From: Spirochaetia bacterium
GTDB taxonomy: Bacteria > Spirochaetota > Spirochaetia > UBA9216
NCBI GenBank assembly: GCA_965140585.1
Contig: OZ223269.1
Span: forward strand, 224,001-288,000
Reading direction: 5' to 3'
DNA length: 64,000 nt
Shown here: positions 1 through 64,000 of the stretch, in pieces
Position numbering within the stretch: the first letter of the stretch is position 1
Layout of the letters: the number at the start of each line of letters is the position of its first letter
Notes under the pieces: model-generated
Seen by the model: only the letters and a program-made list of their open reading frames with translations
The model's database searches: none
What the model was told of the DNA's origin: nothing
Made by a program: the position numbers and the translations under genes

Positions 1-30
1 ATTTCAAGGGTTTTTTTTGCGGCAGAATAT

Positions 31-624
31 CTAAAACTTGAAAACGGGTGTCAGTTTTCTAAACATTCTGTCCATACGTTCTACGAGGTCGTATCCTGCG
101 TCATGAACACACCAGTCAAAAACTATACCCCTGCTGACAATAAAAAGATAAACCGCAGTATCTCTCGAGCTCATATCCGAATTTAATTCATTATTTTCCT
201 GCCCCTTTGCAACAAGCTCAAAGAGATAGGTTATCATATATCTGTCTTCATCGATAAAGAGCTTATTTTTGGCATTGTATACCTGTGAGGTATTTTCAAA
301 TTTCTGTTTGGTCTGATATTCTGCGTAATATTTAAAGAAGATTATAATCTTTTCCCATGTATCTGCAGTAAGATTGTCCAGGGCAGGTGTAACTACTTCT
401 ATGAAATATTCATCTGCCTTACGATATAATTCATAAAAGACATCTTCTTTAGACTGATAATAATGGTAAAAAGTACCGACGGAAACTCCTGCTTTTTCAC
501 AGATATCTTCGATCGTCATGTTGTTGAAACCATTTTTTTCCATTAATTCTATAGCTACATCGAATATCTTTTTTCTTGTTCTGTTTGCCTGGATCTTGCG
601 CTTAGTTAATTTTTTTTCTGACAT
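31..624 (-). CDS. TetR/AcrR family transcriptional regulator
   Basis: N-terminal HTH (GFNNMTIEDICEKAGVSVGTFYHYYQSKEDV), 197 aa; paralog of 47016..47606. Confidence 0.95.
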   Translation of the reverse strand: MSEKKLTKRKIQANRTRKKIFDVAIELMEKNGFNNMTIEDICEKAGVSVGTFYHYYQSKEDVFYELYRKADEYFIEVVTPALDNLTADTWEKIIIFFKYYAEYQTKQKFENTSQVYNAKNKLFIDEDRYMITYLFELVAKGQENNELNSDMSSRDTAVYLFIVSRGIVFDWCVHDAGYDLVERMDRMFRKLTPVFKF

Positions 625-688
625 TTTACACCCGTATTGAACAAATGATTATTCGATTATATCACAGGTTCGTCCTGCGGTAAAAACA

Positions 689-704
689 AATGAATCAATT
701 CATT
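689..704. promoter_or_regulatory. Perfect 7-2-7 palindrome upstream of tetR, candidate autoregulatory operator
   Basis: AATGAAT-CA-ATTCATT, 65 bp upstream of the tetR start. Confidence 0.5.
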
Positions 705-719
705 GTAGTTAATTCGGTG

Positions 720-755
720 AAAAAAAAGCAGACCGGAATATTCTTCCGATCTGCT
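720..755 (-). terminator. Rho-independent terminator of the 4878-to-777 operon
   Basis: Minus strand GCAGATCGGAA-GAATA-TTCCGGTCTGC followed by a T tract. Confidence 0.8.
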
Positions 756-776
756 GAAATTGATAATGATTTGATT

Positions 777-2273
777 TTAAAAAAGTGAAGCTACATCAGA
801 AATTGATGAAACTCCATAATCACCGGAAATATAAAGAGTATTTCCTTCCCATTCCAGACAGGTAATTCCAACATAATCACCGGAAAGATAATCTGTTACA
901 GGCAGTGCGCTGTTGAATGGTACTGTGGCAGTATTATATACCGAAGAGTTCAAATCAATAATTATTAGTTCAAGAGGGGTGACACAGGCCAGATAGGTTC
1001 CCAAACCGCTTACAGTCATCATTGTAACTTTTTTTTCATCGGCTGCAATTTGCTTTTGATTCTCCAGTGCTTCGTCTGTACCGACATCTGCGGTCCATAT
1101 TCCGTCACTTGTTCCGAAATACAGAATCCCGGCAGCTTCCTCTATCGAGTATATCCGTTCTTCATACATTGTTGCTTCGGTTGATACAGGCGGCTTTGGA
1201 AAATAGTCTGAATAAGTTTCAGTATTAGAAGGTCCATTTTTATAACTAACATTAACCCTGTAGTTTCCGGCTTTTGAAAGGAAATATACCCATCCATTCG
1301 AGCCGTCAATATCGACTACCAGCATATCCCTGACAAGTCTGCCTTCAAGTGTAACGCCAGGATCAGATACAAGATCGCTGAGATCGACACTGCTCCAGTA
1401 GGCACTGCCGTCTGAATAATCGTAATAATTTATCATCATTCCAGCATCAAGCTGCGAAATGAAGACTTCATGTGTATCCGGAGCCAAATCAAAAATATTG
1501 GTATCTATGACAGAAAATGTTGAAGAGCTAATCAGGGTTGAGTTGATACCATCTGAAAATGATGTATGCATGGAATCAGCGGCTGTATCATAGGCAATAA
1601 TTCCGTTTCTGGTTCCGGCTGAAGATGTGTCAGAACTAATAAAGATGGAGGGTCTGCTGCCGGAGCTTAAATCCGTATTATAGAAAAGTCCTTCAGCTAT
1701 GGAGTTCAAAGAATATCCTGACGGCAGGGACGCAGGCGTACCTGTATTTGAATAAAGCGTAGCAGAATCAGCAGCATATAGAGTTGAATCAGTGTATACA
1801 ACCCCAACCATATTTTTGCCGGTCATGGCTGTTATCTGCGATGCAACTGCCGTTTTTGCTGTCAAGGCTCCACTAGAACTTCCTGTGCCTGCAACATATA
1901 CCGGTGCAGCACTGTTAGCTGTCTGTAAGGCGGTAAATAATCCCTCGCTGTCTTTTGTACCGATTGTAACGTATACATCGTAGCTGATTCCGGCTGGAAT
2001 CCCGTCGATTGTAAATGAGGCACCCTCTGCTGTATCAGTAATGACTGTTTCAAAATAATCAACCGATTCTTCGACAGGATTAAGATCATAGAAACTGTTC
2101 ATACCATCAGGCACAATCCACACTCTAGCTGTGTCTGCTGAAGAGCTTACGGCTTTTTCAAGGACTGATGAGAAATCCATTGAAATACTTCCTGAAGCAG
2201 TGCTCATTACTTCACAGGAAAATAAGGCGGCAAGAACTGCTGCGGTAATTATTAAAAAATTTATTTTTTTCAT
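777..2273 (-). CDS. Lipoprotein, Ser/Thr/Asp-rich, probably beta-rich (possible C-terminal propeller); function unknown
   Basis: Signal peptide ending in spirochaete-type lipobox LAALFSC; repeated LYFGT/LYISG-type strands near the C-terminus. Confidence 0.75.
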   Translation of the reverse strand: MKKINFLIITAAVLAALFSCEVMSTASGSISMDFSSVLEKAVSSSADTARVWIVPDGMNSFYDLNPVEESVDYFETVITDTAEGASFTIDGIPAGISYDVYVTIGTKDSEGLFTALQTANSAAPVYVAGTGSSSGALTAKTAVASQITAMTGKNMVGVVYTDSTLYAADSATLYSNTGTPASLPSGYSLNSIAEGLFYNTDLSSGSRPSIFISSDTSSAGTRNGIIAYDTAADSMHTSFSDGINSTLISSSTFSVIDTNIFDLAPDTHEVFISQLDAGMMINYYDYSDGSAYWSSVDLSDLVSDPGVTLEGRLVRDMLVVDIDGSNGWVYFLSKAGNYRVNVSYKNGPSNTETYSDYFPKPPVSTEATMYEERIYSIEEAAGILYFGTSDGIWTADVGTDEALENQKQIAADEKKVTMMTVSGLGTYLACVTPLELIIIDLNSSVYNTATVPFNSALPVTDYLSGDYVGITCLEWEGNTLYISGDYGVSSISDVASLF

Positions 2274-2284
2274 TCTATGCCTCC

Positions 2285-2950
2285 TTACTCTATTATTATC
2301 TCAAGCGAGCCGTATGACGAATAGCTGTAGCTGCCCATTGGACCGGACGGACCGCCGTTTTCGGTTTTGACCGTGCTTCCGTCAGTTGACGAGTCCTCTC
2401 GCTTTTCATCGGCGGGGTCAGTAGCTCTGCCGTCCCTGCCCATTCGGCTTTTTTCATTTGCCTGTACAAGCATTTCACGGGCCAGAGCCTGACCAATCAG
2501 TGCTACGGCTCCACGGTTAACGATAAGCTTTCTTCCATCGAATGTGAAATTGGTTCCTCTAACTGCAGCTGTTGATGACGGGCTCCTAAGTCTGAAATTA
2601 TGAGTAAGGCCGGTATCACGTTTTACTTCTGCGTTTACCTTTCCAACACGCAGAAACAGGCCGGTAGTCTGATTGCCTCCCTGCTGCATCAGTTCTTCAA
2701 GTTCAATTCTTGTAAGTGCATCAATTGTCAAAACAGATTCACCGGCTTCTATCACTGCAGAAGACCTGAAACCTGTGGAAATTGTCGAACCTTCCGGTAT
2801 GACATCACCTGGTGATGCTTTAACCCAGCTGCTGCTTCCGGGCTTCATAAGTTCTACTTTTCCTTTAGTTTCCTTCACAACTGCATTTGAAGCAGAAAAA
2901 ACCGGAACACTGATAAGGAAAATTAAAAATAATAATACGGTTTTTTTCAT
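2285..2950 (-). CDS. Secreted FecR-domain protein
   Basis: Start moved to MKKTVLL (GGAGGA RBS); signal peptide; FecR-like motifs GDVI..G.TISTG..S.A and LRSPSSTAAVRGT.F. Confidence 0.85.
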   Translation of the reverse strand: MKKTVLLFLIFLISVPVFSASNAVVKETKGKVELMKPGSSSWVKASPGDVIPEGSTISTGFRSSAVIEAGESVLTIDALTRIELEELMQQGGNQTTGLFLRVGKVNAEVKRDTGLTHNFRLRSPSSTAAVRGTNFTFDGRKLIVNRGAVALIGQALAREMLVQANEKSRMGRDGRATDPADEKREDSSTDGSTVKTENGGPSGPMGSYSYSSYGSLEIIIE

Positions 2951-3004
2951 AGTTTTGTCCTCCTGAACATTTAACCATGCAAAATGTCTGGTACTGAACT
3001 TCAA

Positions 3005-4417
3005 TTAGTAGCTGACCGATACGGTCAGACGGGCCAGAAATACAGCGCTTGTATCAAACTCTGAACCTTCGGCAAATGCATCCGATGCAGGCAGGAACAG
3101 TCCTGTCTGCAGAATACCGCCAAGATCAGAAAACGGCCTGAAGTTCATAGTTAAGTCTATCTCAGTACCCAGGTAATTTCCGGTAATATCAGGATTTATC
3201 CCGTTGTAGAGCAGCGGTGCATCAGTGCCGGCAAGGAAGAACGGTGCAGCCTTAAGCACTATCTGGGCAGAATCAATATATGAAAGGCTGCTTGATGACA
3301 GCGGTTTTATTGAGTAGCTGAGGGCGGTTGAAATAATATTTGAAACTCCCGGATTGAACACAAGAGCGGTATTAACCGGGGTTATTGGTGTGAACTGGGT
3401 GTAGTTACCCGATGTATTGCCTTCAAAATAACTGTCTGCATCTGAATCTCCGGTAGCAAAATTAAAACTCAGACTGATAACTGAATAGAGAATATCAGTC
3501 AGGTAATAATCTATGCTCATTCCCGTCATATGTGAAAAAATATCAGTGTATTGATACGAAAAGCCCGTTTCACTTTCGGAATCGGAAAGATATGAAAGGC
3601 TGCGACCGGTTCCGAAGTAGTAATATGCACTGTAATACAATGAATCTATTACAGGTCCGGATAAGCCGATTCCCGCATACTGAGTATCAACCGCACCGCC
3701 TCTGTTTGCGTAGAAAGTTTCTTCTCCTTCCTGCAGCAGAGCCGGTATATAATCAGATGAATAGGAGCCTATTGTATCCTGAAGACCTCTCAGATCCTCC
3801 TGTAAAATCAGGCTGAAAAAAAGGCTCTGCCTGGCAAACAGCTGTGGAACATTGACTGATATCATTTCTACGGCCCTTGGGCTTTGCAGCAGATTACCGC
3901 TTTCATAACTTGCTGTGTCTGTTTTAGAAAGTATTGTGAGCGGCGATGTCGTGAGAAGGCTTCCCGTCTTGTTGAAAAAGAGACCTGTATAACCTGCAGT
4001 CATCGACAATTCAACTTCAGGATAACTGAAGCTTACCGAGGCACCGTCAAGCTTCTGGTTTATTACCCTGGAGCTGAAATCCGAAGCGGTAAACCTTCCG
4101 ATTGTCGTGTTTAGAAGGTCGGGTCCGTAATCAGCATTTTTATAAACAGAAGTAAGTTTAAGATAATCCGGGCTGATATAGAAACCAATTGGTGTAGCTG
4201 AAAAAATAAAATCAAGCTTGGTTTCAAATGCCAGGTGTTCACCCCTGCCTGATTCAAACCAGAGCCCCAATGCCTCTTCATTCTGAAACCTGCCGTCGCC
4301 GGCCGTTGAATACGAGGTGGAGGAGGCCAGTGAGCCGCCGAAATCTACAGCTGATACTGTTGATAGGGGAAGGCTGATCACCATTACTGTAAAAATAAAT
4401 ATCTTTAACTTTTTCAC
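3005..4417 (-). CDS. Probable outer-membrane beta-barrel protein (alginate-export/AlgE-like motifs)
   Basis: Signal peptide; Y/F/G/S-rich amphipathic strands; FATGD and YLGTEIDL motifs; C-terminal beta-signal LARLTVSVSY. Confidence 0.7.
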   Translation of the reverse strand: MKKLKIFIFTVMVISLPLSTVSAVDFGGSLASSTSYSTAGDGRFQNEEALGLWFESGRGEHLAFETKLDFIFSATPIGFYISPDYLKLTSVYKNADYGPDLLNTTIGRFTASDFSSRVINQKLDGASVSFSYPEVELSMTAGYTGLFFNKTGSLLTTSPLTILSKTDTASYESGNLLQSPRAVEMISVNVPQLFARQSLFFSLILQEDLRGLQDTIGSYSSDYIPALLQEGEETFYANRGGAVDTQYAGIGLSGPVIDSLYYSAYYYFGTGRSLSYLSDSESETGFSYQYTDIFSHMTGMSIDYYLTDILYSVISLSFNFATGDSDADSYFEGNTSGNYTQFTPITPVNTALVFNPGVSNIISTALSYSIKPLSSSSLSYIDSAQIVLKAAPFFLAGTDAPLLYNGINPDITGNYLGTEIDLTMNFRPFSDLGGILQTGLFLPASDAFAEGSEFDTSAVFLARLTVSVSY

Positions 4418-4878
4418 TGTTCGGCCTCCTGCAGACTCAATAATTCTGAGAGCATGGTCAGGGCTTCCGTACCCCTGAGATTATTTCCCGGGTGGGCTTC
4501 AAAGTCTATGACGCCGAGATATGCAAGTTCACGCACAGCATATCTCGGCGAGGGAAACAGTCTGTACATAATTCCGCCCTTCATTTCAAGAGATTCCATC
4601 AGTATATAAGCGAACTCTCCAAGAGTTGCCGGCTGATCAGCAGTCTTTGAATTTTTATTTAAATCCCTGCTGCTGACAAGAGTGTAAGCTGCATCAATAT
4701 CTGCTTCATCATCAGCCATGCCTGTACCCAGTACGGCAAGATATGATGCTTCGCCATAGCTGATACTCTGTGATACAATAATGTTGTCGATGATTTCCGC
4801 TGATTGTGCATAAAGCTGAAATGCGGAAGACATAAATACCAGAAATACGATGCTTAGAAAAACTTTAAATTTTTGCAT
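4414..4878 (-). CDS. Small exported helical protein of unknown function (possibly SLH-like)
   Basis: Signal peptide ..QLYA/QS; ADQPATLGEFAYIL and GGIMYRLFPSPRYA segments; 4-bp overlap with the next gene. Confidence 0.7.
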   Translation of the reverse strand: MQKFKVFLSIVFLVFMSSAFQLYAQSAEIIDNIIVSQSISYGEASYLAVLGTGMADDEADIDAAYTLVSSRDLNKNSKTADQPATLGEFAYILMESLEMKGGIMYRLFPSPRYAVRELAYLGVIDFEAHPGNNLRGTEALTMLSELLSLQEAEQ

Positions 4879-4933
4879 ACCTTTTCTCCATTATATGCAT
4901 TATACTACTAGGAAATTGTAGCCCCTGCAATCA

Positions 4934-7669
4934 TTGCTTTCAATTTTTAAATACAGATTTTGGGATGGTAAAGTGGATTATAAAGTCATTGTTGCAATTC
5001 TGATAGTAATAGCTCTTTCTTTCATATCACTTTTCGGAGGCTTTGACAGACTTGAAAATCGTCTGTATGACACACTTCTGAAGATTAAGAGCGAAATTCC
5101 GGAAGATGACAGGATTTTACTTGTCGATATTGACGACACATCCATAGAGAAGGTCGGTGTCTGGCCCTGGAGCAGGGATATTGTAGCAGACGGGCTTATT
5201 ACCATGAAGGAGCTCGGTTCAGGTACTGCCGTTTTTGATATTGAGTATATTCAGAAAAGTCCTGTAGCCGTCGATCCTGACTATCTTAACAGTGAACTCC
5301 CGGCTTTATTTGATGAGAATTTTGAAATAATAAACGGTAATATTATAGAATTATTTGCAGCTGTTGCTGAGGGCTCCCTCTCTATTGAAGATGCTTCAGA
5401 CTATATATTGGAACTGACCGATCTTAACGATCAGACCAGAGACATGCTTCTTGAAAGAGTCCAGCATATTACAAAAGACAATGATGAATACTTTGCACAG
5501 GCTTCAAGGCTGTATGGTGATGTTTACTTCACTGTTAATATGCAGATGCTCGATGAAGTTAAAATAAGCGAATCCTTCAGAAAATGGATTATGGAAAATA
5601 TCCCCTATAATGATATTTCGGTAGAGACGGAAAATATAAAGAAATCTGTAAGTATTGATCCGGCTCTAGAACTGCTGTATCAGAATTCTATGGGGGCAGG
5701 ATTCCCGAATATTATAATTGACCCTGACGGTGTGAGACGCCGGATCGATACCTTTATTGAATACGACGGGAAATATTTTCCACAGCTTGTGATGACTCCC
5801 TTCCTTGACTGGCTGGGTCGACCGCATGTGGAGCTGACTGACAAGGAAATTGTATTAAAGGATGCGGAAATTCCCGGTACCAAGGTAAAAAAGGATATTA
5901 CTATTCCCAGAGCCGAAGACGGCACAGTTCTTATTAATTGGCCTGCAAAGGAGTACCTGGACAGTTTCAGGCATCTTTCATTCTACTATCTGGTTCTGCA
6001 TGACTGGCAGGAAGCTGATCTGATAAAAAATCTGAAACTGCTGGAAGATGACCAGTATTTTTATTATTACAATGGCGATCCTGATATTTTTGCGGGATAT
6101 GAATATGCGCAGTCAATTCGCACTGAACTCCTCAACGGCGGCGATCTTGATTACTTTGCTGATTACCGTGATTCAAGGGAGTACTTCTTCTCCGAGGTTG
6201 ATAAATTTCTGAACGGCGATACTGAGGCCGTTATTTCAGCTCAAATAGAAGATATCCTGGCTACGGAAGGACTCTCCGAGGATGAAACAGCAGAATATAC
6301 TGCAATCGCGCAACAGGTTAAGACAAATTTCGGGCAGGTACGTGCCATTTACGAAGATTATATGAAGACCAGGGATATTATCAAAAGCCGTGTGGACGGG
6401 TCCTTTTGTATAATAGGTTCTTCTGCCACTTCGACATTTGATCGCGGAGTTAATCCTTTTTCAAAGGAATATGCGAACGTAGGTACGCATGCATCATTGA
6501 TGAACATGATTATTCAGGATTCATTTCTTGATGATGCCCCGGAATGGATTTCAATAGCAATAGCAGTTCTGTTCTCATTGATGCTGATCCTCATAATCAG
6601 AAAGCTGGATGCCAGACCGTCGATCATATGGGGCATCGTAACTATCCTCATAATCGCAGGTGCTGAGGTTGCTATTTTTCTCCTTCTGGGAGTCTATATA
6701 CACCTGCTAGCCCCGGTTCTTTCTGTTTTCGGAATCTTTCTATTTATGAGCTTTATGAAATTTGTTGAAACTGCAAAAGAAAAAAGCTACATTCGAAATG
6801 CCTTTGGTCATTACCTGGCCCCTGCTGTTATTGAAAACCTTATAAAGGACCGTGATGATCTGCAACTTGGCGGCGTTGAAAAACATATGACAGCCATGTT
6901 CACCGATATAAAGGGTTTCTCTACTTTTTCAGAAAATATGGCGCCCGGTGAGCTTGTAAATCTGCTTAATAAGTATCTTACCGCAATGAGCAATATAATA
7001 ATGGAGCAGGGCGGTACCATAGACAAATATGAGGGTGATGCAATTATTGCCTTCTTTGGAGCACCTGTTGATTTCTCCGATCATGCGGTCAGGGCATGCC
7101 GTGCCGCAGTAAGGATGAAGAAAGAAGAAGAAATTCTTAACAGTAAGCTCAGGGAAGAAGGTTTGATTGATACAGATATGCTGACAAGAATAGGTGTCAA
7201 TACAGGCAATATGGTTGTCGGAAATATGGGTACTGCAAAAAAAATGGATTACACAATAATGGGTAATTCAGTTAACCTTGCGGCCAGGCTTGAAGGTGTT
7301 AATAAACAGTATGACTGCTGGAAGCTTATTAGTGCTTCAACTGCAGAGGAAATAGGTGATGAATTCCTTCTTCGTAAACTTGACCGGGTGCGTGTCGTCG
7401 GCATAAATGAACCTGTGAGACTCTATGAACTTATTGATGAAGCGGAATATGCGGATGATAAAATGATTGAAGCCGTGGATCTCTTTCACAAAGGCCTTTT
7501 CCATTTTGAAAACAAGGACTGGCAGGATGCTCTTGAGCTGTTTAGAAATGTTACAGAGCTTATACCGGATGACGGCCCTTCTGGAATTTATATCAAGCGC
7601 TGTATTGATCATCAGAGAAAGGCTCCCCCTGCAAACTGGGATGGTGTTTTTAATCTGAAAACCAAGTAG
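4934..7669 (+). CDS. CHASE2-domain transmembrane class III adenylate cyclase with C-terminal TPR-like tail
   Basis: CHASE2 motifs VDIDD..I..VG.WPWSR and D.DGVRRR; three TM helices; cyclase motifs FTDIKGFS, DKYEGDA, DYTIMGNSVNLAARLEG (Lys/Asp indicate ATP). Confidence 0.92.
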   Translation: MLSIFKYRFWDGKVDYKVIVAILIVIALSFISLFGGFDRLENRLYDTLLKIKSEIPEDDRILLVDIDDTSIEKVGVWPWSRDIVADGLITMKELGSGTAVFDIEYIQKSPVAVDPDYLNSELPALFDENFEIINGNIIELFAAVAEGSLSIEDASDYILELTDLNDQTRDMLLERVQHITKDNDEYFAQASRLYGDVYFTVNMQMLDEVKISESFRKWIMENIPYNDISVETENIKKSVSIDPALELLYQNSMGAGFPNIIIDPDGVRRRIDTFIEYDGKYFPQLVMTPFLDWLGRPHVELTDKEIVLKDAEIPGTKVKKDITIPRAEDGTVLINWPAKEYLDSFRHLSFYYLVLHDWQEADLIKNLKLLEDDQYFYYYNGDPDIFAGYEYAQSIRTELLNGGDLDYFADYRDSREYFFSEVDKFLNGDTEAVISAQIEDILATEGLSEDETAEYTAIAQQVKTNFGQVRAIYEDYMKTRDIIKSRVDGSFCIIGSSATSTFDRGVNPFSKEYANVGTHASLMNMIIQDSFLDDAPEWISIAIAVLFSLMLILIIRKLDARPSIIWGIVTILIIAGAEVAIFLLLGVYIHLLAPVLSVFGIFLFMSFMKFVETAKEKSYIRNAFGHYLAPAVIENLIKDRDDLQLGGVEKHMTAMFTDIKGFSTFSENMAPGELVNLLNKYLTAMSNIIMEQGGTIDKYEGDAIIAFFGAPVDFSDHAVRACRAAVRMKKEEEILNSKLREEGLIDTDMLTRIGVNTGNMVVGNMGTAKKMDYTIMGNSVNLAARLEGVNKQYDCWKLISASTAEEIGDEFLLRKLDRVRVVGINEPVRLYELIDEAEYADDKMIEAVDLFHKGLFHFENKDWQDALELFRNVTELIPDDGPSGIYIKRCIDHQRKAPPANWDGVFNLKTK

Positions 7670-7929
7670 ATTCGTAGTTAGGCGGATCTACAAATTTGTA
7701 AGTATAATAGTTAATTTTGATACCACATAAAACCCCGAATACCTGTTATAGTATTGGTGAAGTTAACCAATTAGACAGACTATATCTAAATTATTTTTGA
7801 AGCTACACCCTCTTATGAGGATAGTTATAAAATTTATTTTCTTTATCATGTTGTCTAAGTTATGAAAATGTAATATACGATTACGTAAAATATATACAGA
7901 CGGCAATATAGTATTAAGGAGTGATTTAA

Positions 7930-8925
7930 ATGATTAAAGCCAATTATGAATCAGATTGGAACAAAAGAAAAGAAATTCCACATGAAGAACTCTATACAAT
8001 TCCTCATGTAACTTTCGAAGAGTACTCAGAGAAGCTGAAAAATTGTCTGAAAATGACAAGAAAGAACGGAATCCTTGAGGCAAGAATGCACACACACGGC
8101 GGACCTGTACAGTGGAGTGCCGAGCTTCATCAGGGCCTTCATTACTTTTTTGACTGGGCAGGTAGAGATCCCGACAATGAGGTAATTATTCTTGGTGGTA
8201 TCGGACCTGATACTTTCAAGGGAATCGGTAGAATCAACAGGGAAACCGGCGAGTGGATGCCCTGTCGTGAATACGGTTCTGAACCAGACGAATCATGGAA
8301 GATGTACGACTACCAGTACTACGATGGAACAAATGACATCGAAGGACAAATTTTTGACCTTGAAGTTCCAACTATTGGTGTCTGGACTGGTGCTTCCTAC
8401 CATACTGACCTCGTTCTTTTCAGCGACATCACACTCGCTACAAAGGATGCATGGACAACTGAAATGCACTTCAGAACAAACATGGTTCCCGGTGACGGTA
8501 TCCAGATTGCATGGAGAGAGCTGATGGGAAGAAAGAGATTTGCTTATGCAGAGCTCACTGGTCAGATCATCACAGCAAAAATGGCTCTTGAATATGGTAT
8601 GATTAACGAAATCTGTGAAGATGTTGATGCTGCATACAAGAGAGCATGGGAAATTGCTGAACTTATCATGCATGCTGCAGGTAGAACAACAAGAAGAATT
8701 ACAACTCAGATTCTCAGAAAGCCATGGAAAGAAGACATTGCAAATGAACTTAGAGCTAGCTTTGCTTCTGAAATGTGGGTTACTGCAACTGACCATTCAC
8801 CGCATGAGGCAAAATACTGGGACGATGCTCATGAAGAAGCAAGACTCGTTCTGGCTGCAGAAAAAGAGGGTAAGGTTGTTAGACCAAAAATCGGCGGTGG
8901 AGAATTCGAAGTCGCTATCAAATAA
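7930..8925 (+). CDS. Crotonase-superfamily protein, 6-oxocamphor hydrolase (beta-diketone hydrolase)-like
   Basis: FEEYS, HT.GGP..W....H, D.DNEVIIL.G.G, EVP.I, H(TD), HF...VPGDG...W, LTGQ, RAWE.A recall the Rhodococcus OCH pattern. Confidence 0.75.
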   Translation: MIKANYESDWNKRKEIPHEELYTIPHVTFEEYSEKLKNCLKMTRKNGILEARMHTHGGPVQWSAELHQGLHYFFDWAGRDPDNEVIILGGIGPDTFKGIGRINRETGEWMPCREYGSEPDESWKMYDYQYYDGTNDIEGQIFDLEVPTIGVWTGASYHTDLVLFSDITLATKDAWTTEMHFRTNMVPGDGIQIAWRELMGRKRFAYAELTGQIITAKMALEYGMINEICEDVDAAYKRAWEIAELIMHAAGRTTRRITTQILRKPWKEDIANELRASFASEMWVTATDHSPHEAKYWDDAHEEARLVLAAEKEGKVVRPKIGGGEFEVAIK

Positions 8926-8945
8926 TCATTTATTTATGATTATTC

Positions 8946-8978
8946 AGACCGTCAGTCCAATGGGCTGGCGGTTTTTTT
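8946..8978 (+). terminator. Rho-independent terminator
   Basis: GACCGTCAGTCC-AAT-GGGCTGGCGGTT plus T tract right after the stop. Confidence 0.85.
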
Positions 8979-9030
8979 ATACACAGATATGATAATTGCT
9001 AATCATTTAGGTTAAAAAACAGAAATTGAC

Positions 9031-9101
9031 AAAAAAAGGCTGCCCGGGTAACACCCGAACAGCCGGGAAAATCCTGAAAGAGGAGAATCAGAATTTTCCT
9101 T
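9031..9101 (-). ncRNA. Candidate ~71-nt small RNA: hairpin with anti-SD loop plus intrinsic terminator
   Basis: Two 12-bp stems whose three non-Watson-Crick pairs are all G-U on the minus strand only; loop UUCUCCUCUU; U7 tail; promoter directly upstream; no minus-strand CDS to terminate. Confidence 0.7.
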
Positions 9102-9107
9102 ATTAAG

Positions 9108-9136
9108 ATTATATAACCTAGGACACTGCACTGCAA
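9108..9136 (-). promoter_or_regulatory. Sigma70-type promoter for the candidate sRNA
   Basis: TTGCAG-17 nt-TATAAT, placing the TSS near 9101. Confidence 0.7.
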
Positions 9137-9185
9137 TACACTAAATGTTCAAAATAAATTGAAATATCTTTTGTTGATTATAAAA

Positions 9186-9202
9186 AATATACTCAGTATA
9201 TT
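9186..9202. promoter_or_regulatory. Perfect palindrome, candidate repressor operator
   Basis: AATATACT-C-AGTATATT, 20 bp upstream of the 9223 start. Confidence 0.5.
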
Positions 9203-9222
9203 GATAGAATAGGAGTATCGTT

Positions 9223-9585
9223 TTGCTTATACCTGCAATTATTTCAATTACTCTGGCTCTGGTCTTTTATACGATCGGAGTATGGGGTGAAAAACTTTCG
9301 GGCGGTCTTAAGGTTTGGAACTTATCAATGTTCTGGGCCGGGCTTGTTTTTGATACTGCCGGAACAGCAGCCATGTCTGCCGTTGCAGGTGCGATAAGCC
9401 TTAATCTGCATGCTTTAACCGGTTTAATAGCAATAATACTTATGATTTTTCATGCCTTATGGGCTACTGTTGTTATCATCAAAAAAAATGAAAAAATGAA
9501 GAAAACCTTTCACCGATTCAGTATTATTGTCTGGATAATCTGGCTGATACCTTATATTTCCGGCGCTATGCTTAATATGGGGTGA
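9223..9585 (+). CDS. Small 4-TM membrane protein (TIGR03987/HsmA-like)
   Basis: ALVFYTIGVW.E, GL.FD..GT..M, H..TG..A..LM..HA.WA, FHRFS..VW..WLIPY; AGGAG RBS with TTG start. Confidence 0.75.
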   Translation: MLIPAIISITLALVFYTIGVWGEKLSGGLKVWNLSMFWAGLVFDTAGTAAMSAVAGAISLNLHALTGLIAIILMIFHALWATVVIIKKNEKMKKTFHRFSIIVWIIWLIPYISGAMLNMG

Positions 9586-9665
9586 ATATTCGGGATTTTT
9601 AATTGTACTATGTAATATCAGGTAATCTGATAAAATAAATAATTTATAAATTACAGGAGATTTAG

Positions 9666-10274
9666 ATGGCAGGAAAGGGCATGAAATGGCTTATCCCGGT
9701 AGGTATTATCGTAGTAATAGTGCTTATCATCTATGGTTCATTTGCCGGAACCTATAACAAGATGGTAGCTCTTGATGAGGGTGTCAAATCAAGCTGGAGT
9801 CAGGTTGAAAACGTTTACCAGAGAAGATTTGATCTGATTCCCAATCTGGTAGAAACAGTTAAGGGCTATGCTGCGCAGGAAAAAGATACGCTTACTGCAG
9901 TTACAGAGGCAAGATCAAGAGCAGGCGGAGTTATGAATATATCCGATGAAGTCCTGAATGACCCTGAATCATTTGAGCGCTTTCAGCAGGCCCAGGGGGA
10001 ACTCAGCGGAGCTCTTCAAAGACTGCTTGTTGTAACTGAAAATTATCCTGAATTAAAGTCCAACCAGAACTTTCTGGCACTGCAGGATCAGCTTGAAGGA
10101 ACTGAAAACCGTATAGCTGTGGAGCGCCAGCGATTTAATGAGCAGGTTAAAACCTATAATACATACATCAAGCAATTTCCCAGAATGATAATCGCAAACC
10201 TTTCAGGTTTCAGGGAAAAACCGTATTTTGAAGCTTCAAGCGGCGCTGAGACTGCTCCGAAAGTTGAATTTTAG
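9666..10274 (+). CDS. lemA: LemA family protein
   Basis: N-terminal TM; YQRR.DLIPNLVETVKGYA, ENYPELK, LEGTENRIAVER. Confidence 0.95.
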   Translation: MAGKGMKWLIPVGIIVVIVLIIYGSFAGTYNKMVALDEGVKSSWSQVENVYQRRFDLIPNLVETVKGYAAQEKDTLTAVTEARSRAGGVMNISDEVLNDPESFERFQQAQGELSGALQRLLVVTENYPELKSNQNFLALQDQLEGTENRIAVERQRFNEQVKTYNTYIKQFPRMIIANLSGFREKPYFEASSGAETAPKVEF

Positions 10275-10283
10275 GAAGGTTTC

Positions 10284-10958
10284 ATGAAATCATTCAGATT
10301 CACAGAAGATGAAATCAAAAAGTTAAATGTAGCTGCAGCTTCGGTGGAGAAGAAGAGTTCAGGTGAAGTTGTAACTGCTGTGATAAGGGAGAGCTCCGAT
10401 TATAATTATTATGAGCTTATGTTCTCACTTATTGTCGGGGCTGTTTACTTTATTGTAATGCTGCTTCTTTATAAACCTGTAAGCACCTGGATAAACGGAT
10501 TCACCTGGAATCCGCAGATGTGGTGGATACCGCTTTTTTATGGACTCAGCACCGCAGCTGTTGTAAGTATTTGCTACTTTCTTGCGAATATTCCAGGTTT
10601 TGACAGAATAATAGTTCCTTCAGCAGTGATAAGCAAAAAGGTTCACAGACGGGCACTGGCTTGTTTTTCCGAATCAGGAATTCGTATGACTGCTGACCGA
10701 ACCGGAATTTTATTTTATCTCTCACTGAGAGAAAGACGACTTGAGATTCTTGCTGACAGCGGCATTTCCGGAAAGGTAGACCCCTGTTTCTGGGATACAG
10801 TTCTAAAGGAAGTTGTATCAGAAATAAAGGCAGGAAAAGCTGCAGCAGGGCTTGAAAAGGCCATATATAAATGCGGTGAAGAGCTTGAGAAACATTTTCC
10901 TGTTCAAAAAGATGATATAAATGAACTTCCCGACGGCATAATTTTCCTGGAGGATTGA
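10284..10958 (+). CDS. TPM-domain membrane protein (lemA operon partner)
   Basis: E..SSGEVV, T..RTGIL.Y.S..E..LEILAD.GI, HFP....D.NELPD. Confidence 0.88.
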   Translation: MKSFRFTEDEIKKLNVAAASVEKKSSGEVVTAVIRESSDYNYYELMFSLIVGAVYFIVMLLLYKPVSTWINGFTWNPQMWWIPLFYGLSTAAVVSICYFLANIPGFDRIIVPSAVISKKVHRRALACFSESGIRMTADRTGILFYLSLRERRLEILADSGISGKVDPCFWDTVLKEVVSEIKAGKAAAGLEKAIYKCGEELEKHFPVQKDDINELPDGIIFLED

Positions 10959-10961
10959 CGT

Positions 10962-11780
10962 ATGAGCATAAAAAATAAAATTAGAACAATCCTTGCGGTC
11001 TGTTTGCTTCTTCTTATTACGGGCCCGGTACTATTCGGTTTGAGCATTCCTAAGCTTGACGGTCCGGTTGTAGATGATGCAGGAGTCCTCTCTCGTTCGC
11101 AGGAAACTGAAATAGAGAAGATTATTGTTGATCTGGAAAGTTCCACTTCTGCACAGGTTGCACTTTTGACAGTTAAAAGTCTGGAAGGCAACTCTATAGA
11201 AGAGTATTCTCTTAAAGTTGCTGAAACCTGGAAGCTGGGGCAGGCCGACAGGGATAATGGTCTTCTAATTCTTCTGTCTACCGGGGAAAAGAAGGTCAGG
11301 ATTGAGGTTGGATATGGTCTTGAAGGTGTTATGACTGATGCAAAATCAGGTTATATAATCCGTGAAGTGATGCTTCCTTATTTTAGAAACGGTGATTATG
11401 CCGGAGGCTTATACGCTGCCGTTAGTACAGTAAGTGGTGTGATTACACAGACTTCCGACATTTCAGAAGAAGAACTGGCAAAATACCGTAAAACCCAGAG
11501 TTCGTCATCGAGCCGCGGAGGCGGTATTCCCTTCGGATTTATTGTATTCATTATTTTTATAATCCTGTCCACTATAGGAAGAGGCGGCAGAGGTGGCCGA
11601 AGAGGACGGCGCGGAAGTATTTGGTCGGCACTTTTCTGGGGTTCCATGCTCGGGTCATCAGGACGCTCCCATCGGGGAGGTTTTGGAGGCAGCAGCGGCT
11701 TCGGCGGAGGCGGCGGTTTCGGAGGATTTTCCGGAGGTGGAGGAGGCTTTGGCGGAGGCGGTGCTTCCGGCGGCTGGTAA
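10962..11780 (+). CDS. TPM-domain (YgcG-like) protein with Gly-rich tail
   Basis: VVDDAGVLS, W.LG....DNG.L, RIEVGYGLEG..TD, C-terminal FGGGGASGGW. Confidence 0.92.
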   Translation: MSIKNKIRTILAVCLLLLITGPVLFGLSIPKLDGPVVDDAGVLSRSQETEIEKIIVDLESSTSAQVALLTVKSLEGNSIEEYSLKVAETWKLGQADRDNGLLILLSTGEKKVRIEVGYGLEGVMTDAKSGYIIREVMLPYFRNGDYAGGLYAAVSTVSGVITQTSDISEEELAKYRKTQSSSSSRGGGIPFGFIVFIIFIILSTIGRGGRGGRRGRRGSIWSALFWGSMLGSSGRSHRGGFGGSSGFGGGGGFGGFSGGGGGFGGGGASGGW

Positions 11781-11788
11781 TGATATTA

Positions 11789-11823
11789 GGGGACTGACTT
11801 ACTTTAAGTCGGTCCTTTTTTTT
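11789..11823 (+). terminator. Rho-independent terminator
   Basis: GGACTGACTTA-CTT-TAAGTCGGTCC followed by T8. Confidence 0.85.
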
Positions 11824-11879
11824 GCAATTTCATTTTATTGACAGGAGATTCTTATTAAAATAAATTAAACTAATTAAGC

Positions 11880-12340
11880 GGTACTTATATTGCTGATATT
11901 AGTGATAAAATCCTTAATATCACTGATGGAAACAAGAATACTGCTTGAACCAAAGCTGCAGAACTGGCAGCAGAAAGAATTACCGATAAGGAACTTGATT
12001 CGATAATAAGTGCGGATAGAATTTTTAGTTCACACGTATTAGAAACTGCCATATCCGTTGAGTATGATTTTTTTCCACCTTGAAATTGTAGGAATCTCTA
12101 AGAGTCCAGTCCTGATCTCACTTTCTTCCTTATATAACAAGGCAACTGATAGAGTTGTGGAAGAGTTACGGCGATGATAACCCGGTTTCATCAGCATCGA
12201 GAATAGAATCAACCGTTTTAAGACATCAGCAGATTATTAACTGCCTCGCAGAAAAAAACAGCGGAAAAGCAGGTGTTGTGATGAAGCAGCATCTTGACGG
12301 CAGTATGAAGTATATAAGTCATTTAATTATAAGAGGAGAA
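11880..12340 (+). pseudogene. FadR/GntR regulator remnant (FCD domain only; boundaries approximate)
   Basis: Frameshifted fragments LMETRILLEP/AELAAERITDKEL, D..FHLEI..ISKSPVL, H..I..CL....A...M..HL; no HTH found. Confidence 0.7.
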
Positions 12341-12343
12341 GTT

Positions 12344-13166
12344 ATGAGTGTTATTGAGGAAATGTTAGGGTATAAGGGCCGGATTGTTGCTATCACAGGC
12401 GGAGCAGGTGTAATTTCCGGTTTTATGGCTGAAGGTTTTCTGCAGGCCGGTGCAAATGTATTATTGTGTGGCCGTAATATTATTAACCTTACAACCGCCT
12501 CTTAAAAAATTAAAGAGCGGAATCCTGATGCCCAGGAGAAGTTATCTATAATTAAGGCTGATTGTAATGTAAAAGATGAAATCTATGCAGTCTTATAGTT
12601 CAGTCTGTGAAAAAAATCCTGCTCCTGATTTACTGATAAACGGTGCAAGAGGAAACAGGGAAAAGTGTGTTTTTAATAAACAGGATATAAAGCTCTTTAT
12701 GGAGATTGTGGAGATGAATCTGATAGGAGGTATGGTTCTGCCGGTACAGGTTTTTACTTCTGAGTGGATAAAGCAGGGAATAAAGGGCAGTATTATCAAC
12801 ATTTCTTCATTGACGGCATACAAGGGATTATCAGGTACATGGACGCATAATGCTGCAAAGTCTGCTGTTGTGAATCTAACTCAGGGACTGGCCAAAGAAT
12901 TTGCAGAGAGAGGCATACGTGTTAATTTAATTTCATCGGGATTTTTTGTGGGTAAACAGAATCATGATCTTCTTATTAAGCAGGACAGTTCTCTCTTGCT
13001 GACAGATAGGGTCCGAATGATTATTGAGAGAACCCCTATGGGCAGATTTGGAGACTTTGATGAGCTGAAGGGAACGGTTCTTTTCCTGGGAAGCAATAAG
13101 GCTTCCGGGTTTGTTACAGGTAACGATATACCCGTGGACGGCGGTTTTTTATCGGATAATATTTAG
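12344..13166 (+). pseudogene. SDR oxidoreductase pseudogene (mannonate/gluconate-5-dehydrogenase-like)
   Basis: TGGAGVIS Rossmann motif; TAA at 12503; frameshift near 12590; catalytic YxxxK reads HNAAK; RTPMGRFG. Confidence 0.85.
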
Positions 13167-13177
13167 GAAAGCAGGCT

Positions 13178-13960
13178 GTGTTAAAAATAAAATTTGAATT
13201 GCTGAAACGCTATATTTCAAAAAACTTTCAGGCTTACGGACTTTCAGAGGAAGACGCTGAAATCACTGCTGACGTTCTTATTACAGCTGGTAAGCGTAGG
13301 AATACCTTCTCACAGTATTGCGAGGTTCTGGCGCTATCTTAACGGCATTGAGGGGGAATTATGCTTCCTTCGTCAATACCTGAGGTTGTACGGGAAACTT
13401 CCGCTTCGATTGTGTACGACGCTAAAGGTGCGCTCGGAGCTCCTGTAAGCTTTTAGGCAATGGAAACCGTTATCAGAAAGGCGGCTTCCTGCGGAACTGC
13501 CTTTACTTCTGTTAAAGATTCAAATCATTTCGGGATAGCCGAATATTACGCAATTATGGCGCTGTAGCATGATATGATTGGGATCTGCATGACAAATACA
13601 GCCGCACTTGGTGTTCCGACATTTGGCAGGGATGTGATGTACGGTACCAATCCGATATCTATTGCAGTATCAGCGGATGAGGAAACATCAACCAGAGTTG
13701 CTCATTTTTTCGGGGCAATGCGTATTGATATGTTCAGGGATATAGAAGCCTTTAAAAAGTATATGGACTGTATGCTAAGGGAATTGCGGATTGCACGGCC
13801 GGCTGAAGGAGCTGACAGAGTATATTATGCGGGCTTAAAAGAAAAGCTGAATGAGATTGAATCAATGAAATCAGGAATCAGTTTATATAAGAAGGTTTGG
13901 GCTTCGGTGACAGTCTTTGGTGAGAAAAAAAGGATTCCTATTCCCCAATTTTTGAGCTGA
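13178..13960 (+). pseudogene. Ldh_2 family (malate/L-lactate/2,3-diketogulonate reductase type) pseudogene
   Basis: RGIPSH, SNHFG, GTNPISIA motifs split by frameshifts and TAG stops; apparent internal deletion after ADEE. Confidence 0.85.
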
Positions 13961-13989
13961 TTTTATAATTTGATATTATGGTTTGTGAT

Positions 13990-14042
13990 AAAAAAAGGCT
14001 GTCCAACATCAGTTTTTACCTGATTATCGGACAGCCTTTTTT
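13990..14042. terminator. Bidirectional terminator
   Basis: AAAAAAGGCTGTCC...GGACAGCCTTTTTT between convergent genes. Confidence 0.8.
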
Positions 14043-14059
14043 GTTTCGTAAACAGTTAA

Positions 14060-15097
14060 TTATTCGAACATTACTCCGAGAGCTTCATCAACCCAGGCTT
14101 TTCCGCCTACACCGTCGTAGAAATCGGGCCATATCGACTGAGCATTTTTCTGCCAGACTTCCTCATCATTAGGAGCACCGCTGAGAATCATGCCGGCATC
14201 GATACATTTCTTGATTGCTTCGTCCTTAAGCCCTGCGGCAAATGCTCTTTCCCAGGTAACTGCATCCTGTCCGGCTTTAGCTACCTGTTCCTGAAGATCC
14301 GCAGGAAGTTTACTGTAGAATTTCTCGCTGATAAGAAGAGGTCCTGTCCAAAGCATGTAATGAATTTCTGTCACGTATTTCTGAACTTCTTCAAACTTAA
14401 CTGCGGGAATAGTTGTATAAGGGTTTTCCTGTCCGTCGATTACACCCTGCTGAAGTGCTGTAAATACTTCACCCCATGCCATAGGAACCGGATCAATACC
14501 CCAGGACTTGAAAGTCTTGATAGGAAGTTCTGAAGGACTTACACGTATTTTAAGACCCTTGAGATCATCAATAGTCTCAACAGGTTTTTTAGAGTTGGTA
14601 AGAACTCTGAATCCTTTTTCAAAGAAACCGAGGTTTCTGATTCCTGCTTCCTTGATAATTCTTTCGTTCATTCCGGGAACAACTGCATCAAGTGCGTACC
14701 ATGCTTCTTCACTGTTTTTGAAAAGGTAGGGAAGCATTACAACACCGATTGATGGTGCAAGTGATTGAGCGTTACCGGTATAAACGATTCCTGCCTCGAT
14801 AGCGCCTGATCTGAGTGACTGAACAATTTCCTGTTCATCACCAAGCTGTCCGTTAGGATAAAGTTCAACTTTTACTCTTCCTTCAGTATAGCTTTCTACA
14901 AGTTCCTTGAACTTTTCGGCAGCCGGCTGAAGCGGGTCTGATGTTGTAACACCGTGAGCGAGTTTAAGTGTGTAAACTTTTCCGGAATCAGCTGCTCCTG
15001 AAGAAGCTTCCTGATCTCCTCCTGCAAAAACGTTACCAGCAGCAATGCTGAAAATTAAAGCTGCTGTCAACAGGATTATACCTGTTCTCTTTTTCAT
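14060..15097 (-). CDS. dctP: TRAP transporter substrate-binding protein
   Basis: Signal peptide; YPNGQLG.E, DLKGLKIRV (carboxylate Arg), EVFTALQQGVIDGQEN. Confidence 0.95.
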   Translation of the reverse strand: MKKRTGIILLTAALIFSIAAGNVFAGGDQEASSGAADSGKVYTLKLAHGVTTSDPLQPAAEKFKELVESYTEGRVKVELYPNGQLGDEQEIVQSLRSGAIEAGIVYTGNAQSLAPSIGVVMLPYLFKNSEEAWYALDAVVPGMNERIIKEAGIRNLGFFEKGFRVLTNSKKPVETIDDLKGLKIRVSPSELPIKTFKSWGIDPVPMAWGEVFTALQQGVIDGQENPYTTIPAVKFEEVQKYVTEIHYMLWTGPLLISEKFYSKLPADLQEQVAKAGQDAVTWERAFAAGLKDEAIKKCIDAGMILSGAPNDEEVWQKNAQSIWPDFYDGVGGKAWVDEALGVMFE

Positions 15098-15140
15098 AAG
15101 ATCCTCCTCTTATATTATATTTCATTTAAAATCATTTCTG

Positions 15141-16424
15141 CTACATACCAATCAGGTTGGGCAGAAATGATGTTATTTGCGGTATTAAGCTGACCATGAT
15201 AAGGGCAGCACTTTCGACTCCTACAAAGATAAGTGCTTCCTTACTGATTCCTTCAATGCTGGATTTGGATATTTCACTTGCCACAAAAAGGTTTATTCCA
15301 AGCGGCGGTGTTTCAAATCCTATTTCACAGGCAATAACAAACATTATTCCGAACTGTACCGGATCGATGCCGAGACTGGTCACGACCGGAAGCAACAGTG
15401 GTGTGAGAATGATAATCTGTGTAGCGCTTTCCATCCACATACCGATAAAGATAAGAAGAAAATCTATCATGAGTATAAGCAGTATAGGATTCTTTATATG
15501 GGTGATAAGGAACTCTGATGTAAGCTGCGGGATCTGATAGATAGACAGCAGCCGTCCGAGCATGGTTCCTGTCGCCATAACTATAAGAACTGTTCCTGAT
15601 GTCTTTGTTGCGTCGATAACAGAATTGCGGAACTCCTTCCATGAATAATCACGGTAAACCACGACTGAAATAAACAGGGAGTAAAGGACTGCAATAACAG
15701 AAGCCTCTGTGACTGTAACTACTCCTGTGTAGATGCCGCCAAGAATAATTACCGGAGCAAGAAGAGCCCATTTTGCATTCCAGATGCTCTTCAGCAGATC
15801 TTTTTTGCTTGCTTTCCCGGTTCCGGACTTGTAGCCCCTTTTCCGGCTGACAAAGAAAACTGCCAGGATTAGAAATAGTCCCAGAATGAGACCAGGAATA
15901 ATACCGCTGATGAACATTCTGGTAATCGAAGCTTCGGCTGATACTCCATAGATTATCATCAGGATACTCGGCGGAATAACAGCGCCGATTCCTCCTGCAC
16001 AGGCAGTAACAGCCCCTGCAAACTCTTTCTTGTAGCCTTCATTGACCATGGTAGGGATAAGCATTGCTCCGATTGCTGCTGTGGTGGCAACACCGGAACC
16101 GGATATGGCAGCAAAGAGAGTACATGCAAGAACTGCAACCATTGCCAGCCCGCCTGAGACATTACCTATTACAGCCCGTGCAAATCCGACGAGCCGTTCC
16201 GTCAGGCCTCCTCTTTCCATAATGGAACCTGCAAGAACGAACATTGGAACTGCTATAACTGTAAAATCATTCACGGCGTCAAATGCAGTCTGTGCCATAT
16301 AGCTCAGAGGCATACCGGCCATAAGAAATCCGGTAATTGATGCAACACCGAGAGAAACTGCAACAGGAACACCTGCAAGCAGGGCAACAATGAAAATAAC
16401 CGTAATTATAAGTATAACCATCAC
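15141..16424 (-). CDS. dctM: TRAP transporter large permease
   Basis: AVPMFVLAG, FAAISGSG.A, IPPSI, TPPLG.NLFV. Confidence 0.95.
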   Translation of the reverse strand: MMVILIITVIFIVALLAGVPVAVSLGVASITGFLMAGMPLSYMAQTAFDAVNDFTVIAVPMFVLAGSIMERGGLTERLVGFARAVIGNVSGGLAMVAVLACTLFAAISGSGVATTAAIGAMLIPTMVNEGYKKEFAGAVTACAGGIGAVIPPSILMIIYGVSAEASITRMFISGIIPGLILGLFLILAVFFVSRKRGYKSGTGKASKKDLLKSIWNAKWALLAPVIILGGIYTGVVTVTEASVIAVLYSLFISVVVYRDYSWKEFRNSVIDATKTSGTVLIVMATGTMLGRLLSIYQIPQLTSEFLITHIKNPILLILMIDFLLIFIGMWMESATQIIILTPLLLPVVTSLGIDPVQFGIMFVIACEIGFETPPLGINLFVASEISKSSIEGISKEALIFVGVESAALIMVSLIPQITSFLPNLIGM

Positions 16425-16433
16425 TTAACTCCC

Positions 16434-16943
16434 TTAATCCACACCAAGTCTGGAGTCAGTGATTTCAAAATCATCATGACTTTTCAGTCTTCGAATCATA
16501 TTAACAATTACCCATGCCGCCATTGTTATGAAAGAAAGCGGAATTATTGCGTAAATAGCTACCATATTGATTCCAGTTGTATTGGAACGGATAGGAAATT
16601 CAAACATTTCAGCAACCATCATTACCCCCAGGGTTCCCATAACAAGCGAGAATGCAGCCCAGATAATATCACCAATGGTTATTACTATTTTCTGTATTTT
16701 TACAGGAAGTTTATTTAGCTGAACTGTAACTCTGATATGCTTATCTTCTCTGGCTCCAAGCATGCAGCCGAAATAGATAATCCATATAAAAAACCATCGC
16801 GATACTTCTTCAGACCAGCTGACTGATTTGTTTACTACATAACGCAGAAAAATCTGCATGCTAAGCAAAAAAATCAGTACTATGAAAAAAACAGTAGTCA
16901 GAAGAGAGTCGGCGGAATATAAGATATTCTTTTTTTTAGCCAT
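16434..16943 (-). CDS. dctQ: TRAP transporter small permease
   Basis: 4 TM; RYV....SWSEE.SR, HIRV. Confidence 0.93.
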   Translation of the reverse strand: MAKKKNILYSADSLLTTVFFIVLIFLLSMQIFLRYVVNKSVSWSEEVSRWFFIWIIYFGCMLGAREDKHIRVTVQLNKLPVKIQKIVITIGDIIWAAFSLVMGTLGVMMVAEMFEFPIRSNTTGINMVAIYAIIPLSFITMAAWVIVNMIRRLKSHDDFEITDSRLGVD

Positions 16944-17035
16944 ATCATCTCCGAAAAATTGTAACTGGATTAGTGTTGAGATTATATGTCCGGTAAATTG
17001 AGGTGTAAATTCAGTTATTTAATGAATTCTTATAA

Positions 17036-18556
17036 TTATTTAAGGTTCCCGCCTGTAATTTTCTTTTTATAGGCTCCTGGACTCAATCCTGTCTGTTTTT
17101 TAAATACTGAATTGAAATATGCTGGATTGTTGTAGCCGACTTCATAGCATATTTCATATATCATGAAATCGGATGCCGCAATCAGATCCCGGGCTTTTTG
17201 AATCCTGAACCTTGTAAGCATTTCCTTAAAGGTTTCATCGCCGTAGTTGTTGAAAATATTGCATAAATGTCCGCTGCTTATGTTGAATTTATCCGCAGTG
17301 CCCTGAAGACTCAACGCACTGTCCGACAGATTCTGCTTCATATAGGCAATTACCTTATCGAGCAGCAGCTGCTGGCTGCCACCCCTTCTCATTGAGAGGT
17401 ATGACATAATCATACTAAGATTCTTTTTCAGTTCGTTGAACATTTCCTCCATAGTCGGACATGAAGTAATCTGCCGGTAGACTTCCATAGCGTTCTCAAA
17501 GAGTTCTGCTGATGAGCCGCCTGCAAGATCCACTATTTTGAGTGATTCAGAAAAAATATTTCCGGTTATCATCAGTCCGTAGGCAAAGGAGTCCTTGCCC
17601 ATTCTGGCAGTATTTTTAATAAGAGATTCAATACTGCTGTTTAATTCATCCACGGTACCGGTTTTTAGAGCCGACAGGATAATGCTGTAATCGAAGGCAT
17701 TTGATTCGGGATTTTCCTCCAGTTTTTCATCTTCATGTTCTTCATGGTAAAAAGTTTTATTTTTGCCTTTCAGAAATTTTCTGGAAACAGCGTTTTCGGC
17801 GGCAAGGCGTGAGGTGTTAAGATTTTCGATTCCCTCGACCGGGTCTCCAATCCCTATAGTAATTGAATACTTGCTGCAGAAATCATCACTTCGAAGGCTC
17901 TTTATAAGATTTCTTGTATTTTTTGCCAGCAGAGCCTCGTTAGGAGCTGAAACTGTGATTATAAGTTCACCGTTTCGTCTTTCGAGTACAAAGATATTCT
18001 CTGCAGAAACTGTGTGTTTTTCCAGACATTTATAGAAATCGTCTGCTTTTCCGGTTGTCGTATTATAATCATCCATCTGTATCACAATTATCCTGAAGTT
18101 ATCACTGCTGTTGAAATCAGCCCTGTTTTCAAGTCTGAGCATGATATCACGGAGTGTTTTCTCTATGCTTGTCTTTCTGTTTTTATCTATGAGCTCTTTT
18201 CTTTTGAGCAGTGCGTTTTCAAGTTCATAATCATCAAGCGGTTTTAGAAGAAATTCCGAGACTCCCAGCCGGACGGCCTTTCTGGCGTATTCGAACTCAT
18301 CATGACCGCTTATTATAATGAAGTGAATATCAGGTTTAATTTCCTTTGCCTCAGCTATAAACTCAAGCCCGTCTATGTATGGCATTCGTATATCAGTTAC
18401 GACGATATCCGGTTTCTGTATTCTTACCAGCTCAAGGGCTTCCCGACCGTCGGAGGCAAGCCCGACAACGTTCATCCCTATCCGATCCCAGTTTACATCA
18501 GCGACCAGGCCTTCTCTGAAAAGCTGCTCATCATCAGCTATTATTACTTTGATCAT
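17036..18556 (-). CDS. Response regulator, REC plus AraC HTH (YesN-like)
   Basis: IADDE, TDIRMP.IDG, FLLKP; C-terminal VGYNNPAYF..VFKK.TG.SP. Confidence 0.93.
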   Translation of the reverse strand: MIKVIIADDEQLFREGLVADVNWDRIGMNVVGLASDGREALELVRIQKPDIVVTDIRMPYIDGLEFIAEAKEIKPDIHFIIISGHDEFEYARKAVRLGVSEFLLKPLDDYELENALLKRKELIDKNRKTSIEKTLRDIMLRLENRADFNSSDNFRIIVIQMDDYNTTTGKADDFYKCLEKHTVSAENIFVLERRNGELIITVSAPNEALLAKNTRNLIKSLRSDDFCSKYSITIGIGDPVEGIENLNTSRLAAENAVSRKFLKGKNKTFYHEEHEDEKLEENPESNAFDYSIILSALKTGTVDELNSSIESLIKNTARMGKDSFAYGLMITGNIFSESLKIVDLAGGSSAELFENAMEVYRQITSCPTMEEMFNELKKNLSMIMSYLSMRRGGSQQLLLDKVIAYMKQNLSDSALSLQGTADKFNISSGHLCNIFNNYGDETFKEMLTRFRIQKARDLIAASDFMIYEICYEVGYNNPAYFNSVFKKQTGLSPGAYKKKITGGNLK

Positions 18557-20414
18557 TTATCAACTCCTCGCTGAAAGCCGGTATAATTATTCTTACTTCT
18601 GTACCTTCACCATGTCGGCTGCTGAACTCAAGCCCGTAGCCCTTTCCGAAGAAGATTTCTATTCGTTCCTGAATATTCCGCAGTCCATAATTTTCTCTGT
18701 CAGCAAAAGTTCTTCTCTGTATGGATTTTCTAAGTTCTTCAAGCTTTTCTTCAGTCATACCATTTCCGCTGTCTTTCACCATAATCACGATGTTGCGGTC
18801 CACCTGCTGTACAGAAATCAGTATATGCCCCGGTTCGGATTTTTCTTTTATACCATGATAGACTGCGTTTTCAACAATAGGCTGCAGCAGCAGTTTCAGA
18901 ATTTTTCTGCTTCTAAGTTCAGGCGGAAGATTAATTATATACTCGAATTTATTGCTGTAGCGTATTTTTAAAATAGTCAGGTAATGCTCGATGCGTTCAA
19001 GTTCCTCTTCTATTGTAATAACCGCCATTCCCTTGCTTAGACTGCTCCGGAAGAATTTTGCAAGTGAAACAACCATACGTACAACACCGTCATTTTCGCC
19101 GCGTTTGGCAAGGTATTTTATCGCATCAAGGGTATTGTATAGAAAATGCGGATTTATCTGCGCCTGAAGAAGCTGGAGTTCAGTTTTTCGAATTTTTGCC
19201 TGGCTTGAGTATATCTGGGTCATCAGGTCGTCGAGTTTTTCTACCATTATATTAAAGCTTCTACCAAGCTGACCGATCTCATCATTACCCATTTCAGTCA
19301 TTCTGACCTGCAGATTTCCTCCCTCAGCCTTTTTCATAAGAGAACTCATCTGGTAGACCGGTTTAACTATCCCGGAGGATATTTTAACAGCTGCAAAACC
19401 TGCCAGGACACAGCTGATCAGGGGCAGGATAAGCAGAACCCACAGGATGTTGTCCTTATCTGATCTAAGCTCTTTTCGCGGAATTACTCCGACAACCTTC
19501 CATCCAGGGATTTTCAGCACCTGATACAAAACCAGATAATCATCGCTGTCAATAAAATAGGTCTCCTGCTCATCATCTGTTCCAATAAATCTTTCGGTTA
19601 CTATAAGCTCCTGAAAACTCCTTGGATTCAGGGATGGAAGGGCAGATAAATCAGGTTGTTCATCATACTTATCAGGTGACATTAGAATGTTGTTCCTATT
19701 GTCCAGCACCAGTATGTAGCCTGTCTTTCCGAAGGTTGTGTCTGTAATTCGTCTTATTACTTTCTTCTCGATTTCTGCAAGAATGATCCCCGTACGAAGT
19801 CCGGTCTGTCTGTCTATAAACGGGATTCCAAGTGAGAAGAATTCCATATTCCAGTTCGGAGTAGTCTTAACAGCTGCGGACTCTCTATAAGGGCCGGAAA
19901 CTGTCAGGAGGTTTGATTCAAATATTGTTCTGTACCAGGGAGAATCCCTCAGGTCATCATCATTAAATGTGTAGTAATTGGATTTAAATTTACTTTTATT
20001 CAGTCCAAGAACATAGATTCCGAATATTTCTTTCTTGTAGTCGGAAATGAAGTGAAGTTCTGAGCTCACATTAAAGTCTGTCAGATAGCGCTGTTCAAGG
20101 CTGTCAAAATTCTCCCTAAGCCCCTGCTGCAGCGGCATGATATCCTGAACATGATACATAAAGTAGATGGTATCGCTGAACAGATTTTCAAGCTCCTGCG
20201 AGATCCTGTCTATCATTTCGCTGCTGGAGTCGACCGCCATTCTATATACAATTCTTGACGACAGATTAAAGGAGAAAAGGCCGGTGATAAGCGTAGGTAT
20301 AAATGCAAGAAAGAGAAAGAATATAATCAGTTTAGTTTTCAGCGACCTGGAGAAAAAATATTTTATCTCCTGCCAGTAATCGGCTGCACGTGATGACGAA
20401 AATACTGCCACCAC
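18534..20414 (-). CDS. Sensor histidine kinase, Cache/HAMP/His_kinase (YesM-like); start uncertain
   Basis: Two TM; HAMP DEIGQL; LQAQINPHFLYNTL; LQPIVENAVYHG; D.G.G. Confidence 0.93.
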   Translation of the reverse strand: MVAVFSSSRAADYWQEIKYFFSRSLKTKLIIFFLFLAFIPTLITGLFSFNLSSRIVYRMAVDSSSEMIDRISQELENLFSDTIYFMYHVQDIMPLQQGLRENFDSLEQRYLTDFNVSSELHFISDYKKEIFGIYVLGLNKSKFKSNYYTFNDDDLRDSPWYRTIFESNLLTVSGPYRESAAVKTTPNWNMEFFSLGIPFIDRQTGLRTGIILAEIEKKVIRRITDTTFGKTGYILVLDNRNNILMSPDKYDEQPDLSALPSLNPRSFQELIVTERFIGTDDEQETYFIDSDDYLVLYQVLKIPGWKVVGVIPRKELRSDKDNILWVLLILPLISCVLAGFAAVKISSGIVKPVYQMSSLMKKAEGGNLQVRMTEMGNDEIGQLGRSFNIMVEKLDDLMTQIYSSQAKIRKTELQLLQAQINPHFLYNTLDAIKYLAKRGENDGVVRMVVSLAKFFRSSLSKGMAVITIEEELERIEHYLTILKIRYSNKFEYIINLPPELRSRKILKLLLQPIVENAVYHGIKEKSEPGHILISVQQVDRNIVIMVKDSGNGMTEEKLEELRKSIQRRTFADRENYGLRNIQERIEIFFGKGYGLEFSSRHGEGTEVRIIIPAFSEELINDQSNNS

Positions 20415-20423
20415 TGCAATTTA

Positions 20424-22187
20424 TCACATATTTGCGGAATCTGCTACCATAGCTCGATGCCAGTCAAGGAGTTCTCTCATTTGAACAGGATTGTCGCCTT
20501 TCATGTCTGTCATAACCCGGAACACCGGTTCAGTGCCAGATCCGCGCATCCATAAATAAGCAACGGGCTGGTCGATTCTGTCATTGAGCATAATCTTCAG
20601 CCCGCCGGTTTCTTCACCGCTGCGGTAATCTCTTCCGGTTCCGTTAACAGCCCTCGTCCCTTCATAGTTGATCTCATTCCAGCTGTATATCCCGAATCTA
20701 TTCTGAAGCCAATCTTTTTTTTCTTCGAATTCTTTGAGGAAAACGGCCTCATAATTCGATTTAAGTTCGGCATGAGATATATTACCGATATTCATTTTTG
20801 CTTCTGGTTCATAAGCGCTTGTTGTAGTATATGCCGGCAGACTTTTTACAGCCTCTGTGATGCTTTTATAACCGTCGAGACTAAGAAGCTTGATGATTGC
20901 AAATATTGTGTTCAGAGGGTCTCTGACTGTTGCGGGATGGGTTATATTCCCTCCGTTCGAACCTTCACCTAAAATCCGGACTTCATAGCCTTCAGCCCGC
21001 TTTTCTGCCGCCAGGTTAACCATGTTTGCTTCGCCGACTTCTGCCCTGAATACTTCTGCACTGTAATCAGCAGCTATTTCTTCGATACGCATTGATGTCG
21101 GTCCGTTTACGGCGACTGCGAGTTTTGCTGCAGGATTAAGACGCCTTGCAAAGGATAGTTCAGCCTTCACTGAAAGCGCGAAAACCTCCTGAGCTTCAAG
21201 AATCTCAGCCTTACCGCTGACATCAGAATAATAGACTATATTGCCCCTGTCTCCGTCATTGTCTGGTACATAGCCCATGATGAAGCGGCTGTCTTCAGCG
21301 TGTGCCTTTTCAAGTTCCTCTCTGCAGAGATTAAGTGATGAACCCTCCGGAACTATCCGATGAACGATATCACCGGGACTGTCATTCAGAAACTTTGAGC
21401 TTAAGCCGAAGGAACTAAAAAAAGCCCTGTCTATACTGACGCCTCTGGCTGAACCGTTAAGTTCAGCAATAATACCGATATTTCCAGTTGCTGATTTTAA
21501 TTTATTTATAATTTTATCACGTGCGGGGCCTGCAGGTTCTGATGTAATCACTTCAAGACTGAACTCGCTGTAGGCTGCTGCGGCTTTTAGTTTGTTTTCA
21601 TTTTCAGATTCAAATACAGCGTCAAGATCGGCTTTTGTAACGGTATTGATTAAACCGCAGATCTCTTTTAAGCGGGCGGGATCGGAAGTTGTTTTTCTTA
21701 TGGAGGCAATTAGCTCAGCTGAGCCGGTACCGCCGATAACAGCTCCATCTGAAAGCCCGAATTTAAATCCGTTATGACCTACAGGATTGTGACTGGCTGA
21801 TATGTAGGCAAATCCATCGATGGCTGGATCTGTTTTGGTCCAGGCCATATGCTCGGGTGCTGCAGTAATTCCGGAATAAAGAACCTTCAGCTGTTTTGCA
21901 AGAAATACTGCCGCGGTTACTCCGGCAATGGTCCTTCCGGTGGGTCTGGCATCAGTCCCGAGACTTACGGTTTTTCCGCCTTTTGATTTTATGAAATCGG
22001 CAAACTCTGATGCAATGAGAGCAACAGCTGCAGTATCTTCAGAGCTTATTTCAGCCGCAGATGATTCTTCATTTCCATCTGCGGCGAAAACCTTCCTGTA
22101 GCCTGAGGCGGAAAGAATAAAACTCTTAAAGGATTTTGTAAAACTGTCAAAATCCGGGTTACATTCTGTAATATTCAAATCAGCCAA
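20424..22187 (-). CDS. Phosphohexomutase (PGM/PMM family)
   Basis: SASHNP phosphoserine loop, PDNDGDR metal loop, R.SGTEP. Confidence 0.9.
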   Translation of the reverse strand: MADLNITECNPDFDSFTKSFKSFILSASGYRKVFAADGNEESSAAEISSEDTAAVALIASEFADFIKSKGGKTVSLGTDARPTGRTIAGVTAAVFLAKQLKVLYSGITAAPEHMAWTKTDPAIDGFAYISASHNPVGHNGFKFGLSDGAVIGGTGSAELIASIRKTTSDPARLKEICGLINTVTKADLDAVFESENENKLKAAAAYSEFSLEVITSEPAGPARDKIINKLKSATGNIGIIAELNGSARGVSIDRAFFSSFGLSSKFLNDSPGDIVHRIVPEGSSLNLCREELEKAHAEDSRFIMGYVPDNDGDRGNIVYYSDVSGKAEILEAQEVFALSVKAELSFARRLNPAAKLAVAVNGPTSMRIEEIAADYSAEVFRAEVGEANMVNLAAEKRAEGYEVRILGEGSNGGNITHPATVRDPLNTIFAIIKLLSLDGYKSITEAVKSLPAYTTTSAYEPEAKMNIGNISHAELKSNYEAVFLKEFEEKKDWLQNRFGIYSWNEINYEGTRAVNGTGRDYRSGEETGGLKIMLNDRIDQPVAYLWMRGSGTEPVFRVMTDMKGDNPVQMRELLDWHRAMVADSANM

Positions 22188-22191
22188 TAGT

Positions 22192-23415
22192 TCAGCCCAG
22201 CACCTTTGCTATTCTGTCCATGGCCTCGTTTACCTTGTCCAGCTCGTTAAATGCGCTGATTCTGATATAGCCTTCTCCGCATTTTCCGAAACCGCTGCCG
22301 GGAGTTGTAACTATTTCCGCTTTATTAAGAAGGAGATCGAAGAAGTCCCATGAATCCATACCGCATTCAATCCAGATATATGGAGAGTTATCTCCTCCGA
22401 AGCATGTATAGCCAAGTTCGGTCATCTTGTTTCTGATTATACCGGCATTCACAAGATAATAATCGGTTAGTGCTTTTACCTGTGCGCTTCCCTCCGGTGA
22501 GAATACAGCCTCTGCCGCCTTCTGAACAGGGTAGGATACACCGTTGAATTTTGTTGAATGCCTTCTGTTCCAAATCTGGTGAAGTGAAGCCTTTTCGCCT
22601 GCTGCTGTGTAGGCAGTACATTCTTCAGGAATGACAGTATATGCACACCTTGTTCCTGTAAAACCTGCTGTTTTTGAAAAGCTTCTGAACTCAATTGCGA
22701 CTTCTCTTGCCCCTTCAATCTCAAAAATGCTCTGGGGGATAGATTCGTCTCTTATAAATGAAACATAGGCCGCATCAAAAAGAATAAGTGCTTGGTTCTT
22801 TCTTGCATAATCGACCCAGGCTACGAGCTGTTCCTTTGTTGCGGAAGCACCGGTCGGGTTGTTAGGAAAGCAGAGGTAAATGAGATCTGCCTTTTCTTTC
22901 GGGGGCTCGGGTACAAAACCGTTTTCCTTTGTTGATTCAAGGTAGACAAGACCATCATATCTTCCGTTGTTCCACACACCTGTTCGTCCTGCCATTACGT
23001 TTGTATCAACATAAACAGGGTAGACGGGGTCCGGTACAGCCACGATGCTGTCGTTTGAGAATATTTCCTGAATGTTACCTGTGTCGCACTTTGAACCGTC
23101 ACTGATAAAAATCTCATTTGCTTTAACACCCGTACCTCTGGGACCGAAGTCAAACTCGGCAATTTTCTCTCTTAGAAAAGCGTAACCCTGTTCGGGACCA
23201 TAGCCCTTGAAGGTTGAAGTTTCAGCCATTTCATCAACGGCGGAGTGAAATGCACTTAAACAGGCTTCGGGGAGCGGTCTTGTAACATCACCTATTCCAA
23301 GTTTGATTATTTTATTATCAGGATTGGCTTCCTGGTATGAGCTTATTCTTCTTGCAATATCGGTGAAAAGATATGAAGCTTTCAGCTTTGCATAGTTTTC
23401 ATTGACTTTGATCAT
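22192..23415 (-). CDS. dapL: LL-diaminopimelate aminotransferase
   Basis: [47 protein letters not shown]. Confidence 0.95.
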
Positions 23416-23535
23416 TTAACTGTCCTCTGTGTAAGTTTTTAGTGACTGAATTATAAACAAAAAAAACTGTTGAGTAAATCGGGCGGAATGCTCCTGACAG
23501 CTTTCAAGCCGCCGTTTACCCGGGTATAATGTCTC

Positions 23536-23988
23536 ATGAATATTGACATTATATATCTGGTAACAGCCGCAGCCGTGGCTGTTCTTCTTTTTCTGACAGG
23601 GCTTCGGCTTGGAATTCTGTTCGGTCGGAAGAGGGAGGAGCGCAGCTGGAAAGATTATAAACTTGAACCTATTGTGAAAGACAGGCTTAACCGGTCGAGG
23701 GCTGTCATAGGAGGCCAGTTTGCAGAGCAGCTTGCTCCCTTCCTTCCTGAGTTTCCATTTAATCCGAACGAGTGCAGGTTTATAGGCAAGCCTGTCGATT
23801 TTCTGGTCTTTAAGGGAATGGATGAGGGTGATTTGTCTGAAATTGTATTTGTAGAAGTTAAGAGCGGAAAGGCTAAGAATCTTTCCCGTGTAGAGCGGCA
23901 GCTCCGGGACGTAGTCTCTTCCGGCCGTGTCACATGGGTTAAATATAATGTGCCGGAAAAAATTACGGCAGGGAGGGGATATGAGTGA
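23536..23988 (+). CDS. Membrane-anchored Holliday-junction-resolvase-like PD-(D/E)XK nuclease (Endonuc_Holl type)
   Basis: N-terminal TM; SRAV..GQ..EQLAP, RFIG.PVDF.VF.G, FVEVKSG; TTTCAA-17-TATAAT ends 5 nt before the ATG. Confidence 0.85.
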   Translation: MNIDIIYLVTAAAVAVLLFLTGLRLGILFGRKREERSWKDYKLEPIVKDRLNRSRAVIGGQFAEQLAPFLPEFPFNPNECRFIGKPVDFLVFKGMDEGDLSEIVFVEVKSGKAKNLSRVERQLRDVVSSGRVTWVKYNVPEKITAGRGYE

Positions 23989-24487
23989 GATATTTGATAT
24001 AGTTGATGATGAAGATAAGGTTATAGGGGCTGCAGCCCGCAGCGAGGTTCACGGGAACCCCGAATTGAAACACCGTGTAGTACATGTTCTGGTTTTTAAC
24101 AGCAAAGGAGAACTTTTTCTGCAGAAAAGGGCTGACGATAAGGATATCCAGCCGGGAAAGTGGGATACATCTGTAGGAGGGCATCTTGACCAGGGAGAGA
24201 CATATATGGACGCGGCGCTGAGGGAGACTTCCGAGGAACTGGGAATTATAACAGCTGAAGAAGACTCGTTTTATTTTTTGTATAAATATATGCACAGCAA
24301 CAGCTATGAGACTGAATTTGTAACTACCTACCGCCTGAGCTACGACGGTGAAATAAATCTGCAGCGTTCAGAAATCTCTGACGGCAGATTCTGGTCTTTT
24401 AAGGAGATAGAAACTTCGGATAAGAGCTTATTTACACCGAATTTTCTGGATGAAATCGGAAGATATTTAAAAAAATCTTCTGAATGA
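23981..24487 (+). CDS. Nudix hydrolase (IDI type 1/YfcD-like)
   Basis: Start moved to MSEIFDIVD (GGAGG RBS); HRVVH, LQKR...K...PG.WD.SVGGH, AALRE..EELG. Confidence 0.9.
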   Translation: MSEIFDIVDDEDKVIGAAARSEVHGNPELKHRVVHVLVFNSKGELFLQKRADDKDIQPGKWDTSVGGHLDQGETYMDAALRETSEELGIITAEEDSFYFLYKYMHSNSYETEFVTTYRLSYDGEINLQRSEISDGRFWSFKEIETSDKSLFTPNFLDEIGRYLKKSSE

Positions 24488-24531
24488 AAAATCTGATCGA
24501 CGTAAAGGCAATTCTATATTATAAACTATAT

Positions 24532-25011
24532 ATGGATGCTTCGATCATCAATCCGTTTCTGAGTGCAACCATTAATCTCTTTTATGAAATGTTTCTGATA
24601 GAACCCACATATGGAAAGCCGTTTCTCGCAAATTCGACAGGTAACCACAGGTGGGAAATTTCGGGAGTAATCGGTATAGTCGGAAGTCATGAAGGGATTG
24701 TCGTATTAAGAGTAACCCAGCTGATGGCTGAGAAACTGCTGAGTCAGTCAGGGCTTCAAATTACTGATCCTGATGAGATTCCTCAGCTGCGGAATGAGAT
24801 GATCGGTGAATTTGTAAATATCATATCGGGAAATGCCCTTGGAGCTCTTAAGGGGCGTGAGGTGGCTCTTACACCGCCTTTTACTGCTCAGGGAGTTAAT
24901 CACAGTATCTCATGGCCCAGCAAAACTCCCATAATCGGAGTCCCTTTTTCAACTAAATACGGACCGTTTGAAGTTCAGGTAAGTATAACACAAAGCAAGG
25001 AGAATAAATGA
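24532..25011 (+). CDS. cheX: CheX-family chemotaxis phosphatase
   Basis: MDA.IINPF, ISGVIGIVG..EG, IGEFVNIISGNA (ExxN). Confidence 0.85.
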   Translation: MDASIINPFLSATINLFYEMFLIEPTYGKPFLANSTGNHRWEISGVIGIVGSHEGIVVLRVTQLMAEKLLSQSGLQITDPDEIPQLRNEMIGEFVNIISGNALGALKGREVALTPPFTAQGVNHSISWPSKTPIIGVPFSTKYGPFEVQVSITQSKENK

Positions 25012-25484
25012 ATTCTGAGATTTCCGGAATTATTGATGAAAGAGTGAAGGGGATATTTGCCATGCTGTTTAAAACTGAACTTCAGTCCGGATCCCCGTAT
25101 ATACTGGAAGTCCCGGACAGAAGAAACTGGGGTGTAACCAGCGTCGTAGGTGTAACCGGAGATTGCTACGGCATCATGGCTATAAGGGTGGAAGACTCAT
25201 TTGCTTCTTTTCTGCTTGAACGTTCAAGATTTCTGAATACTGAAGGGGCTGGAAGAGGGAAAATGATAAATGATATGATAGGTGAGATTATAAATATTAT
25301 TTCCGGAAATGTTTTATCAGTTGCAGCAAAAAGTGATTTCAATCTTTCGATACCTGTTACAATTCAGGGTGAACATCATAGTATTTCATGGCCGAAGAAA
25401 TCTGTGATTTCTGCGATACCATTTACTGACGGAGTTCATCGGCTTGAAATTCAATACAGTTTACAGTGTGAAAAACTTTCTTGA
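25008..25484 (+). CDS. cheX: CheX-family protein, second paralog
   Basis: VVGVTGD..G, IGEIINIISGN, SIP.TI.G; 4-bp overlap with the first copy. Confidence 0.8.
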   Translation: MNSEISGIIDERVKGIFAMLFKTELQSGSPYILEVPDRRNWGVTSVVGVTGDCYGIMAIRVEDSFASFLLERSRFLNTEGAGRGKMINDMIGEIINIISGNVLSVAAKSDFNLSIPVTIQGEHHSISWPKKSVISAIPFTDGVHRLEIQYSLQCEKLS

Positions 25485-25505
25485 TATTGTATACTGAGGC
25501 ACATA

Positions 25506-27149
25506 ATGGAAGATATAATTGTAACCGGACACAGAAATCCTGATATGGATTCTGTATGCGCGGCATATGCATACGCTGAATTTAAAAACAGAACTGATCC
25601 TGTCAATCAGTACATACCCGTCAGATGCGGAAACCTCAATCGACAGACTAAAACTGCTTTTGAACTTGCCGGCGCAGAGCCTCCGTCATTTATGAAGGAT
25701 GCAGCACCGAAGGTTTCTGATGTAACCAGACGGGATATAGAAAGTCTTGATATAAACCAGCCTGTTTTCAGCGCTATCAAGGTTCTAGATGAAGAAAATC
25801 TGAGCTGTATTCCCGTTTTTGAGGAAGGTACGATTTTCAGAGGCATAGTCACTATCCATCAGATAAGCGGCTTTCTTATTTCAGAGAATCTTGGAACCCG
25901 GCCTGTTTACAGATTCAGAATCAACAATTTTCAGGATGTTCTGCCGGGATATTTTTTCCTGCGCGGGCCGGATAAAGAGTTTACAGCCCCTATAATGACT
26001 GGAGCCATGCCTGTTGAGGTAAGCAGAAGCCGAATAGAGGATATTAAACCCTATAAACCGCTGCTGGTTGTGGGACTGCGTACAGATCTCATAGACTTCG
26101 CGGTCGAAAACGATTTTCCGGCTATTATTCTTACAGGTGTAAGTGATGATTCAAGAGTAGGAGATCGTCTAAAGAACTACAGGGGGACGGTTTTTATCTC
26201 AAAGACTGATACTGCTGAAACAATCCGGCTTTTAAGGCTCAGTGCACCTGTTAAAGAGATTATGAATGCAGAGCCGGAGATAGTAAAATCTGATGCTGAC
26301 TTCGATTCGGCAAAACAGCTTCTGGTTAACTCAAGATACCGCGGTCTTCCTGTGTTTCAGGATGAGCAGTTTGCAGGTATTGTTACAAGGCGATGTTTTA
26401 TTGAAAAGCCGTTGAAAAAGATAATAATGGTCGATCACAATGAAATATCCCAGAGTATTCCTGGGTCGGAGCAGGCTGAGATTATTGAAATAGTTGATCA
26501 TCACAGACTTTCTCCGCAGCCTACAAAAAAACCGATTTATATCAATGTAAGGCCTGTCGGCAGTACCTGTACAATTATTTTCAGTCATTTTATATCACAT
26601 AACCTTGAACTCAGTCCACAGACCGCTATGCTGATGCTGTCCGGAATACTGTCAGACACTATAATTTTAAAATCTCCAACAACTACCACAGAAGATCGTC
26701 ATGCCGCTGAAAAGCTCGCTGAAATATGTGAAGTCAGTCTGGAGGAGCATGGAAAAGCCCTGTTTGAGAAGAGCGCAGTTCTGGGCGCCTCACCTGTAAA
26801 TGAACTGGTTGGTGCTGATTTCAAGGAATACAATGAAGGCGGGATAGCTTTCGGAATCGGTCAGGCCGAGGTTATAAGTCTTAACGGTATCGATGAATTG
26901 AAGAACAACATTATCAGCGAGCTTGAAAAGATAAAGAAAACCAAGAAGCTGAAGTGGGCCATGCTGCTTATTACCGATGTGATTAAAGAAAATTCAATAC
27001 TATTATCAACTCCGTTCAAAGCCGCTGAGGAAGAGCTTATTTACAGCAAAATTGATGATGATATATTTGATCTGCCCGGTATTCTTTCAAGAAAGAAACA
27101 GCTGCTTCCGGAACTTCTGCGCGTATGTGAGGAAATAGGCAGGAGTTAA
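25506..27149 (+). CDS. ppaC: Family II Mn-dependent inorganic pyrophosphatase with CBS/DRTGG insert
   Basis: GH.NPD.DS, VDHNE, DHH, ILSDT...KSPT, SRKKQ. Confidence 0.92.
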   Translation: MEDIIVTGHRNPDMDSVCAAYAYAEFKNRTDPVNQYIPVRCGNLNRQTKTAFELAGAEPPSFMKDAAPKVSDVTRRDIESLDINQPVFSAIKVLDEENLSCIPVFEEGTIFRGIVTIHQISGFLISENLGTRPVYRFRINNFQDVLPGYFFLRGPDKEFTAPIMTGAMPVEVSRSRIEDIKPYKPLLVVGLRTDLIDFAVENDFPAIILTGVSDDSRVGDRLKNYRGTVFISKTDTAETIRLLRLSAPVKEIMNAEPEIVKSDADFDSAKQLLVNSRYRGLPVFQDEQFAGIVTRRCFIEKPLKKIIMVDHNEISQSIPGSEQAEIIEIVDHHRLSPQPTKKPIYINVRPVGSTCTIIFSHFISHNLELSPQTAMLMLSGILSDTIILKSPTTTTEDRHAAEKLAEICEVSLEEHGKALFEKSAVLGASPVNELVGADFKEYNEGGIAFGIGQAEVISLNGIDELKNNIISELEKIKKTKKLKWAMLLITDVIKENSILLSTPFKAAEEELIYSKIDDDIFDLPGILSRKKQLLPELLRVCEEIGRS

Positions 27150-27808
27150 GCAGTCAACAGGCTGAGAAAGAAAGCTTTCATTTCATCCGGATGATAAAAA
27201 AGTGCATCCGGGTTCAGTTCCGAAAGCACCGCGGCATCAGTTGTCCCCCAGCTGACAAGCCCACTTTTCATACCTGCAGCTTTTGCCGCCCTGTAATCAG
27301 TATAAGTGTCGCCGATATACCAGCAGTCTTCCGGCAGGGCTGCAAGCCCGGCAGCAGCCTGGAGCAGGCCGTCGGGGGCCGGTTTGTGAGCTTTAATATT
27401 TTCTTCTCCAAGCATAATCTCCAGATCATAGGCATATTTTAGGTGTGCTGCTGCTTTTCTGATGAAGATCCCCTGGTTGTTTGACACCATTCCCATTGAA
27501 TAGCCTGAAGCTGCAAGGGCATCCAGGGCTTGCTGAACTCCTTCATAAACCTGTAAGTAGGCCAGTCCTCCGGTATGCATACAGGTATAAAACTCGGCAG
27601 CCATGGTATGCATTTGGTTTAAATCTGCGGTACCGGAATGAAAACCGAAACGTTCATGTGTAACATAACCCATTCCCTCAGAGATCAGTTCAGATGATGC
27701 AGCTGAATAACCGTTTTTCTTGAGAACGCTGTTTGTACATATTTCAACAGCCCTAATTGAATCTACAAGAGTTCCGTCGTGATCGAATATTAATGCCGAT
27801 TTTCTCAT
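27146..27808 (-). CDS. HAD hydrolase (phosphoglycolate phosphatase-like)
   Basis: FDHDGTLVDS, VSN, KP.P, IGD...D. Confidence 0.9.
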   Translation of the reverse strand: MRKSALIFDHDGTLVDSIRAVEICTNSVLKKNGYSAASSELISEGMGYVTHERFGFHSGTADLNQMHTMAAEFYTCMHTGGLAYLQVYEGVQQALDALAASGYSMGMVSNNQGIFIRKAAAHLKYAYDLEIMLGEENIKAHKPAPDGLLQAAAGLAALPEDCWYIGDTYTDYRAAKAAGMKSGLVSWGTTDAAVLSELNPDALFYHPDEMKAFFLSLLTA

Positions 27809-27845
27809 ATTTATTTATAGCAGTTTATCTGAATAAAAAAAACTT

Positions 27846-28670
27846 CTATCGGTTAGACAGGGACTGAGAAAAAAGCCATTCAAGGACTGCTTCATTTTTA
27901 AACGGAGTATCGGGATCGTGACCCATCAGGGGATAATCGCTGAGCTTCATTATTTCTGTATTGTTGAAAGTAATTGTTCTTGTTCTGTAGGGTTGTTTGC
28001 CTGCCAGACCGAATTTAAGGCTTTCATAAGAATCTTCGTATTCGGGTAAATCCTTTATAAAATCAAATGCATTCCGTGCCGTTATAACCCTATGCTTGTC
28101 ATCCCTCCATCCTATATGATACCAGACCGAAGTTTTAGCAGCCAATGGCGGGGAAAGTTCATAGCCTGTATTTCCTGCAAGACGTACAATAGCAGCAAAC
28201 AACTGTCCATACTCTTTATAGTAAGCTTCGGCGAAAAGATATGACCCCGAGCCTCCCATGGAAAACCCAATAAGAAAAATACGGTTTTCATCAATGCGGT
28301 ATTGCTTTTTAAGTTCCTCTATCTGAGTTCTAACCCATGAAGCCTCATCTCCCCAACCCTGAGGATTGTTCGGCGCCATATAAAAACAAGGGTACTCTTT
28401 CATCTGCTTTTCATTATTGACTATTATTGGAGTATAGTAGACGTCTGTTCTTCCGGTTGCTCCATGCAGTGCGACTATCAGAGGATAGCTTCGTTTTGAA
28501 TTTTCAGGAAGATCATAATTCCAGGGTTTTTGCAGTTCATAATTGTACATGGAATTCTTCTCCATTGAAGGTTTATTTTCATTCTGAAATGTTTCGGCAT
28601 ATATCAGGAGCGGACAGCATATAAAAATGATTAAGAATATCAAAAGTATATAAAATAATTTAACTTTCAT
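27846..28670 (-). CDS. Exported alpha/beta hydrolase (esterase/peptidase-like)
   Basis: Hydrophobic N-terminus; YPLIVALHG, ID.NRI...GFSMGG, GH, WLFSQ. Confidence 0.85.
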   Translation of the reverse strand: MKVKLFYILLIFLIIFICCPLLIYAETFQNENKPSMEKNSMYNYELQKPWNYDLPENSKRSYPLIVALHGATGRTDVYYTPIIVNNEKQMKEYPCFYMAPNNPQGWGDEASWVRTQIEELKKQYRIDENRIFLIGFSMGGSGSYLFAEAYYKEYGQLFAAIVRLAGNTGYELSPPLAAKTSVWYHIGWRDDKHRVITARNAFDFIKDLPEYEDSYESLKFGLAGKQPYRTRTITFNNTEIMKLSDYPLMGHDPDTPFKNEAVLEWLFSQSLSNR

Positions 28671-28672
28671 AA

Positions 28673-30151
28673 TCAGGATCCTAATCCTTTTTTCTCTAAT
28701 ATTTCAATACTGATTCTTAATAAAATCAGATAGGCAATCAATGCTGCAATTACGATTACCATAGTAAAAGCAAATATGCTGTTATAATTATGAGTACGGA
28801 TAGCAATTAAAAACCTGAAAAGAGGGTACCAGGAAAATACTGAAAACAAAAATCCGATGATTCCTCCTGTCTGAGCAATGCCTGCAAGATGGTTCAACTC
28901 TCGTTTTTCGGGTTTTAAAATTGAAAAAATATTTCCAAACCCAAGATACAGAAAGGAAATTCCAGCAGGCATTACAAGGGCTACAGGTAGAGAGTAAAAG
29001 TTTGTCATTATCCCGATAATTAATGTGAATATACAACCCGGTATTGTAAAGAGAATTAGAAATACAATGTTTTTGTTTATGATTATCTGAAATGCGGATT
29101 TTGGCCATTGTCTTATTCGCCCGAAGGCTTCTGTTTCAAAGCCGAAACTGTTATTTGATAGAGTCGCGGCATTAAGCATATAAATAATCATATAGATGTA
29201 CAGTACATTTACTGAATTGTCTTTTGTTAATTTTATATACAATACTGCTGCTGCTGTAATTAGAAAGGAAGATTTAATTTCTGCTGTTTTTATAAAAAGA
29301 TCGAGATTATAAATAAAAAGAGAGAACCTATTCTTTCTTAAAAGCGACTTTACATGAAGACGACTCAAAAAAATCAACCTGGACTTAGGCAGTTCTGTTT
29401 TATTTTTAGTTTTGTAAAGCAGATATGTTAAAAACAGGAAAGTACCGCTGAGCAGAAGCATGCTTAAAGTCATTAGAATACTTTTTATCCAGTCCGGGGG
29501 ACGTGTAATAAGTGAGGGGAAAAATGAAGTGAAAAACCATAGCTTCCCGGCATATTCTCCTGCATCGGTAATAAAGGGAAAAGTGATATTAAAAATGCTG
29601 ATATTGATTATTTCATTATTGATTGTGAAATATGGATTTGAGAATAACAGGGTGACCATCAGCAATAAAAAAATCAGGTGAAGGTCAACAATTAAATTTG
29701 TAGCAAGTGTCAGATACTCAACAAGTGAAAAAAACAGAATTGAAGAAAAAAGGCAAAATACAAAATAAATGATACCAGTAAAAATTCCGGTTGCAGGTGC
29801 TTTGAAAACAATAAAAGGGAATAGAAGTAAAACAGATAATACGGCAAGTACAGGTAATGCAGGATTTTTAAAAAGACGGAACAGGTAAATAAGAAATCGT
29901 TCATTTGAGCTGACAGGAAAATTCATCGGAATGCTTTCAGAAAGATTGTTTTCTCGGACGGTTGATCTGGTTACTATAAAAGGAACGATAAACCACAGCA
30001 GGCTGAGATGGAAAATATTAAAGCTGAAAATTTTAACAGCTGCAAAATATGAAAAATCTGATATCTGTGTGACAAAAAGGTTGTTTGAAACTATTTGAAG
30101 ACATAATGCAACTAAAAGCCAAGATGAAATAAAGCCTTCAGCCCCCCTCAA
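28673..30151 (-). CDS. Polytopic ABC-exporter permease; true start may be GTG 30231 via a frameshift
   Basis: Many TM segments; N.FG.E motif; downstream of an ABC ATPase; AT-rich. Confidence 0.7.
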   Translation of the reverse strand: MRGAEGFISSWLLVALCLQIVSNNLFVTQISDFSYFAAVKIFSFNIFHLSLLWFIVPFIVTRSTVRENNLSESIPMNFPVSSNERFLIYLFRLFKNPALPVLAVLSVLLLFPFIVFKAPATGIFTGIIYFVFCLFSSILFFSLVEYLTLATNLIVDLHLIFLLLMVTLLFSNPYFTINNEIINISIFNITFPFITDAGEYAGKLWFFTSFFPSLITRPPDWIKSILMTLSMLLLSGTFLFLTYLLYKTKNKTELPKSRLIFLSRLHVKSLLRKNRFSLFIYNLDLFIKTAEIKSSFLITAAAVLYIKLTKDNSVNVLYIYMIIYMLNAATLSNNSFGFETEAFGRIRQWPKSAFQIIINKNIVFLILFTIPGCIFTLIIGIMTNFYSLPVALVMPAGISFLYLGFGNIFSILKPEKRELNHLAGIAQTGGIIGFLFSVFSWYPLFRFLIAIRTHNYNSIFAFTMVIVIAALIAYLILLRISIEILEKKGLGS

Positions 30152-30218
30152 TTTATTTGCATGATACTGCCTTTTTGAAAAATACTCTGATACCGAAGAA
30201 TCGCCCCTGCTTTAGAAC

Positions 30219-30962
30219 TTAAAAAAGCCACTGAAGCCTTCCTGCTGCTTCATCATTCTCTGCGAAAGAAATAAAGAAATTATCGAGATTTCCGTACTGG
30301 TTAATAAGACTGCTGCAGATGGAATCATCAATTATACGTCCATTATTGATTGTAATTATTCTATCAGCAAGTTTTTCAACGATATCAAGAATATGGGTTG
30401 TCAGAAAAACCGTATGTCCGGTCTCTGCAAGCTTTTTTAGAAGCCGCTTGGTATGTGTAAGACTTAGCGGATCCAGCCCTGTTAGAGCCTCGTCCAGAAA
30501 TATAATTTTCGGATTATAAATTAAAGCCATAGACAAGGCAGTCTTTTTTCTTACACCTAGCGAACAGTTTTCTGCACTGGTTGTCTGATAATTTTCAAGA
30601 TTAAAGAAATTTAGAAGATCCGCTGTCCTGTTTATTTTATCAGTTTCAGACAGGCCGAAGATATCAGCAGTAAGCAGAATATGCTCATAAACTGTCAGAT
30701 GATTAAAAAGGTTTAATCTTTCAGTGACAATTCCCACTGAATATTTCCAGCTGGAATCCCTGCCCGAGATATCAATACCGTCAATATCAACTTTCCCGCT
30801 GTCAGGTTTCAGGCTGCCGGTAAGCATTCGGATGGTTGTTGATTTGCCGGCCCCATTTGGTCCGATTAGAGCGGTAATTGATCCCGGCTGTATTCTCGCT
30901 GAAAAATCATCGACCGCCAAATTATCGCTGTAACTTTTTGTCAGATTCTGTGAAATAATCAT
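30219..30962 (-). CDS. ABC transporter ATP-binding protein (ABC-2 type)
   Basis: GPNGAGKST, degenerate signature CSLGV, FLDE, TTH. Confidence 0.92.
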   Translation of the reverse strand: MIISQNLTKSYSDNLAVDDFSARIQPGSITALIGPNGAGKSTTIRMLTGSLKPDSGKVDIDGIDISGRDSSWKYSVGIVTERLNLFNHLTVYEHILLTADIFGLSETDKINRTADLLNFFNLENYQTTSAENCSLGVRKKTALSMALIYNPKIIFLDEALTGLDPLSLTHTKRLLKKLAETGHTVFLTTHILDIVEKLADRIITINNGRIIDDSICSSLINQYGNLDNFFISFAENDEAAGRLQWLF

Positions 30963-30975
30963 TTTTATCCTTATA

Positions 30976-31863
30976 TTATCCGGTTTTACTGAAAAGTCTG
31001 GAAAACGCACCCGGACTTATGCCGAAAACTGATTTAAAGAGTCTTGAAAAATGAAACTGATCACTGTAGCCGGTTTCTTCCGCAGCCTCTGCCACAGTTA
31101 CAGAAGGGTTATGCAGAAACTCCGCAGCATGATTCATCTTCAGCTTGAGTAGATACTGGTAAGGTGTACTGTAATCAAATTTTTTGAACAGTCTGCATAG
31201 ATAGGCTTCATCAACATTACAAATTTTCGCTGTGTCCATTAGCGTAAATAATCTGAGATATTCTGCTTCTATCGTTTTCCTGCATCTTAGATAGGTTGAA
31301 TATGATTTTCCTGAAAAAGAGTCCCCCTTGAGTGCTGATTCGGCAATTTTCATTATCAGTACTCGTGCAAGTGATGTGCACAGCACATCAGTATATGGTG
31401 TATCCGCCATGCCGGTTCTTGTCAGTTCTTCAAGAGTTAGCAAGATTGATTCTGGTGCCGCTATGTGATAAACCGCAGATTTTGAAGATATATGTTTATG
31501 CATAAGTTCTTCAGCTTCATTGCCTGTAATGTTGATAAAGTATTTAACAAGCGGATTGTCTGAGTCACTTGTTATTGTATGATTGACTTCAGGGCTGTAG
31601 GTGAACAATACAGCTCTTGAAAGTGGATGGACAGTATCATTAAGAGTCAAAGTTCCTGATCCGCTGATAATAAACTCAATTCCGAAGTAGGGGAAGGTTT
31701 TTCTTGCTATGCTGTAATCGGGTGAGGTTTTTTCGATACCTCCCGCGACAACTGTTAGAGAACCTGTTCTGTATATGTCCAGTTTTCTGTAAAAACGTCT
31801 TGAATCGCTTACCTGAGAGGAAAAATATCCGGGTTCAGGCACGAAGTTTTTTAATGAAGTCAA
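30976..31863 (-). CDS. AraC family regulator (start approximate), divergent from the AKR
   Basis: Cupin-like N-domain; YLCRLFK, GYSDQFHFSRLFKSVFGISP. Confidence 0.9.
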   Translation of the reverse strand: MTSLKNFVPEPGYFSSQVSDSRRFYRKLDIYRTGSLTVVAGGIEKTSPDYSIARKTFPYFGIEFIISGSGTLTLNDTVHPLSRAVLFTYSPEVNHTITSDSDNPLVKYFINITGNEAEELMHKHISSKSAVYHIAAPESILLTLEELTRTGMADTPYTDVLCTSLARVLIMKIAESALKGDSFSGKSYSTYLRCRKTIEAEYLRLFTLMDTAKICNVDEAYLCRLFKKFDYSTPYQYLLKLKMNHAAEFLHNPSVTVAEAAEETGYSDQFHFSRLFKSVFGISPGAFSRLFSKTG

Positions 31864-31951
31864 GATTATCCATACTCCTGTCAAATGCTTCCATTGCTGA
31901 ATCGGGTATACAGCAACTATAATATAATAACACAGATAAGTATGGAGGGAT

Positions 31952-32989
<1,038 letters not shown>

Positions 32990-33002
32990 AAAGGCTGCGA
33001 AT

Positions 33003-33041
33003 AAAAAAAGAGGGAACGGAACCTGACAGATTCCGTTCCCT
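33003..33041 (-). terminator. Terminator between the convergent AKR and MFS genes
   Basis: AGGGAACGGAA...TTCCGTTCCCT stem with a T tract on the minus strand. Confidence 0.8.
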
Positions 33042-33086
33042 GAAAGCGGGTGAAAAATGAATACTATAATAATCAGTCTGACTATA

Positions 33087-34304
33087 TCAGGCTGATATAT
33101 TATCAACAGTTTTATTTTTGAATGTAAAGGCAATTATCAGCGATATGATAACCAGGGCTCCTGAGAGCAGGTATGCTGAATTAAAGCTGCCGGTAGCATC
33201 AAAAATAATAGCACTCGGTATTGGCCCCAGAACTCCGGCAATACCCCAGGCGGTGAAAACCATCCCGTAGTTTGCTCCGAAATTCTTCATTCCGTACAGG
33301 TCTGCAGTAGCTGCAGAGAATACTACCATCGTAGAACCATAACATACACCTGCGATTGCAACACCGATCATCAGTATAATGTAGTTTGTGTAAAACGCAA
33401 ACAAAAACATGTTAATTGCCTGAATAATAAAGGCCAATCGCATTAGATAAGGCCTTCCAATCTTATCAGAAAGGGTTCCGCCCATCGAGCGTCCAAGAGC
33501 ATTGAATACAGCAAGCAGAATTACAAGAATAAACCCGCCCTCCCATGAAGCCTGATATTTGGCAATATTAGCAGCATGTCCGATTACCATAAGGCTGGAA
33601 GCTGCTGAGAGGGTAAACATTATCCACATCTTGTAGAAATTGCCGGTTTTAAGTACTTCAAGCGGTTTTACTTCTACCGCAGTGCTTTTTACTGCATCAC
33701 CGGTTTTAACTGCGGCTCCGGCCTGATATCCGGCAGGAGGATTCACAAGAAGCTGTGATACAGATGTCTGAAGAATGAGTAGTCCGATGCCGATAATCCA
33801 GAAAGTAGGGGCTATTCCCATGCTGTGCATAAGCGTCTTTGTAAGCGGTGAATACATTACTGATGCAAGAGCAAGTGATGCTACTATAACTCCATTGATG
33901 GTTCCCTTTTTCTCAGGAGAAAACCACTTAAGTGCGGGAGGAACCGTAGCTGCATACATAGATCCGAGACCGAATCCGGTCATTAATCCATATGTAAGCA
34001 CCATAAGTGCCGGCTTGAGAGCAAAACCCGTAAGTATCAAACCTCCGCCGATCAGAATGCTTCCCATTGTTGCAATAAATTTCGGTCCCTTTTTGTCCTG
34101 AATCGGACCTGCAACCGCCATCGATAACGCGAATGAAATCGAAAAAACAGTGTAGGGGAGCGAAGACTGAAGACTGGTCCAGTTAAGCTGGATCATCAGT
34201 TCTTTACCGATGATACTCCAGATGTAGCCCATACCGCTGAAGAAATTGATTACTACAGCAGCGATAAGCACTGACCAGGCTTTTTTAGTTAATTTGTCAC
34301 TCAT
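33087..34304 (-). CDS. MFS transporter, oxalate:formate antiporter/monocarboxylate type
   Basis: 12 TM; Y.WS, G..QDK.GP, KWF.P.KKG, FN..GR...G..SD.IGR, YG.KN.G.NYG. Confidence 0.92.
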   Translation of the reverse strand: MSDKLTKKAWSVLIAAVVINFFSGMGYIWSIIGKELMIQLNWTSLQSSLPYTVFSISFALSMAVAGPIQDKKGPKFIATMGSILIGGGLILTGFALKPALMVLTYGLMTGFGLGSMYAATVPPALKWFSPEKKGTINGVIVASLALASVMYSPLTKTLMHSMGIAPTFWIIGIGLLILQTSVSQLLVNPPAGYQAGAAVKTGDAVKSTAVEVKPLEVLKTGNFYKMWIMFTLSAASSLMVIGHAANIAKYQASWEGGFILVILLAVFNALGRSMGGTLSDKIGRPYLMRLAFIIQAINMFLFAFYTNYIILMIGVAIAGVCYGSTMVVFSAATADLYGMKNFGANYGMVFTAWGIAGVLGPIPSAIIFDATGSFNSAYLLSGALVIISLIIAFTFKNKTVDNISA

Positions 34305-34330
34305 TATCCAAAAACCTCGTTTAAATTATA

Positions 34331-36262
34331 TCAGATATTTACTGCGGCATAGTACGCATTTTTTACTGCTTGTTCAACAGTGCCAACTTTCATACAGTCG
34401 CCGATTGAGTAAAATCTGTTTAATGCTGAATTCCTGAAATTGTCAGCTTCATTACCAAGAGATTTCATTCCTACGGCAATGATTACATTCCCGGCATTCA
34501 GGGTAAGTTCATTACCTTCCGCATCTATGTAAGTTATTGAATCATTATTGATAGATTTACACATTGCAGAAGTAATTATTTCTACATTTTTTTCGTTATT
34601 AAGCTCCCAGATAATCTCATTCCGGTGAGTCATAGAAGCGTCAGGAGCGAGTTCTGACTGCATTTCAATTATCGTTGTTTTCTTTCCGAGTTTTGCAAGG
34701 TGCAAAGCCGTTTCAACACCAACCTGGCCGCCGCCGATAACTATCACATTATCTGAAAGTTTACTCTCTATTCCGTAGGAATCAAGAGCCATAATTACAT
34801 TTTTATTTTCTATTCCTTTAATCGGCGGAACAAATGGTACAGCACCTACAGCTGCGATAACTACATCAGCGCCCTCTTTGCCAAGCGTTTCGGGAGAGGC
34901 AACGGTATTCAGTTTCACATTAATATTCGCCTTATGTACCTGATACACAAGGAAATCCTTGAATTTTCTAAGGTCATATTTAAACTCAACCTTTTCACTG
35001 AATTTAAGCGTTCCGCCTAAACTGTCGGTCTTTTCATATATAGTTACATCATGTCCTCTTTCAGCACATGTCAGAGCAGCCTGCATTCCTGCGGGACCTC
35101 CGCCTATTATGATTACTTTTTTTGACTTTTCAGCCGGTTTCACTATCTCAGGCAGTTTATGCTCAATACCGATTTCCGGATTTACAGTACATGAGTAGTG
35201 ATATTCATATACAGCACTGTCATGGCAGCGCATACATTTAACACATGGCCTTACATCATCACCTCTGCCGGCATATGCAAGTTCTGCAAGATTAGGTTCA
35301 GCTATAACTCCGCGTGCTGATGTCACGATATCAGCCTTACCGTCAGCAAGTGCTTTTTCGGCTGATGAAAGTTCCTGAATGCCGCCGATTGTTACTACAG
35401 GAATTTTGATGCCGGATTTCTTCATCGCTTCTGCAAGTGGAAGATTCGGCATGTGAGGAAGGAAGTCACAGGGATGAACGATTGTCATGTGAAGGGGATC
35501 ATGAATGCCTGCTGAAACATGGATAAGGTCTATCTTGTCCTCAGCAATCTTAGCGAAAGCTATTGCGTCATCGATTTTGATTCCGCCTTTTTCATGTTCA
35601 TCTCCGCTGATTCTAACTTCAATTAAAAAATCTTTTCCAACTTTTTCCCTTATTTTATCGATTATCATCATTGGGAATCTGGCTCTGTTCTCCGCACTTC
35701 CGCCGTACTTGTCCTTTCTCTTGTTTGTAAGGGGAGAAAGGAACTGTCCTACAAGAAGCCCATGGCCGAAATGCAGCAGAACCATATCAAAGCCGGCGGT
35801 TTTACAGGCACCGGCTGTGAACGCATAACCCTCAGCAATCCTCTCCATCTCTGATTCTGGCATCTCTTTGGCCGGGTTTCCGGCCATAAGGGTAATTCCG
35901 TCACTGGCTCCGTATTCACCGCCTACAACACCTGCTACACCCAGTTCCATAGAGGCTTTAGCTCCGTAAAAATGGATTCTTTCAGCAAGCTGTGCAAGAT
36001 AGTTTACATTAGATTTTTCATATACATCCCATGCTGCATGTTCTGCATCATGTCTGTGGGGGAATATGCTTACACCAGCAACAGTAACACAGCCGGCACC
36101 TCCTCGGGCTTTGTTTGCAAAGTGAGTTATTGCAGCCTCGGTAGGGTAGGGCTCTGTTGCCTGTATTGAATGCAATGTAATAGGAGCTGTAAACATACGG
36201 TTCCTGAATGTTTTATTACCGATTTTTATCGGTTCCAAGAGATGGGGGTACTGAGTATTCAT
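34331..36262 (-). CDS. OYE-family FMN/[4Fe-4S]/FAD oxidoreductase (BaiCD/FadH architecture)
   Basis: TIM-barrel motif HFGHGLLVGQFLSP..N.R.D.YGG; Cx2Cx2Cx11C; two GGG Rossmann motifs. Confidence 0.92.
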   Translation of the reverse strand: MNTQYPHLLEPIKIGNKTFRNRMFTAPITLHSIQATEPYPTEAAITHFANKARGGAGCVTVAGVSIFPHRHDAEHAAWDVYEKSNVNYLAQLAERIHFYGAKASMELGVAGVVGGEYGASDGITLMAGNPAKEMPESEMERIAEGYAFTAGACKTAGFDMVLLHFGHGLLVGQFLSPLTNKRKDKYGGSAENRARFPMMIIDKIREKVGKDFLIEVRISGDEHEKGGIKIDDAIAFAKIAEDKIDLIHVSAGIHDPLHMTIVHPCDFLPHMPNLPLAEAMKKSGIKIPVVTIGGIQELSSAEKALADGKADIVTSARGVIAEPNLAELAYAGRGDDVRPCVKCMRCHDSAVYEYHYSCTVNPEIGIEHKLPEIVKPAEKSKKVIIIGGGPAGMQAALTCAERGHDVTIYEKTDSLGGTLKFSEKVEFKYDLRKFKDFLVYQVHKANINVKLNTVASPETLGKEGADVVIAAVGAVPFVPPIKGIENKNVIMALDSYGIESKLSDNVIVIGGGQVGVETALHLAKLGKKTTIIEMQSELAPDASMTHRNEIIWELNNEKNVEIITSAMCKSINNDSITYIDAEGNELTLNAGNVIIAVGMKSLGNEADNFRNSALNRFYSIGDCMKVGTVEQAVKNAYYAAVNI

Positions 36263-36310
36263 CTATTTATTCCTTAATCTTCTAATATATAGTTCAAAAT
36301 TCCGGATTGG

Positions 36311-37837
36311 TTATTCAACAAAATCATCAGAATCAAGATACTCAACAGCACTGTAGCCGGCAATTCTTCCTGAGTTTATTGCCCAGCCCATTGTATTGCC
36401 CGGCATAAGGAAGCAGTAGCTGTCACCGAAAATATTAGCTCCGTCAAAACCTGAGGCATAAAGACCCGGAATCGGCTTATTTGTTGCATCAAGAACCTGA
36501 AGGTTTTCGTTAACTTTAACACCGCCGAGAGTTCCGTATCCGCAGGGTCTATGTGCAGCTGCGTAAAACTTCTTTCCCTTAACAGCTCGCATAAGTTTGG
36601 GGTGCTTGTTGAACTGGTGGTCGTAGCTTCCTGCACATGCATTGTATTCTTCAAGGGTTTTACTGAGATTCTTGTAGTTGATTCCAGTCATTTCGCAGAG
36701 TTCTTCGATAGAATCTGCTTCCCAGAATACAGTCTGACTGGTTTCGTCATCACCGTGCAGTTCAGAAAGACCTGCGGTTTCTGATTCTCCGCCTTCTCTG
36801 TATGTTTTGAGCTCACTCTCCCACTTATCTACATTCTTGATATTGTGGTGGAAGGTGATGTAGTCAAGTCCGCCTTTTTTGCGGTAGTCATCAAGGATTT
36901 CATCAGAGATGATTGTAAAACCGATTTTATCGGTCTGTCTTGTTATACAGTTACCGGTGAAGGTTGTGTTCTGCATCTGCTCTTCGTTCATGAATCGCTT
37001 ACCTTCAAGGTTTACCATGAGGTTGGGGTTTCTCATTGTTTCACTGAGAGTCTTGAAAATGTCAGTGATACCGGGAGTAGTGTAGGTAAGTTCCATGTTC
37101 ATCTGGCTTTCTGCTGCTCCGATGTCCCACATCATATTGATACCGTCACCATCATCACCGGGAATCCTGAATGAGAAGAGGTCTTTACCCCATGTGTATC
37201 CGAATTTTTCTTTGAGCATTTCGGGGTTGTTTCCAAATCCACCTGCAGCAGTGATCACAGTATCACATTCAATAGTCTGCTCGTTTCCGTTTTCATCTGC
37301 TATTACTACACCGGTCACTCTTCCTGTACCAGGATCAGTGTTAATCTTTTTTGCGGAAGTCTGGAACATGATTTCAACACCGAGCTCTGCTGATCTGTCT
37401 GTCAGAGCCTTGAAAAGAACTGATGCAGATCTTTCAGTTGGTTTGTTGCTTCCGGGAACCTTTACGATGTGCCAGGTAGGAAATGATTTTTCAAAGTATT
37501 TGTATACTCCAAGAAATTCTACACCCATCTTCTCAACCCAGTCAATGGTATCGGCAGACTGTGCAATATATCTTCTGATAAGTCTTGCATCAGGATGCCA
37601 GTGTGTGTATTCCATGAAAAATTCAAATGCCTGATCAACAGTGAGATCAATCATCTGTGATTTTGCGTGATGTGATTCAACGGCAAAAAAGCCCATGCCC
37701 ATGTTTGCAGCACCACCGGTTGTGCTTCCTTTTTCGATAACGATAACGCTGGCTTCTTTTTCAGCTGCAGCAACCGCTGCAGAAATTCCTGAAGCTCCGG
37801 CACCGATAACAACAACATCTGCTTCTAATTTACTCAT
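36311..37837 (-). CDS. Cytoplasmic FAD_binding_2 flavin reductase (flavocytochrome c flavin-subunit superfamily)
   Basis: GAGASG, GGFGNN, GDG, VN.EGKRF.NE, TLGG, IPGLYA.G, GDSY...PG; no signal peptide, no haem motif. Confidence 0.9.
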   Translation of the reverse strand: MSKLEADVVVIGAGASGISAAVAAAEKEASVIVIEKGSTTGGAANMGMGFFAVESHHAKSQMIDLTVDQAFEFFMEYTHWHPDARLIRRYIAQSADTIDWVEKMGVEFLGVYKYFEKSFPTWHIVKVPGSNKPTERSASVLFKALTDRSAELGVEIMFQTSAKKINTDPGTGRVTGVVIADENGNEQTIECDTVITAAGGFGNNPEMLKEKFGYTWGKDLFSFRIPGDDGDGINMMWDIGAAESQMNMELTYTTPGITDIFKTLSETMRNPNLMVNLEGKRFMNEEQMQNTTFTGNCITRQTDKIGFTIISDEILDDYRKKGGLDYITFHHNIKNVDKWESELKTYREGGESETAGLSELHGDDETSQTVFWEADSIEELCEMTGINYKNLSKTLEEYNACAGSYDHQFNKHPKLMRAVKGKKFYAAAHRPCGYGTLGGVKVNENLQVLDATNKPIPGLYASGFDGANIFGDSYCFLMPGNTMGWAINSGRIAGYSAVEYLDSDDFVE

Positions 37838-37864
37838 TATAAAGTCTCCTAAAAATATTTATAG

Positions 37865-37901
37865 AAAAGGACTTGCATTGTTTTTTACTCTGCAAGTCCT
37901 T
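37865..37901 (-). terminator. Intra-operon stem-loop or weak terminator
   Basis: AAGGACTTGCA-13 nt-TGCAAGTCCTT with a short T run on the minus strand. Confidence 0.55.
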
Positions 37902-37982
37902 AAATTATATATTTGAATTATTTAAGCCGGCTTAGCGCAATAAAAATGGTATAGAGCTTTAGCCGTATACTGACTGCTATAA

Positions 37983-39275
37983 TTAAGCTTTAACCTTGTA
38001 ATCTCTGTCAGCTGCATTTGCATCAGGTACCTTCAGCATTGTTAGAATAGTGATAAAGGATACAATAAGCAGACCTATGATGATGTAGTAAGCCATAGTA
38101 AGTTTCCCGGCATCGTTCATGGCAGCCATGAAAGCAATACCGAAAGCCATTGGAATAGCCTGAATTGTCATAATCCATTTATTTGCAGCCTGATAAAGGT
38201 GTCTTCCGTATACATATGATGTAATACATGGATGCATTGTCGGAACACCGCCTGTCATACATGCAACTCCGAAAGCCCAAATCAGCATAAGAGCCTTGTT
38301 TCCGCCGACGGGCATGATAGCAAGAGGTATTACAGCAATGAAAAACAGAATGTTCAGTACGAGCGAAGCCTTCACTGAACCGAGTTTATCATCGATCCAT
38401 CCGAGTACGAAACTCATGGGTATACCTGCAATGGCTCCGGCTGAGAGGTAGGGAAGGGCTTTAACAAACAGAGGCGGACCCTGGTTGTCTGCGGGAGTAA
38501 GTGAATTGTATCTGACAGCCATAAACGCCATCATACATAGAATTGCAAACTGAAGAATCCCGTATGAGATAATAAGCTGCCATGCACGGCCTTCACTCAG
38601 GAGTTTTCCTACGGTTATTGACTGCTCTTCGATGTTGCTTTCTGATTTAGGAGCAGTATCTGCACCGTCAGGATACAGTCCCGCATCTTCGGGAGTATCT
38701 TTCATAAGGAACTGGGTAACAGCTGCCATAACGAGAATGATAATACCAAGAACGATATAACCTGATTTGATACCGACGCTGTTTGCAAGGAAGGTAAGAA
38801 TACTTATACCTGCAACAGAGAATAGCGGACTACCTGCTGTGATGATACCAAGCACACGTCCTCGGTATTTGATGAACCAGTTTGCAGCAAGCATGAATCC
38901 ACCCATCTGAAGCGGTACAACAAGTATACGTACGAGAAACAGGCTGATTGCATAAAGTGTGTAGTTATCACCTGCAACAGCTATTCCCATACAGGAGATG
39001 CCCAGTAGTACGAGTGCAGGTACCATGATAATCCTTACACCGAACTTAACAAAAGCAGCTCCTACAAGTAGATAAAGAACAATTACTACAATTCCTGCAA
39101 TAGTAACCGGATTGGTTATCTGCAGGTTTGACCATCCATAAGTCTCAGCCAGAAACGGTGTGAGAATGTTGAGGTGGTCATTCTGAAGTCCTGAATAGAA
39201 AAACATGTACAGAACTCCGAGAATCATGAAGACTACCGCATATCCGGCAAACTTCTTGTTCGAAAACATCGACAT
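37983..39275 (-). CDS. MFS transporter
   Basis: About 12 TM; NWF...RGR.LG, P...GL.PDG, GWIDDKLG. Confidence 0.9.
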   Translation of the reverse strand: MSMFSNKKFAGYAVVFMILGVLYMFFYSGLQNDHLNILTPFLAETYGWSNLQITNPVTIAGIVVIVLYLLVGAAFVKFGVRIIMVPALVLLGISCMGIAVAGDNYTLYAISLFLVRILVVPLQMGGFMLAANWFIKYRGRVLGIITAGSPLFSVAGISILTFLANSVGIKSGYIVLGIIILVMAAVTQFLMKDTPEDAGLYPDGADTAPKSESNIEEQSITVGKLLSEGRAWQLIISYGILQFAILCMMAFMAVRYNSLTPADNQGPPLFVKALPYLSAGAIAGIPMSFVLGWIDDKLGSVKASLVLNILFFIAVIPLAIMPVGGNKALMLIWAFGVACMTGGVPTMHPCITSYVYGRHLYQAANKWIMTIQAIPMAFGIAFMAAMNDAGKLTMAYYIIIGLLIVSFITILTMLKVPDANAADRDYKVKA

Positions 39276-39455
39276 AAATTCCCCCTAAAATCTTTATATC
39301 GCATTCCTGTATTCAGTACGGAAACTCCGGGAACCAGGAAAAGCACACAGATTTTTAACACAGGCTGAAGTGTCGGCAACACTTTTCCTGTCTTATGTCT
39401 GAACCCGGGAAAAGGTTTTGGTGTAAAATAAATTTTCCCGAAAAAAAAGAAAAAC

Positions 39456-39473
39456 AGATAACTGCAGTTATCT
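39456..39473. promoter_or_regulatory. Perfect 18-bp palindrome just downstream of the predicted TSS; candidate operator
   Basis: AGATAACTG-CAGTTATCT. Confidence 0.6.
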
Positions 39474-39497
39474 TATTGTTTGAACTGAATTAGGAAA

Positions 39498-39561
39498 ATT
39501 ATAGGGGAGTATTTATAATGCCGCAACTTACATTATTGTACTTTCAACGCTCAAATTTATA
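39498..39561 (-). promoter_or_regulatory. Promoter with shared upstream box, copy A
   Basis: TATAAATTTGAGCGTTGAAAGTACAATAATGTAAG-TTGCGG-17-TATAAT. Confidence 0.75.
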
Positions 39562-39778
39562 CTAGAATAAATATAATTAATTCTCTGATAAAGAATTGAA
39601 AAGATAAAAAAAAGTTTAAATATTTAGTGTTATACCCTACAAAATATGATTTTTTAACATTGATTACTTTGGATATCATATTCATACAATAAATGAATTA
39701 GACAAATCAAATTTAAGAAAGTTAGAATCACATATACTTGAAAACCTTATCGTTAGGGAAATATTTAGGAGGGCAGAA

Positions 39779-40145
39779 GTTAAGAGAATTTTTCTCACTA
39801 TCACAGCATTATTATTGCTTGTTCTCATGTATTTTTTATGCGCGGTAAATCAGAAGACGCTTCAGGTCAAGATGATGGAATTATCACAGAAAGCCTACTA
39901 TGTATATATGAGAATCGTAGACTGGGAAGAAAGAAGCGCTATGGAAAGCTTGGAAAAAGGCGGAACGGAATCTTATAATCTGAGTGCTGTAAAGCAGGCA
40001 AAGGTTTAAGAGAAAACAGCTTATTTTGTAGATGAATATATCAATACAGAAACTGAACTCGGCTACGACGGAAAAGCAATTGTGGATACTGCTACGGATG
40101 TTGTTGGCAGATGTGAAGTACATCTTAAATATAAAAAACGGCTGA
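39779..40145 (+). pseudogene. Solute-binding protein (DctP-like) remnant: signal peptide joined to C-terminus
   Basis: AGGAGG RBS, GTT where a start is expected, KRIFLTITALLLLVL signal, then helical C-terminal segment with internal TAA; precedes a dctQ remnant. Confidence 0.5.
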
Positions 40146-40208
40146 TTACTGGGGATACCTGAGGTTTGTAATCCTGAAAATTTTCTTATTTTCTTAAGAG
40201 TAGGTGTC

Positions 40209-40431
40209 ATGCAATTAAAAGAAATATGCAGGAAGATCGCTCATATTATTCACCGGCTCAGTAACGTATTTGCATCGATTTCAGGTATATCTTTATTCTC
40301 AATGGCATTATTAACCATTTATGATGTTTTTGGGAGATATGTTTTCAATAAACCGATTAAAGGGTACACAGGAAATTATTGAACTGATGATTATCGTTGT
40401 TTATTATGGTCTGGTATATGCAAGAAGCAGC
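40209..40431 (+). pseudogene. TRAP small permease (DctQ) 5-prime remnant
   Basis: MQLKEICRK...DVFGRYVFNKPIKG, frameshift, TQEIIELM; truncated against the UGSC remnant. Confidence 0.75.
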
Positions 40432-41343
40432 TTACTGAACTGTCTTCTTTATTGAAATTGTAATATACATGCTTCGGTTCCCATGGGCTGACTTCTTCAT
40501 TTTCACCAATACAGATGCCGAAACGTTCCTCATGTCCGAGAAAGCCCATATCTTCAAACCATGTTTAATGCCAGCGATGTTCCTAATTATGAAACCCATG
40601 GTATGGCCGATAGTTGCAGTTGTCTTGATGTAGGGGCTTAGAGTTCCCAGTCCGTAATTAAGTCCTATATCGTTTCTGACTGGGCCGTTTACTATCATCA
40701 TGGAAGCCCAATTTGCAACACTGGTTGTGTATGGCTCAAACCACATGTGCGAATCAACCATAGCCTCAACAGCAGCTATAAGTACAGGCATATATGTAGG
40801 AAGACAACCTGCCATTACAGCATTGACTGCAATCTTTTCAACAGTCGCGTTTCCGTTCATAGGAGGCATTCTTGCTACTACATGATCGGCTGGTAAATCA
40901 GTACCTCCAAACATTTTATTTACAAGCTCCTGTGTCGGAGGAATAATCGGAAACCCGTAAGACAGGCCTTCATTATAAAAATGCATATTGACTTCTTCCA
41001 GATCGCCGGAGCATTCAACGACAGGGACTTCTGCTGTTTCAATTACAACATCAGTCCCTGCAATCCATTTTTCGAAATCAGGCCTGACTTCAGGAGCCTT
41101 CATTACCTCGGCAACCTGGGTATGTGAGTTCAGATCCTTTGTATACTGAAAATATGTGAACTTTGCATCCGGATATACAGCAGAAAGCTGCTTTTCCAGT
41201 TCTTTCAGTATTAAAACCCAGTGGGCTTTAAAGGTACAATACAGTCCTATTGTTTTTCCGTTTAAGTCTGCTACACGGGGATTGAGTCCTATCACATCAA
41301 GCGGATCTGGGATGCCTATAGGATTCAAAGCTGAATATTTCAT
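40432..41343 (-). pseudogene. UGSC-family (seleno)protein-like gene, internally deleted and frameshifted
   Basis: PR..DL.GKTIGL N-domain and G.PIIPPT, ATVEKIAVNAVMAGC.P.YMPV core; GSC motif segment absent; frameshift near 40556 before EDMGFLG...ENEEVSPWEP. Confidence 0.7.
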
Positions 41344-41518
41344 TTATCTCTCCTGATATTACAGGCGGAACAAAGAGGTGTTCCACAATGATATAAAACG
41401 TTTAGAGTTAAGAAATTATAGCTTTAACTGAATTTCCTGTCCAATTCAATTAAATCATCGTTTTGATAGCTGAAATCTATGGAAACAGGATTAGAATTGA
41501 ATACAGTACAGTAAAAAT

Positions 41519-41561
41519 AAAAAGAGGGGCTGCCAATCGGGTATGCGGCAGCCCCATTTTT
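41519..41561 (-). terminator. Terminator of the FAD/Fe-S operon (possibly bidirectional)
   Basis: GGGGCTGCC-12 nt-GGCAGCCCC flanked by A and T tracts. Confidence 0.8.
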
Positions 41562-41663
41562 CTGGAGGGTTGATTCAGTGCTAAACTGAAATCTTAAAAC
41601 ATAAGACCGAGGCCTGCTGATATGGATTAGAGCAGAAACCTCCACCGATGTTTTATTACTAAT

Positions 41664-43322
41664 TTAGTCGGGCATTCTCTCGTAGTAAGTATCACCGAGG
41701 TCGTCTGGATTCATTGACTTGTAGACCTTTGCCTGGTACTTGAGAGCTGCTGCAAAGGGATGATTTGAATAAGCATTCTTCCTGAATTCCTCAGTTGTTG
41801 AATATCCGTCATATCCACGGGCATTTGAATTGAGTTTCTCAAACCCGCAGCCGCTCCAGCCTTTAGAGGCAGTCCATGCTGCAGAAGCATCGAAGAATTC
41901 AAGACATCCTTCGGTGGACTCTTTATCTGCACTGTCGAAGCAGGTGAAGTTCTCCCAGAGACCGGAACCTCCGCCGCCCTGAAGCCCGATCGGTCCCATC
42001 ATACAGTCTCCGCCGCCTTCTACGATTTGTCCCTTCTTTTCCCATTCCTTCTTAAAGGCGCCTACCTCTTCAGCACGCTGGGCGCCGAAATCGATGGCGT
42101 TGATCATTCCGAAGTTTCCGTCGTATCCGCCGCCGTAGACAAGGTTGAGTGACTTATGTCCGAGTCTGAGAAGGTAGAGGAGGGTGTAGTTTGTGAGGTG
42201 TTCGGTGTTCATGCACTCAACTATCCACCCGCCTGTAATCTTAAGAATTTCATCCAGGGTTTCTTTCTGCCAGTCGTAATCACGCTGTGTCATTCCTGCC
42301 ATAATAAGCTGGAAATCGATCTTCATCGAATCATTTTTTTCCTTGAAGTCAGGTGCATTTACAAGTTCTTCGAGGTCTGAAATGGTCTTTGTAGGATCTG
42401 TAAGGATCTGAATCATTCCCCACTTGAGATCCCGGCCGAGGAAGTTGAACTGCCTGTGGCCGCTGTAACCAATCTGGTTCTCCCAGAGAAGGTGAGCTGT
42501 CTTTGCCCATGCATCCCAGTCGGGAAATGCAAGTGTGAATGCATTGAAATTGGAGGGAAGCTTTGTTGTATATGCCGGAGCCTTTCCATAAACGGGCAGA
42601 CCCTTTGGACCCGGCCATGCGTAGAGTTTGACCGCACATTTAGTGAATGTACCTATTGAACCCTTGTTACCGAACATTCCACGGATAGCACCGCGCATTG
42701 ACGGACCGGGACCTTCACCGCAGAAGCCAGTAGGATCATCGTAGGCAAGTGAACCGGTTCGAAGGATTTCACCGGACGGGAGCACCCATTCGGCACCAAG
42801 GAGGTTTTCGTACTGTGTTCCGGCATAGAGGTTGCTCGGTCCAGAGCCCAGCCATGCAGTTGCGCCGGCAAGAATTGAACAGGAACAGCCTGAACCCTGA
42901 ATGTGACAGTTAAGTCCGACTTTCATCGTTTCAGCCTGAAGTGTCGCTCCGAGAACACCAGGTTCGACAACAGCAATCATGTTCTTGGCGTCAATCTCAA
43001 TAATTCTGTCCATCCTTCTCATGTCGAGAACAATTGTGTCATTATCACAGGGATAACCCTGAGCTGACCAGAAGGTTGTTGAGGGTTTATATTTAATCTT
43101 ATTTTTGTTGCAGAACTTTGTTATTGCCTGCACGTCCTCTGTACTTCCAGGCAGCAGAACGGCCATAGGACGCGGAGTACGTACATCAAAGTGAGGCCCA
43201 AGATGGATAGCTGTATGGGAAAGGTTATATCTGTAGCCGTCAAGCACTGCATCATCTTTTGAAATATTTCTTTTACCGACAATGGCTTCCAGTTCCCGGT
43301 ATTGTTTATCTGTTAAACTCAT
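41664..43322 (-). CDS. FAD-binding oxidoreductase, VAO/PCMH (GlcD-like) family
   Basis: P.AVLLPGSTEDVQ, LDMRRMDRIIEID......VEPGV, EWVLP.GEILRTGS, G.FTK. Confidence 0.88.
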   Translation of the reverse strand: MSLTDKQYRELEAIVGKRNISKDDAVLDGYRYNLSHTAIHLGPHFDVRTPRPMAVLLPGSTEDVQAITKFCNKNKIKYKPSTTFWSAQGYPCDNDTIVLDMRRMDRIIEIDAKNMIAVVEPGVLGATLQAETMKVGLNCHIQGSGCSCSILAGATAWLGSGPSNLYAGTQYENLLGAEWVLPSGEILRTGSLAYDDPTGFCGEGPGPSMRGAIRGMFGNKGSIGTFTKCAVKLYAWPGPKGLPVYGKAPAYTTKLPSNFNAFTLAFPDWDAWAKTAHLLWENQIGYSGHRQFNFLGRDLKWGMIQILTDPTKTISDLEELVNAPDFKEKNDSMKIDFQLIMAGMTQRDYDWQKETLDEILKITGGWIVECMNTEHLTNYTLLYLLRLGHKSLNLVYGGGYDGNFGMINAIDFGAQRAEEVGAFKKEWEKKGQIVEGGGDCMMGPIGLQGGGGSGLWENFTCFDSADKESTEGCLEFFDASAAWTASKGWSGCGFEKLNSNARGYDGYSTTEEFRKNAYSNHPFAAALKYQAKVYKSMNPDDLGDTYYERMPD

Positions 43323-43337
43323 TTATCTACTCCCTGT

Positions 43338-44606
43338 TTAAAGTGCCTTACTTACAAGGTCAAGTATATCGATGACAGCCATGGCGTTATCATCCGCGGC
43401 AGAATCACTGAAATTCGTTTTACACCATGGGCAGGCTGTTACCAGAGCTTCAGCACCTGTTGATGCAGCCTCATCAAGTCTTTCATTTGCAACCCATGCG
43501 GAATATTCCGGGTAGTTTTCCTTTGCACCGCCGCCTGCTCCGCAGCAGTAGCTGTACTCCCGGATTCTTTCCATTTCGCGAAGTTTCACACCCGGGATAG
43601 CATTCAGGATGTTTCTGGGCTCATCATATATACCGTATGCTCCGTTGTATCTGGGCTTGCGCGGTTCATGAACAATGATCTGGCTCTTGTATGTTGTTTC
43701 CTTTCCGTCCCATGCTTCATATTCTTCGCCCTGGCGTCCGAGATGACAGGGGTCGTGGTATGTTACAGTCATAGGTACTTCTTTGGTGAACTCAAGCTTG
43801 CCGTCCTTTATAAGCTGATCGATGTACTCTACGATGTGCATAACCTTGAAGTCGGCTCCAAGCAGAGGATAGAGTCTCTTGAAAGCATGGTATCCGTCGG
43901 AGCATGCTGTGATAATTGTTTTTACTCCGGCTTTTTCCCAGAGTGCGATGTTTGCTTTTGCAAGTCTTTCATATTCATCAGTATGGCCCATTGAATTGAT
44001 TCTTGCTCCGCAGCACATTTCTGCATCGCCCATAATTCCAAAATCAATTCCGGCTTTACCAAGAATCTCAACTGCTGTTTTTACTGTGCCCTGGAGCTTT
44101 TCATCATAGCTGTAGCTGCAGCCTGCATGAAAAACTACTTCTGCCTTCTCTTTGGTCAGGTCTTTAAGGTTAAGACCTTTTGCCCAGTCACCGCGGGCCT
44201 TTCTGGCTTTTCCAAAGATGTTTGCTTCTTTTTTGAGGTTTTCAACAAGAGCCTTCTGTGTTTCAGGATAGCTACCCTTTGCTACAAGGTCTTTTCGAAG
44301 TTCCTTTGCCATCTCAAGAGGTTCGAGATTGTATCTTGCAATCTTACAGGCAACATCACAGGACCCGCAGGTAAGACATGTGTGAACAATCTGTTCCACT
44401 TCTGCAGTGATTTCAGCCTCTCCTCTCAGGATGGCCTTTGCTGTAAGGTATCTGCCTCTTGCAGAATAGTTATTAAAATTGAAGTAATCAATACTCGGGC
44501 AATTTTTTGCGTATCTGATGCTCTTAACCTGGTCATATGGAATCCATTTACAATATGAACAGGCGCTGCATCTTTCTATTTCTTTTGTATAGTCTTTTAA
44601 TGCCAT
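43338..44606 (-). CDS. Fe-S protein, two [4Fe-4S] clusters plus two CCG domains (GlcF/HdrD family)
   Basis: CSACSYC...CP, CLTCGSCDVAC, GC..MCCG..TAC, HDPCHL..CCGAGGG..ACPWC. Confidence 0.93.
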   Translation of the reverse strand: MALKDYTKEIERCSACSYCKWIPYDQVKSIRYAKNCPSIDYFNFNNYSARGRYLTAKAILRGEAEITAEVEQIVHTCLTCGSCDVACKIARYNLEPLEMAKELRKDLVAKGSYPETQKALVENLKKEANIFGKARKARGDWAKGLNLKDLTKEKAEVVFHAGCSYSYDEKLQGTVKTAVEILGKAGIDFGIMGDAEMCCGARINSMGHTDEYERLAKANIALWEKAGVKTIITACSDGYHAFKRLYPLLGADFKVMHIVEYIDQLIKDGKLEFTKEVPMTVTYHDPCHLGRQGEEYEAWDGKETTYKSQIIVHEPRKPRYNGAYGIYDEPRNILNAIPGVKLREMERIREYSYCCGAGGGAKENYPEYSAWVANERLDEAASTGAEALVTACPWCKTNFSDSAADDNAMAVIDILDLVSKAL

Positions 44607-44725
44607 TTAAATCTCTCCTTATAGAATTCCGCCATGGATGGCGGGTAATGGAGTGAAGTTTGTTAAAACTTCAAAATGAAAAAAATACAAGGATGTGTTT
44701 TTTTCATTCCTCCTTATTCCTTGTA

Positions 44726-46189
44726 CTAGAAGCACAGTTTGCCAGGGTTCATCACATACCCGGGATCGAAGATGTCTTTCATCTGCTTAGTCAGCTGAGT
44801 GTGCTGAGCATTGCTGTCATACATTATTTCTGACCAGATACCATAGGGTCTGGAGTAGAAGGCGCCGACTCCTGCAAGCTCTCTGCTCATTTCATCGTAA
44901 AATGCTTTGAGTTCCGCTGAATCAGCCTGATCTTCGGTTATTGGAAGTGCAATGCAGCAGTTTGCCGCAACACCCTGATGCATGGGCTGCAGGTAAATAG
45001 GACAGTCAGAAAAGGCATATCCATGCTTGTCTGCAACTTCTGCAGCTTTCTTGAGCTGTGCTGAGATTTTATCGAGAGTTGAAAGGAAGAAGATTTCCTT
45101 TGCGGCTCCGGTAGACTTGCTTTTCCATTCACTGTCGCCGTTGATTGCAAGTACTTTTTCAGTCACTTTTACTGCAGGGATGCCTGCAACAGTCATCGAA
45201 AGTACAAGTCCTGTGGCCTGGGCAATATCAGTGAGGTCAGCTTCCTGAACTGCAATCTTCTCCTTGGCTCTGAGTGCTCCCCATTTGATGTTTACAAGAG
45301 CAGTCCACTTGGAAAGCTTTGAAGCAACTGAGTCAACATCCTCGGCCTTATCTGCAAGGATTGAAGCAAGGGCTTTTTTATTGAAAACACATACTTCATC
45401 ACCAAATCTGAATTTTAGTGTTTTGTAAAGGAAGTCTGTAAGTTTTTCATATGAATCACTTTCTACAAATACAGGCTTTTCTTCCTTTCCAAGTGGTTCG
45501 AGCTTAAGCGATGCCATTGTGACAACACCCATTGAACCCTGAGCAGCTGAAACCATCTTCAAAAAGTCAAACTGATGAGGACCACTTTGAGTGATAGGTA
45601 CTTCGCCGCCTGCCCATTTCTCATCATTGTTGAGCATATGGCCGCCGTTTCCGGTAAGAACCTTATCTCCGGTTCCAAAAATTATTTCCATGGATCTCAG
45701 GGGTTCAGTCATATTGTACTGATACTTCGGAGATATACAGGGTTCTCTGTCAACGAGACTTGCAATTACAGATTTTCCCTTCTTTGGAAGAAGCGGATGT
45801 GTGATTCTAAGATCCTTTTTTGCGAGTTCTATCGAAAGTTCTTCCCAGGTTACTCCCGGCTCTACTACCGCTATGCAGTGTGTTCTGTCAATTCGGATGA
45901 TCTTTTTCATTCCGCTCATGTCAAGGACAATAGCACCCGGTACATCAACAGAAACTCCTCCTGTTTTGTGGGGAGCTGATGAACTGACCGGAATTAAGGG
46001 CAGTGCAAGTTCGTTGGCAAGTTTAACCACTTCCTGAACCTGTTCGGTACTTGCTGCTTTTACAAGAAAATCAGGAGTAAGCTGATTTTCGCCTGTTTTA
46101 AACCAGACGGAAGAGCTGAAGAAATCCGGATTCTCAATCACATTTTCTCCACCGACAATACTAGTTAATCGGCTAAGCGTATCACTCAT
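44726..46189 (-). CDS. FAD-binding oxidoreductase, VAO/PCMH (GlcD/E-like) family
   Basis: Start moved to MSDTL (GGAG RBS); P.SS...H..G, D.S.M.KI..ID, VEPGVT, QG.MG.VT, K.IFDP..VMNPGKL. Confidence 0.9.
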   Translation of the reverse strand: MSDTLSRLTSIVGGENVIENPDFFSSSVWFKTGENQLTPDFLVKAASTEQVQEVVKLANELALPLIPVSSSAPHKTGGVSVDVPGAIVLDMSGMKKIIRIDRTHCIAVVEPGVTWEELSIELAKKDLRITHPLLPKKGKSVIASLVDREPCISPKYQYNMTEPLRSMEIIFGTGDKVLTGNGGHMLNNDEKWAGGEVPITQSGPHQFDFLKMVSAAQGSMGVVTMASLKLEPLGKEEKPVFVESDSYEKLTDFLYKTLKFRFGDEVCVFNKKALASILADKAEDVDSVASKLSKWTALVNIKWGALRAKEKIAVQEADLTDIAQATGLVLSMTVAGIPAVKVTEKVLAINGDSEWKSKSTGAAKEIFFLSTLDKISAQLKKAAEVADKHGYAFSDCPIYLQPMHQGVAANCCIALPITEDQADSAELKAFYDEMSRELAGVGAFYSRPYGIWSEIMYDSNAQHTQLTKQMKDIFDPGYVMNPGKLCF

Positions 46190-46253
46190 GGTAATCTCCA
46201 ATAATTAAGATTTTGTTTATGTGTTGTTTGTCATTTATTGATTCAACAGAATT

Positions 46254-46301
46254 ATTTTATGGTCAAATTCTTCAGCTGTCAAGTTTAATCGAATATATTC
46301 G
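46254..46301 (-). promoter_or_regulatory. Near-consensus sigma70 promoter of the FAD/Fe-S operon with adjacent palindrome
   Basis: TTGACA-17-TAAAAT (46282 to 46254); CGAAT-AT-ATTCG at 46290-46301. Confidence 0.7.
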
Positions 46302-46563
46302 GTGAAATAGTTCGGGAAACTCTAAGTTTTATAACTTTTAACTATATAGTGAATAGAAATTATCAATTGGACAGTCAGTAAATTTAAATCTACTATAAGT
46401 GAATCTTGTACAGGTTGATTTTTGTAAGGTAGGTAATTTTACAATGTCGATAGAAACATTAGAGAAAAAGCTTGATAGCACAATGTACGGAAATGAAATC
46501 GATTCAGTTCAAATTCTTCCATATTATATGGTTATAGAAGTAAAAATATGAAAAGGAGAAAAA

Positions 46564-46917
46564 ATGACAAAGAACTGGTAGTCTGTCTGCTGCTGGTCTT
46601 AACTGTACTGCTTCCTGCAGCTCTCTTCGCTCAGCCGTAAGCTGAAGAATCAGCTCAGGTGCTGGATACAGCACCTGATGAAGAAAAAAATCTCCGGTCT
46701 TCCTACAGATGTAGCTGAACTGCCTTATATCGCTGCGGAACCCGGCAGAAATGTTGTCGTTCAGATGAATTTGACTGAAGACGGTACTCATATGTAACAC
46801 ATAATGGGCTTTTCTTATGTTCTTGTAATTGATCCGATGTGGCTTCCCTTCCTGAACATTATAGTTCCGGATAGAGCTGCCTACAATATGACTCCGAACC
46901 TGGCTTTTCAAGCTTGA
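46564..46917 (+). pseudogene. Decayed gene for an exported protein, family unknown
   Basis: AAGGAG RBS plus ATG; frameshifted signal peptide LVVCLLLVLTVLLPAALFA/QP then TAA; further stops. Confidence 0.45.
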
Positions 46918-46970
46918 AGTTTTAGAAGGGGGTATTCAGTTTTATTCACATCAGAAAAAAGCACTAAGTG

Positions 46971-47010
46971 AAAAAAAACGAATGGAATTATTCCATTCAG
47001 TTTTTCTTTT
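46971..47010. terminator. Bidirectional terminator
   Basis: A8-C-GAATGGAA-TTA-TTCCATTC-AG-T5. Confidence 0.7.
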
Positions 47011-47015
47011 ATATT

Positions 47016-47606
47016 CTATTTTAGAAACATCCGGATATAATTTTCAAAGATTATTCGCATTTTCTGTTCCAGATCGTATTTTCCGTCATGCAGACACCAG
47101 TCAAAGACTATACCTCGTCCGGTTATAAAGAGTTGATCAACTACCGCTTCTACGCTTATATCGTTTCTCAACTCAGAACTCTGCTGGCCTTTTTCGATCA
47201 GCTGCTTAAGAAGACGAATCATGTACCTGTCTTTGCCAATGAATAACTTATTTTTAGTGCTGTAAAGCTGGCTGACGTTCTGGAGACCGTTGTTTATATT
47301 GAATTTTGCATAGTGAATGAAGAAAAGTACTATTTTATCTGCAGAAGAACCTTTGCTTATTTCTATATCAAGTAGAGCTATTTCTTTGAAATATTGATCT
47401 GCATTTCTGTATAATTCGAAGAAAACATCCTCTTTTGATTTGAAATAATGATAAAAAGTTCCTACAGATACATCAGCATGACTGATAATATCGCTGATGG
47501 TCATGTTGTCAAAACCCTTTTTTTCCATTAGATCTATCGCAGAACTGAAAATTTTATCCTGAGTTATTTTTGCCTGCTCTTTACGGGTTAGTTTTCTATT
47601 TTCCAT
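47016..47606 (-). CDS. TetR/AcrR family regulator, paralog of 31..624
   Basis: Start moved to MENRKLT; VSVGTFYHY, KNKLFI..DRYMI, RGIVFDWC.HD shared with the first copy. Confidence 0.95.
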   Translation of the reverse strand: MENRKLTRKEQAKITQDKIFSSAIDLMEKKGFDNMTISDIISHADVSVGTFYHYFKSKEDVFFELYRNADQYFKEIALLDIEISKGSSADKIVLFFIHYAKFNINNGLQNVSQLYSTKNKLFIGKDRYMIRLLKQLIEKGQQSSELRNDISVEAVVDQLFITGRGIVFDWCLHDGKYDLEQKMRIIFENYIRMFLK

Positions 47607-47738
47607 ATACAATGTGCTCCGAAGCTCAGCTGGTGCTAATACTGAAGCAGTATTGTATAATATTATGCAAGCGAAATTCAATCCTTACTGAATATAAAAA
47701 GCCTGTTCAATTATTTATGGTTAAAATATGTTTTTTTG

Positions 47739-47802
47739 TATTAATCTGAGTACTGAAAGTCCAATAATTTTCGTTACAGGCCGTGAATTGCTCTCCTATA
47801 AT
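47739..47802 (+). promoter_or_regulatory. Promoter with shared upstream box, copy B
   Basis: TATTAATCTGAGTACTGAAAGTCCAATAATTTTCG-TTACAG-17-TATAAT. Confidence 0.7.
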
Positions 47803-47862
47803 GCCATATCCGTAAATTTTTATTTTATTCTTAAATACTTTCCAACGGAGGTCTGGAACATT

Positions 47863-48442
47863 TTGGATGCCATTAACAGCACTGTTTTTCAAAAATTAGA
47901 TCGAACACTGGTTTCAGTCATCAAAACAATTTCTTACATCTAAGCTGTCTGTCTGGTTATCATTATGCTGATAGCCTTTCTAAATGTTGTTGGTGAGAAA
48001 TTGGTTAAAGCGGGGTGTGCCTTTTGTAAGCGGAATACCGATGTTTATGGCTCTGATTCAGTACTTTCATATTCCGGTCGTTTTTCTTGCTTCAACTTTT
48101 GTTACGCTTGAACGAGGGCATACTGCAATTGACATGCTATCATCAAAATTCCCGAAAGCTGTTCAGAAATTCTTTATTGTTTTCGGGCATGCACTTGGAG
48201 CGGCTGTAACCCTGTTCATCAGTTACCGTGCTTTCTTTGTGTTGATGGTGAGATTTTATGAAACTAAATCATCAATATAATCACAGACAAGCGTAGTGGC
48301 CTGGCTCAAGTGACCGTTTGCATTTGTTCATGGACTCGGTTTTTTACTCCTTGGAATATCCTTTATCAGGGCTACTGTAAGAGTTTTTGCAGATCCGGAA
48401 CCTAAGGAGCCTGAAGAAATTAAATTCGCAGAAGAAGGTTAA
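47863..48442 (+). pseudogene. TRAP small permease (DctQ) pseudogene
   Basis: 4-TM pattern with ERGHTAIDML; stops at 47941, 48278 and near 48311; one frameshift. Confidence 0.75.
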
Positions 48443-48455
48443 AGGAAATTATTTT

Positions 48456-48764
48456 ATAACATCAGAAACACTAATGGGTATTGGTTTTTTTGTCGGAATG
48501 ATGGTGATGATCTTCTACGGGATTCCGGTTTTCATATCGATGCTTGTCGGCGCTCTGGCCGGGGCACCTGGCATTGTAACCGCACAGGCTCTTGCAGTAA
48601 CTGTTAGGCTGCTTGGAGTAGTTAAAATGCGTTCAATTCCTCCATCATCCGGAGAGAGGGTTCCTCTGATTGGAAAGCTTAAATTATTAAAATTGATTGT
48701 TCCGATTCTTACTGCCCTCGTATATTCACTCTATACAGTTATTTTTGCCGTCACTGCTGGGTAA
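48456..48764 (+). pseudogene. TRAP large permease (DctM) remnant
   Basis: ATA in start position; GIPVFISML...AG joined to PG..; only ~100 codons remain. Confidence 0.65.
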
Positions 48765-48810
48765 GGTATAAGTATTAAATATTAATAAATTTATTTTAGG
48801 GGGATCTATT

Positions 48811-49379
48811 ATGAAAAAAGGTATAGCTTTATTAGCTCTCATTGCTTCCGCTACCTTCGCTTCAGAAAGTCTGGAAGCATCATCGGATGGAGGTGTAAAA
48901 CCTCTCACAATTCTATTTTAAGCTATTTTTGCTGAAAATCTTGGTGAAATCTCCGATGGTAAAATTCATGTAAACATTAAATATGGTGGAACTCTTTACG
49001 GAAACGATGATCAGCTTGCGGCTGTTTCAAGCGGTGCAGTTCAGCAGCTGTTCGGGCCGAAGCTGAATAGAACGGTATCAAGTCCCTTAATGTAATAGCA
49101 GGAGGTGCAAATGCCTTCCGTGCAAATTTTCCGTTTACAGATCTCGCCAGCATGGCTAAGGGGTCATCATCTTTAGGAAACATTGAAGCTGCTAAATTTG
49201 AATCACTTGGTTTCAGAGTTACTCAGATGGGGTTTGCTCTGATGATTTCAATGAGCATTTATGAAGTTGCAGACTACTGGATGCTTGATAACACATACAC
49301 TGCAGGAAATTTCCTCACTATCAATCTTGCATGGTGGGACAGCCTCTCTGCTGACCAGCAGGCACTCGTCAAAGGTTGA
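48811..49379 (+). pseudogene. TRAP substrate-binding protein (DctP) remnant
   Basis: MKKG signal; SDGKI.V....GGTL......AV.SGAV; YEVADY, IN..WWDSLS.DQQ; stops and deletions. Confidence 0.8.
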
Positions 49380-49445
49380 TATGTCTCTCAAGACATCTGC
49401 AGAGTTCACAAACTGCAATATTTCTTTCTACCCGCGATTTTAAAA

Positions 49446-49480
49446 ATACGAAAAGGCGCAGTATATGCACCTTTTCGTAT
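49446..49480. terminator. Stem-loop after the decayed TRAP operon
   Basis: ATACGAAAAGGCGCA-GTATA-TGCACCTTTTCGTAT. Confidence 0.55.
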
Positions 49481-49547
49481 AAATTTAGCTTAAAAACTTA
49501 AGGACTGAATTAAACTTACCCTCTAAAAATAAATCAAGGAGTTTTTA

Positions 49548-50926
49548 ATAGAACCCGGATATAAGCATCTGCTTTTACCTTTGAAAGTTGAAAACGATAT
49601 GTTTAAAAACCGGATGGTTGCAGCCAGCTCTCTTCCGCTCTTTCTGCAGCTTGCTGATTCAATTCATTATCATGACTCAATCTCCTGTATGGGAATTTTT
49701 TGCCGGGCCGCCTTCTGCATATCCGCTTATGAAGTGGAAGGAAGCTGAACCTGTAAAAGTAAAGCCGGGTGAGCTTGCTCCTCCGCCGATGCGTGAGTTT
49801 TAGATTGAGATGATTTCCGGACATGGTAATCCGGAGGGCTATGATAAGGAGCCTCTTGATAAAATATGTGATTCATATGCTGAGCCGGCTTCTCTTCTGC
49901 AGATGCTTGGTTTCGATATTATAAGCATCTATTACTGCTACTGAGCTAACCTCCCGCCCAAGTTTATGTTATCCATAACAAAAAAAAGGACTGATGACTA
50001 CGGTGGAAGTCTGGAAAACAGAAAGAAATTCGCTGTATAAGTTTTAAAGCGGGTTCGAGAGAAGGTTGGTAAGAATTTCCTTATTAAAATAATCTGGTCA
50101 CAGGCAGGCGAAGAGGGTGGCTAAACCCTTGATGATGCTCATCCGACAGGATTTACACTAGAAGAAACTCTATTTATCGAAAAGGCCGCTTACATAAATA
50201 AGGCGGTTGGTGATGATCTTATTGTCGGAAGTACCGGCGGCTATCACTACATTGATACCTACGAGATGGCTCTTGCAGAAGGTTAGCTTGACCTGATTTA
50301 TGTTGCCAGAGCCTGGATATCCAAACCCGATTATATTGAAATTGTAAAAGAAGGACGGCCCGAGGATGTTATTCCCTGTATTCGAGGTAACAAGTGCCAC
50401 GTCCGCTGTGTAAATGATCCCTTCTTTTCTGTCTTTTCAGTTAACCCTATTATCGGGCTTGAGTATAAAATTGACCGGATTGTTTCTCCTGTAACCAGAA
50501 AGAAAAAGGTTGCAGTTGTCGGAGGCGGTGAAGTTGGAGTTGAAGCTGCCCTGCTGCTTGAAGAAAAAGGCTGTGAAGCAACAGTTCTTGAAATGAAGGA
50601 TGAGCTCGCCGCAGAAGCTACAAAAATTCACTACCATGAATTTCTTTACAGTATACTTGGAAAAACATAAAAATGCGCATGCTCTTCTGAATGTTAAAGT
50701 TGTAGAAATAAAAGACGGAGAAGTCCTTTACAGCGATTCTGACGAGAATATAAAATCAATTTCCTGTGACAATGTGGTTGTTTCTGCAGGTATGAAACTG
50801 CTTGAGGATGAAGCTCTGGATTTCTACGGAATAGCCGAAGAGTTCAATATTCTTACCGACTGCAGGAAACCTCCAACAGTACAGGAAGCTATTAGAAGCG
50901 CACTCAGTGCAGCTCACCGGTCATAG
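49548..50926 (+). pseudogene. OYE/BaiCD-type oxidoreductase pseudogene
   Basis: AAGGAG RBS plus ATA; YKHLL.P.KV....FKNRM, RTDDYGGSLENR, PCIRGNKCH, KKVAVVGGG joined to EVGVEAAL; several stops, frameshifts and deletions. Confidence 0.88.
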
Positions 50927-50988
50927 TCCGGGTTTTAAAAGAAAAAATTAAAACGGTAAAATCAGTCAGCCTTCAGGGGCGGCCTTTT

Positions 50989-52113
50989 TTATTTTAACCC
51001 AATAGCTTTGTTGAACTCATCAATACTATTATAACCTGCTGGGACAATGTCGTATTCCTTTGCAGGTTCAAGTCCCCGAAGAACCCTCAGGCCTCCGAGT
51101 GCAAGCGCTTCCATCTCCCTTTCACCGGGAAATATTTTTACAGGTGCGATGAACTCTATGCGCTCCGCGATTTTAGATGTAAATCTTATACTCAAGGCAC
51201 ATCCGCCGGTCAGTATGACCGCATCAATTTTTCCTTTTACAACCGGTGCAAGCTCTCCGATACCTTTTGCAATCTGATATGTCATTGCCTCATAGATAAG
51301 GGCCGCTTCTGTATCTCCTGAGTCAATCATCTTCTCCACGATACGCAGATCCTGGGTTCCGAACCAGGCAGTCAGACCTCCGGCTCCGGATAGCCGGTAC
51401 TTCATTTCCGCTTTACTGTATTTTCCGCTGTAACAGAGGCTGACCATAAAGCGGGTAGGGATGCGTCCCGCCCGCTGCGGAGACATTGGACCCATATCAT
51501 CATAAACACTGTCTATGATTTTACCGCCGCTGTGAATATTGATTGATATTCCGCCGCCTAGGTGTGCTACTATAAAATTGCATTCTTCATAGGGTTTTCC
51601 AATTATGTCAGCAGTTTCCCGGGCCACTTTTCTTGTGTTAAGAACATGGCTTACAGGTACTATTTTTACCTCGGGTAATCCGGTAATTTTTGCCTCAGGG
51701 ATAAATTCATCCGACCCCGGTGCATCATAAATAATTACCGGTGTGTTATAAGGACGTGATAATTCATAACCAATCAGACAGGACAGGGTGCTTGCATGCT
51801 GAGCCATCGGAGCGTATCGCAGTGTATTCATCATCAGCTCGTTTACCGCATAAGCGCCTGCTTCACTCGGAGGTATAGGCCCGCCTCTGCCAACTATAAT
51901 ATCAAAAGAAGCAGGCTCAATATTATTTTTACGAAGAAATTCAGTGACCATTTCAGTACGCATTTCAAACTGATCAAGAACAAACTTCAAATCTTGAATA
52001 TCTTCAGAATTGATTGTCAGCTCTTCCTTGAAGATCACTTTTTCATCTTCGAATAATGCGATTTTACAGGAGGTTGAACCGTTATTGATTACAAAAATTT
52101 TTCTGCTTTCCAT
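50989..52113 (-). CDS. buk: Butyrate kinase family acyl kinase
   Basis: INNGSTSCK, GRGG, AHLGGGIS, GPMSP.RAG, ILTGG, PGE.EM.AL. Confidence 0.92.
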   Translation of the reverse strand: MESRKIFVINNGSTSCKIALFEDEKVIFKEELTINSEDIQDLKFVLDQFEMRTEMVTEFLRKNNIEPASFDIIVGRGGPIPPSEAGAYAVNELMMNTLRYAPMAQHASTLSCLIGYELSRPYNTPVIIYDAPGSDEFIPEAKITGLPEVKIVPVSHVLNTRKVARETADIIGKPYEECNFIVAHLGGGISINIHSGGKIIDSVYDDMGPMSPQRAGRIPTRFMVSLCYSGKYSKAEMKYRLSGAGGLTAWFGTQDLRIVEKMIDSGDTEAALIYEAMTYQIAKGIGELAPVVKGKIDAVILTGGCALSIRFTSKIAERIEFIAPVKIFPGEREMEALALGGLRVLRGLEPAKEYDIVPAGYNSIDEFNKAIGLK

Positions 52114-52324
52114 ATATGCCCTTAAAAAAAGTATTCAGGATAAAAGATCAATATAATCATCTGTCTGAAGTTCAATAATGATTGGAACAAACAGCTATAA
52201 TTTTCTTGATATGATTACTTTAATGTAATAAACTTTAATAGTTTAATTCTTTTGAATTATCATGAAAAGGCTTTTACAGTCTTTAGATTAACTTTGATAA
52301 ATAATTTAAGGAGAATATATTATT

Positions 52325-53221
52325 ATGGCAAAGAAAACCATTATTACTGCTGCAATAACCGGAGCTGTAACACCGGCCGGTTTTGATATTCCGGCAACAC
52401 CGGAGGATATTGCAAAGACTGCATACGAAGTCTGGAAACTTGGAGCAGCTGTAGTTCACCTTCATATGAGAGATGAAGAGGGACTTGGCACAATGGATGC
52501 TGGGAGATTCAAGAAAACTATTAAACTTATCCGTGAGTATAAGGATTGTGATGTTGTTATAAACTGTACTTCTTCAGGCGACAACCGTGTTTCAGGCGGT
52601 GACCCCGAAGGTAATGCAATCAGAATGCTTCACCATAAAACACTCGACGGAATTGAGATGGGGTCATTTGATGCAGGCTCATTCAACTGGATGCCCGGCG
52701 GAGTATTTATGAATACTCCTCAGTTCCTCAAAGAACTTGCTGATGTTTATACTGAAAGGAATATTAAACCTGAGATTGAAATCTTTGATGCAGGAATGCT
52801 GGGAGTTACAAACTACTACGTGAAGAAGGGCAACCTTCAGACTCCGCTTCACTACCAGTTCTGTCTCGGTGTTCTTGGTGCAATGCCTGCAGAAGTAGAA
52901 AACCTGATGTATCTCCTTGACCACATTCCTGCAGGTTCAACATGGTCTGCTTTCGGTGTAGGTAAGGGGCATATGCCAATAATGTATGCCGCACTTGCCA
53001 TGGGCGGTCATATTCGTGTCGGTATGGAAGACAATGTTGTATACAGTGTAGAAGAAGACGGCACAAAGATTAAAGCTACCAACCAGATGCTGGTGGAAAG
53101 AGCAGTAGGTGCCGTTAAGGCTTTCGGAAACGAACCTGCAACTCCTGCTGAAGCAAGAGAAATCCTCGGCATCAAACCCTTCGATGGTGATGCTGTAAGA
53201 AAGCAGCTTGGTATAGCTTAA
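52325..53221 (+). CDS. Beta-keto acid cleavage enzyme (BKACE/DUF849, Kce family)
   Basis: IITAAITGA, HLHMRD, NCTSSG, KPEIEIFD.G, W.A.G.G, HIRVGMED, ATP.EAR.ILG. Confidence 0.93.
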   Translation: MAKKTIITAAITGAVTPAGFDIPATPEDIAKTAYEVWKLGAAVVHLHMRDEEGLGTMDAGRFKKTIKLIREYKDCDVVINCTSSGDNRVSGGDPEGNAIRMLHHKTLDGIEMGSFDAGSFNWMPGGVFMNTPQFLKELADVYTERNIKPEIEIFDAGMLGVTNYYVKKGNLQTPLHYQFCLGVLGAMPAEVENLMYLLDHIPAGSTWSAFGVGKGHMPIMYAALAMGGHIRVGMEDNVVYSVEEDGTKIKATNQMLVERAVGAVKAFGNEPATPAEAREILGIKPFDGDAVRKQLGIA

Positions 53222-53223
53222 GC

Positions 53224-53311
53224 AAAAAAAGAGGAACCTGAAAATCATCAGGTTCCTCCTTTTGATATTAAAATATCAAAAGCACCCTGACTTCGTTCAG
53301 GGTGCTTTTTT
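53224..53311. terminator. Two tandem terminator hairpins between convergent genes
   Basis: GAGGAACCTGA/TCAGGTTCCTC and AAAAGCACCCTGA/TCAGGGTGCTTTT. Confidence 0.85.
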
Positions 53312-53314
53312 ATG

Positions 53315-55276
53315 TCATAGAATATCCATGGCAGCACAGAATCCTTCATAGGTGGCCTGCTTAATTAACCTTGGGGTAACACAGTCACCGACTTGGTAAA
53401 ATAGCGGTGCGCTGAATCTAAGCTTTTCAACTGTTGATAAATTTGATTTCATACCTATTGCATAGATGATGTTGTCGGCATCAATCTTCTGCTCTGTTTT
53501 ATCCTCATTAAGGTATCTTACTCCATCGGCTTCAATCTCTGTTACCCTAACATTGCATTTCCATTCAAGCAGTTTTGCCATTCTCGGAATAAGTGCTCTG
53601 CGGTGACTGTCATTGCCGTCCTTTGCAATATCATCAAGCATTTCAAGAACTGTTACTTCATGCCCATTCTCAGCAAGATGAAGTGCGGTTTCGCAGCCGA
53701 CCAGGCCTCCTCCTACGACTGTTATCTTTTTACCCAGTTTATCTGGATCGGTGTATGCATAAAAAGCGTGTTCCGCGTTTTCTATTCCTGCAATCGGCGG
53801 AACTGCAGGTTCTGAACCGACCGCGCATATAAGGGCATAGGGATTTTTGGACTTTACATAAGACTCATCTGCTTCCGTGTTAAGTTCAATTTTTACTCCG
53901 GCCCTCTCAGCCCGGATGATAAGTGAATCCCTGTATCTTGCAAGATCATTTTTATGTTCCTCAAGATCTGTAAACCATAGATGCCCCCCCAGCCGGTTCT
54001 TCTTCTCTGCAAGTGTGACTTTGTGACCTCTTTCTGCTGCGGTGATCGCAGCATACAGTCCTCCGACTCCGCCGCCTACCACGAGTACGTCTCTTGAGGC
54101 TTTAGGGGCCGGAGCCTGTCGCCATCTGAGTTCTCTGCCGGCCCAGGGGTTAACTGTGCAGTGCCATGGAAGTGCTACGTTGCGTGCCTCCGGATCTGAA
54201 GGCAGGGGATTAAAGCAGGAACATCTCTGGCAGGGGGCAATCTCGTCCTCTTTACCTACAAGGGTTTTATTCACGAAGTCGGGGTCGGCAAACTGCTGTC
54301 TTCCCATTGCGACAAAGTCGCAGAGCTCTTCACCTATTACCCGGTCTATGAGTTTTGGATCATTAAAACCTCCGACGGCAACAACCGGAATGCTGACTGC
54401 TTTTTTAATTGTTGCTGCAAGATTTACATTGCATCCATGCTTATCGAACATGGATGAAAAAGCCTTTGTTTCAACATGGGAATGGTATATTCCGGCAGTT
54501 ACATGAATAAGGTCGACTTTGCTTTCTATAATTTTACAGAACTCTGCAGTCTCTTCGAGCCCCATCCCGCCGTCTACTCTTTCATCGCCTGAAACACGGT
54601 ATTCTATAAGGAAGTCTTCACCGACTTCTTTTCTTACACGATCGAGAACGAGCAGCGGAAACCTGGCTCTGTTTTCAAGTGTTCCTCCCCACTTGTCAGT
54701 ACGCTTGTTTGACAGGGGAGATGTAAACTGTGATAAAAGCCATCCATGTCCTCCATGCAGCATAACCATATCAAAGCCAAGAGCCTTGGCATTGCCGCAG
54801 ACATTTGCAAAATTATCCGCAACCCTGTTCATCATTTCCTCATCCATCCTGTCAATCTGAACACCATCGAAACGTGTGAAAGCAGAAGGTCCGATCGGGT
54901 TTCGATGACCGATACAGGTATCCGGATGATTCACATTTCCAACATGGTTGAACTGAATCGAAGCGACTGCACCGTGCGCCTTAATAGCTTCCGTCAGAAT
55001 AGCGATAGCTTCCATGTGGTAGGTGGTCATATTGTTGGATACAAGATCAAGCCCGTGTTCATGACGGGCTGCAAATTCAAAATCAACAAAACTTTCTGTA
55101 AGGGTTACCTGAGCAAAGCCTCCCCGTGCTTTTGTTTCATAAACATCAATGGCTTCGGGTGTCGGGGCTCCGTCAATAGCAATTCTGTTTGTAGTTACCG
55201 GTGATGCCAGCACCCTGTTTTTGAAATAGGTATTTTTTATTTTGACGGGGCTGAACATATTTTTATATTTATGCAT
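53315..55276 (-). CDS. OYE-family FMN/[4Fe-4S]/FAD oxidoreductase
   Basis: HGGHGWLLSQF.SP..N.RTD.WGG; Cx2CxCx18C; GGGVGG and GGGLVG motifs. Confidence 0.92.
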   Translation of the reverse strand: MHKYKNMFSPVKIKNTYFKNRVLASPVTTNRIAIDGAPTPEAIDVYETKARGGFAQVTLTESFVDFEFAARHEHGLDLVSNNMTTYHMEAIAILTEAIKAHGAVASIQFNHVGNVNHPDTCIGHRNPIGPSAFTRFDGVQIDRMDEEMMNRVADNFANVCGNAKALGFDMVMLHGGHGWLLSQFTSPLSNKRTDKWGGTLENRARFPLLVLDRVRKEVGEDFLIEYRVSGDERVDGGMGLEETAEFCKIIESKVDLIHVTAGIYHSHVETKAFSSMFDKHGCNVNLAATIKKAVSIPVVAVGGFNDPKLIDRVIGEELCDFVAMGRQQFADPDFVNKTLVGKEDEIAPCQRCSCFNPLPSDPEARNVALPWHCTVNPWAGRELRWRQAPAPKASRDVLVVGGGVGGLYAAITAAERGHKVTLAEKKNRLGGHLWFTDLEEHKNDLARYRDSLIIRAERAGVKIELNTEADESYVKSKNPYALICAVGSEPAVPPIAGIENAEHAFYAYTDPDKLGKKITVVGGGLVGCETALHLAENGHEVTVLEMLDDIAKDGNDSHRRALIPRMAKLLEWKCNVRVTEIEADGVRYLNEDKTEQKIDADNIIYAIGMKSNLSTVEKLRFSAPLFYQVGDCVTPRLIKQATYEGFCAAMDIL

Positions 55277-55387
55277 ATTTTCTATCCTTTTCTAATTATT
55301 GTATATAAAAACCCTGTCGCTTGATAGTTCGACAGGGAATATACTAAAAATTCAATGAGTTTCGGATCAAATGAATCCGATAGGAGT

Positions 55388-56716
55388 CTAAAGTGATGGG
55401 AACAGGGTGAAAAGCACTGCAACAACAAGTGCCGCTACCATTGTCCATATTACTGTACACATAAAGATCGGAAAGTATCCTTCTTTGTGTTTTAAGCCTG
55501 CCATATTGAGCATTATTATTATTGCTCCCTGGAAAGGAAGAGTATCAAAGGTTGTTGCGGATGTTGTCGCGATTCTGTGTAATGCTTCTGGTGAAATTGT
55601 TAAGGATGCTGCAAGCACAGGAATAACTATCTGCAGACCGGCAGGGGGACTTCCTGTAAGACCAACAAGAATTGTAACTGCAAGGAGCACTAATAAGGTA
55701 GCAGGTATGTTTAAACCAAGGGTTCCATCAACAATCCCCTGATAGGTAGGGGTTGTCTGTACAACAGTTGCAAAGCCAACAATTATTCCACCCAGAAATA
55801 ATGATTCCGCAGTACTCTTACCTCCAATATTTAATGTATTGATTACCGTTCTTGATCTTGATGAATTATCCTGCGGGATAATATTGTTATACATAAGAAT
55901 TAACGACAGAAAAAATCCGGCGGTAAGGGAAATAAGCAGGTTATTTAAGATATTAAATAATATGATAACTGAGATCAGAGGCACTAGGGATTTCCAAAAA
56001 TTAGGATACAATTGGGGATCTCTTTCTACAGGGATTGGAAGAGGTCCGAAGTCAAATGTTTCTCCTGCAGCAGTAGCTTTATGTATAGATTTTGTAAGAT
56101 ATAACCCTCCTCCTGCAACCATTATTACTGAAGCAACGATTCCTGGTATCAAGCCTGAATAGGCTGATGTACCGAGAATGCCCATTGGTATATAATTTGT
56201 TACGAGAGGAGCTCCAGGTGTCAACGCTGCTGTTGAAACTCCGCATGTGATAAGTCCCACAAGGTATTTCCTGGGTATGTTTGCTTCTTTACAAACTGTA
56301 AGCATTACCGGAAACAGGGTGAAAAGCGCACAAAACGTATCAATACCGCCATAACACATAATCCAGCTTACTGCTATACAGATATAAACAGCAATCGTCT
56401 GTTTTTTTGAGGCAGAAGCTTTGCTTGCAAATGTTTTCATAAGTGTTTTTGCAATGTTACCTGCTGCCCCGGAATCTATATAAATCCTGCCCATCAATAT
56501 GGAGAGCAGGAAAATGGGAAACAATGCTCCAATAAATCCGGTAGTTCCGCCTATAAAGGGACCAGTTATGGCGGTTAAAGGGTTGATGCCATGGACAGCA
56601 GCTACGAAGATAGCACACAGAGGGGCAATGTACATTACGGAAAAACCCTTGAATGAAAAGAAAATCAGGGCACCGAATGCAACGATTATCGAAACCGCTC
56701 CTATGAAAGTGATCAT
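55388..56716 (-). CDS. GntP-like (IT superfamily) organic-acid permease
   Basis: Start moved to MITFIG (AAGGAG RBS); SGAA..IA, YGGI..F, PG.P...N.IP, GLTGS...G, HR.......DTLP..GA. Confidence 0.85.
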   Translation of the reverse strand: MITFIGAVSIIVAFGALIFFSFKGFSVMYIAPLCAIFVAAVHGINPLTAITGPFIGGTTGFIGALFPIFLLSILMGRIYIDSGAAGNIAKTLMKTFASKASASKKQTIAVYICIAVSWIMCYGGIDTFCALFTLFPVMLTVCKEANIPRKYLVGLITCGVSTAALTPGAPLVTNYIPMGILGTSAYSGLIPGIVASVIMVAGGGLYLTKSIHKATAAGETFDFGPLPIPVERDPQLYPNFWKSLVPLISVIILFNILNNLLISLTAGFFLSLILMYNNIIPQDNSSRSRTVINTLNIGGKSTAESLFLGGIIVGFATVVQTTPTYQGIVDGTLGLNIPATLLVLLAVTILVGLTGSPPAGLQIVIPVLAASLTISPEALHRIATTSATTFDTLPFQGAIIIMLNMAGLKHKEGYFPIFMCTVIWTMVAALVVAVLFTLFPSL

Positions 56717-56821
56717 TTTTTTCTCCTTGAAAATTTTTATTTGATTAGGAGAAAATGCTAACATGGTTTTTTTTATCTGAGAAGAACGCACTTTTTGGTA
56801 ACTATTGGAAAAAGAGGTGGT

Positions 56822-57256
56822 TTATTTCTGTTTTTTAAACGGTGAATCCATTATCTTTTCATCCGGCTCACGATAGCCGTGCCACATCTCTCCAAGCGGG
56901 TCTATATCAAGACACTTTCTGCTCATATCTTTCCAACCCCAGTCATAGAGGGTTTCCAGGATCGGTATAATTGTCTTTCCGGATTCTGTCAGTCTGTACT
57001 CTACCCTTGGAGGAACTTCGTGGTAGACAATTCGTTCAATGATACCGTCATCCTCCAATTCCCGAAGGTTAGCTGTTAATACCTTATGAGAGATAGGCAG
57101 CTGCCTTGTAAAACGGTTAAATCGTGTCGCATTATCAAATCGAATCGCAGCGATTATGAATGGCTTCCATCTGTTTAGAAAGGTTTTCATTGTATGAATA
57201 TATGGATCATTTTTTATAGAGAGGCTTTGTTCTTGCTTTGCTTCCGTCATTCCCAT
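56822..57256 (-). CDS. HxlR/DUF24 winged-helix regulator
   Basis: RWK..I, RF, IS.KVL...LRELE.DGII.R.VY.EVPPRVEY.LT..G. Confidence 0.93.
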   Translation of the reverse strand: MGMTEAKQEQSLSIKNDPYIHTMKTFLNRWKPFIIAAIRFDNATRFNRFTRQLPISHKVLTANLRELEDDGIIERIVYHEVPPRVEYRLTESGKTIIPILETLYDWGWKDMSRKCLDIDPLGEMWHGYREPDEKIMDSPFKKQK

Positions 57257-57264
57257 ATCCTGTT

Positions 57265-59292
57265 TTATTGTCTCAAGCTTTCCGCGGCATCGTTAGCAGT
57301 CTTAATTGCTGTGACAAGGTTCCCTGCGGCTGAAGCGTCACCGATGATGTTAAGATTCTCCACCTTTCCTTCAAGTATGGAAAATAGGCTGTCGTTTTTG
57401 ATAAAGGATTCGGTTTCAATAAGAGAATCCGCTTTTATGCTGCGTTCGCCGTCATGGGTTGAGTAGTTAATCATTCCGCCCTTTATGCCTGTGATCTGAG
57501 CTTCGGTGATAATTTTTATACCGATCTTCTTAAGCGCCATGAGTACAGACCATCTGGTGCTCGGCCCTATATCCTTTGCTGCCTTGGGGTGCTTTCCTAT
57601 AAGTGTAATATTACGTGAGGTAGAAAGTGCCAGCTCATAAAGCCAGCCCGGATCTTCAGCCTGATGCGCAATCAGAAACTTTAACTGATATCCGCTCAGG
57701 GTTCCGGCTTTGGCTAATTTTAAGGAGGTCCATATTGCCGGCCCGTTTACCCCGTGAATGACAACATCCTTTCCGATATCAGGTCTGAGGGTATCGATAT
57801 CACTGCAGTGAATTTGAGGCAGGCTATCGTCAGTGCTGAAAACGCTGTTCACAGGGAGCTTGCCTGCTGCGATTACAACACGGTTAAAACCTTCATTCTT
57901 AACTGTATTTAAAATGTATTCTGAATCTGCTTCAATTCCGGTTTTCAGTTCTACACCGCTGTCAATGCAAGCCTGCTGCAGGTAATTTGCAAAGTATCTG
58001 AAATCTCTTCTGCCGGGTGTATTTGCTGCAATATTGAGCTGTCCCCCCGTCTTTACACTTTTTTCAATTATGGTAACGGAATGACCCTGTTCTGAAGCAA
58101 GCCTTGCGAATTCCATGCCGGCCGGACCCGCACCTATTACCATGATTTTTTCAGCATTTTCCGGCTTCAGGTTCTCGCTTTTCTTGAAAGCTGTTTCTCT
58201 TCCTGCACGATAATTAATAACACAATTAATCTTCTTACCGTAGAATATGTGATCCATGCAGGCCTGATTGCATCCGATACATCTTCTTATCTGTGCGTAG
58301 TTCCCGGCTTCAGCTTTCTTAGGAAAATCAGGATCTGCAAGAAAGCTTCTGGCGAATCCTATAAAATCGGCATCTCCCTCATCCACCAGTCTCTCTGCAG
58401 TTTCCGGATTCATCCTGTTGCATATCGAAACCGGTACAGATACCGCTTCCTTAATTCTTCTTCCCAGGTATGCAAATGTTCCATGAGGGAGATCCATTGT
58501 GAGCTGTGGAACTGAGGTCTCATGCCAGCCGCCGGTTATGTTGAAGGCATCAACGCCTTTTTTTTCAAGCATCTGACAAACCTTGATAACATCTGCGTTT
58601 TTGTTGCCGCCGGGTATGAAATCGTTCCCTCCTACCCTGAACATGAGGGGGTAGTCAGACCCTACCGCCTTTCTGACGGCATCAGTAAGTTCAAGTACAA
58701 ATGTCATCCGCTGTTCCAGGTCACCGCCGAATCTGTCTTTTCTTAAGTTTGTAACAGCGGAAAGAAACTGAGCAGGCAGGTAGCCGGAAGCTGCCGTTAT
58801 TTCAATGCCGTCAAAACCGGCTTTTTTAGCCCTGACCGCAGTGTCGACATACCAGCTGATAATTTCCTCAACCTCTGCAGTGCTCAGTTCGGTCGGGGTT
58901 TCACCTGTGAATCTGCTGGGTACGGCTGACGGAGCAACACCTGCAACTCCGTTATATTCGGCCGAGCGGCCGTATCTTCCCGGATGGTAAAGCTGTACAA
59001 AACAGCTTGCGCCCTCATCATGAATCATTGATGCAAGTTCAGAAATGCCGGGTATGAATTTATCATTGTAAAGCTGAACCATGTTGTGCGTATTTACTCT
59101 TACCGGATCAATGCCTGTTGCTCCGACTATTATTAATCCGGCTCCGCCTCGTGCCCGTAGTCTGAAATATTCCATTACTGAATAATTAATAAATCCGTCT
59201 GAAGTCAGAGCGGTATGCATGGCCGTCATAATAATACGGTTTTTTATTTCTGTTTTACCGATATTTGCCTTCGAATAAAGTTTTGATATCAT
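57265..59292 (-). CDS. fadH: 2,4-dienoyl-CoA reductase-like flavo-Fe-S enzyme
   Basis: Start moved to MISKLYS; MHT, SGYL..QF, GWHE...P, CIGCNQACMDH.F....C, G.STRW; second dinucleotide motif degenerate. Confidence 0.8.
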   Translation of the reverse strand: MISKLYSKANIGKTEIKNRIIMTAMHTALTSDGFINYSVMEYFRLRARGGAGLIIVGATGIDPVRVNTHNMVQLYNDKFIPGISELASMIHDEGASCFVQLYHPGRYGRSAEYNGVAGVAPSAVPSRFTGETPTELSTAEVEEIISWYVDTAVRAKKAGFDGIEITAASGYLPAQFLSAVTNLRKDRFGGDLEQRMTFVLELTDAVRKAVGSDYPLMFRVGGNDFIPGGNKNADVIKVCQMLEKKGVDAFNITGGWHETSVPQLTMDLPHGTFAYLGRRIKEAVSVPVSICNRMNPETAERLVDEGDADFIGFARSFLADPDFPKKAEAGNYAQIRRCIGCNQACMDHIFYGKKINCVINYRAGRETAFKKSENLKPENAEKIMVIGAGPAGMEFARLASEQGHSVTIIEKSVKTGGQLNIAANTPGRRDFRYFANYLQQACIDSGVELKTGIEADSEYILNTVKNEGFNRVVIAAGKLPVNSVFSTDDSLPQIHCSDIDTLRPDIGKDVVIHGVNGPAIWTSLKLAKAGTLSGYQLKFLIAHQAEDPGWLYELALSTSRNITLIGKHPKAAKDIGPSTRWSVLMALKKIGIKIITEAQITGIKGGMINYSTHDGERSIKADSLIETESFIKNDSLFSILEGKVENLNIIGDASAAGNLVTAIKTANDAAESLRQ

Positions 59293-59387
59293 TTTTATAC
59301 CTCTCTGATCTGATATTTTTAATGTTAACAGAAGAACTCTGAATACAACAATATTAATCTTAATATATATTTTTAAACATACCGCCA

Positions 59388-59451
59388 TATAAATTTGAAG
59401 GCTGAAAGTACAATATTGAAAGTAGCCGTCAAAAAAACTATCACATATAAT
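59388..59451 (+). promoter_or_regulatory. Promoter with shared upstream box, copy C
   Basis: TATAAATTTGAAGGCTGAAAGTACAATATTGAAAG-TAGCCG-17-TATAAT. Confidence 0.75.
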
Positions 59452-59552
59452 AATCTCAACATGAAACAACAATATCGGTTCACGCATTGTCTTTCTGGAA
59501 AGGAACTGTTTTGCTGTTTTTTGATAAACAATAGAATTCAGGAATAAATTTT

Positions 59553-60521
59553 ATGAATGCAACTGATATCAAAAAGGTTGCATGCACTGGTTCCGTACTT
59601 ATGGGTTCCAGTTTTGCGACTAATTTCGCAATGCGCGGATACGATGTCTGTGTATTCAATTTGCGAAAACCCAGGCTCGAAGAAGCAAGGGAAATTATAC
59701 ATAGTAATCTGAGCTTTCTTGCTCAGAAGGAAATTCTTGCTGATGCTGATGTTTCAGATATTGAGGCTTGTGTCAGGTACACGACAGATATAAAAGAAGC
59801 CGTAGAAGATGTGCAGTTCATTCAGGAACAGTTTCCTGAAAAGTATGAAGTAAAACGCGAAATGCTGTCCGAAGTTGAGAAGTGCACTTCACCCGAATCA
59901 ATAATTGCAAGCAGTACTTCAGGTCTTCTTATAACCGAGATACAGAAAGGATTGAAATATCCGGAACGGGTTGTCGGCGGTCATCCGTTTAATCCGCCGC
60001 ATCTGATTCCTCTTGTAGAAGTGGTGAAGGGTGAACAGACCAGCGATGCAACAGTTAAATGTGCATATGACTTTTATAAGCTTCTGGGTAAAGAGCCGGT
60101 TATTCTTAACAAAGAAGTTTCAGGATTTATTGCCAACAGACTGCTGGCTGCCCTGCACAGGGAATGTACAGATCTGGTTATGAACGGCGTATGTACTGTT
60201 GAGGATGTGGATAAGGCGTTCACCTTCGGCCCCGGCCTGCGTATGGCAATTATGGGACCGAATCTGGTTCTGCATCTGGGCGGAGGAAAAGTCGGCGGTA
60301 TCAGAAGCCTTATGTCTGCTCTGCACGATTCAAATGCAGCAAGGCTTGAAGAAATGGCCCGCTGGACAACAGAACCGGAAGAATGGCCGGATATCGCCGA
60401 AGAAGGTGTGCTCAAAGAAATTGAAAACAGATCTCCTTCAGAAGGCCGGACAATCGAAGAAATTGCCCGCTATCGTGACGATATGCTGATTGAGATTTTA
60501 AGGTTACATAAAAAACTATAA
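59553..60521 (+). CDS. 3-hydroxyacyl-CoA dehydrogenase superfamily, L-carnitine dehydrogenase/lambda-crystallin-like
   Basis: ASSTSGL, HPFNPPHLIPLVE, GFIANRL..AL.RE, GPGLR.A.MGP, RD..L. Confidence 0.88.
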   Translation: MNATDIKKVACTGSVLMGSSFATNFAMRGYDVCVFNLRKPRLEEAREIIHSNLSFLAQKEILADADVSDIEACVRYTTDIKEAVEDVQFIQEQFPEKYEVKREMLSEVEKCTSPESIIASSTSGLLITEIQKGLKYPERVVGGHPFNPPHLIPLVEVVKGEQTSDATVKCAYDFYKLLGKEPVILNKEVSGFIANRLLAALHRECTDLVMNGVCTVEDVDKAFTFGPGLRMAIMGPNLVLHLGGGKVGGIRSLMSALHDSNAARLEEMARWTTEPEEWPDIAEEGVLKEIENRSPSEGRTIEEIARYRDDMLIEILRLHKKL

Positions 60522-60539
60522 CAATGGAGTAGAGAAAAT

Positions 60540-61706
60540 ATGAGAGAAGCAGTAATAGTTGCAGCAGCAAGAACTCCCGTTGGAAGATGCCGCGGAGTAT
60601 TGGCACCTGTTCCGGTTGAAGAACTTGGTGCAATTGCATGTAGAGAAGCAGTAAAGAGAAGCGGAGTCGATCCGAAAGAAATTGATGAGGTTATCTTCAG
60701 TAACCTTATGGGACACAATATAAACAACATGGGTAGAATGGTAGCTCTTCAGGCCGGTCTTCCTATGAGCGTTCCCGGTATTTCACTTGACAGACAGTGC
60801 GGTGCATCTTTGACAGGTTTTGCTTATGCAACAATGGCTATCCAGACAGGTTATGCTGATGTAATGGTAGCCGGCGGTGTTGAAAGTGATTCAAGAAGAA
60901 CTTATACAATGGACAAGCCTACAGCTCCATATCAGGTAATGCCTCCGCAGTGGTCAAACATTGTTACATGTCCTGCAGAGTACGGACAGGATTCAATGGT
61001 CGAGACTGCCGACAACCTTGCTGAGAAATACGGAATTACACGTGAAGAATGTGATGCATTCGCAGCAGAAAGCCATAAAAGAGCTGCTGCAGCTCAGAAA
61101 GCCGGTTACTTTGACAGCCAGATAGTTCCTGTTGAGGTAAAGGAAAGAAAGGGCAGCTATATAGTTGATAAAGATGAATGTGTACGTCCTGATTCTACAG
61201 TTGAATCTCTAGGCAAACTCAGAACAGTTCAGAAAGGCGAGGGCTATGTAACAACAGCCGGAAACAGCTCTCCTATGAGTGACGGTGCAGGTGCAGTTGT
61301 TGTTATGGAAAAAGAGAAGGCAAAAGCAATGGGGCTTGAAATTCTCGGAACCATGAAGGCATATGCTTCAGCAGGTGTTGAGCCCAGAATCATGGGTATC
61401 GGTCCTTACTACGCAACAAAGAAACTTCTTGAAAACTCAGGAATGACACTCGGCGACATCGACCTTATTGAAATGAATGAGGCTTTTGCTGCTCAGTCAC
61501 TTGCTGTACTTAGGGAAATTGATTTTGACATGAGCAAGCTTAATGTCAACGGCGGAGCAATTGCTCTTGGTCATCCTCTTGCAGGAACCGGTGCAGTTCT
61601 TCTTACCAAGATGATTTATGAACTTAAACGCCGTGACCTTTCCACCGGTCTTGTTACTTTCTGCTGCGGCGGTGGTATGGGTGTTTCTGTAGTTATCGAA
61701 AGATAA
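60540..61706 (+). CDS. Thiolase (acetyl-CoA C-acyltransferase)
   Basis: RTP.G, RQCGAS, TAGN.S..SDGA, NEAFA, GHP...TG, CCGGG.G. Confidence 0.95.
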   Translation: MREAVIVAAARTPVGRCRGVLAPVPVEELGAIACREAVKRSGVDPKEIDEVIFSNLMGHNINNMGRMVALQAGLPMSVPGISLDRQCGASLTGFAYATMAIQTGYADVMVAGGVESDSRRTYTMDKPTAPYQVMPPQWSNIVTCPAEYGQDSMVETADNLAEKYGITREECDAFAAESHKRAAAAQKAGYFDSQIVPVEVKERKGSYIVDKDECVRPDSTVESLGKLRTVQKGEGYVTTAGNSSPMSDGAGAVVVMEKEKAKAMGLEILGTMKAYASAGVEPRIMGIGPYYATKKLLENSGMTLGDIDLIEMNEAFAAQSLAVLREIDFDMSKLNVNGGAIALGHPLAGTGAVLLTKMIYELKRRDLSTGLVTFCCGGGMGVSVVIER

Positions 61707-61790
61707 TAATTCCAACAAAAAATTAGGCACAGCTGATGAGTACTACGGAATAAGGTGATTGTCAGCTGTGTTTATATTAGCAGGTGCGAA

Positions 61791-62693
61791 ATGGTTTATA
61801 AGAATTTTGATGAGTTAATCGATAAAAATATTAAAAATGCTGTAAAGAAAAATATTGCCGTGGTATGTGCTGATGAAGATCATACACTTAACGCCATTAT
61901 GATGGCCGGCAGGGATGGAATCGCGAAACCTCTGCTGATTGGTGATAAGGATAAAATTGAAGAACTTGTAAAACCCTATAGTGATTATTGCGAGTATGAA
62001 ATTATTCCTGCGGCTGATGAGGCTGAAACACTGAAGAAGATGGTTGAACTTGTTCATGCCGGAAAAGCTGATGCAATCATGAAGGGTAAAATTCAGACTG
62101 CTGATCTTATGCGTGCCATCATCAGCGAAGAAAACAATCTGAGGACCGGCAGTCTAATGTCGCACATGCTTGTTTTTGAAATCCCCACATACCACAAACT
62201 TATATGTGTATCTGATGCGGCTATGGTTACCTATCCGGATCTTGAGAAGAAGAAACAGATACTTCAGAACACTGTAGGTGCACTTAAAGGAATGGGTTTT
62301 GATGATATCAAAGTAGGTGTGCTTGCTGCGGTTGACAGTGTTAACCCCAAGATGCCTGAGTCCGTTGACGCTGGAGAACTGAAGAAGCTTAACGGCACAG
62401 GTGAAATACCTGGATGCTATATTGAAGGGCCTATCTCCTACGATCTTGCTGTGAACAAGGAATCTTCAGAAATCAAGGGCTACGAAAGTCCGGTTGCCGG
62501 AGATGCCGATATGCTTCTCTGTCATAACATTGCTGTAGCTAACTCTTTAGTTAAGTGTCTTACTTTTTCAGCCAGTGCAAAAGCCGGCGGATTCATTGTA
62601 GGAGCAAAGGTTCCTATCATACTTACTTCTAGAGCATCAAGCACTGAAGAAAAGTATTACTCAGCTGTGCTTGCTTCATCGCTGAAGGTATAG
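61791..62693 (+). CDS. ptb: Phosphate butyryltransferase family
   Basis: Start moved to MVYKNF; MKG...T..L, SH, D, GP.S.D.AV, GDAD.L, P..LTSR. Confidence 0.92.
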   Translation: MVYKNFDELIDKNIKNAVKKNIAVVCADEDHTLNAIMMAGRDGIAKPLLIGDKDKIEELVKPYSDYCEYEIIPAADEAETLKKMVELVHAGKADAIMKGKIQTADLMRAIISEENNLRTGSLMSHMLVFEIPTYHKLICVSDAAMVTYPDLEKKKQILQNTVGALKGMGFDDIKVGVLAAVDSVNPKMPESVDAGELKKLNGTGEIPGCYIEGPISYDLAVNKESSEIKGYESPVAGDADMLLCHNIAVANSLVKCLTFSASAKAGGFIVGAKVPIILTSRASSTEEKYYSAVLASSLKV

Positions 62694-62730
62694 CTGGTAC
62701 AAAGCAAATTAAATTACAGGCGGTATATTA

Positions 62731-63843
62731 ATGGCGGAGAAATTAAAATTACTGGCAATCAATCCGGGGTCAACCTCGACAAAGATTGCCGTTTTTGAAG
62801 GTGAAGATAAGGTATTCGATCTGAACATCACTCATGATGCGGAAAAGCTGAAAGAGTTTGCGGAAATTTCCGATCAGTTTGACTACCGTAAAGATATGAT
62901 CATGGATACCCTTAAGACAGAAGGTTACGCCATGGAAGACTTTGACGGTTTCGTTGGAAGGGGAGGCGGACAGCAATCCTGCGAAGGCGGTACTTATGAA
63001 ATTAACGATGTAATAATAGCCAACGCAAAGAAATATGATTTTCATCCGGCTACTCTTGGTCCTCTGATTTCAGATGCTTTATCCAGAGAGTACGGTAAAC
63101 GCGCTTTTATTGTTAACCCGCCGGATGTTGACGAGTTTGAACCTGTGTCCAGGATCTCAGGTCTTGCAGATATCTGCCGTGAAAGCCGTATCCATGCACT
63201 CAGCCAGAAGGAAGTCGGACTCAAAGCAGCAGCAACACTTGGAAAGAAATATGAAGAATGCAATTTTGTTATTGCCCATATCGGCGGCGGAATTTCTGTA
63301 GCTGCTCATAAGAAAGGGAAGATGGTTGATGGTACCGACATATTAAATGGTGACTGCCCCATGTCTCCAACCCGTGCCGGAACTATGGCTACCGGACCTA
63401 TTCTGGATCTTGCTTTCTCCGGAAAGTACAGTCATAAAGAGCTTAAGACCTTACTGACAAAGGACGGCGGGGTTGTCAATCATCTCGGTACAAGCGATAT
63501 CCGTGAAGTTAAAGCGATGATAGCTGATGGCGACAAGTATGCCGAGCTGGTTTATCACGGACTGATTCATCAGATTGCAAAATCCATAGGATCTTTCGCT
63601 GCAGTACTTGAAGGCAGGGTAGACAGGATTGTTCTTACCGGGGGAATTGTATATGACGAAAACCTGGTAAAAATCCTAAAAGAGAAGGTTGGTTTTATCG
63701 CTGATTTTGTAGTATACCCGGGTGAGTTTGAAATGGAAGCCCTGGCAAACGGTGCTGCAAGGGTCCTGCAGGGAATCGATGAACCGAAAGTGATGACATA
63801 TGATCTGATCTGGAAGGGCTTCGATCAGTTTAAGACAAAATAA
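62731..63843 (+). CDS. buk: Butyrate kinase family acyl kinase, second paralog
   Basis: INPGSTSTK, GRGG, HAL, AHIGGGIS, LTGG, PGE.EMEAL. Confidence 0.93.
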   Translation: MAEKLKLLAINPGSTSTKIAVFEGEDKVFDLNITHDAEKLKEFAEISDQFDYRKDMIMDTLKTEGYAMEDFDGFVGRGGGQQSCEGGTYEINDVIIANAKKYDFHPATLGPLISDALSREYGKRAFIVNPPDVDEFEPVSRISGLADICRESRIHALSQKEVGLKAAATLGKKYEECNFVIAHIGGGISVAAHKKGKMVDGTDILNGDCPMSPTRAGTMATGPILDLAFSGKYSHKELKTLLTKDGGVVNHLGTSDIREVKAMIADGDKYAELVYHGLIHQIAKSIGSFAAVLEGRVDRIVLTGGIVYDENLVKILKEKVGFIADFVVYPGEFEMEALANGAARVLQGIDEPKVMTYDLIWKGFDQFKTK

Positions 63844-63857
63844 TCAGGTGTAATAAA

Positions 63858-64000
63858 ATGGAATTCAAGAATATTATCTACAACATTGAAGACGGAATCG
63901 GTATCCTCACAATCAACCGTCCTAAAGCATACAATGCGATGAACACTGAGACTAATCTTGAGATAGAGAAACTTCTCGAAGAAATAAAAGAGGATGAGAG
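63858..64000 (+). CDS. Enoyl-CoA hydratase/crotonase, 5-prime partial (runs off the window)
   Basis: MEFKNIIYNIEDGIGILTINRPKAYNAMN... Confidence 0.85.
   Translation, partial: MEFKNIIYNIEDGIGILTINRPKAYNAMNTETNLEIEKLLEEIKEDE

Follow-up and report, generated by a model that had tools for sequence, protein, structure and literature searches.

A candidate small RNA gene with a loop-presented anti-Shine-Dalgarno motif in a genus of Spirochaetia

A two-hairpin unit between two plus-strand genes

The window, that is, the whole 64,000-nt stretch of DNA that was analyzed, belongs to a genome of 4.85 Mb (G000), which we compared with that of a genus-mate (G001). Between a crotonase-like gene and a gene for an HsmA-family membrane protein (hsmA), both on the plus strand, there is a short minus-strand unit at 9031-9136 that was originally predicted, from the letters of the DNA, to be a self-contained small RNA (sRNA) gene. 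Downstream of hsmA, on the same strand, are LemA and then two TPM-domain genes. The features of the locus are as follows:

7930..8925, plus strand: crotonase/enoyl-CoA hydratase-like gene (Pfam ECH_1, NCBIfam), convergent with the RNA unit
8946..8974, plus strand: intrinsic terminator of the crotonase-like gene itself (terminator scan)
9031..9064, minus strand: intrinsic terminator with a 12-bp stem (8 G-C and 2 G-U pairs), a 3-nt loop and U7 (terminator scan)
9031..9101, minus strand: predicted transcript of about 68-71 nt (placed from promoter and terminator geometry)
9066..9099, minus strand: hairpin 1, with a 12-bp stem including one G-U pair and a 10-nt loop (sequence and fold)
9078..9087, minus strand: loop of hairpin 1, UUCUCCUCUU, 10 nt, all pyrimidine (sequence; same in G001)
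9108..9113, minus strand: -10 element TATAAT (sequence)
9131..9136, minus strand: -35-like element TTGCAG (sequence), overlapping a direct repeat TGCAG-TGCAG
9223..9585, plus strand: gene for an HsmA-family membrane protein, TTG start (NCBIfam TIGR03987, 162.7 bits), divergent from the RNA unit

Read along the minus strand, the unit opens with the -35-like hexamer (9136-9131), which has 3 of 6 consensus bases, and continues after a 17-nt spacer with a -10 (9113-9108) that is a perfect consensus; both hexamers are the same in G001. The letters and the spacing of the originally proposed promoter are therefore right, although its -35 is only half consensus. Our promoter scan, which needs at least 4 of 6 matching -35 bases, did not call this promoter because its -35 falls below that number, and its assignment therefore rests on the perfect -10 and the correct spacing. 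RNA synthesis would start at A9101 or A9100, 7-8 nt past the -10, and would end within the U tract. The direct repeat, which reads TGCAG-TGCAG-TG at 9120-9136 and is unchanged in G001, takes in the -35-like hexamer and the first part of the spacer, and could be the operator of some regulator. A sigma-54 promoter with TTGCA as its -12 element was rejected by eye, since there is no GG at the -24 position.

The list of open reading frames (ORFs) includes a 45-codon frame on the same strand at 9136-8999, and the locus could in principle encode a small protein. We find this hardly credible. The frame takes its TTG start from the -35 hexamer and has no ribosome-binding site (RBS) ahead of it, the terminator lies inside it, it has no Pfam match, and the two extra T in the U tract of G001 shift its frame. 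The 45-aa ORF was excluded as a gene on the strength of this frameshift, the internal terminator and the coincidence of start codon and -35 hexamer.

Hairpin 1 begins about 9 nt past the -10 and consists of GGAAAAUUCUGA (9099-9088), the loop UUCUCCUCUU (9087-9078) and UCAGGAUUUUCC (9077-9066). The terminator follows after one base (C9065), in the order GGCUGUUCGGGU-GUU-ACCCGGGCAGCC (9064-9038), and ends in U7 (9037-9031), which is U9 in G001. This succession of hairpin, loop, single C and terminator had been described from the letters, and both sequence and fold agree with it in every part. The minus-strand RNA folds to exactly these two hairpins, with an energy of -36.7 kcal/mol (z = -6.9) that was equaled by none of 200 shuffled sequences, and the two-hairpin structure is predicted to make up 0.73 of the minus-strand ensemble. 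The plus strand folds less well, with -27.6 kcal/mol (z = -4.8) and interrupted stems, because the three non-Watson-Crick pairs (one in hairpin 1 and two in the terminator) are all G-U on the minus strand and turn into A-C on the other, as had also been pointed out. The sequence observation behind the original prediction is confirmed.

The second hairpin, with its 12-bp G+C-rich stem, 3-nt loop and U7, resembles an ordinary Rho-independent terminator. Unlike an ordinary terminator, however, it has no same-strand gene ending upstream of it; what lies there instead is a -10 of its own and a separate long hairpin. It had been argued that this terminator serves no coding sequence, and this is what we found: the two flanking genes run along the plus strand, where the upstream one ends in a terminator of its own at 8946-8974. 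Among 96 strong intergenic terminators in G000, 9 lack a same-strand ORF of at least 80 aa within 300 nt upstream, and the terminator of the unit is one of these. The other 8, at seven loci, include one FMN riboswitch (L229, C1:509199, 95.5 bits), and no tRNA was found at any of them. The remaining seven orphan terminators in G000 (C1:434771, C3:36634, C7:153690, C7:256354, C7:599283, C9:278184 and C9:278234; L228 and L230-L234), the last two of which are in tandem, have no Rfam or tRNA assignment and could represent additional RNA genes.

For hsmA, the promoter scan places the best plus-strand candidates at 9159-9202 (e.g., TTGATT-17-TATATT at 9174-9202). They would stand back to back with the candidate sRNA promoter without overlapping it, the -35 elements being 38 nt apart. 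In a different view of the locus, it is not transcribed as a unit but is 1) a site at which a protein binds or recombination occurs at the DNA level, 2) the relic of a rearrangement, or 3) part of the plus-strand 5' leader of hsmA, the minus-strand RNA then being cis-antisense. Such a view can draw on a perfect TTGACA on the plus strand at about 9023-9028, on the ability of both hairpins to form on that strand too, if less well, and on the appearance of the locus as a lineage-specific junction. We nevertheless regard it as quite improbable. The plus strand carries three A-C mismatches, to which a change in G001 adds a fourth, and has no U tract after either hairpin; past the TTGACA there is no acceptable -10 (TAACAC, 3 of 6, without the final T), while better hsmA promoter candidates lie downstream; and a single-copy sequence is no REP-type element.

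Occurrence and conservation of the unit

The unit is present once in the whole of G000. The original prediction had named many dispersed copies lacking promoters, as in a REP-like repeat, as a finding that would speak against an RNA gene, and the single match in G000 shows that the unit is not a repeat of this kind. When the 116-nt unit was searched by BLAST (E up to 0.01) in 61 genomes including G000, six genomes gave matches, but only those in G000 and G001 cover the whole unit; the leftovers are five pieces of 23-35 nt in four genomes (G043, G004, G036 and, twice, G018). A covariance model, R1, built from these two copies matches both in full, with 105.4 bits in G000 and 108.8 bits in G001. 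The family, which is also the order, comprises 11 genomes in our collection including these two, and 9 of the 11 have an R1 match at E up to 1, the best one beyond the two carriers reaching 34.7 bits. At the level of the class, 13 of 151 genomes have a match at E up to 0.001, and again none beyond G000 and G001 exceeds 34.7 bits. All 14 alignments that we inspected involve the terminator half only, and the R1 matches in other genomes are similar GGCUG...CAGCC-U7 terminators. Weaker matches inside G000 (at most 25.4 bits) include one that was inspected (L033), which aligns through the terminator half only. The expectation of homologs in related genomes is borne out in the genus-mate but no further, as neither the 9 remaining family genomes nor the 149 other genomes sampled from the class yielded the full element.

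Searches for the unit in plasmid and phage collections (distant blastn mode) gave no match. In brief, a scan with an 18-mer made of the loop and its 4 closing pairs found 48 loci in species-representative genomes and at least 119 stretches in metagenome contigs, the latter dominated by one unrelated gut-bacterial coding sequence; among the matches listed, only L080, from Spirochaetia and in the G001 form, has both hairpin and terminator. Within G000, CTCCT occurs 7,695 times, and at 37 sites it lies in the loop of a hairpin with 8 or more contiguous closing pairs. The other 36 of these sites were read by eye, and none has a 12-bp stem with an adjacent terminator.

The Rfam/Infernal scan proposed as a check on the original prediction places the unit in no family. 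There is no match at 9031-9136 at gathering thresholds (Rfam 15, including RsaE and cuckoo-related models), and the best sub-threshold matches at E up to 10, YenS (21.2 bits, gathering 80) and RsaH (19.6 bits, gathering 50), both run through the terminator.

A separate observation from the R1 search concerns G072:C1:2259483-2260085, in another genome of the class, where four equal matches of 30 bits each are exactly 185 nt apart. This array looks like a tandem repeat with a terminator-like hairpin.

Orthologs of the crotonase-like gene are present in 4 of the 11 family genomes, as are those of hsmA (4 of 11). In G010 and G008, the crotonase-like gene is followed by a terminator and another same-strand gene, and the element was not found there; nor was it found upstream of hsmA in G010 and G009. 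In these three inspected genomes of the neighboring genus (G010, G008 and G009), the crotonase-like gene and hsmA are not adjacent. We also noticed that every genome with the crotonase-like protein encodes it twice, the two copies being 68-70% identical (G000:C6:1060377-1061372, G010, G008 and G001; L012-L015).

G000 and G001 align over two blocks of the region, with identities of 89.4% and 88.8%, and share 91.8% identity in intergenic sequence. Between the crotonase-like gene and hsmA (8926-9222), they differ at ten positions at 8929-9025, in the length of the U tract at 9031, at 9067, at 9103, and at seven positions at 9142-9221. The 110 nt at 9032-9141, which begin just before the -35 and reach the U tract, contain 2 substitutions; the closest differences on either side are at 9025 and 9142, and the conserved block thus matches the -35-to-U-tract span. 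For 9031-9136, this amounts to 2 substitutions in 106 nt vs. 17 in 191 nt of flanking intergenic sequence (Fisher p = 0.023, or p = 0.053 once the change in U-tract length is counted). The transcribed 71 nt have 1 substitution, with 5.8-6.3 expected (Poisson P = 0.013-0.020). Equally conserved 106-nt windows make up 7.2% of all those in the aligned 37 kb, and among intergenic windows they number 97 of 427, with 79 in the block 7683-7761 and 18 at the unit. These figures give modest evidence of constraint on the span from the -35 to the U tract.

The only substitution within the RNA, C9067 -> T in G001, changes the second pair of hairpin 1 from G-C to G-U on the minus strand, and would be a mismatch on the plus strand. 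As a single paired position that changes between two carriers that are near-identical across the element, it lends the structure weak support.

The intergenic block at 7683-7851, upstream of the crotonase-like gene, has 3 differences from G001 (7732, 7735 and 7770), the rest of that spacer having 18. No significant RNA structure was found in this block (z = 0.18), and it may be a promoter or operator region.

The narrow distribution and the pattern of conservation can also be read in another way, namely, as a by-product or an insulator. A chance -10-like hexamer in the AT-rich divergent region beside the hsmA promoter would give rise to stray RNA, the terminator would shield the convergent crotonase-like gene from antisense transcription, hairpin 1 would be functionless, and the RNA itself would be noise or a recently born transcript without a role. 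The restriction of the unit to one genus, its absence from the orthologous positions in the neighboring genus, where the flanking genes are apart, and the weak -35 all agree with this, as do the existence nearby of a conserved intergenic block of similar strength without predicted structure (7683-7850) and the fact that no specific target emerges (see below). However, insulation has no need of a 12-bp hairpin with a 10-nt all-pyrimidine loop, the conserved block spans not only the terminator but also the promoter and hairpin 1, and the sole change in the RNA preserves its structure. We judge this explanation unlikely on the whole, though it is the strongest of the rivals and has to be taken seriously.

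The loop, the 16S tail and candidate targets

The 16S rRNA of G000 ends in GGATCACCTCCTTTCA, and its tail has a CUCCU core in common with the loop UUCUCCUCUU, in which this core is continued by pyrimidines on both sides. The loop has a predicted mean unpaired probability of 0.9997. Two RBSs had been named as possible partners. The first, AAGAGGAGAA at 12331-12340 (plus strand), lies 3 nt before an ATG and is complementary to the loop at 10 of 10 positions, exactly as proposed. The second, before dctP, had been placed at 15103-15112 with 9 of 10 pairs; the match exists, on the minus strand but one base away, as AAGAGGAGGA at 15102-15111, 4 nt before the start of the DctP-family gene, with a G-U as its tenth pair. 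dctP is the third gene of a dctQMP operon, and its site is conserved in G001. The calculated 10-bp duplexes between the loop and the two named sites have energies of -14.5 and -13.8 kcal/mol, compared with -9.4 and -13.1 kcal/mol for the 16S tail at these sites. Competition of the loop with the ribosome for Shine-Dalgarno sites is therefore physically reasonable, because the loop is predicted to be unpaired and its duplexes to be stronger than those of the 16S tail, and it is reasonable to consider the loop an anti-Shine-Dalgarno element.

Closer inspection gave no support for the two named sites as specific targets. The gene after the exact site, for a short-chain dehydrogenase, is broken into ORFs of 53 aa (12344-12505) and 196 aa (12576-13166), and the site itself lies in a 2.3-kb stretch (11786-14058) without DNA alignment to G001. 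The syntenic 40 kb of G001 contain neither another copy of the 10-mer nor a match to the 53-aa ORF. The same stretch also holds a C-terminal Ldh_2 fragment (13574-13960), and looks like a variable region that is decaying or affected by assembly errors. Matches to the loop with at most one mismatch number 5 in the window, while 7.2 are expected by chance, which agrees with the caution, voiced with the original prediction, that Shine-Dalgarno-like matches are common and that the named ones may be due to chance. Genome-wide, G000 contains 28 exact 10-mers, including the element itself, and 510 sites with one mismatch. About 90 sites are positioned as RBSs, by which we mean 9 or more Watson-Crick pairs, or every position paired once wobbles are allowed, 1-10 nt before the start of an ORF of at least 80 aa, the starts being ORF-based guesses. 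Support for the named targets is nil at the sequence level.

The nine best intact candidates among these sites precede genes for MarR, TetR, L23, S5, AFOR (aldehyde ferredoxin oxidoreductase), P-II, a metallo-beta-lactamase fold and two unknowns (Pfam), and no functional theme was found among the nine. Three of the intact sites pair at 10 of 10 positions, and two of these precede genes for MarR- and TetR-family regulators. All three would also pair in G001, where two are unchanged and the third has G in place of A, which leaves a G-U pair, but their surroundings are 89-96% identical anyway.

The missing coherent target set would be easier to accept if the RNA were expressed but acted through a protein, for instance by binding or titrating a protein that recognizes pyrimidine tracts, such as ribosomal protein S1, or another RNA-binding protein, or if it acted locally on the hsmA promoter with which its own promoter stands back to back. 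The anatomy and the conservation of the unit would suit this equally well. However, no protein partner is indicated. CsrA-titrating sRNAs of the CsrB/RsmZ type have several hairpins with GGA in their loops. CsrA is encoded in the genome, yet the minus-strand RNA has GGA only inside the stem of hairpin 1, its loop has no purine, and there is a single such hairpin; a CsrA-titrating sRNA was rejected on these grounds. We give action through a protein or on the neighboring promoter a small chance.

A candidate sRNA and its relation to known RNAs

Taken together, these findings lead us to prefer, tentatively and with somewhat less than even confidence, a young, genus-restricted sRNA gene that is independently transcribed from the minus strand, and whose loop pairs with RBSs to block initiation. 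At the sequence level, the unit is intergenic, has its own promoter and terminator and serves no coding gene, as is expected of a trans-encoded sRNA. The original claim of a stand-alone minus-strand RNA gene gains from the strand asymmetry, the orphan terminator, the perfect -10, the single copy and the conserved block, and is retained here as a candidate. The claim that the anti-Shine-Dalgarno loop acts as a translational repressor is upheld in part: the unpaired loop and its CUCCU core are in its favor, but the two targets put forward with it found no support as specific ones.

We infer transcription, the RNA ends, pairing with RBSs and every target from sequence, and the mechanism would run as follows. 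A sigma-70-type promoter with a perfect -10 and a weak -35 would start transcription at about 9101, and the intrinsic terminator would end it at 9031-9037, yielding a product of about 70 nt with two hairpins. Hairpin 1 would expose the unpaired 10-nt pyrimidine loop, which would mimic and extend the anti-Shine-Dalgarno core of the 16S rRNA, pair with purine-rich RBSs of the AAGAGGAGAA type on other mRNAs and thereby block 30S binding. By analogy with the loop-presented C/U-rich seeds of Gram-positive bacteria and alphaproteobacteria, it might do so independently of Hfq. Hfq was not found in a six-frame search of the 98.5%-complete genome, which fits a long, loop-presented seed. We consider the unit a plausible, uncatalogued candidate for the broad class of sRNAs that present an anti-Shine-Dalgarno seed in a loop.

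Two groups of characterized RNAs invite comparison. RsaE/RoxS-type sRNAs of Gram-positive bacteria are short, Hfq-independent and terminator-ended, and an exposed pyrimidine-rich motif in them pairs with Shine-Dalgarno regions; with seeds that are UCCC or CCCC, as a rule present twice, they form widely conserved families. The unit is likewise short and terminator-ended with an exposed pyrimidine-rich motif, but this motif is a single CUCCU-centered loop and is confined to one genus. At E up to 10, RsaE is absent from the sub-threshold Rfam matches, of which RsaH, aligned through the terminator, is the only one from Staphylococcus.

The second group is the cuckoo/alpha-r14 family (RSs0680a-d = CcsR1-4, SmelC397/NfeR1), which, in the passages of PMC4615179 that deal with it, consists of stand-alone alphaproteobacterial sRNAs with 2-4 adjacent hairpins, each bearing CCUCCUCCC in its loop, whose stems vary while the loop motif is kept, and which are thought to occlude RBSs (PMC4615179). 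As far as these passages describe the family, the unit resembles it in standing alone and in having a hairpin loop with a pyrimidine-only motif like an anti-Shine-Dalgarno sequence. It differs from the family thus described in having one motif hairpin, in the loop itself, which is UUCUCCUCUU and not CCUCCUCCC, and in its second hairpin, which is a terminator with a GUU loop; its host belongs to Spirochaetia and not to Alphaproteobacteria, and there is no Rfam match to the family at E up to 10. Since it differs in motif and phylum, has only one motif hairpin and gives no covariance-model match, the unit is, as far as its sequence tells, a member of neither the cuckoo/alpha-r14 family nor the C-rich-seed families of Firmicutes.

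One could go further and suppose a newly born regulatory RNA. In a genus in which Hfq is undetected, a local rearrangement would have joined the crotonase-like gene and hsmA, and from the new junction a minimal sRNA of two hairpins would have emerged, with a loop that out-competes the 16S tail at a subset of extended RBSs of the AAGAGGAGAA type. This fuller scenario is speculative, and we think it improbable as a whole. If it were true, an sRNA with a small, regulator-centered regulon would have arisen de novo. The scenario can point to the MarR- and TetR-family genes that follow two of the three intact, fully pairing sites, and to the divergent position of the RNA relative to hsmA. A counterpart of the HsmA family in Clostridioides difficile is described in PMC12541388, as far as its relevant passages go, as being controlled by a MarR-type regulator, HsmR (PMC12541388).

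If the unit is expressed, it would present a compact anti-Shine-Dalgarno seed in a loop, in a genome without detected Hfq, and, being confined to one genus, it would lend itself to the study of how sRNA genes arise. To our knowledge, the regulatory RNAs of free-living and uncultured spirochaetes are almost entirely unexplored. A search of the full-text literature for anti-Shine-Dalgarno, small RNA and spirochete gave no report whose title or abstract describes an RNA of this kind.

The window also contains another RNA, TD-2 (RF03162), at 44628-44712 on the plus strand, with 54.1 bits against a gathering threshold of 48.7; no other Rfam family reaches its gathering threshold in the window, and the match fits a spirochaete origin. 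According to the passage on it in PMC1950547, TD-2, a candidate structured RNA, was first described from Treponema denticola (PMC1950547).
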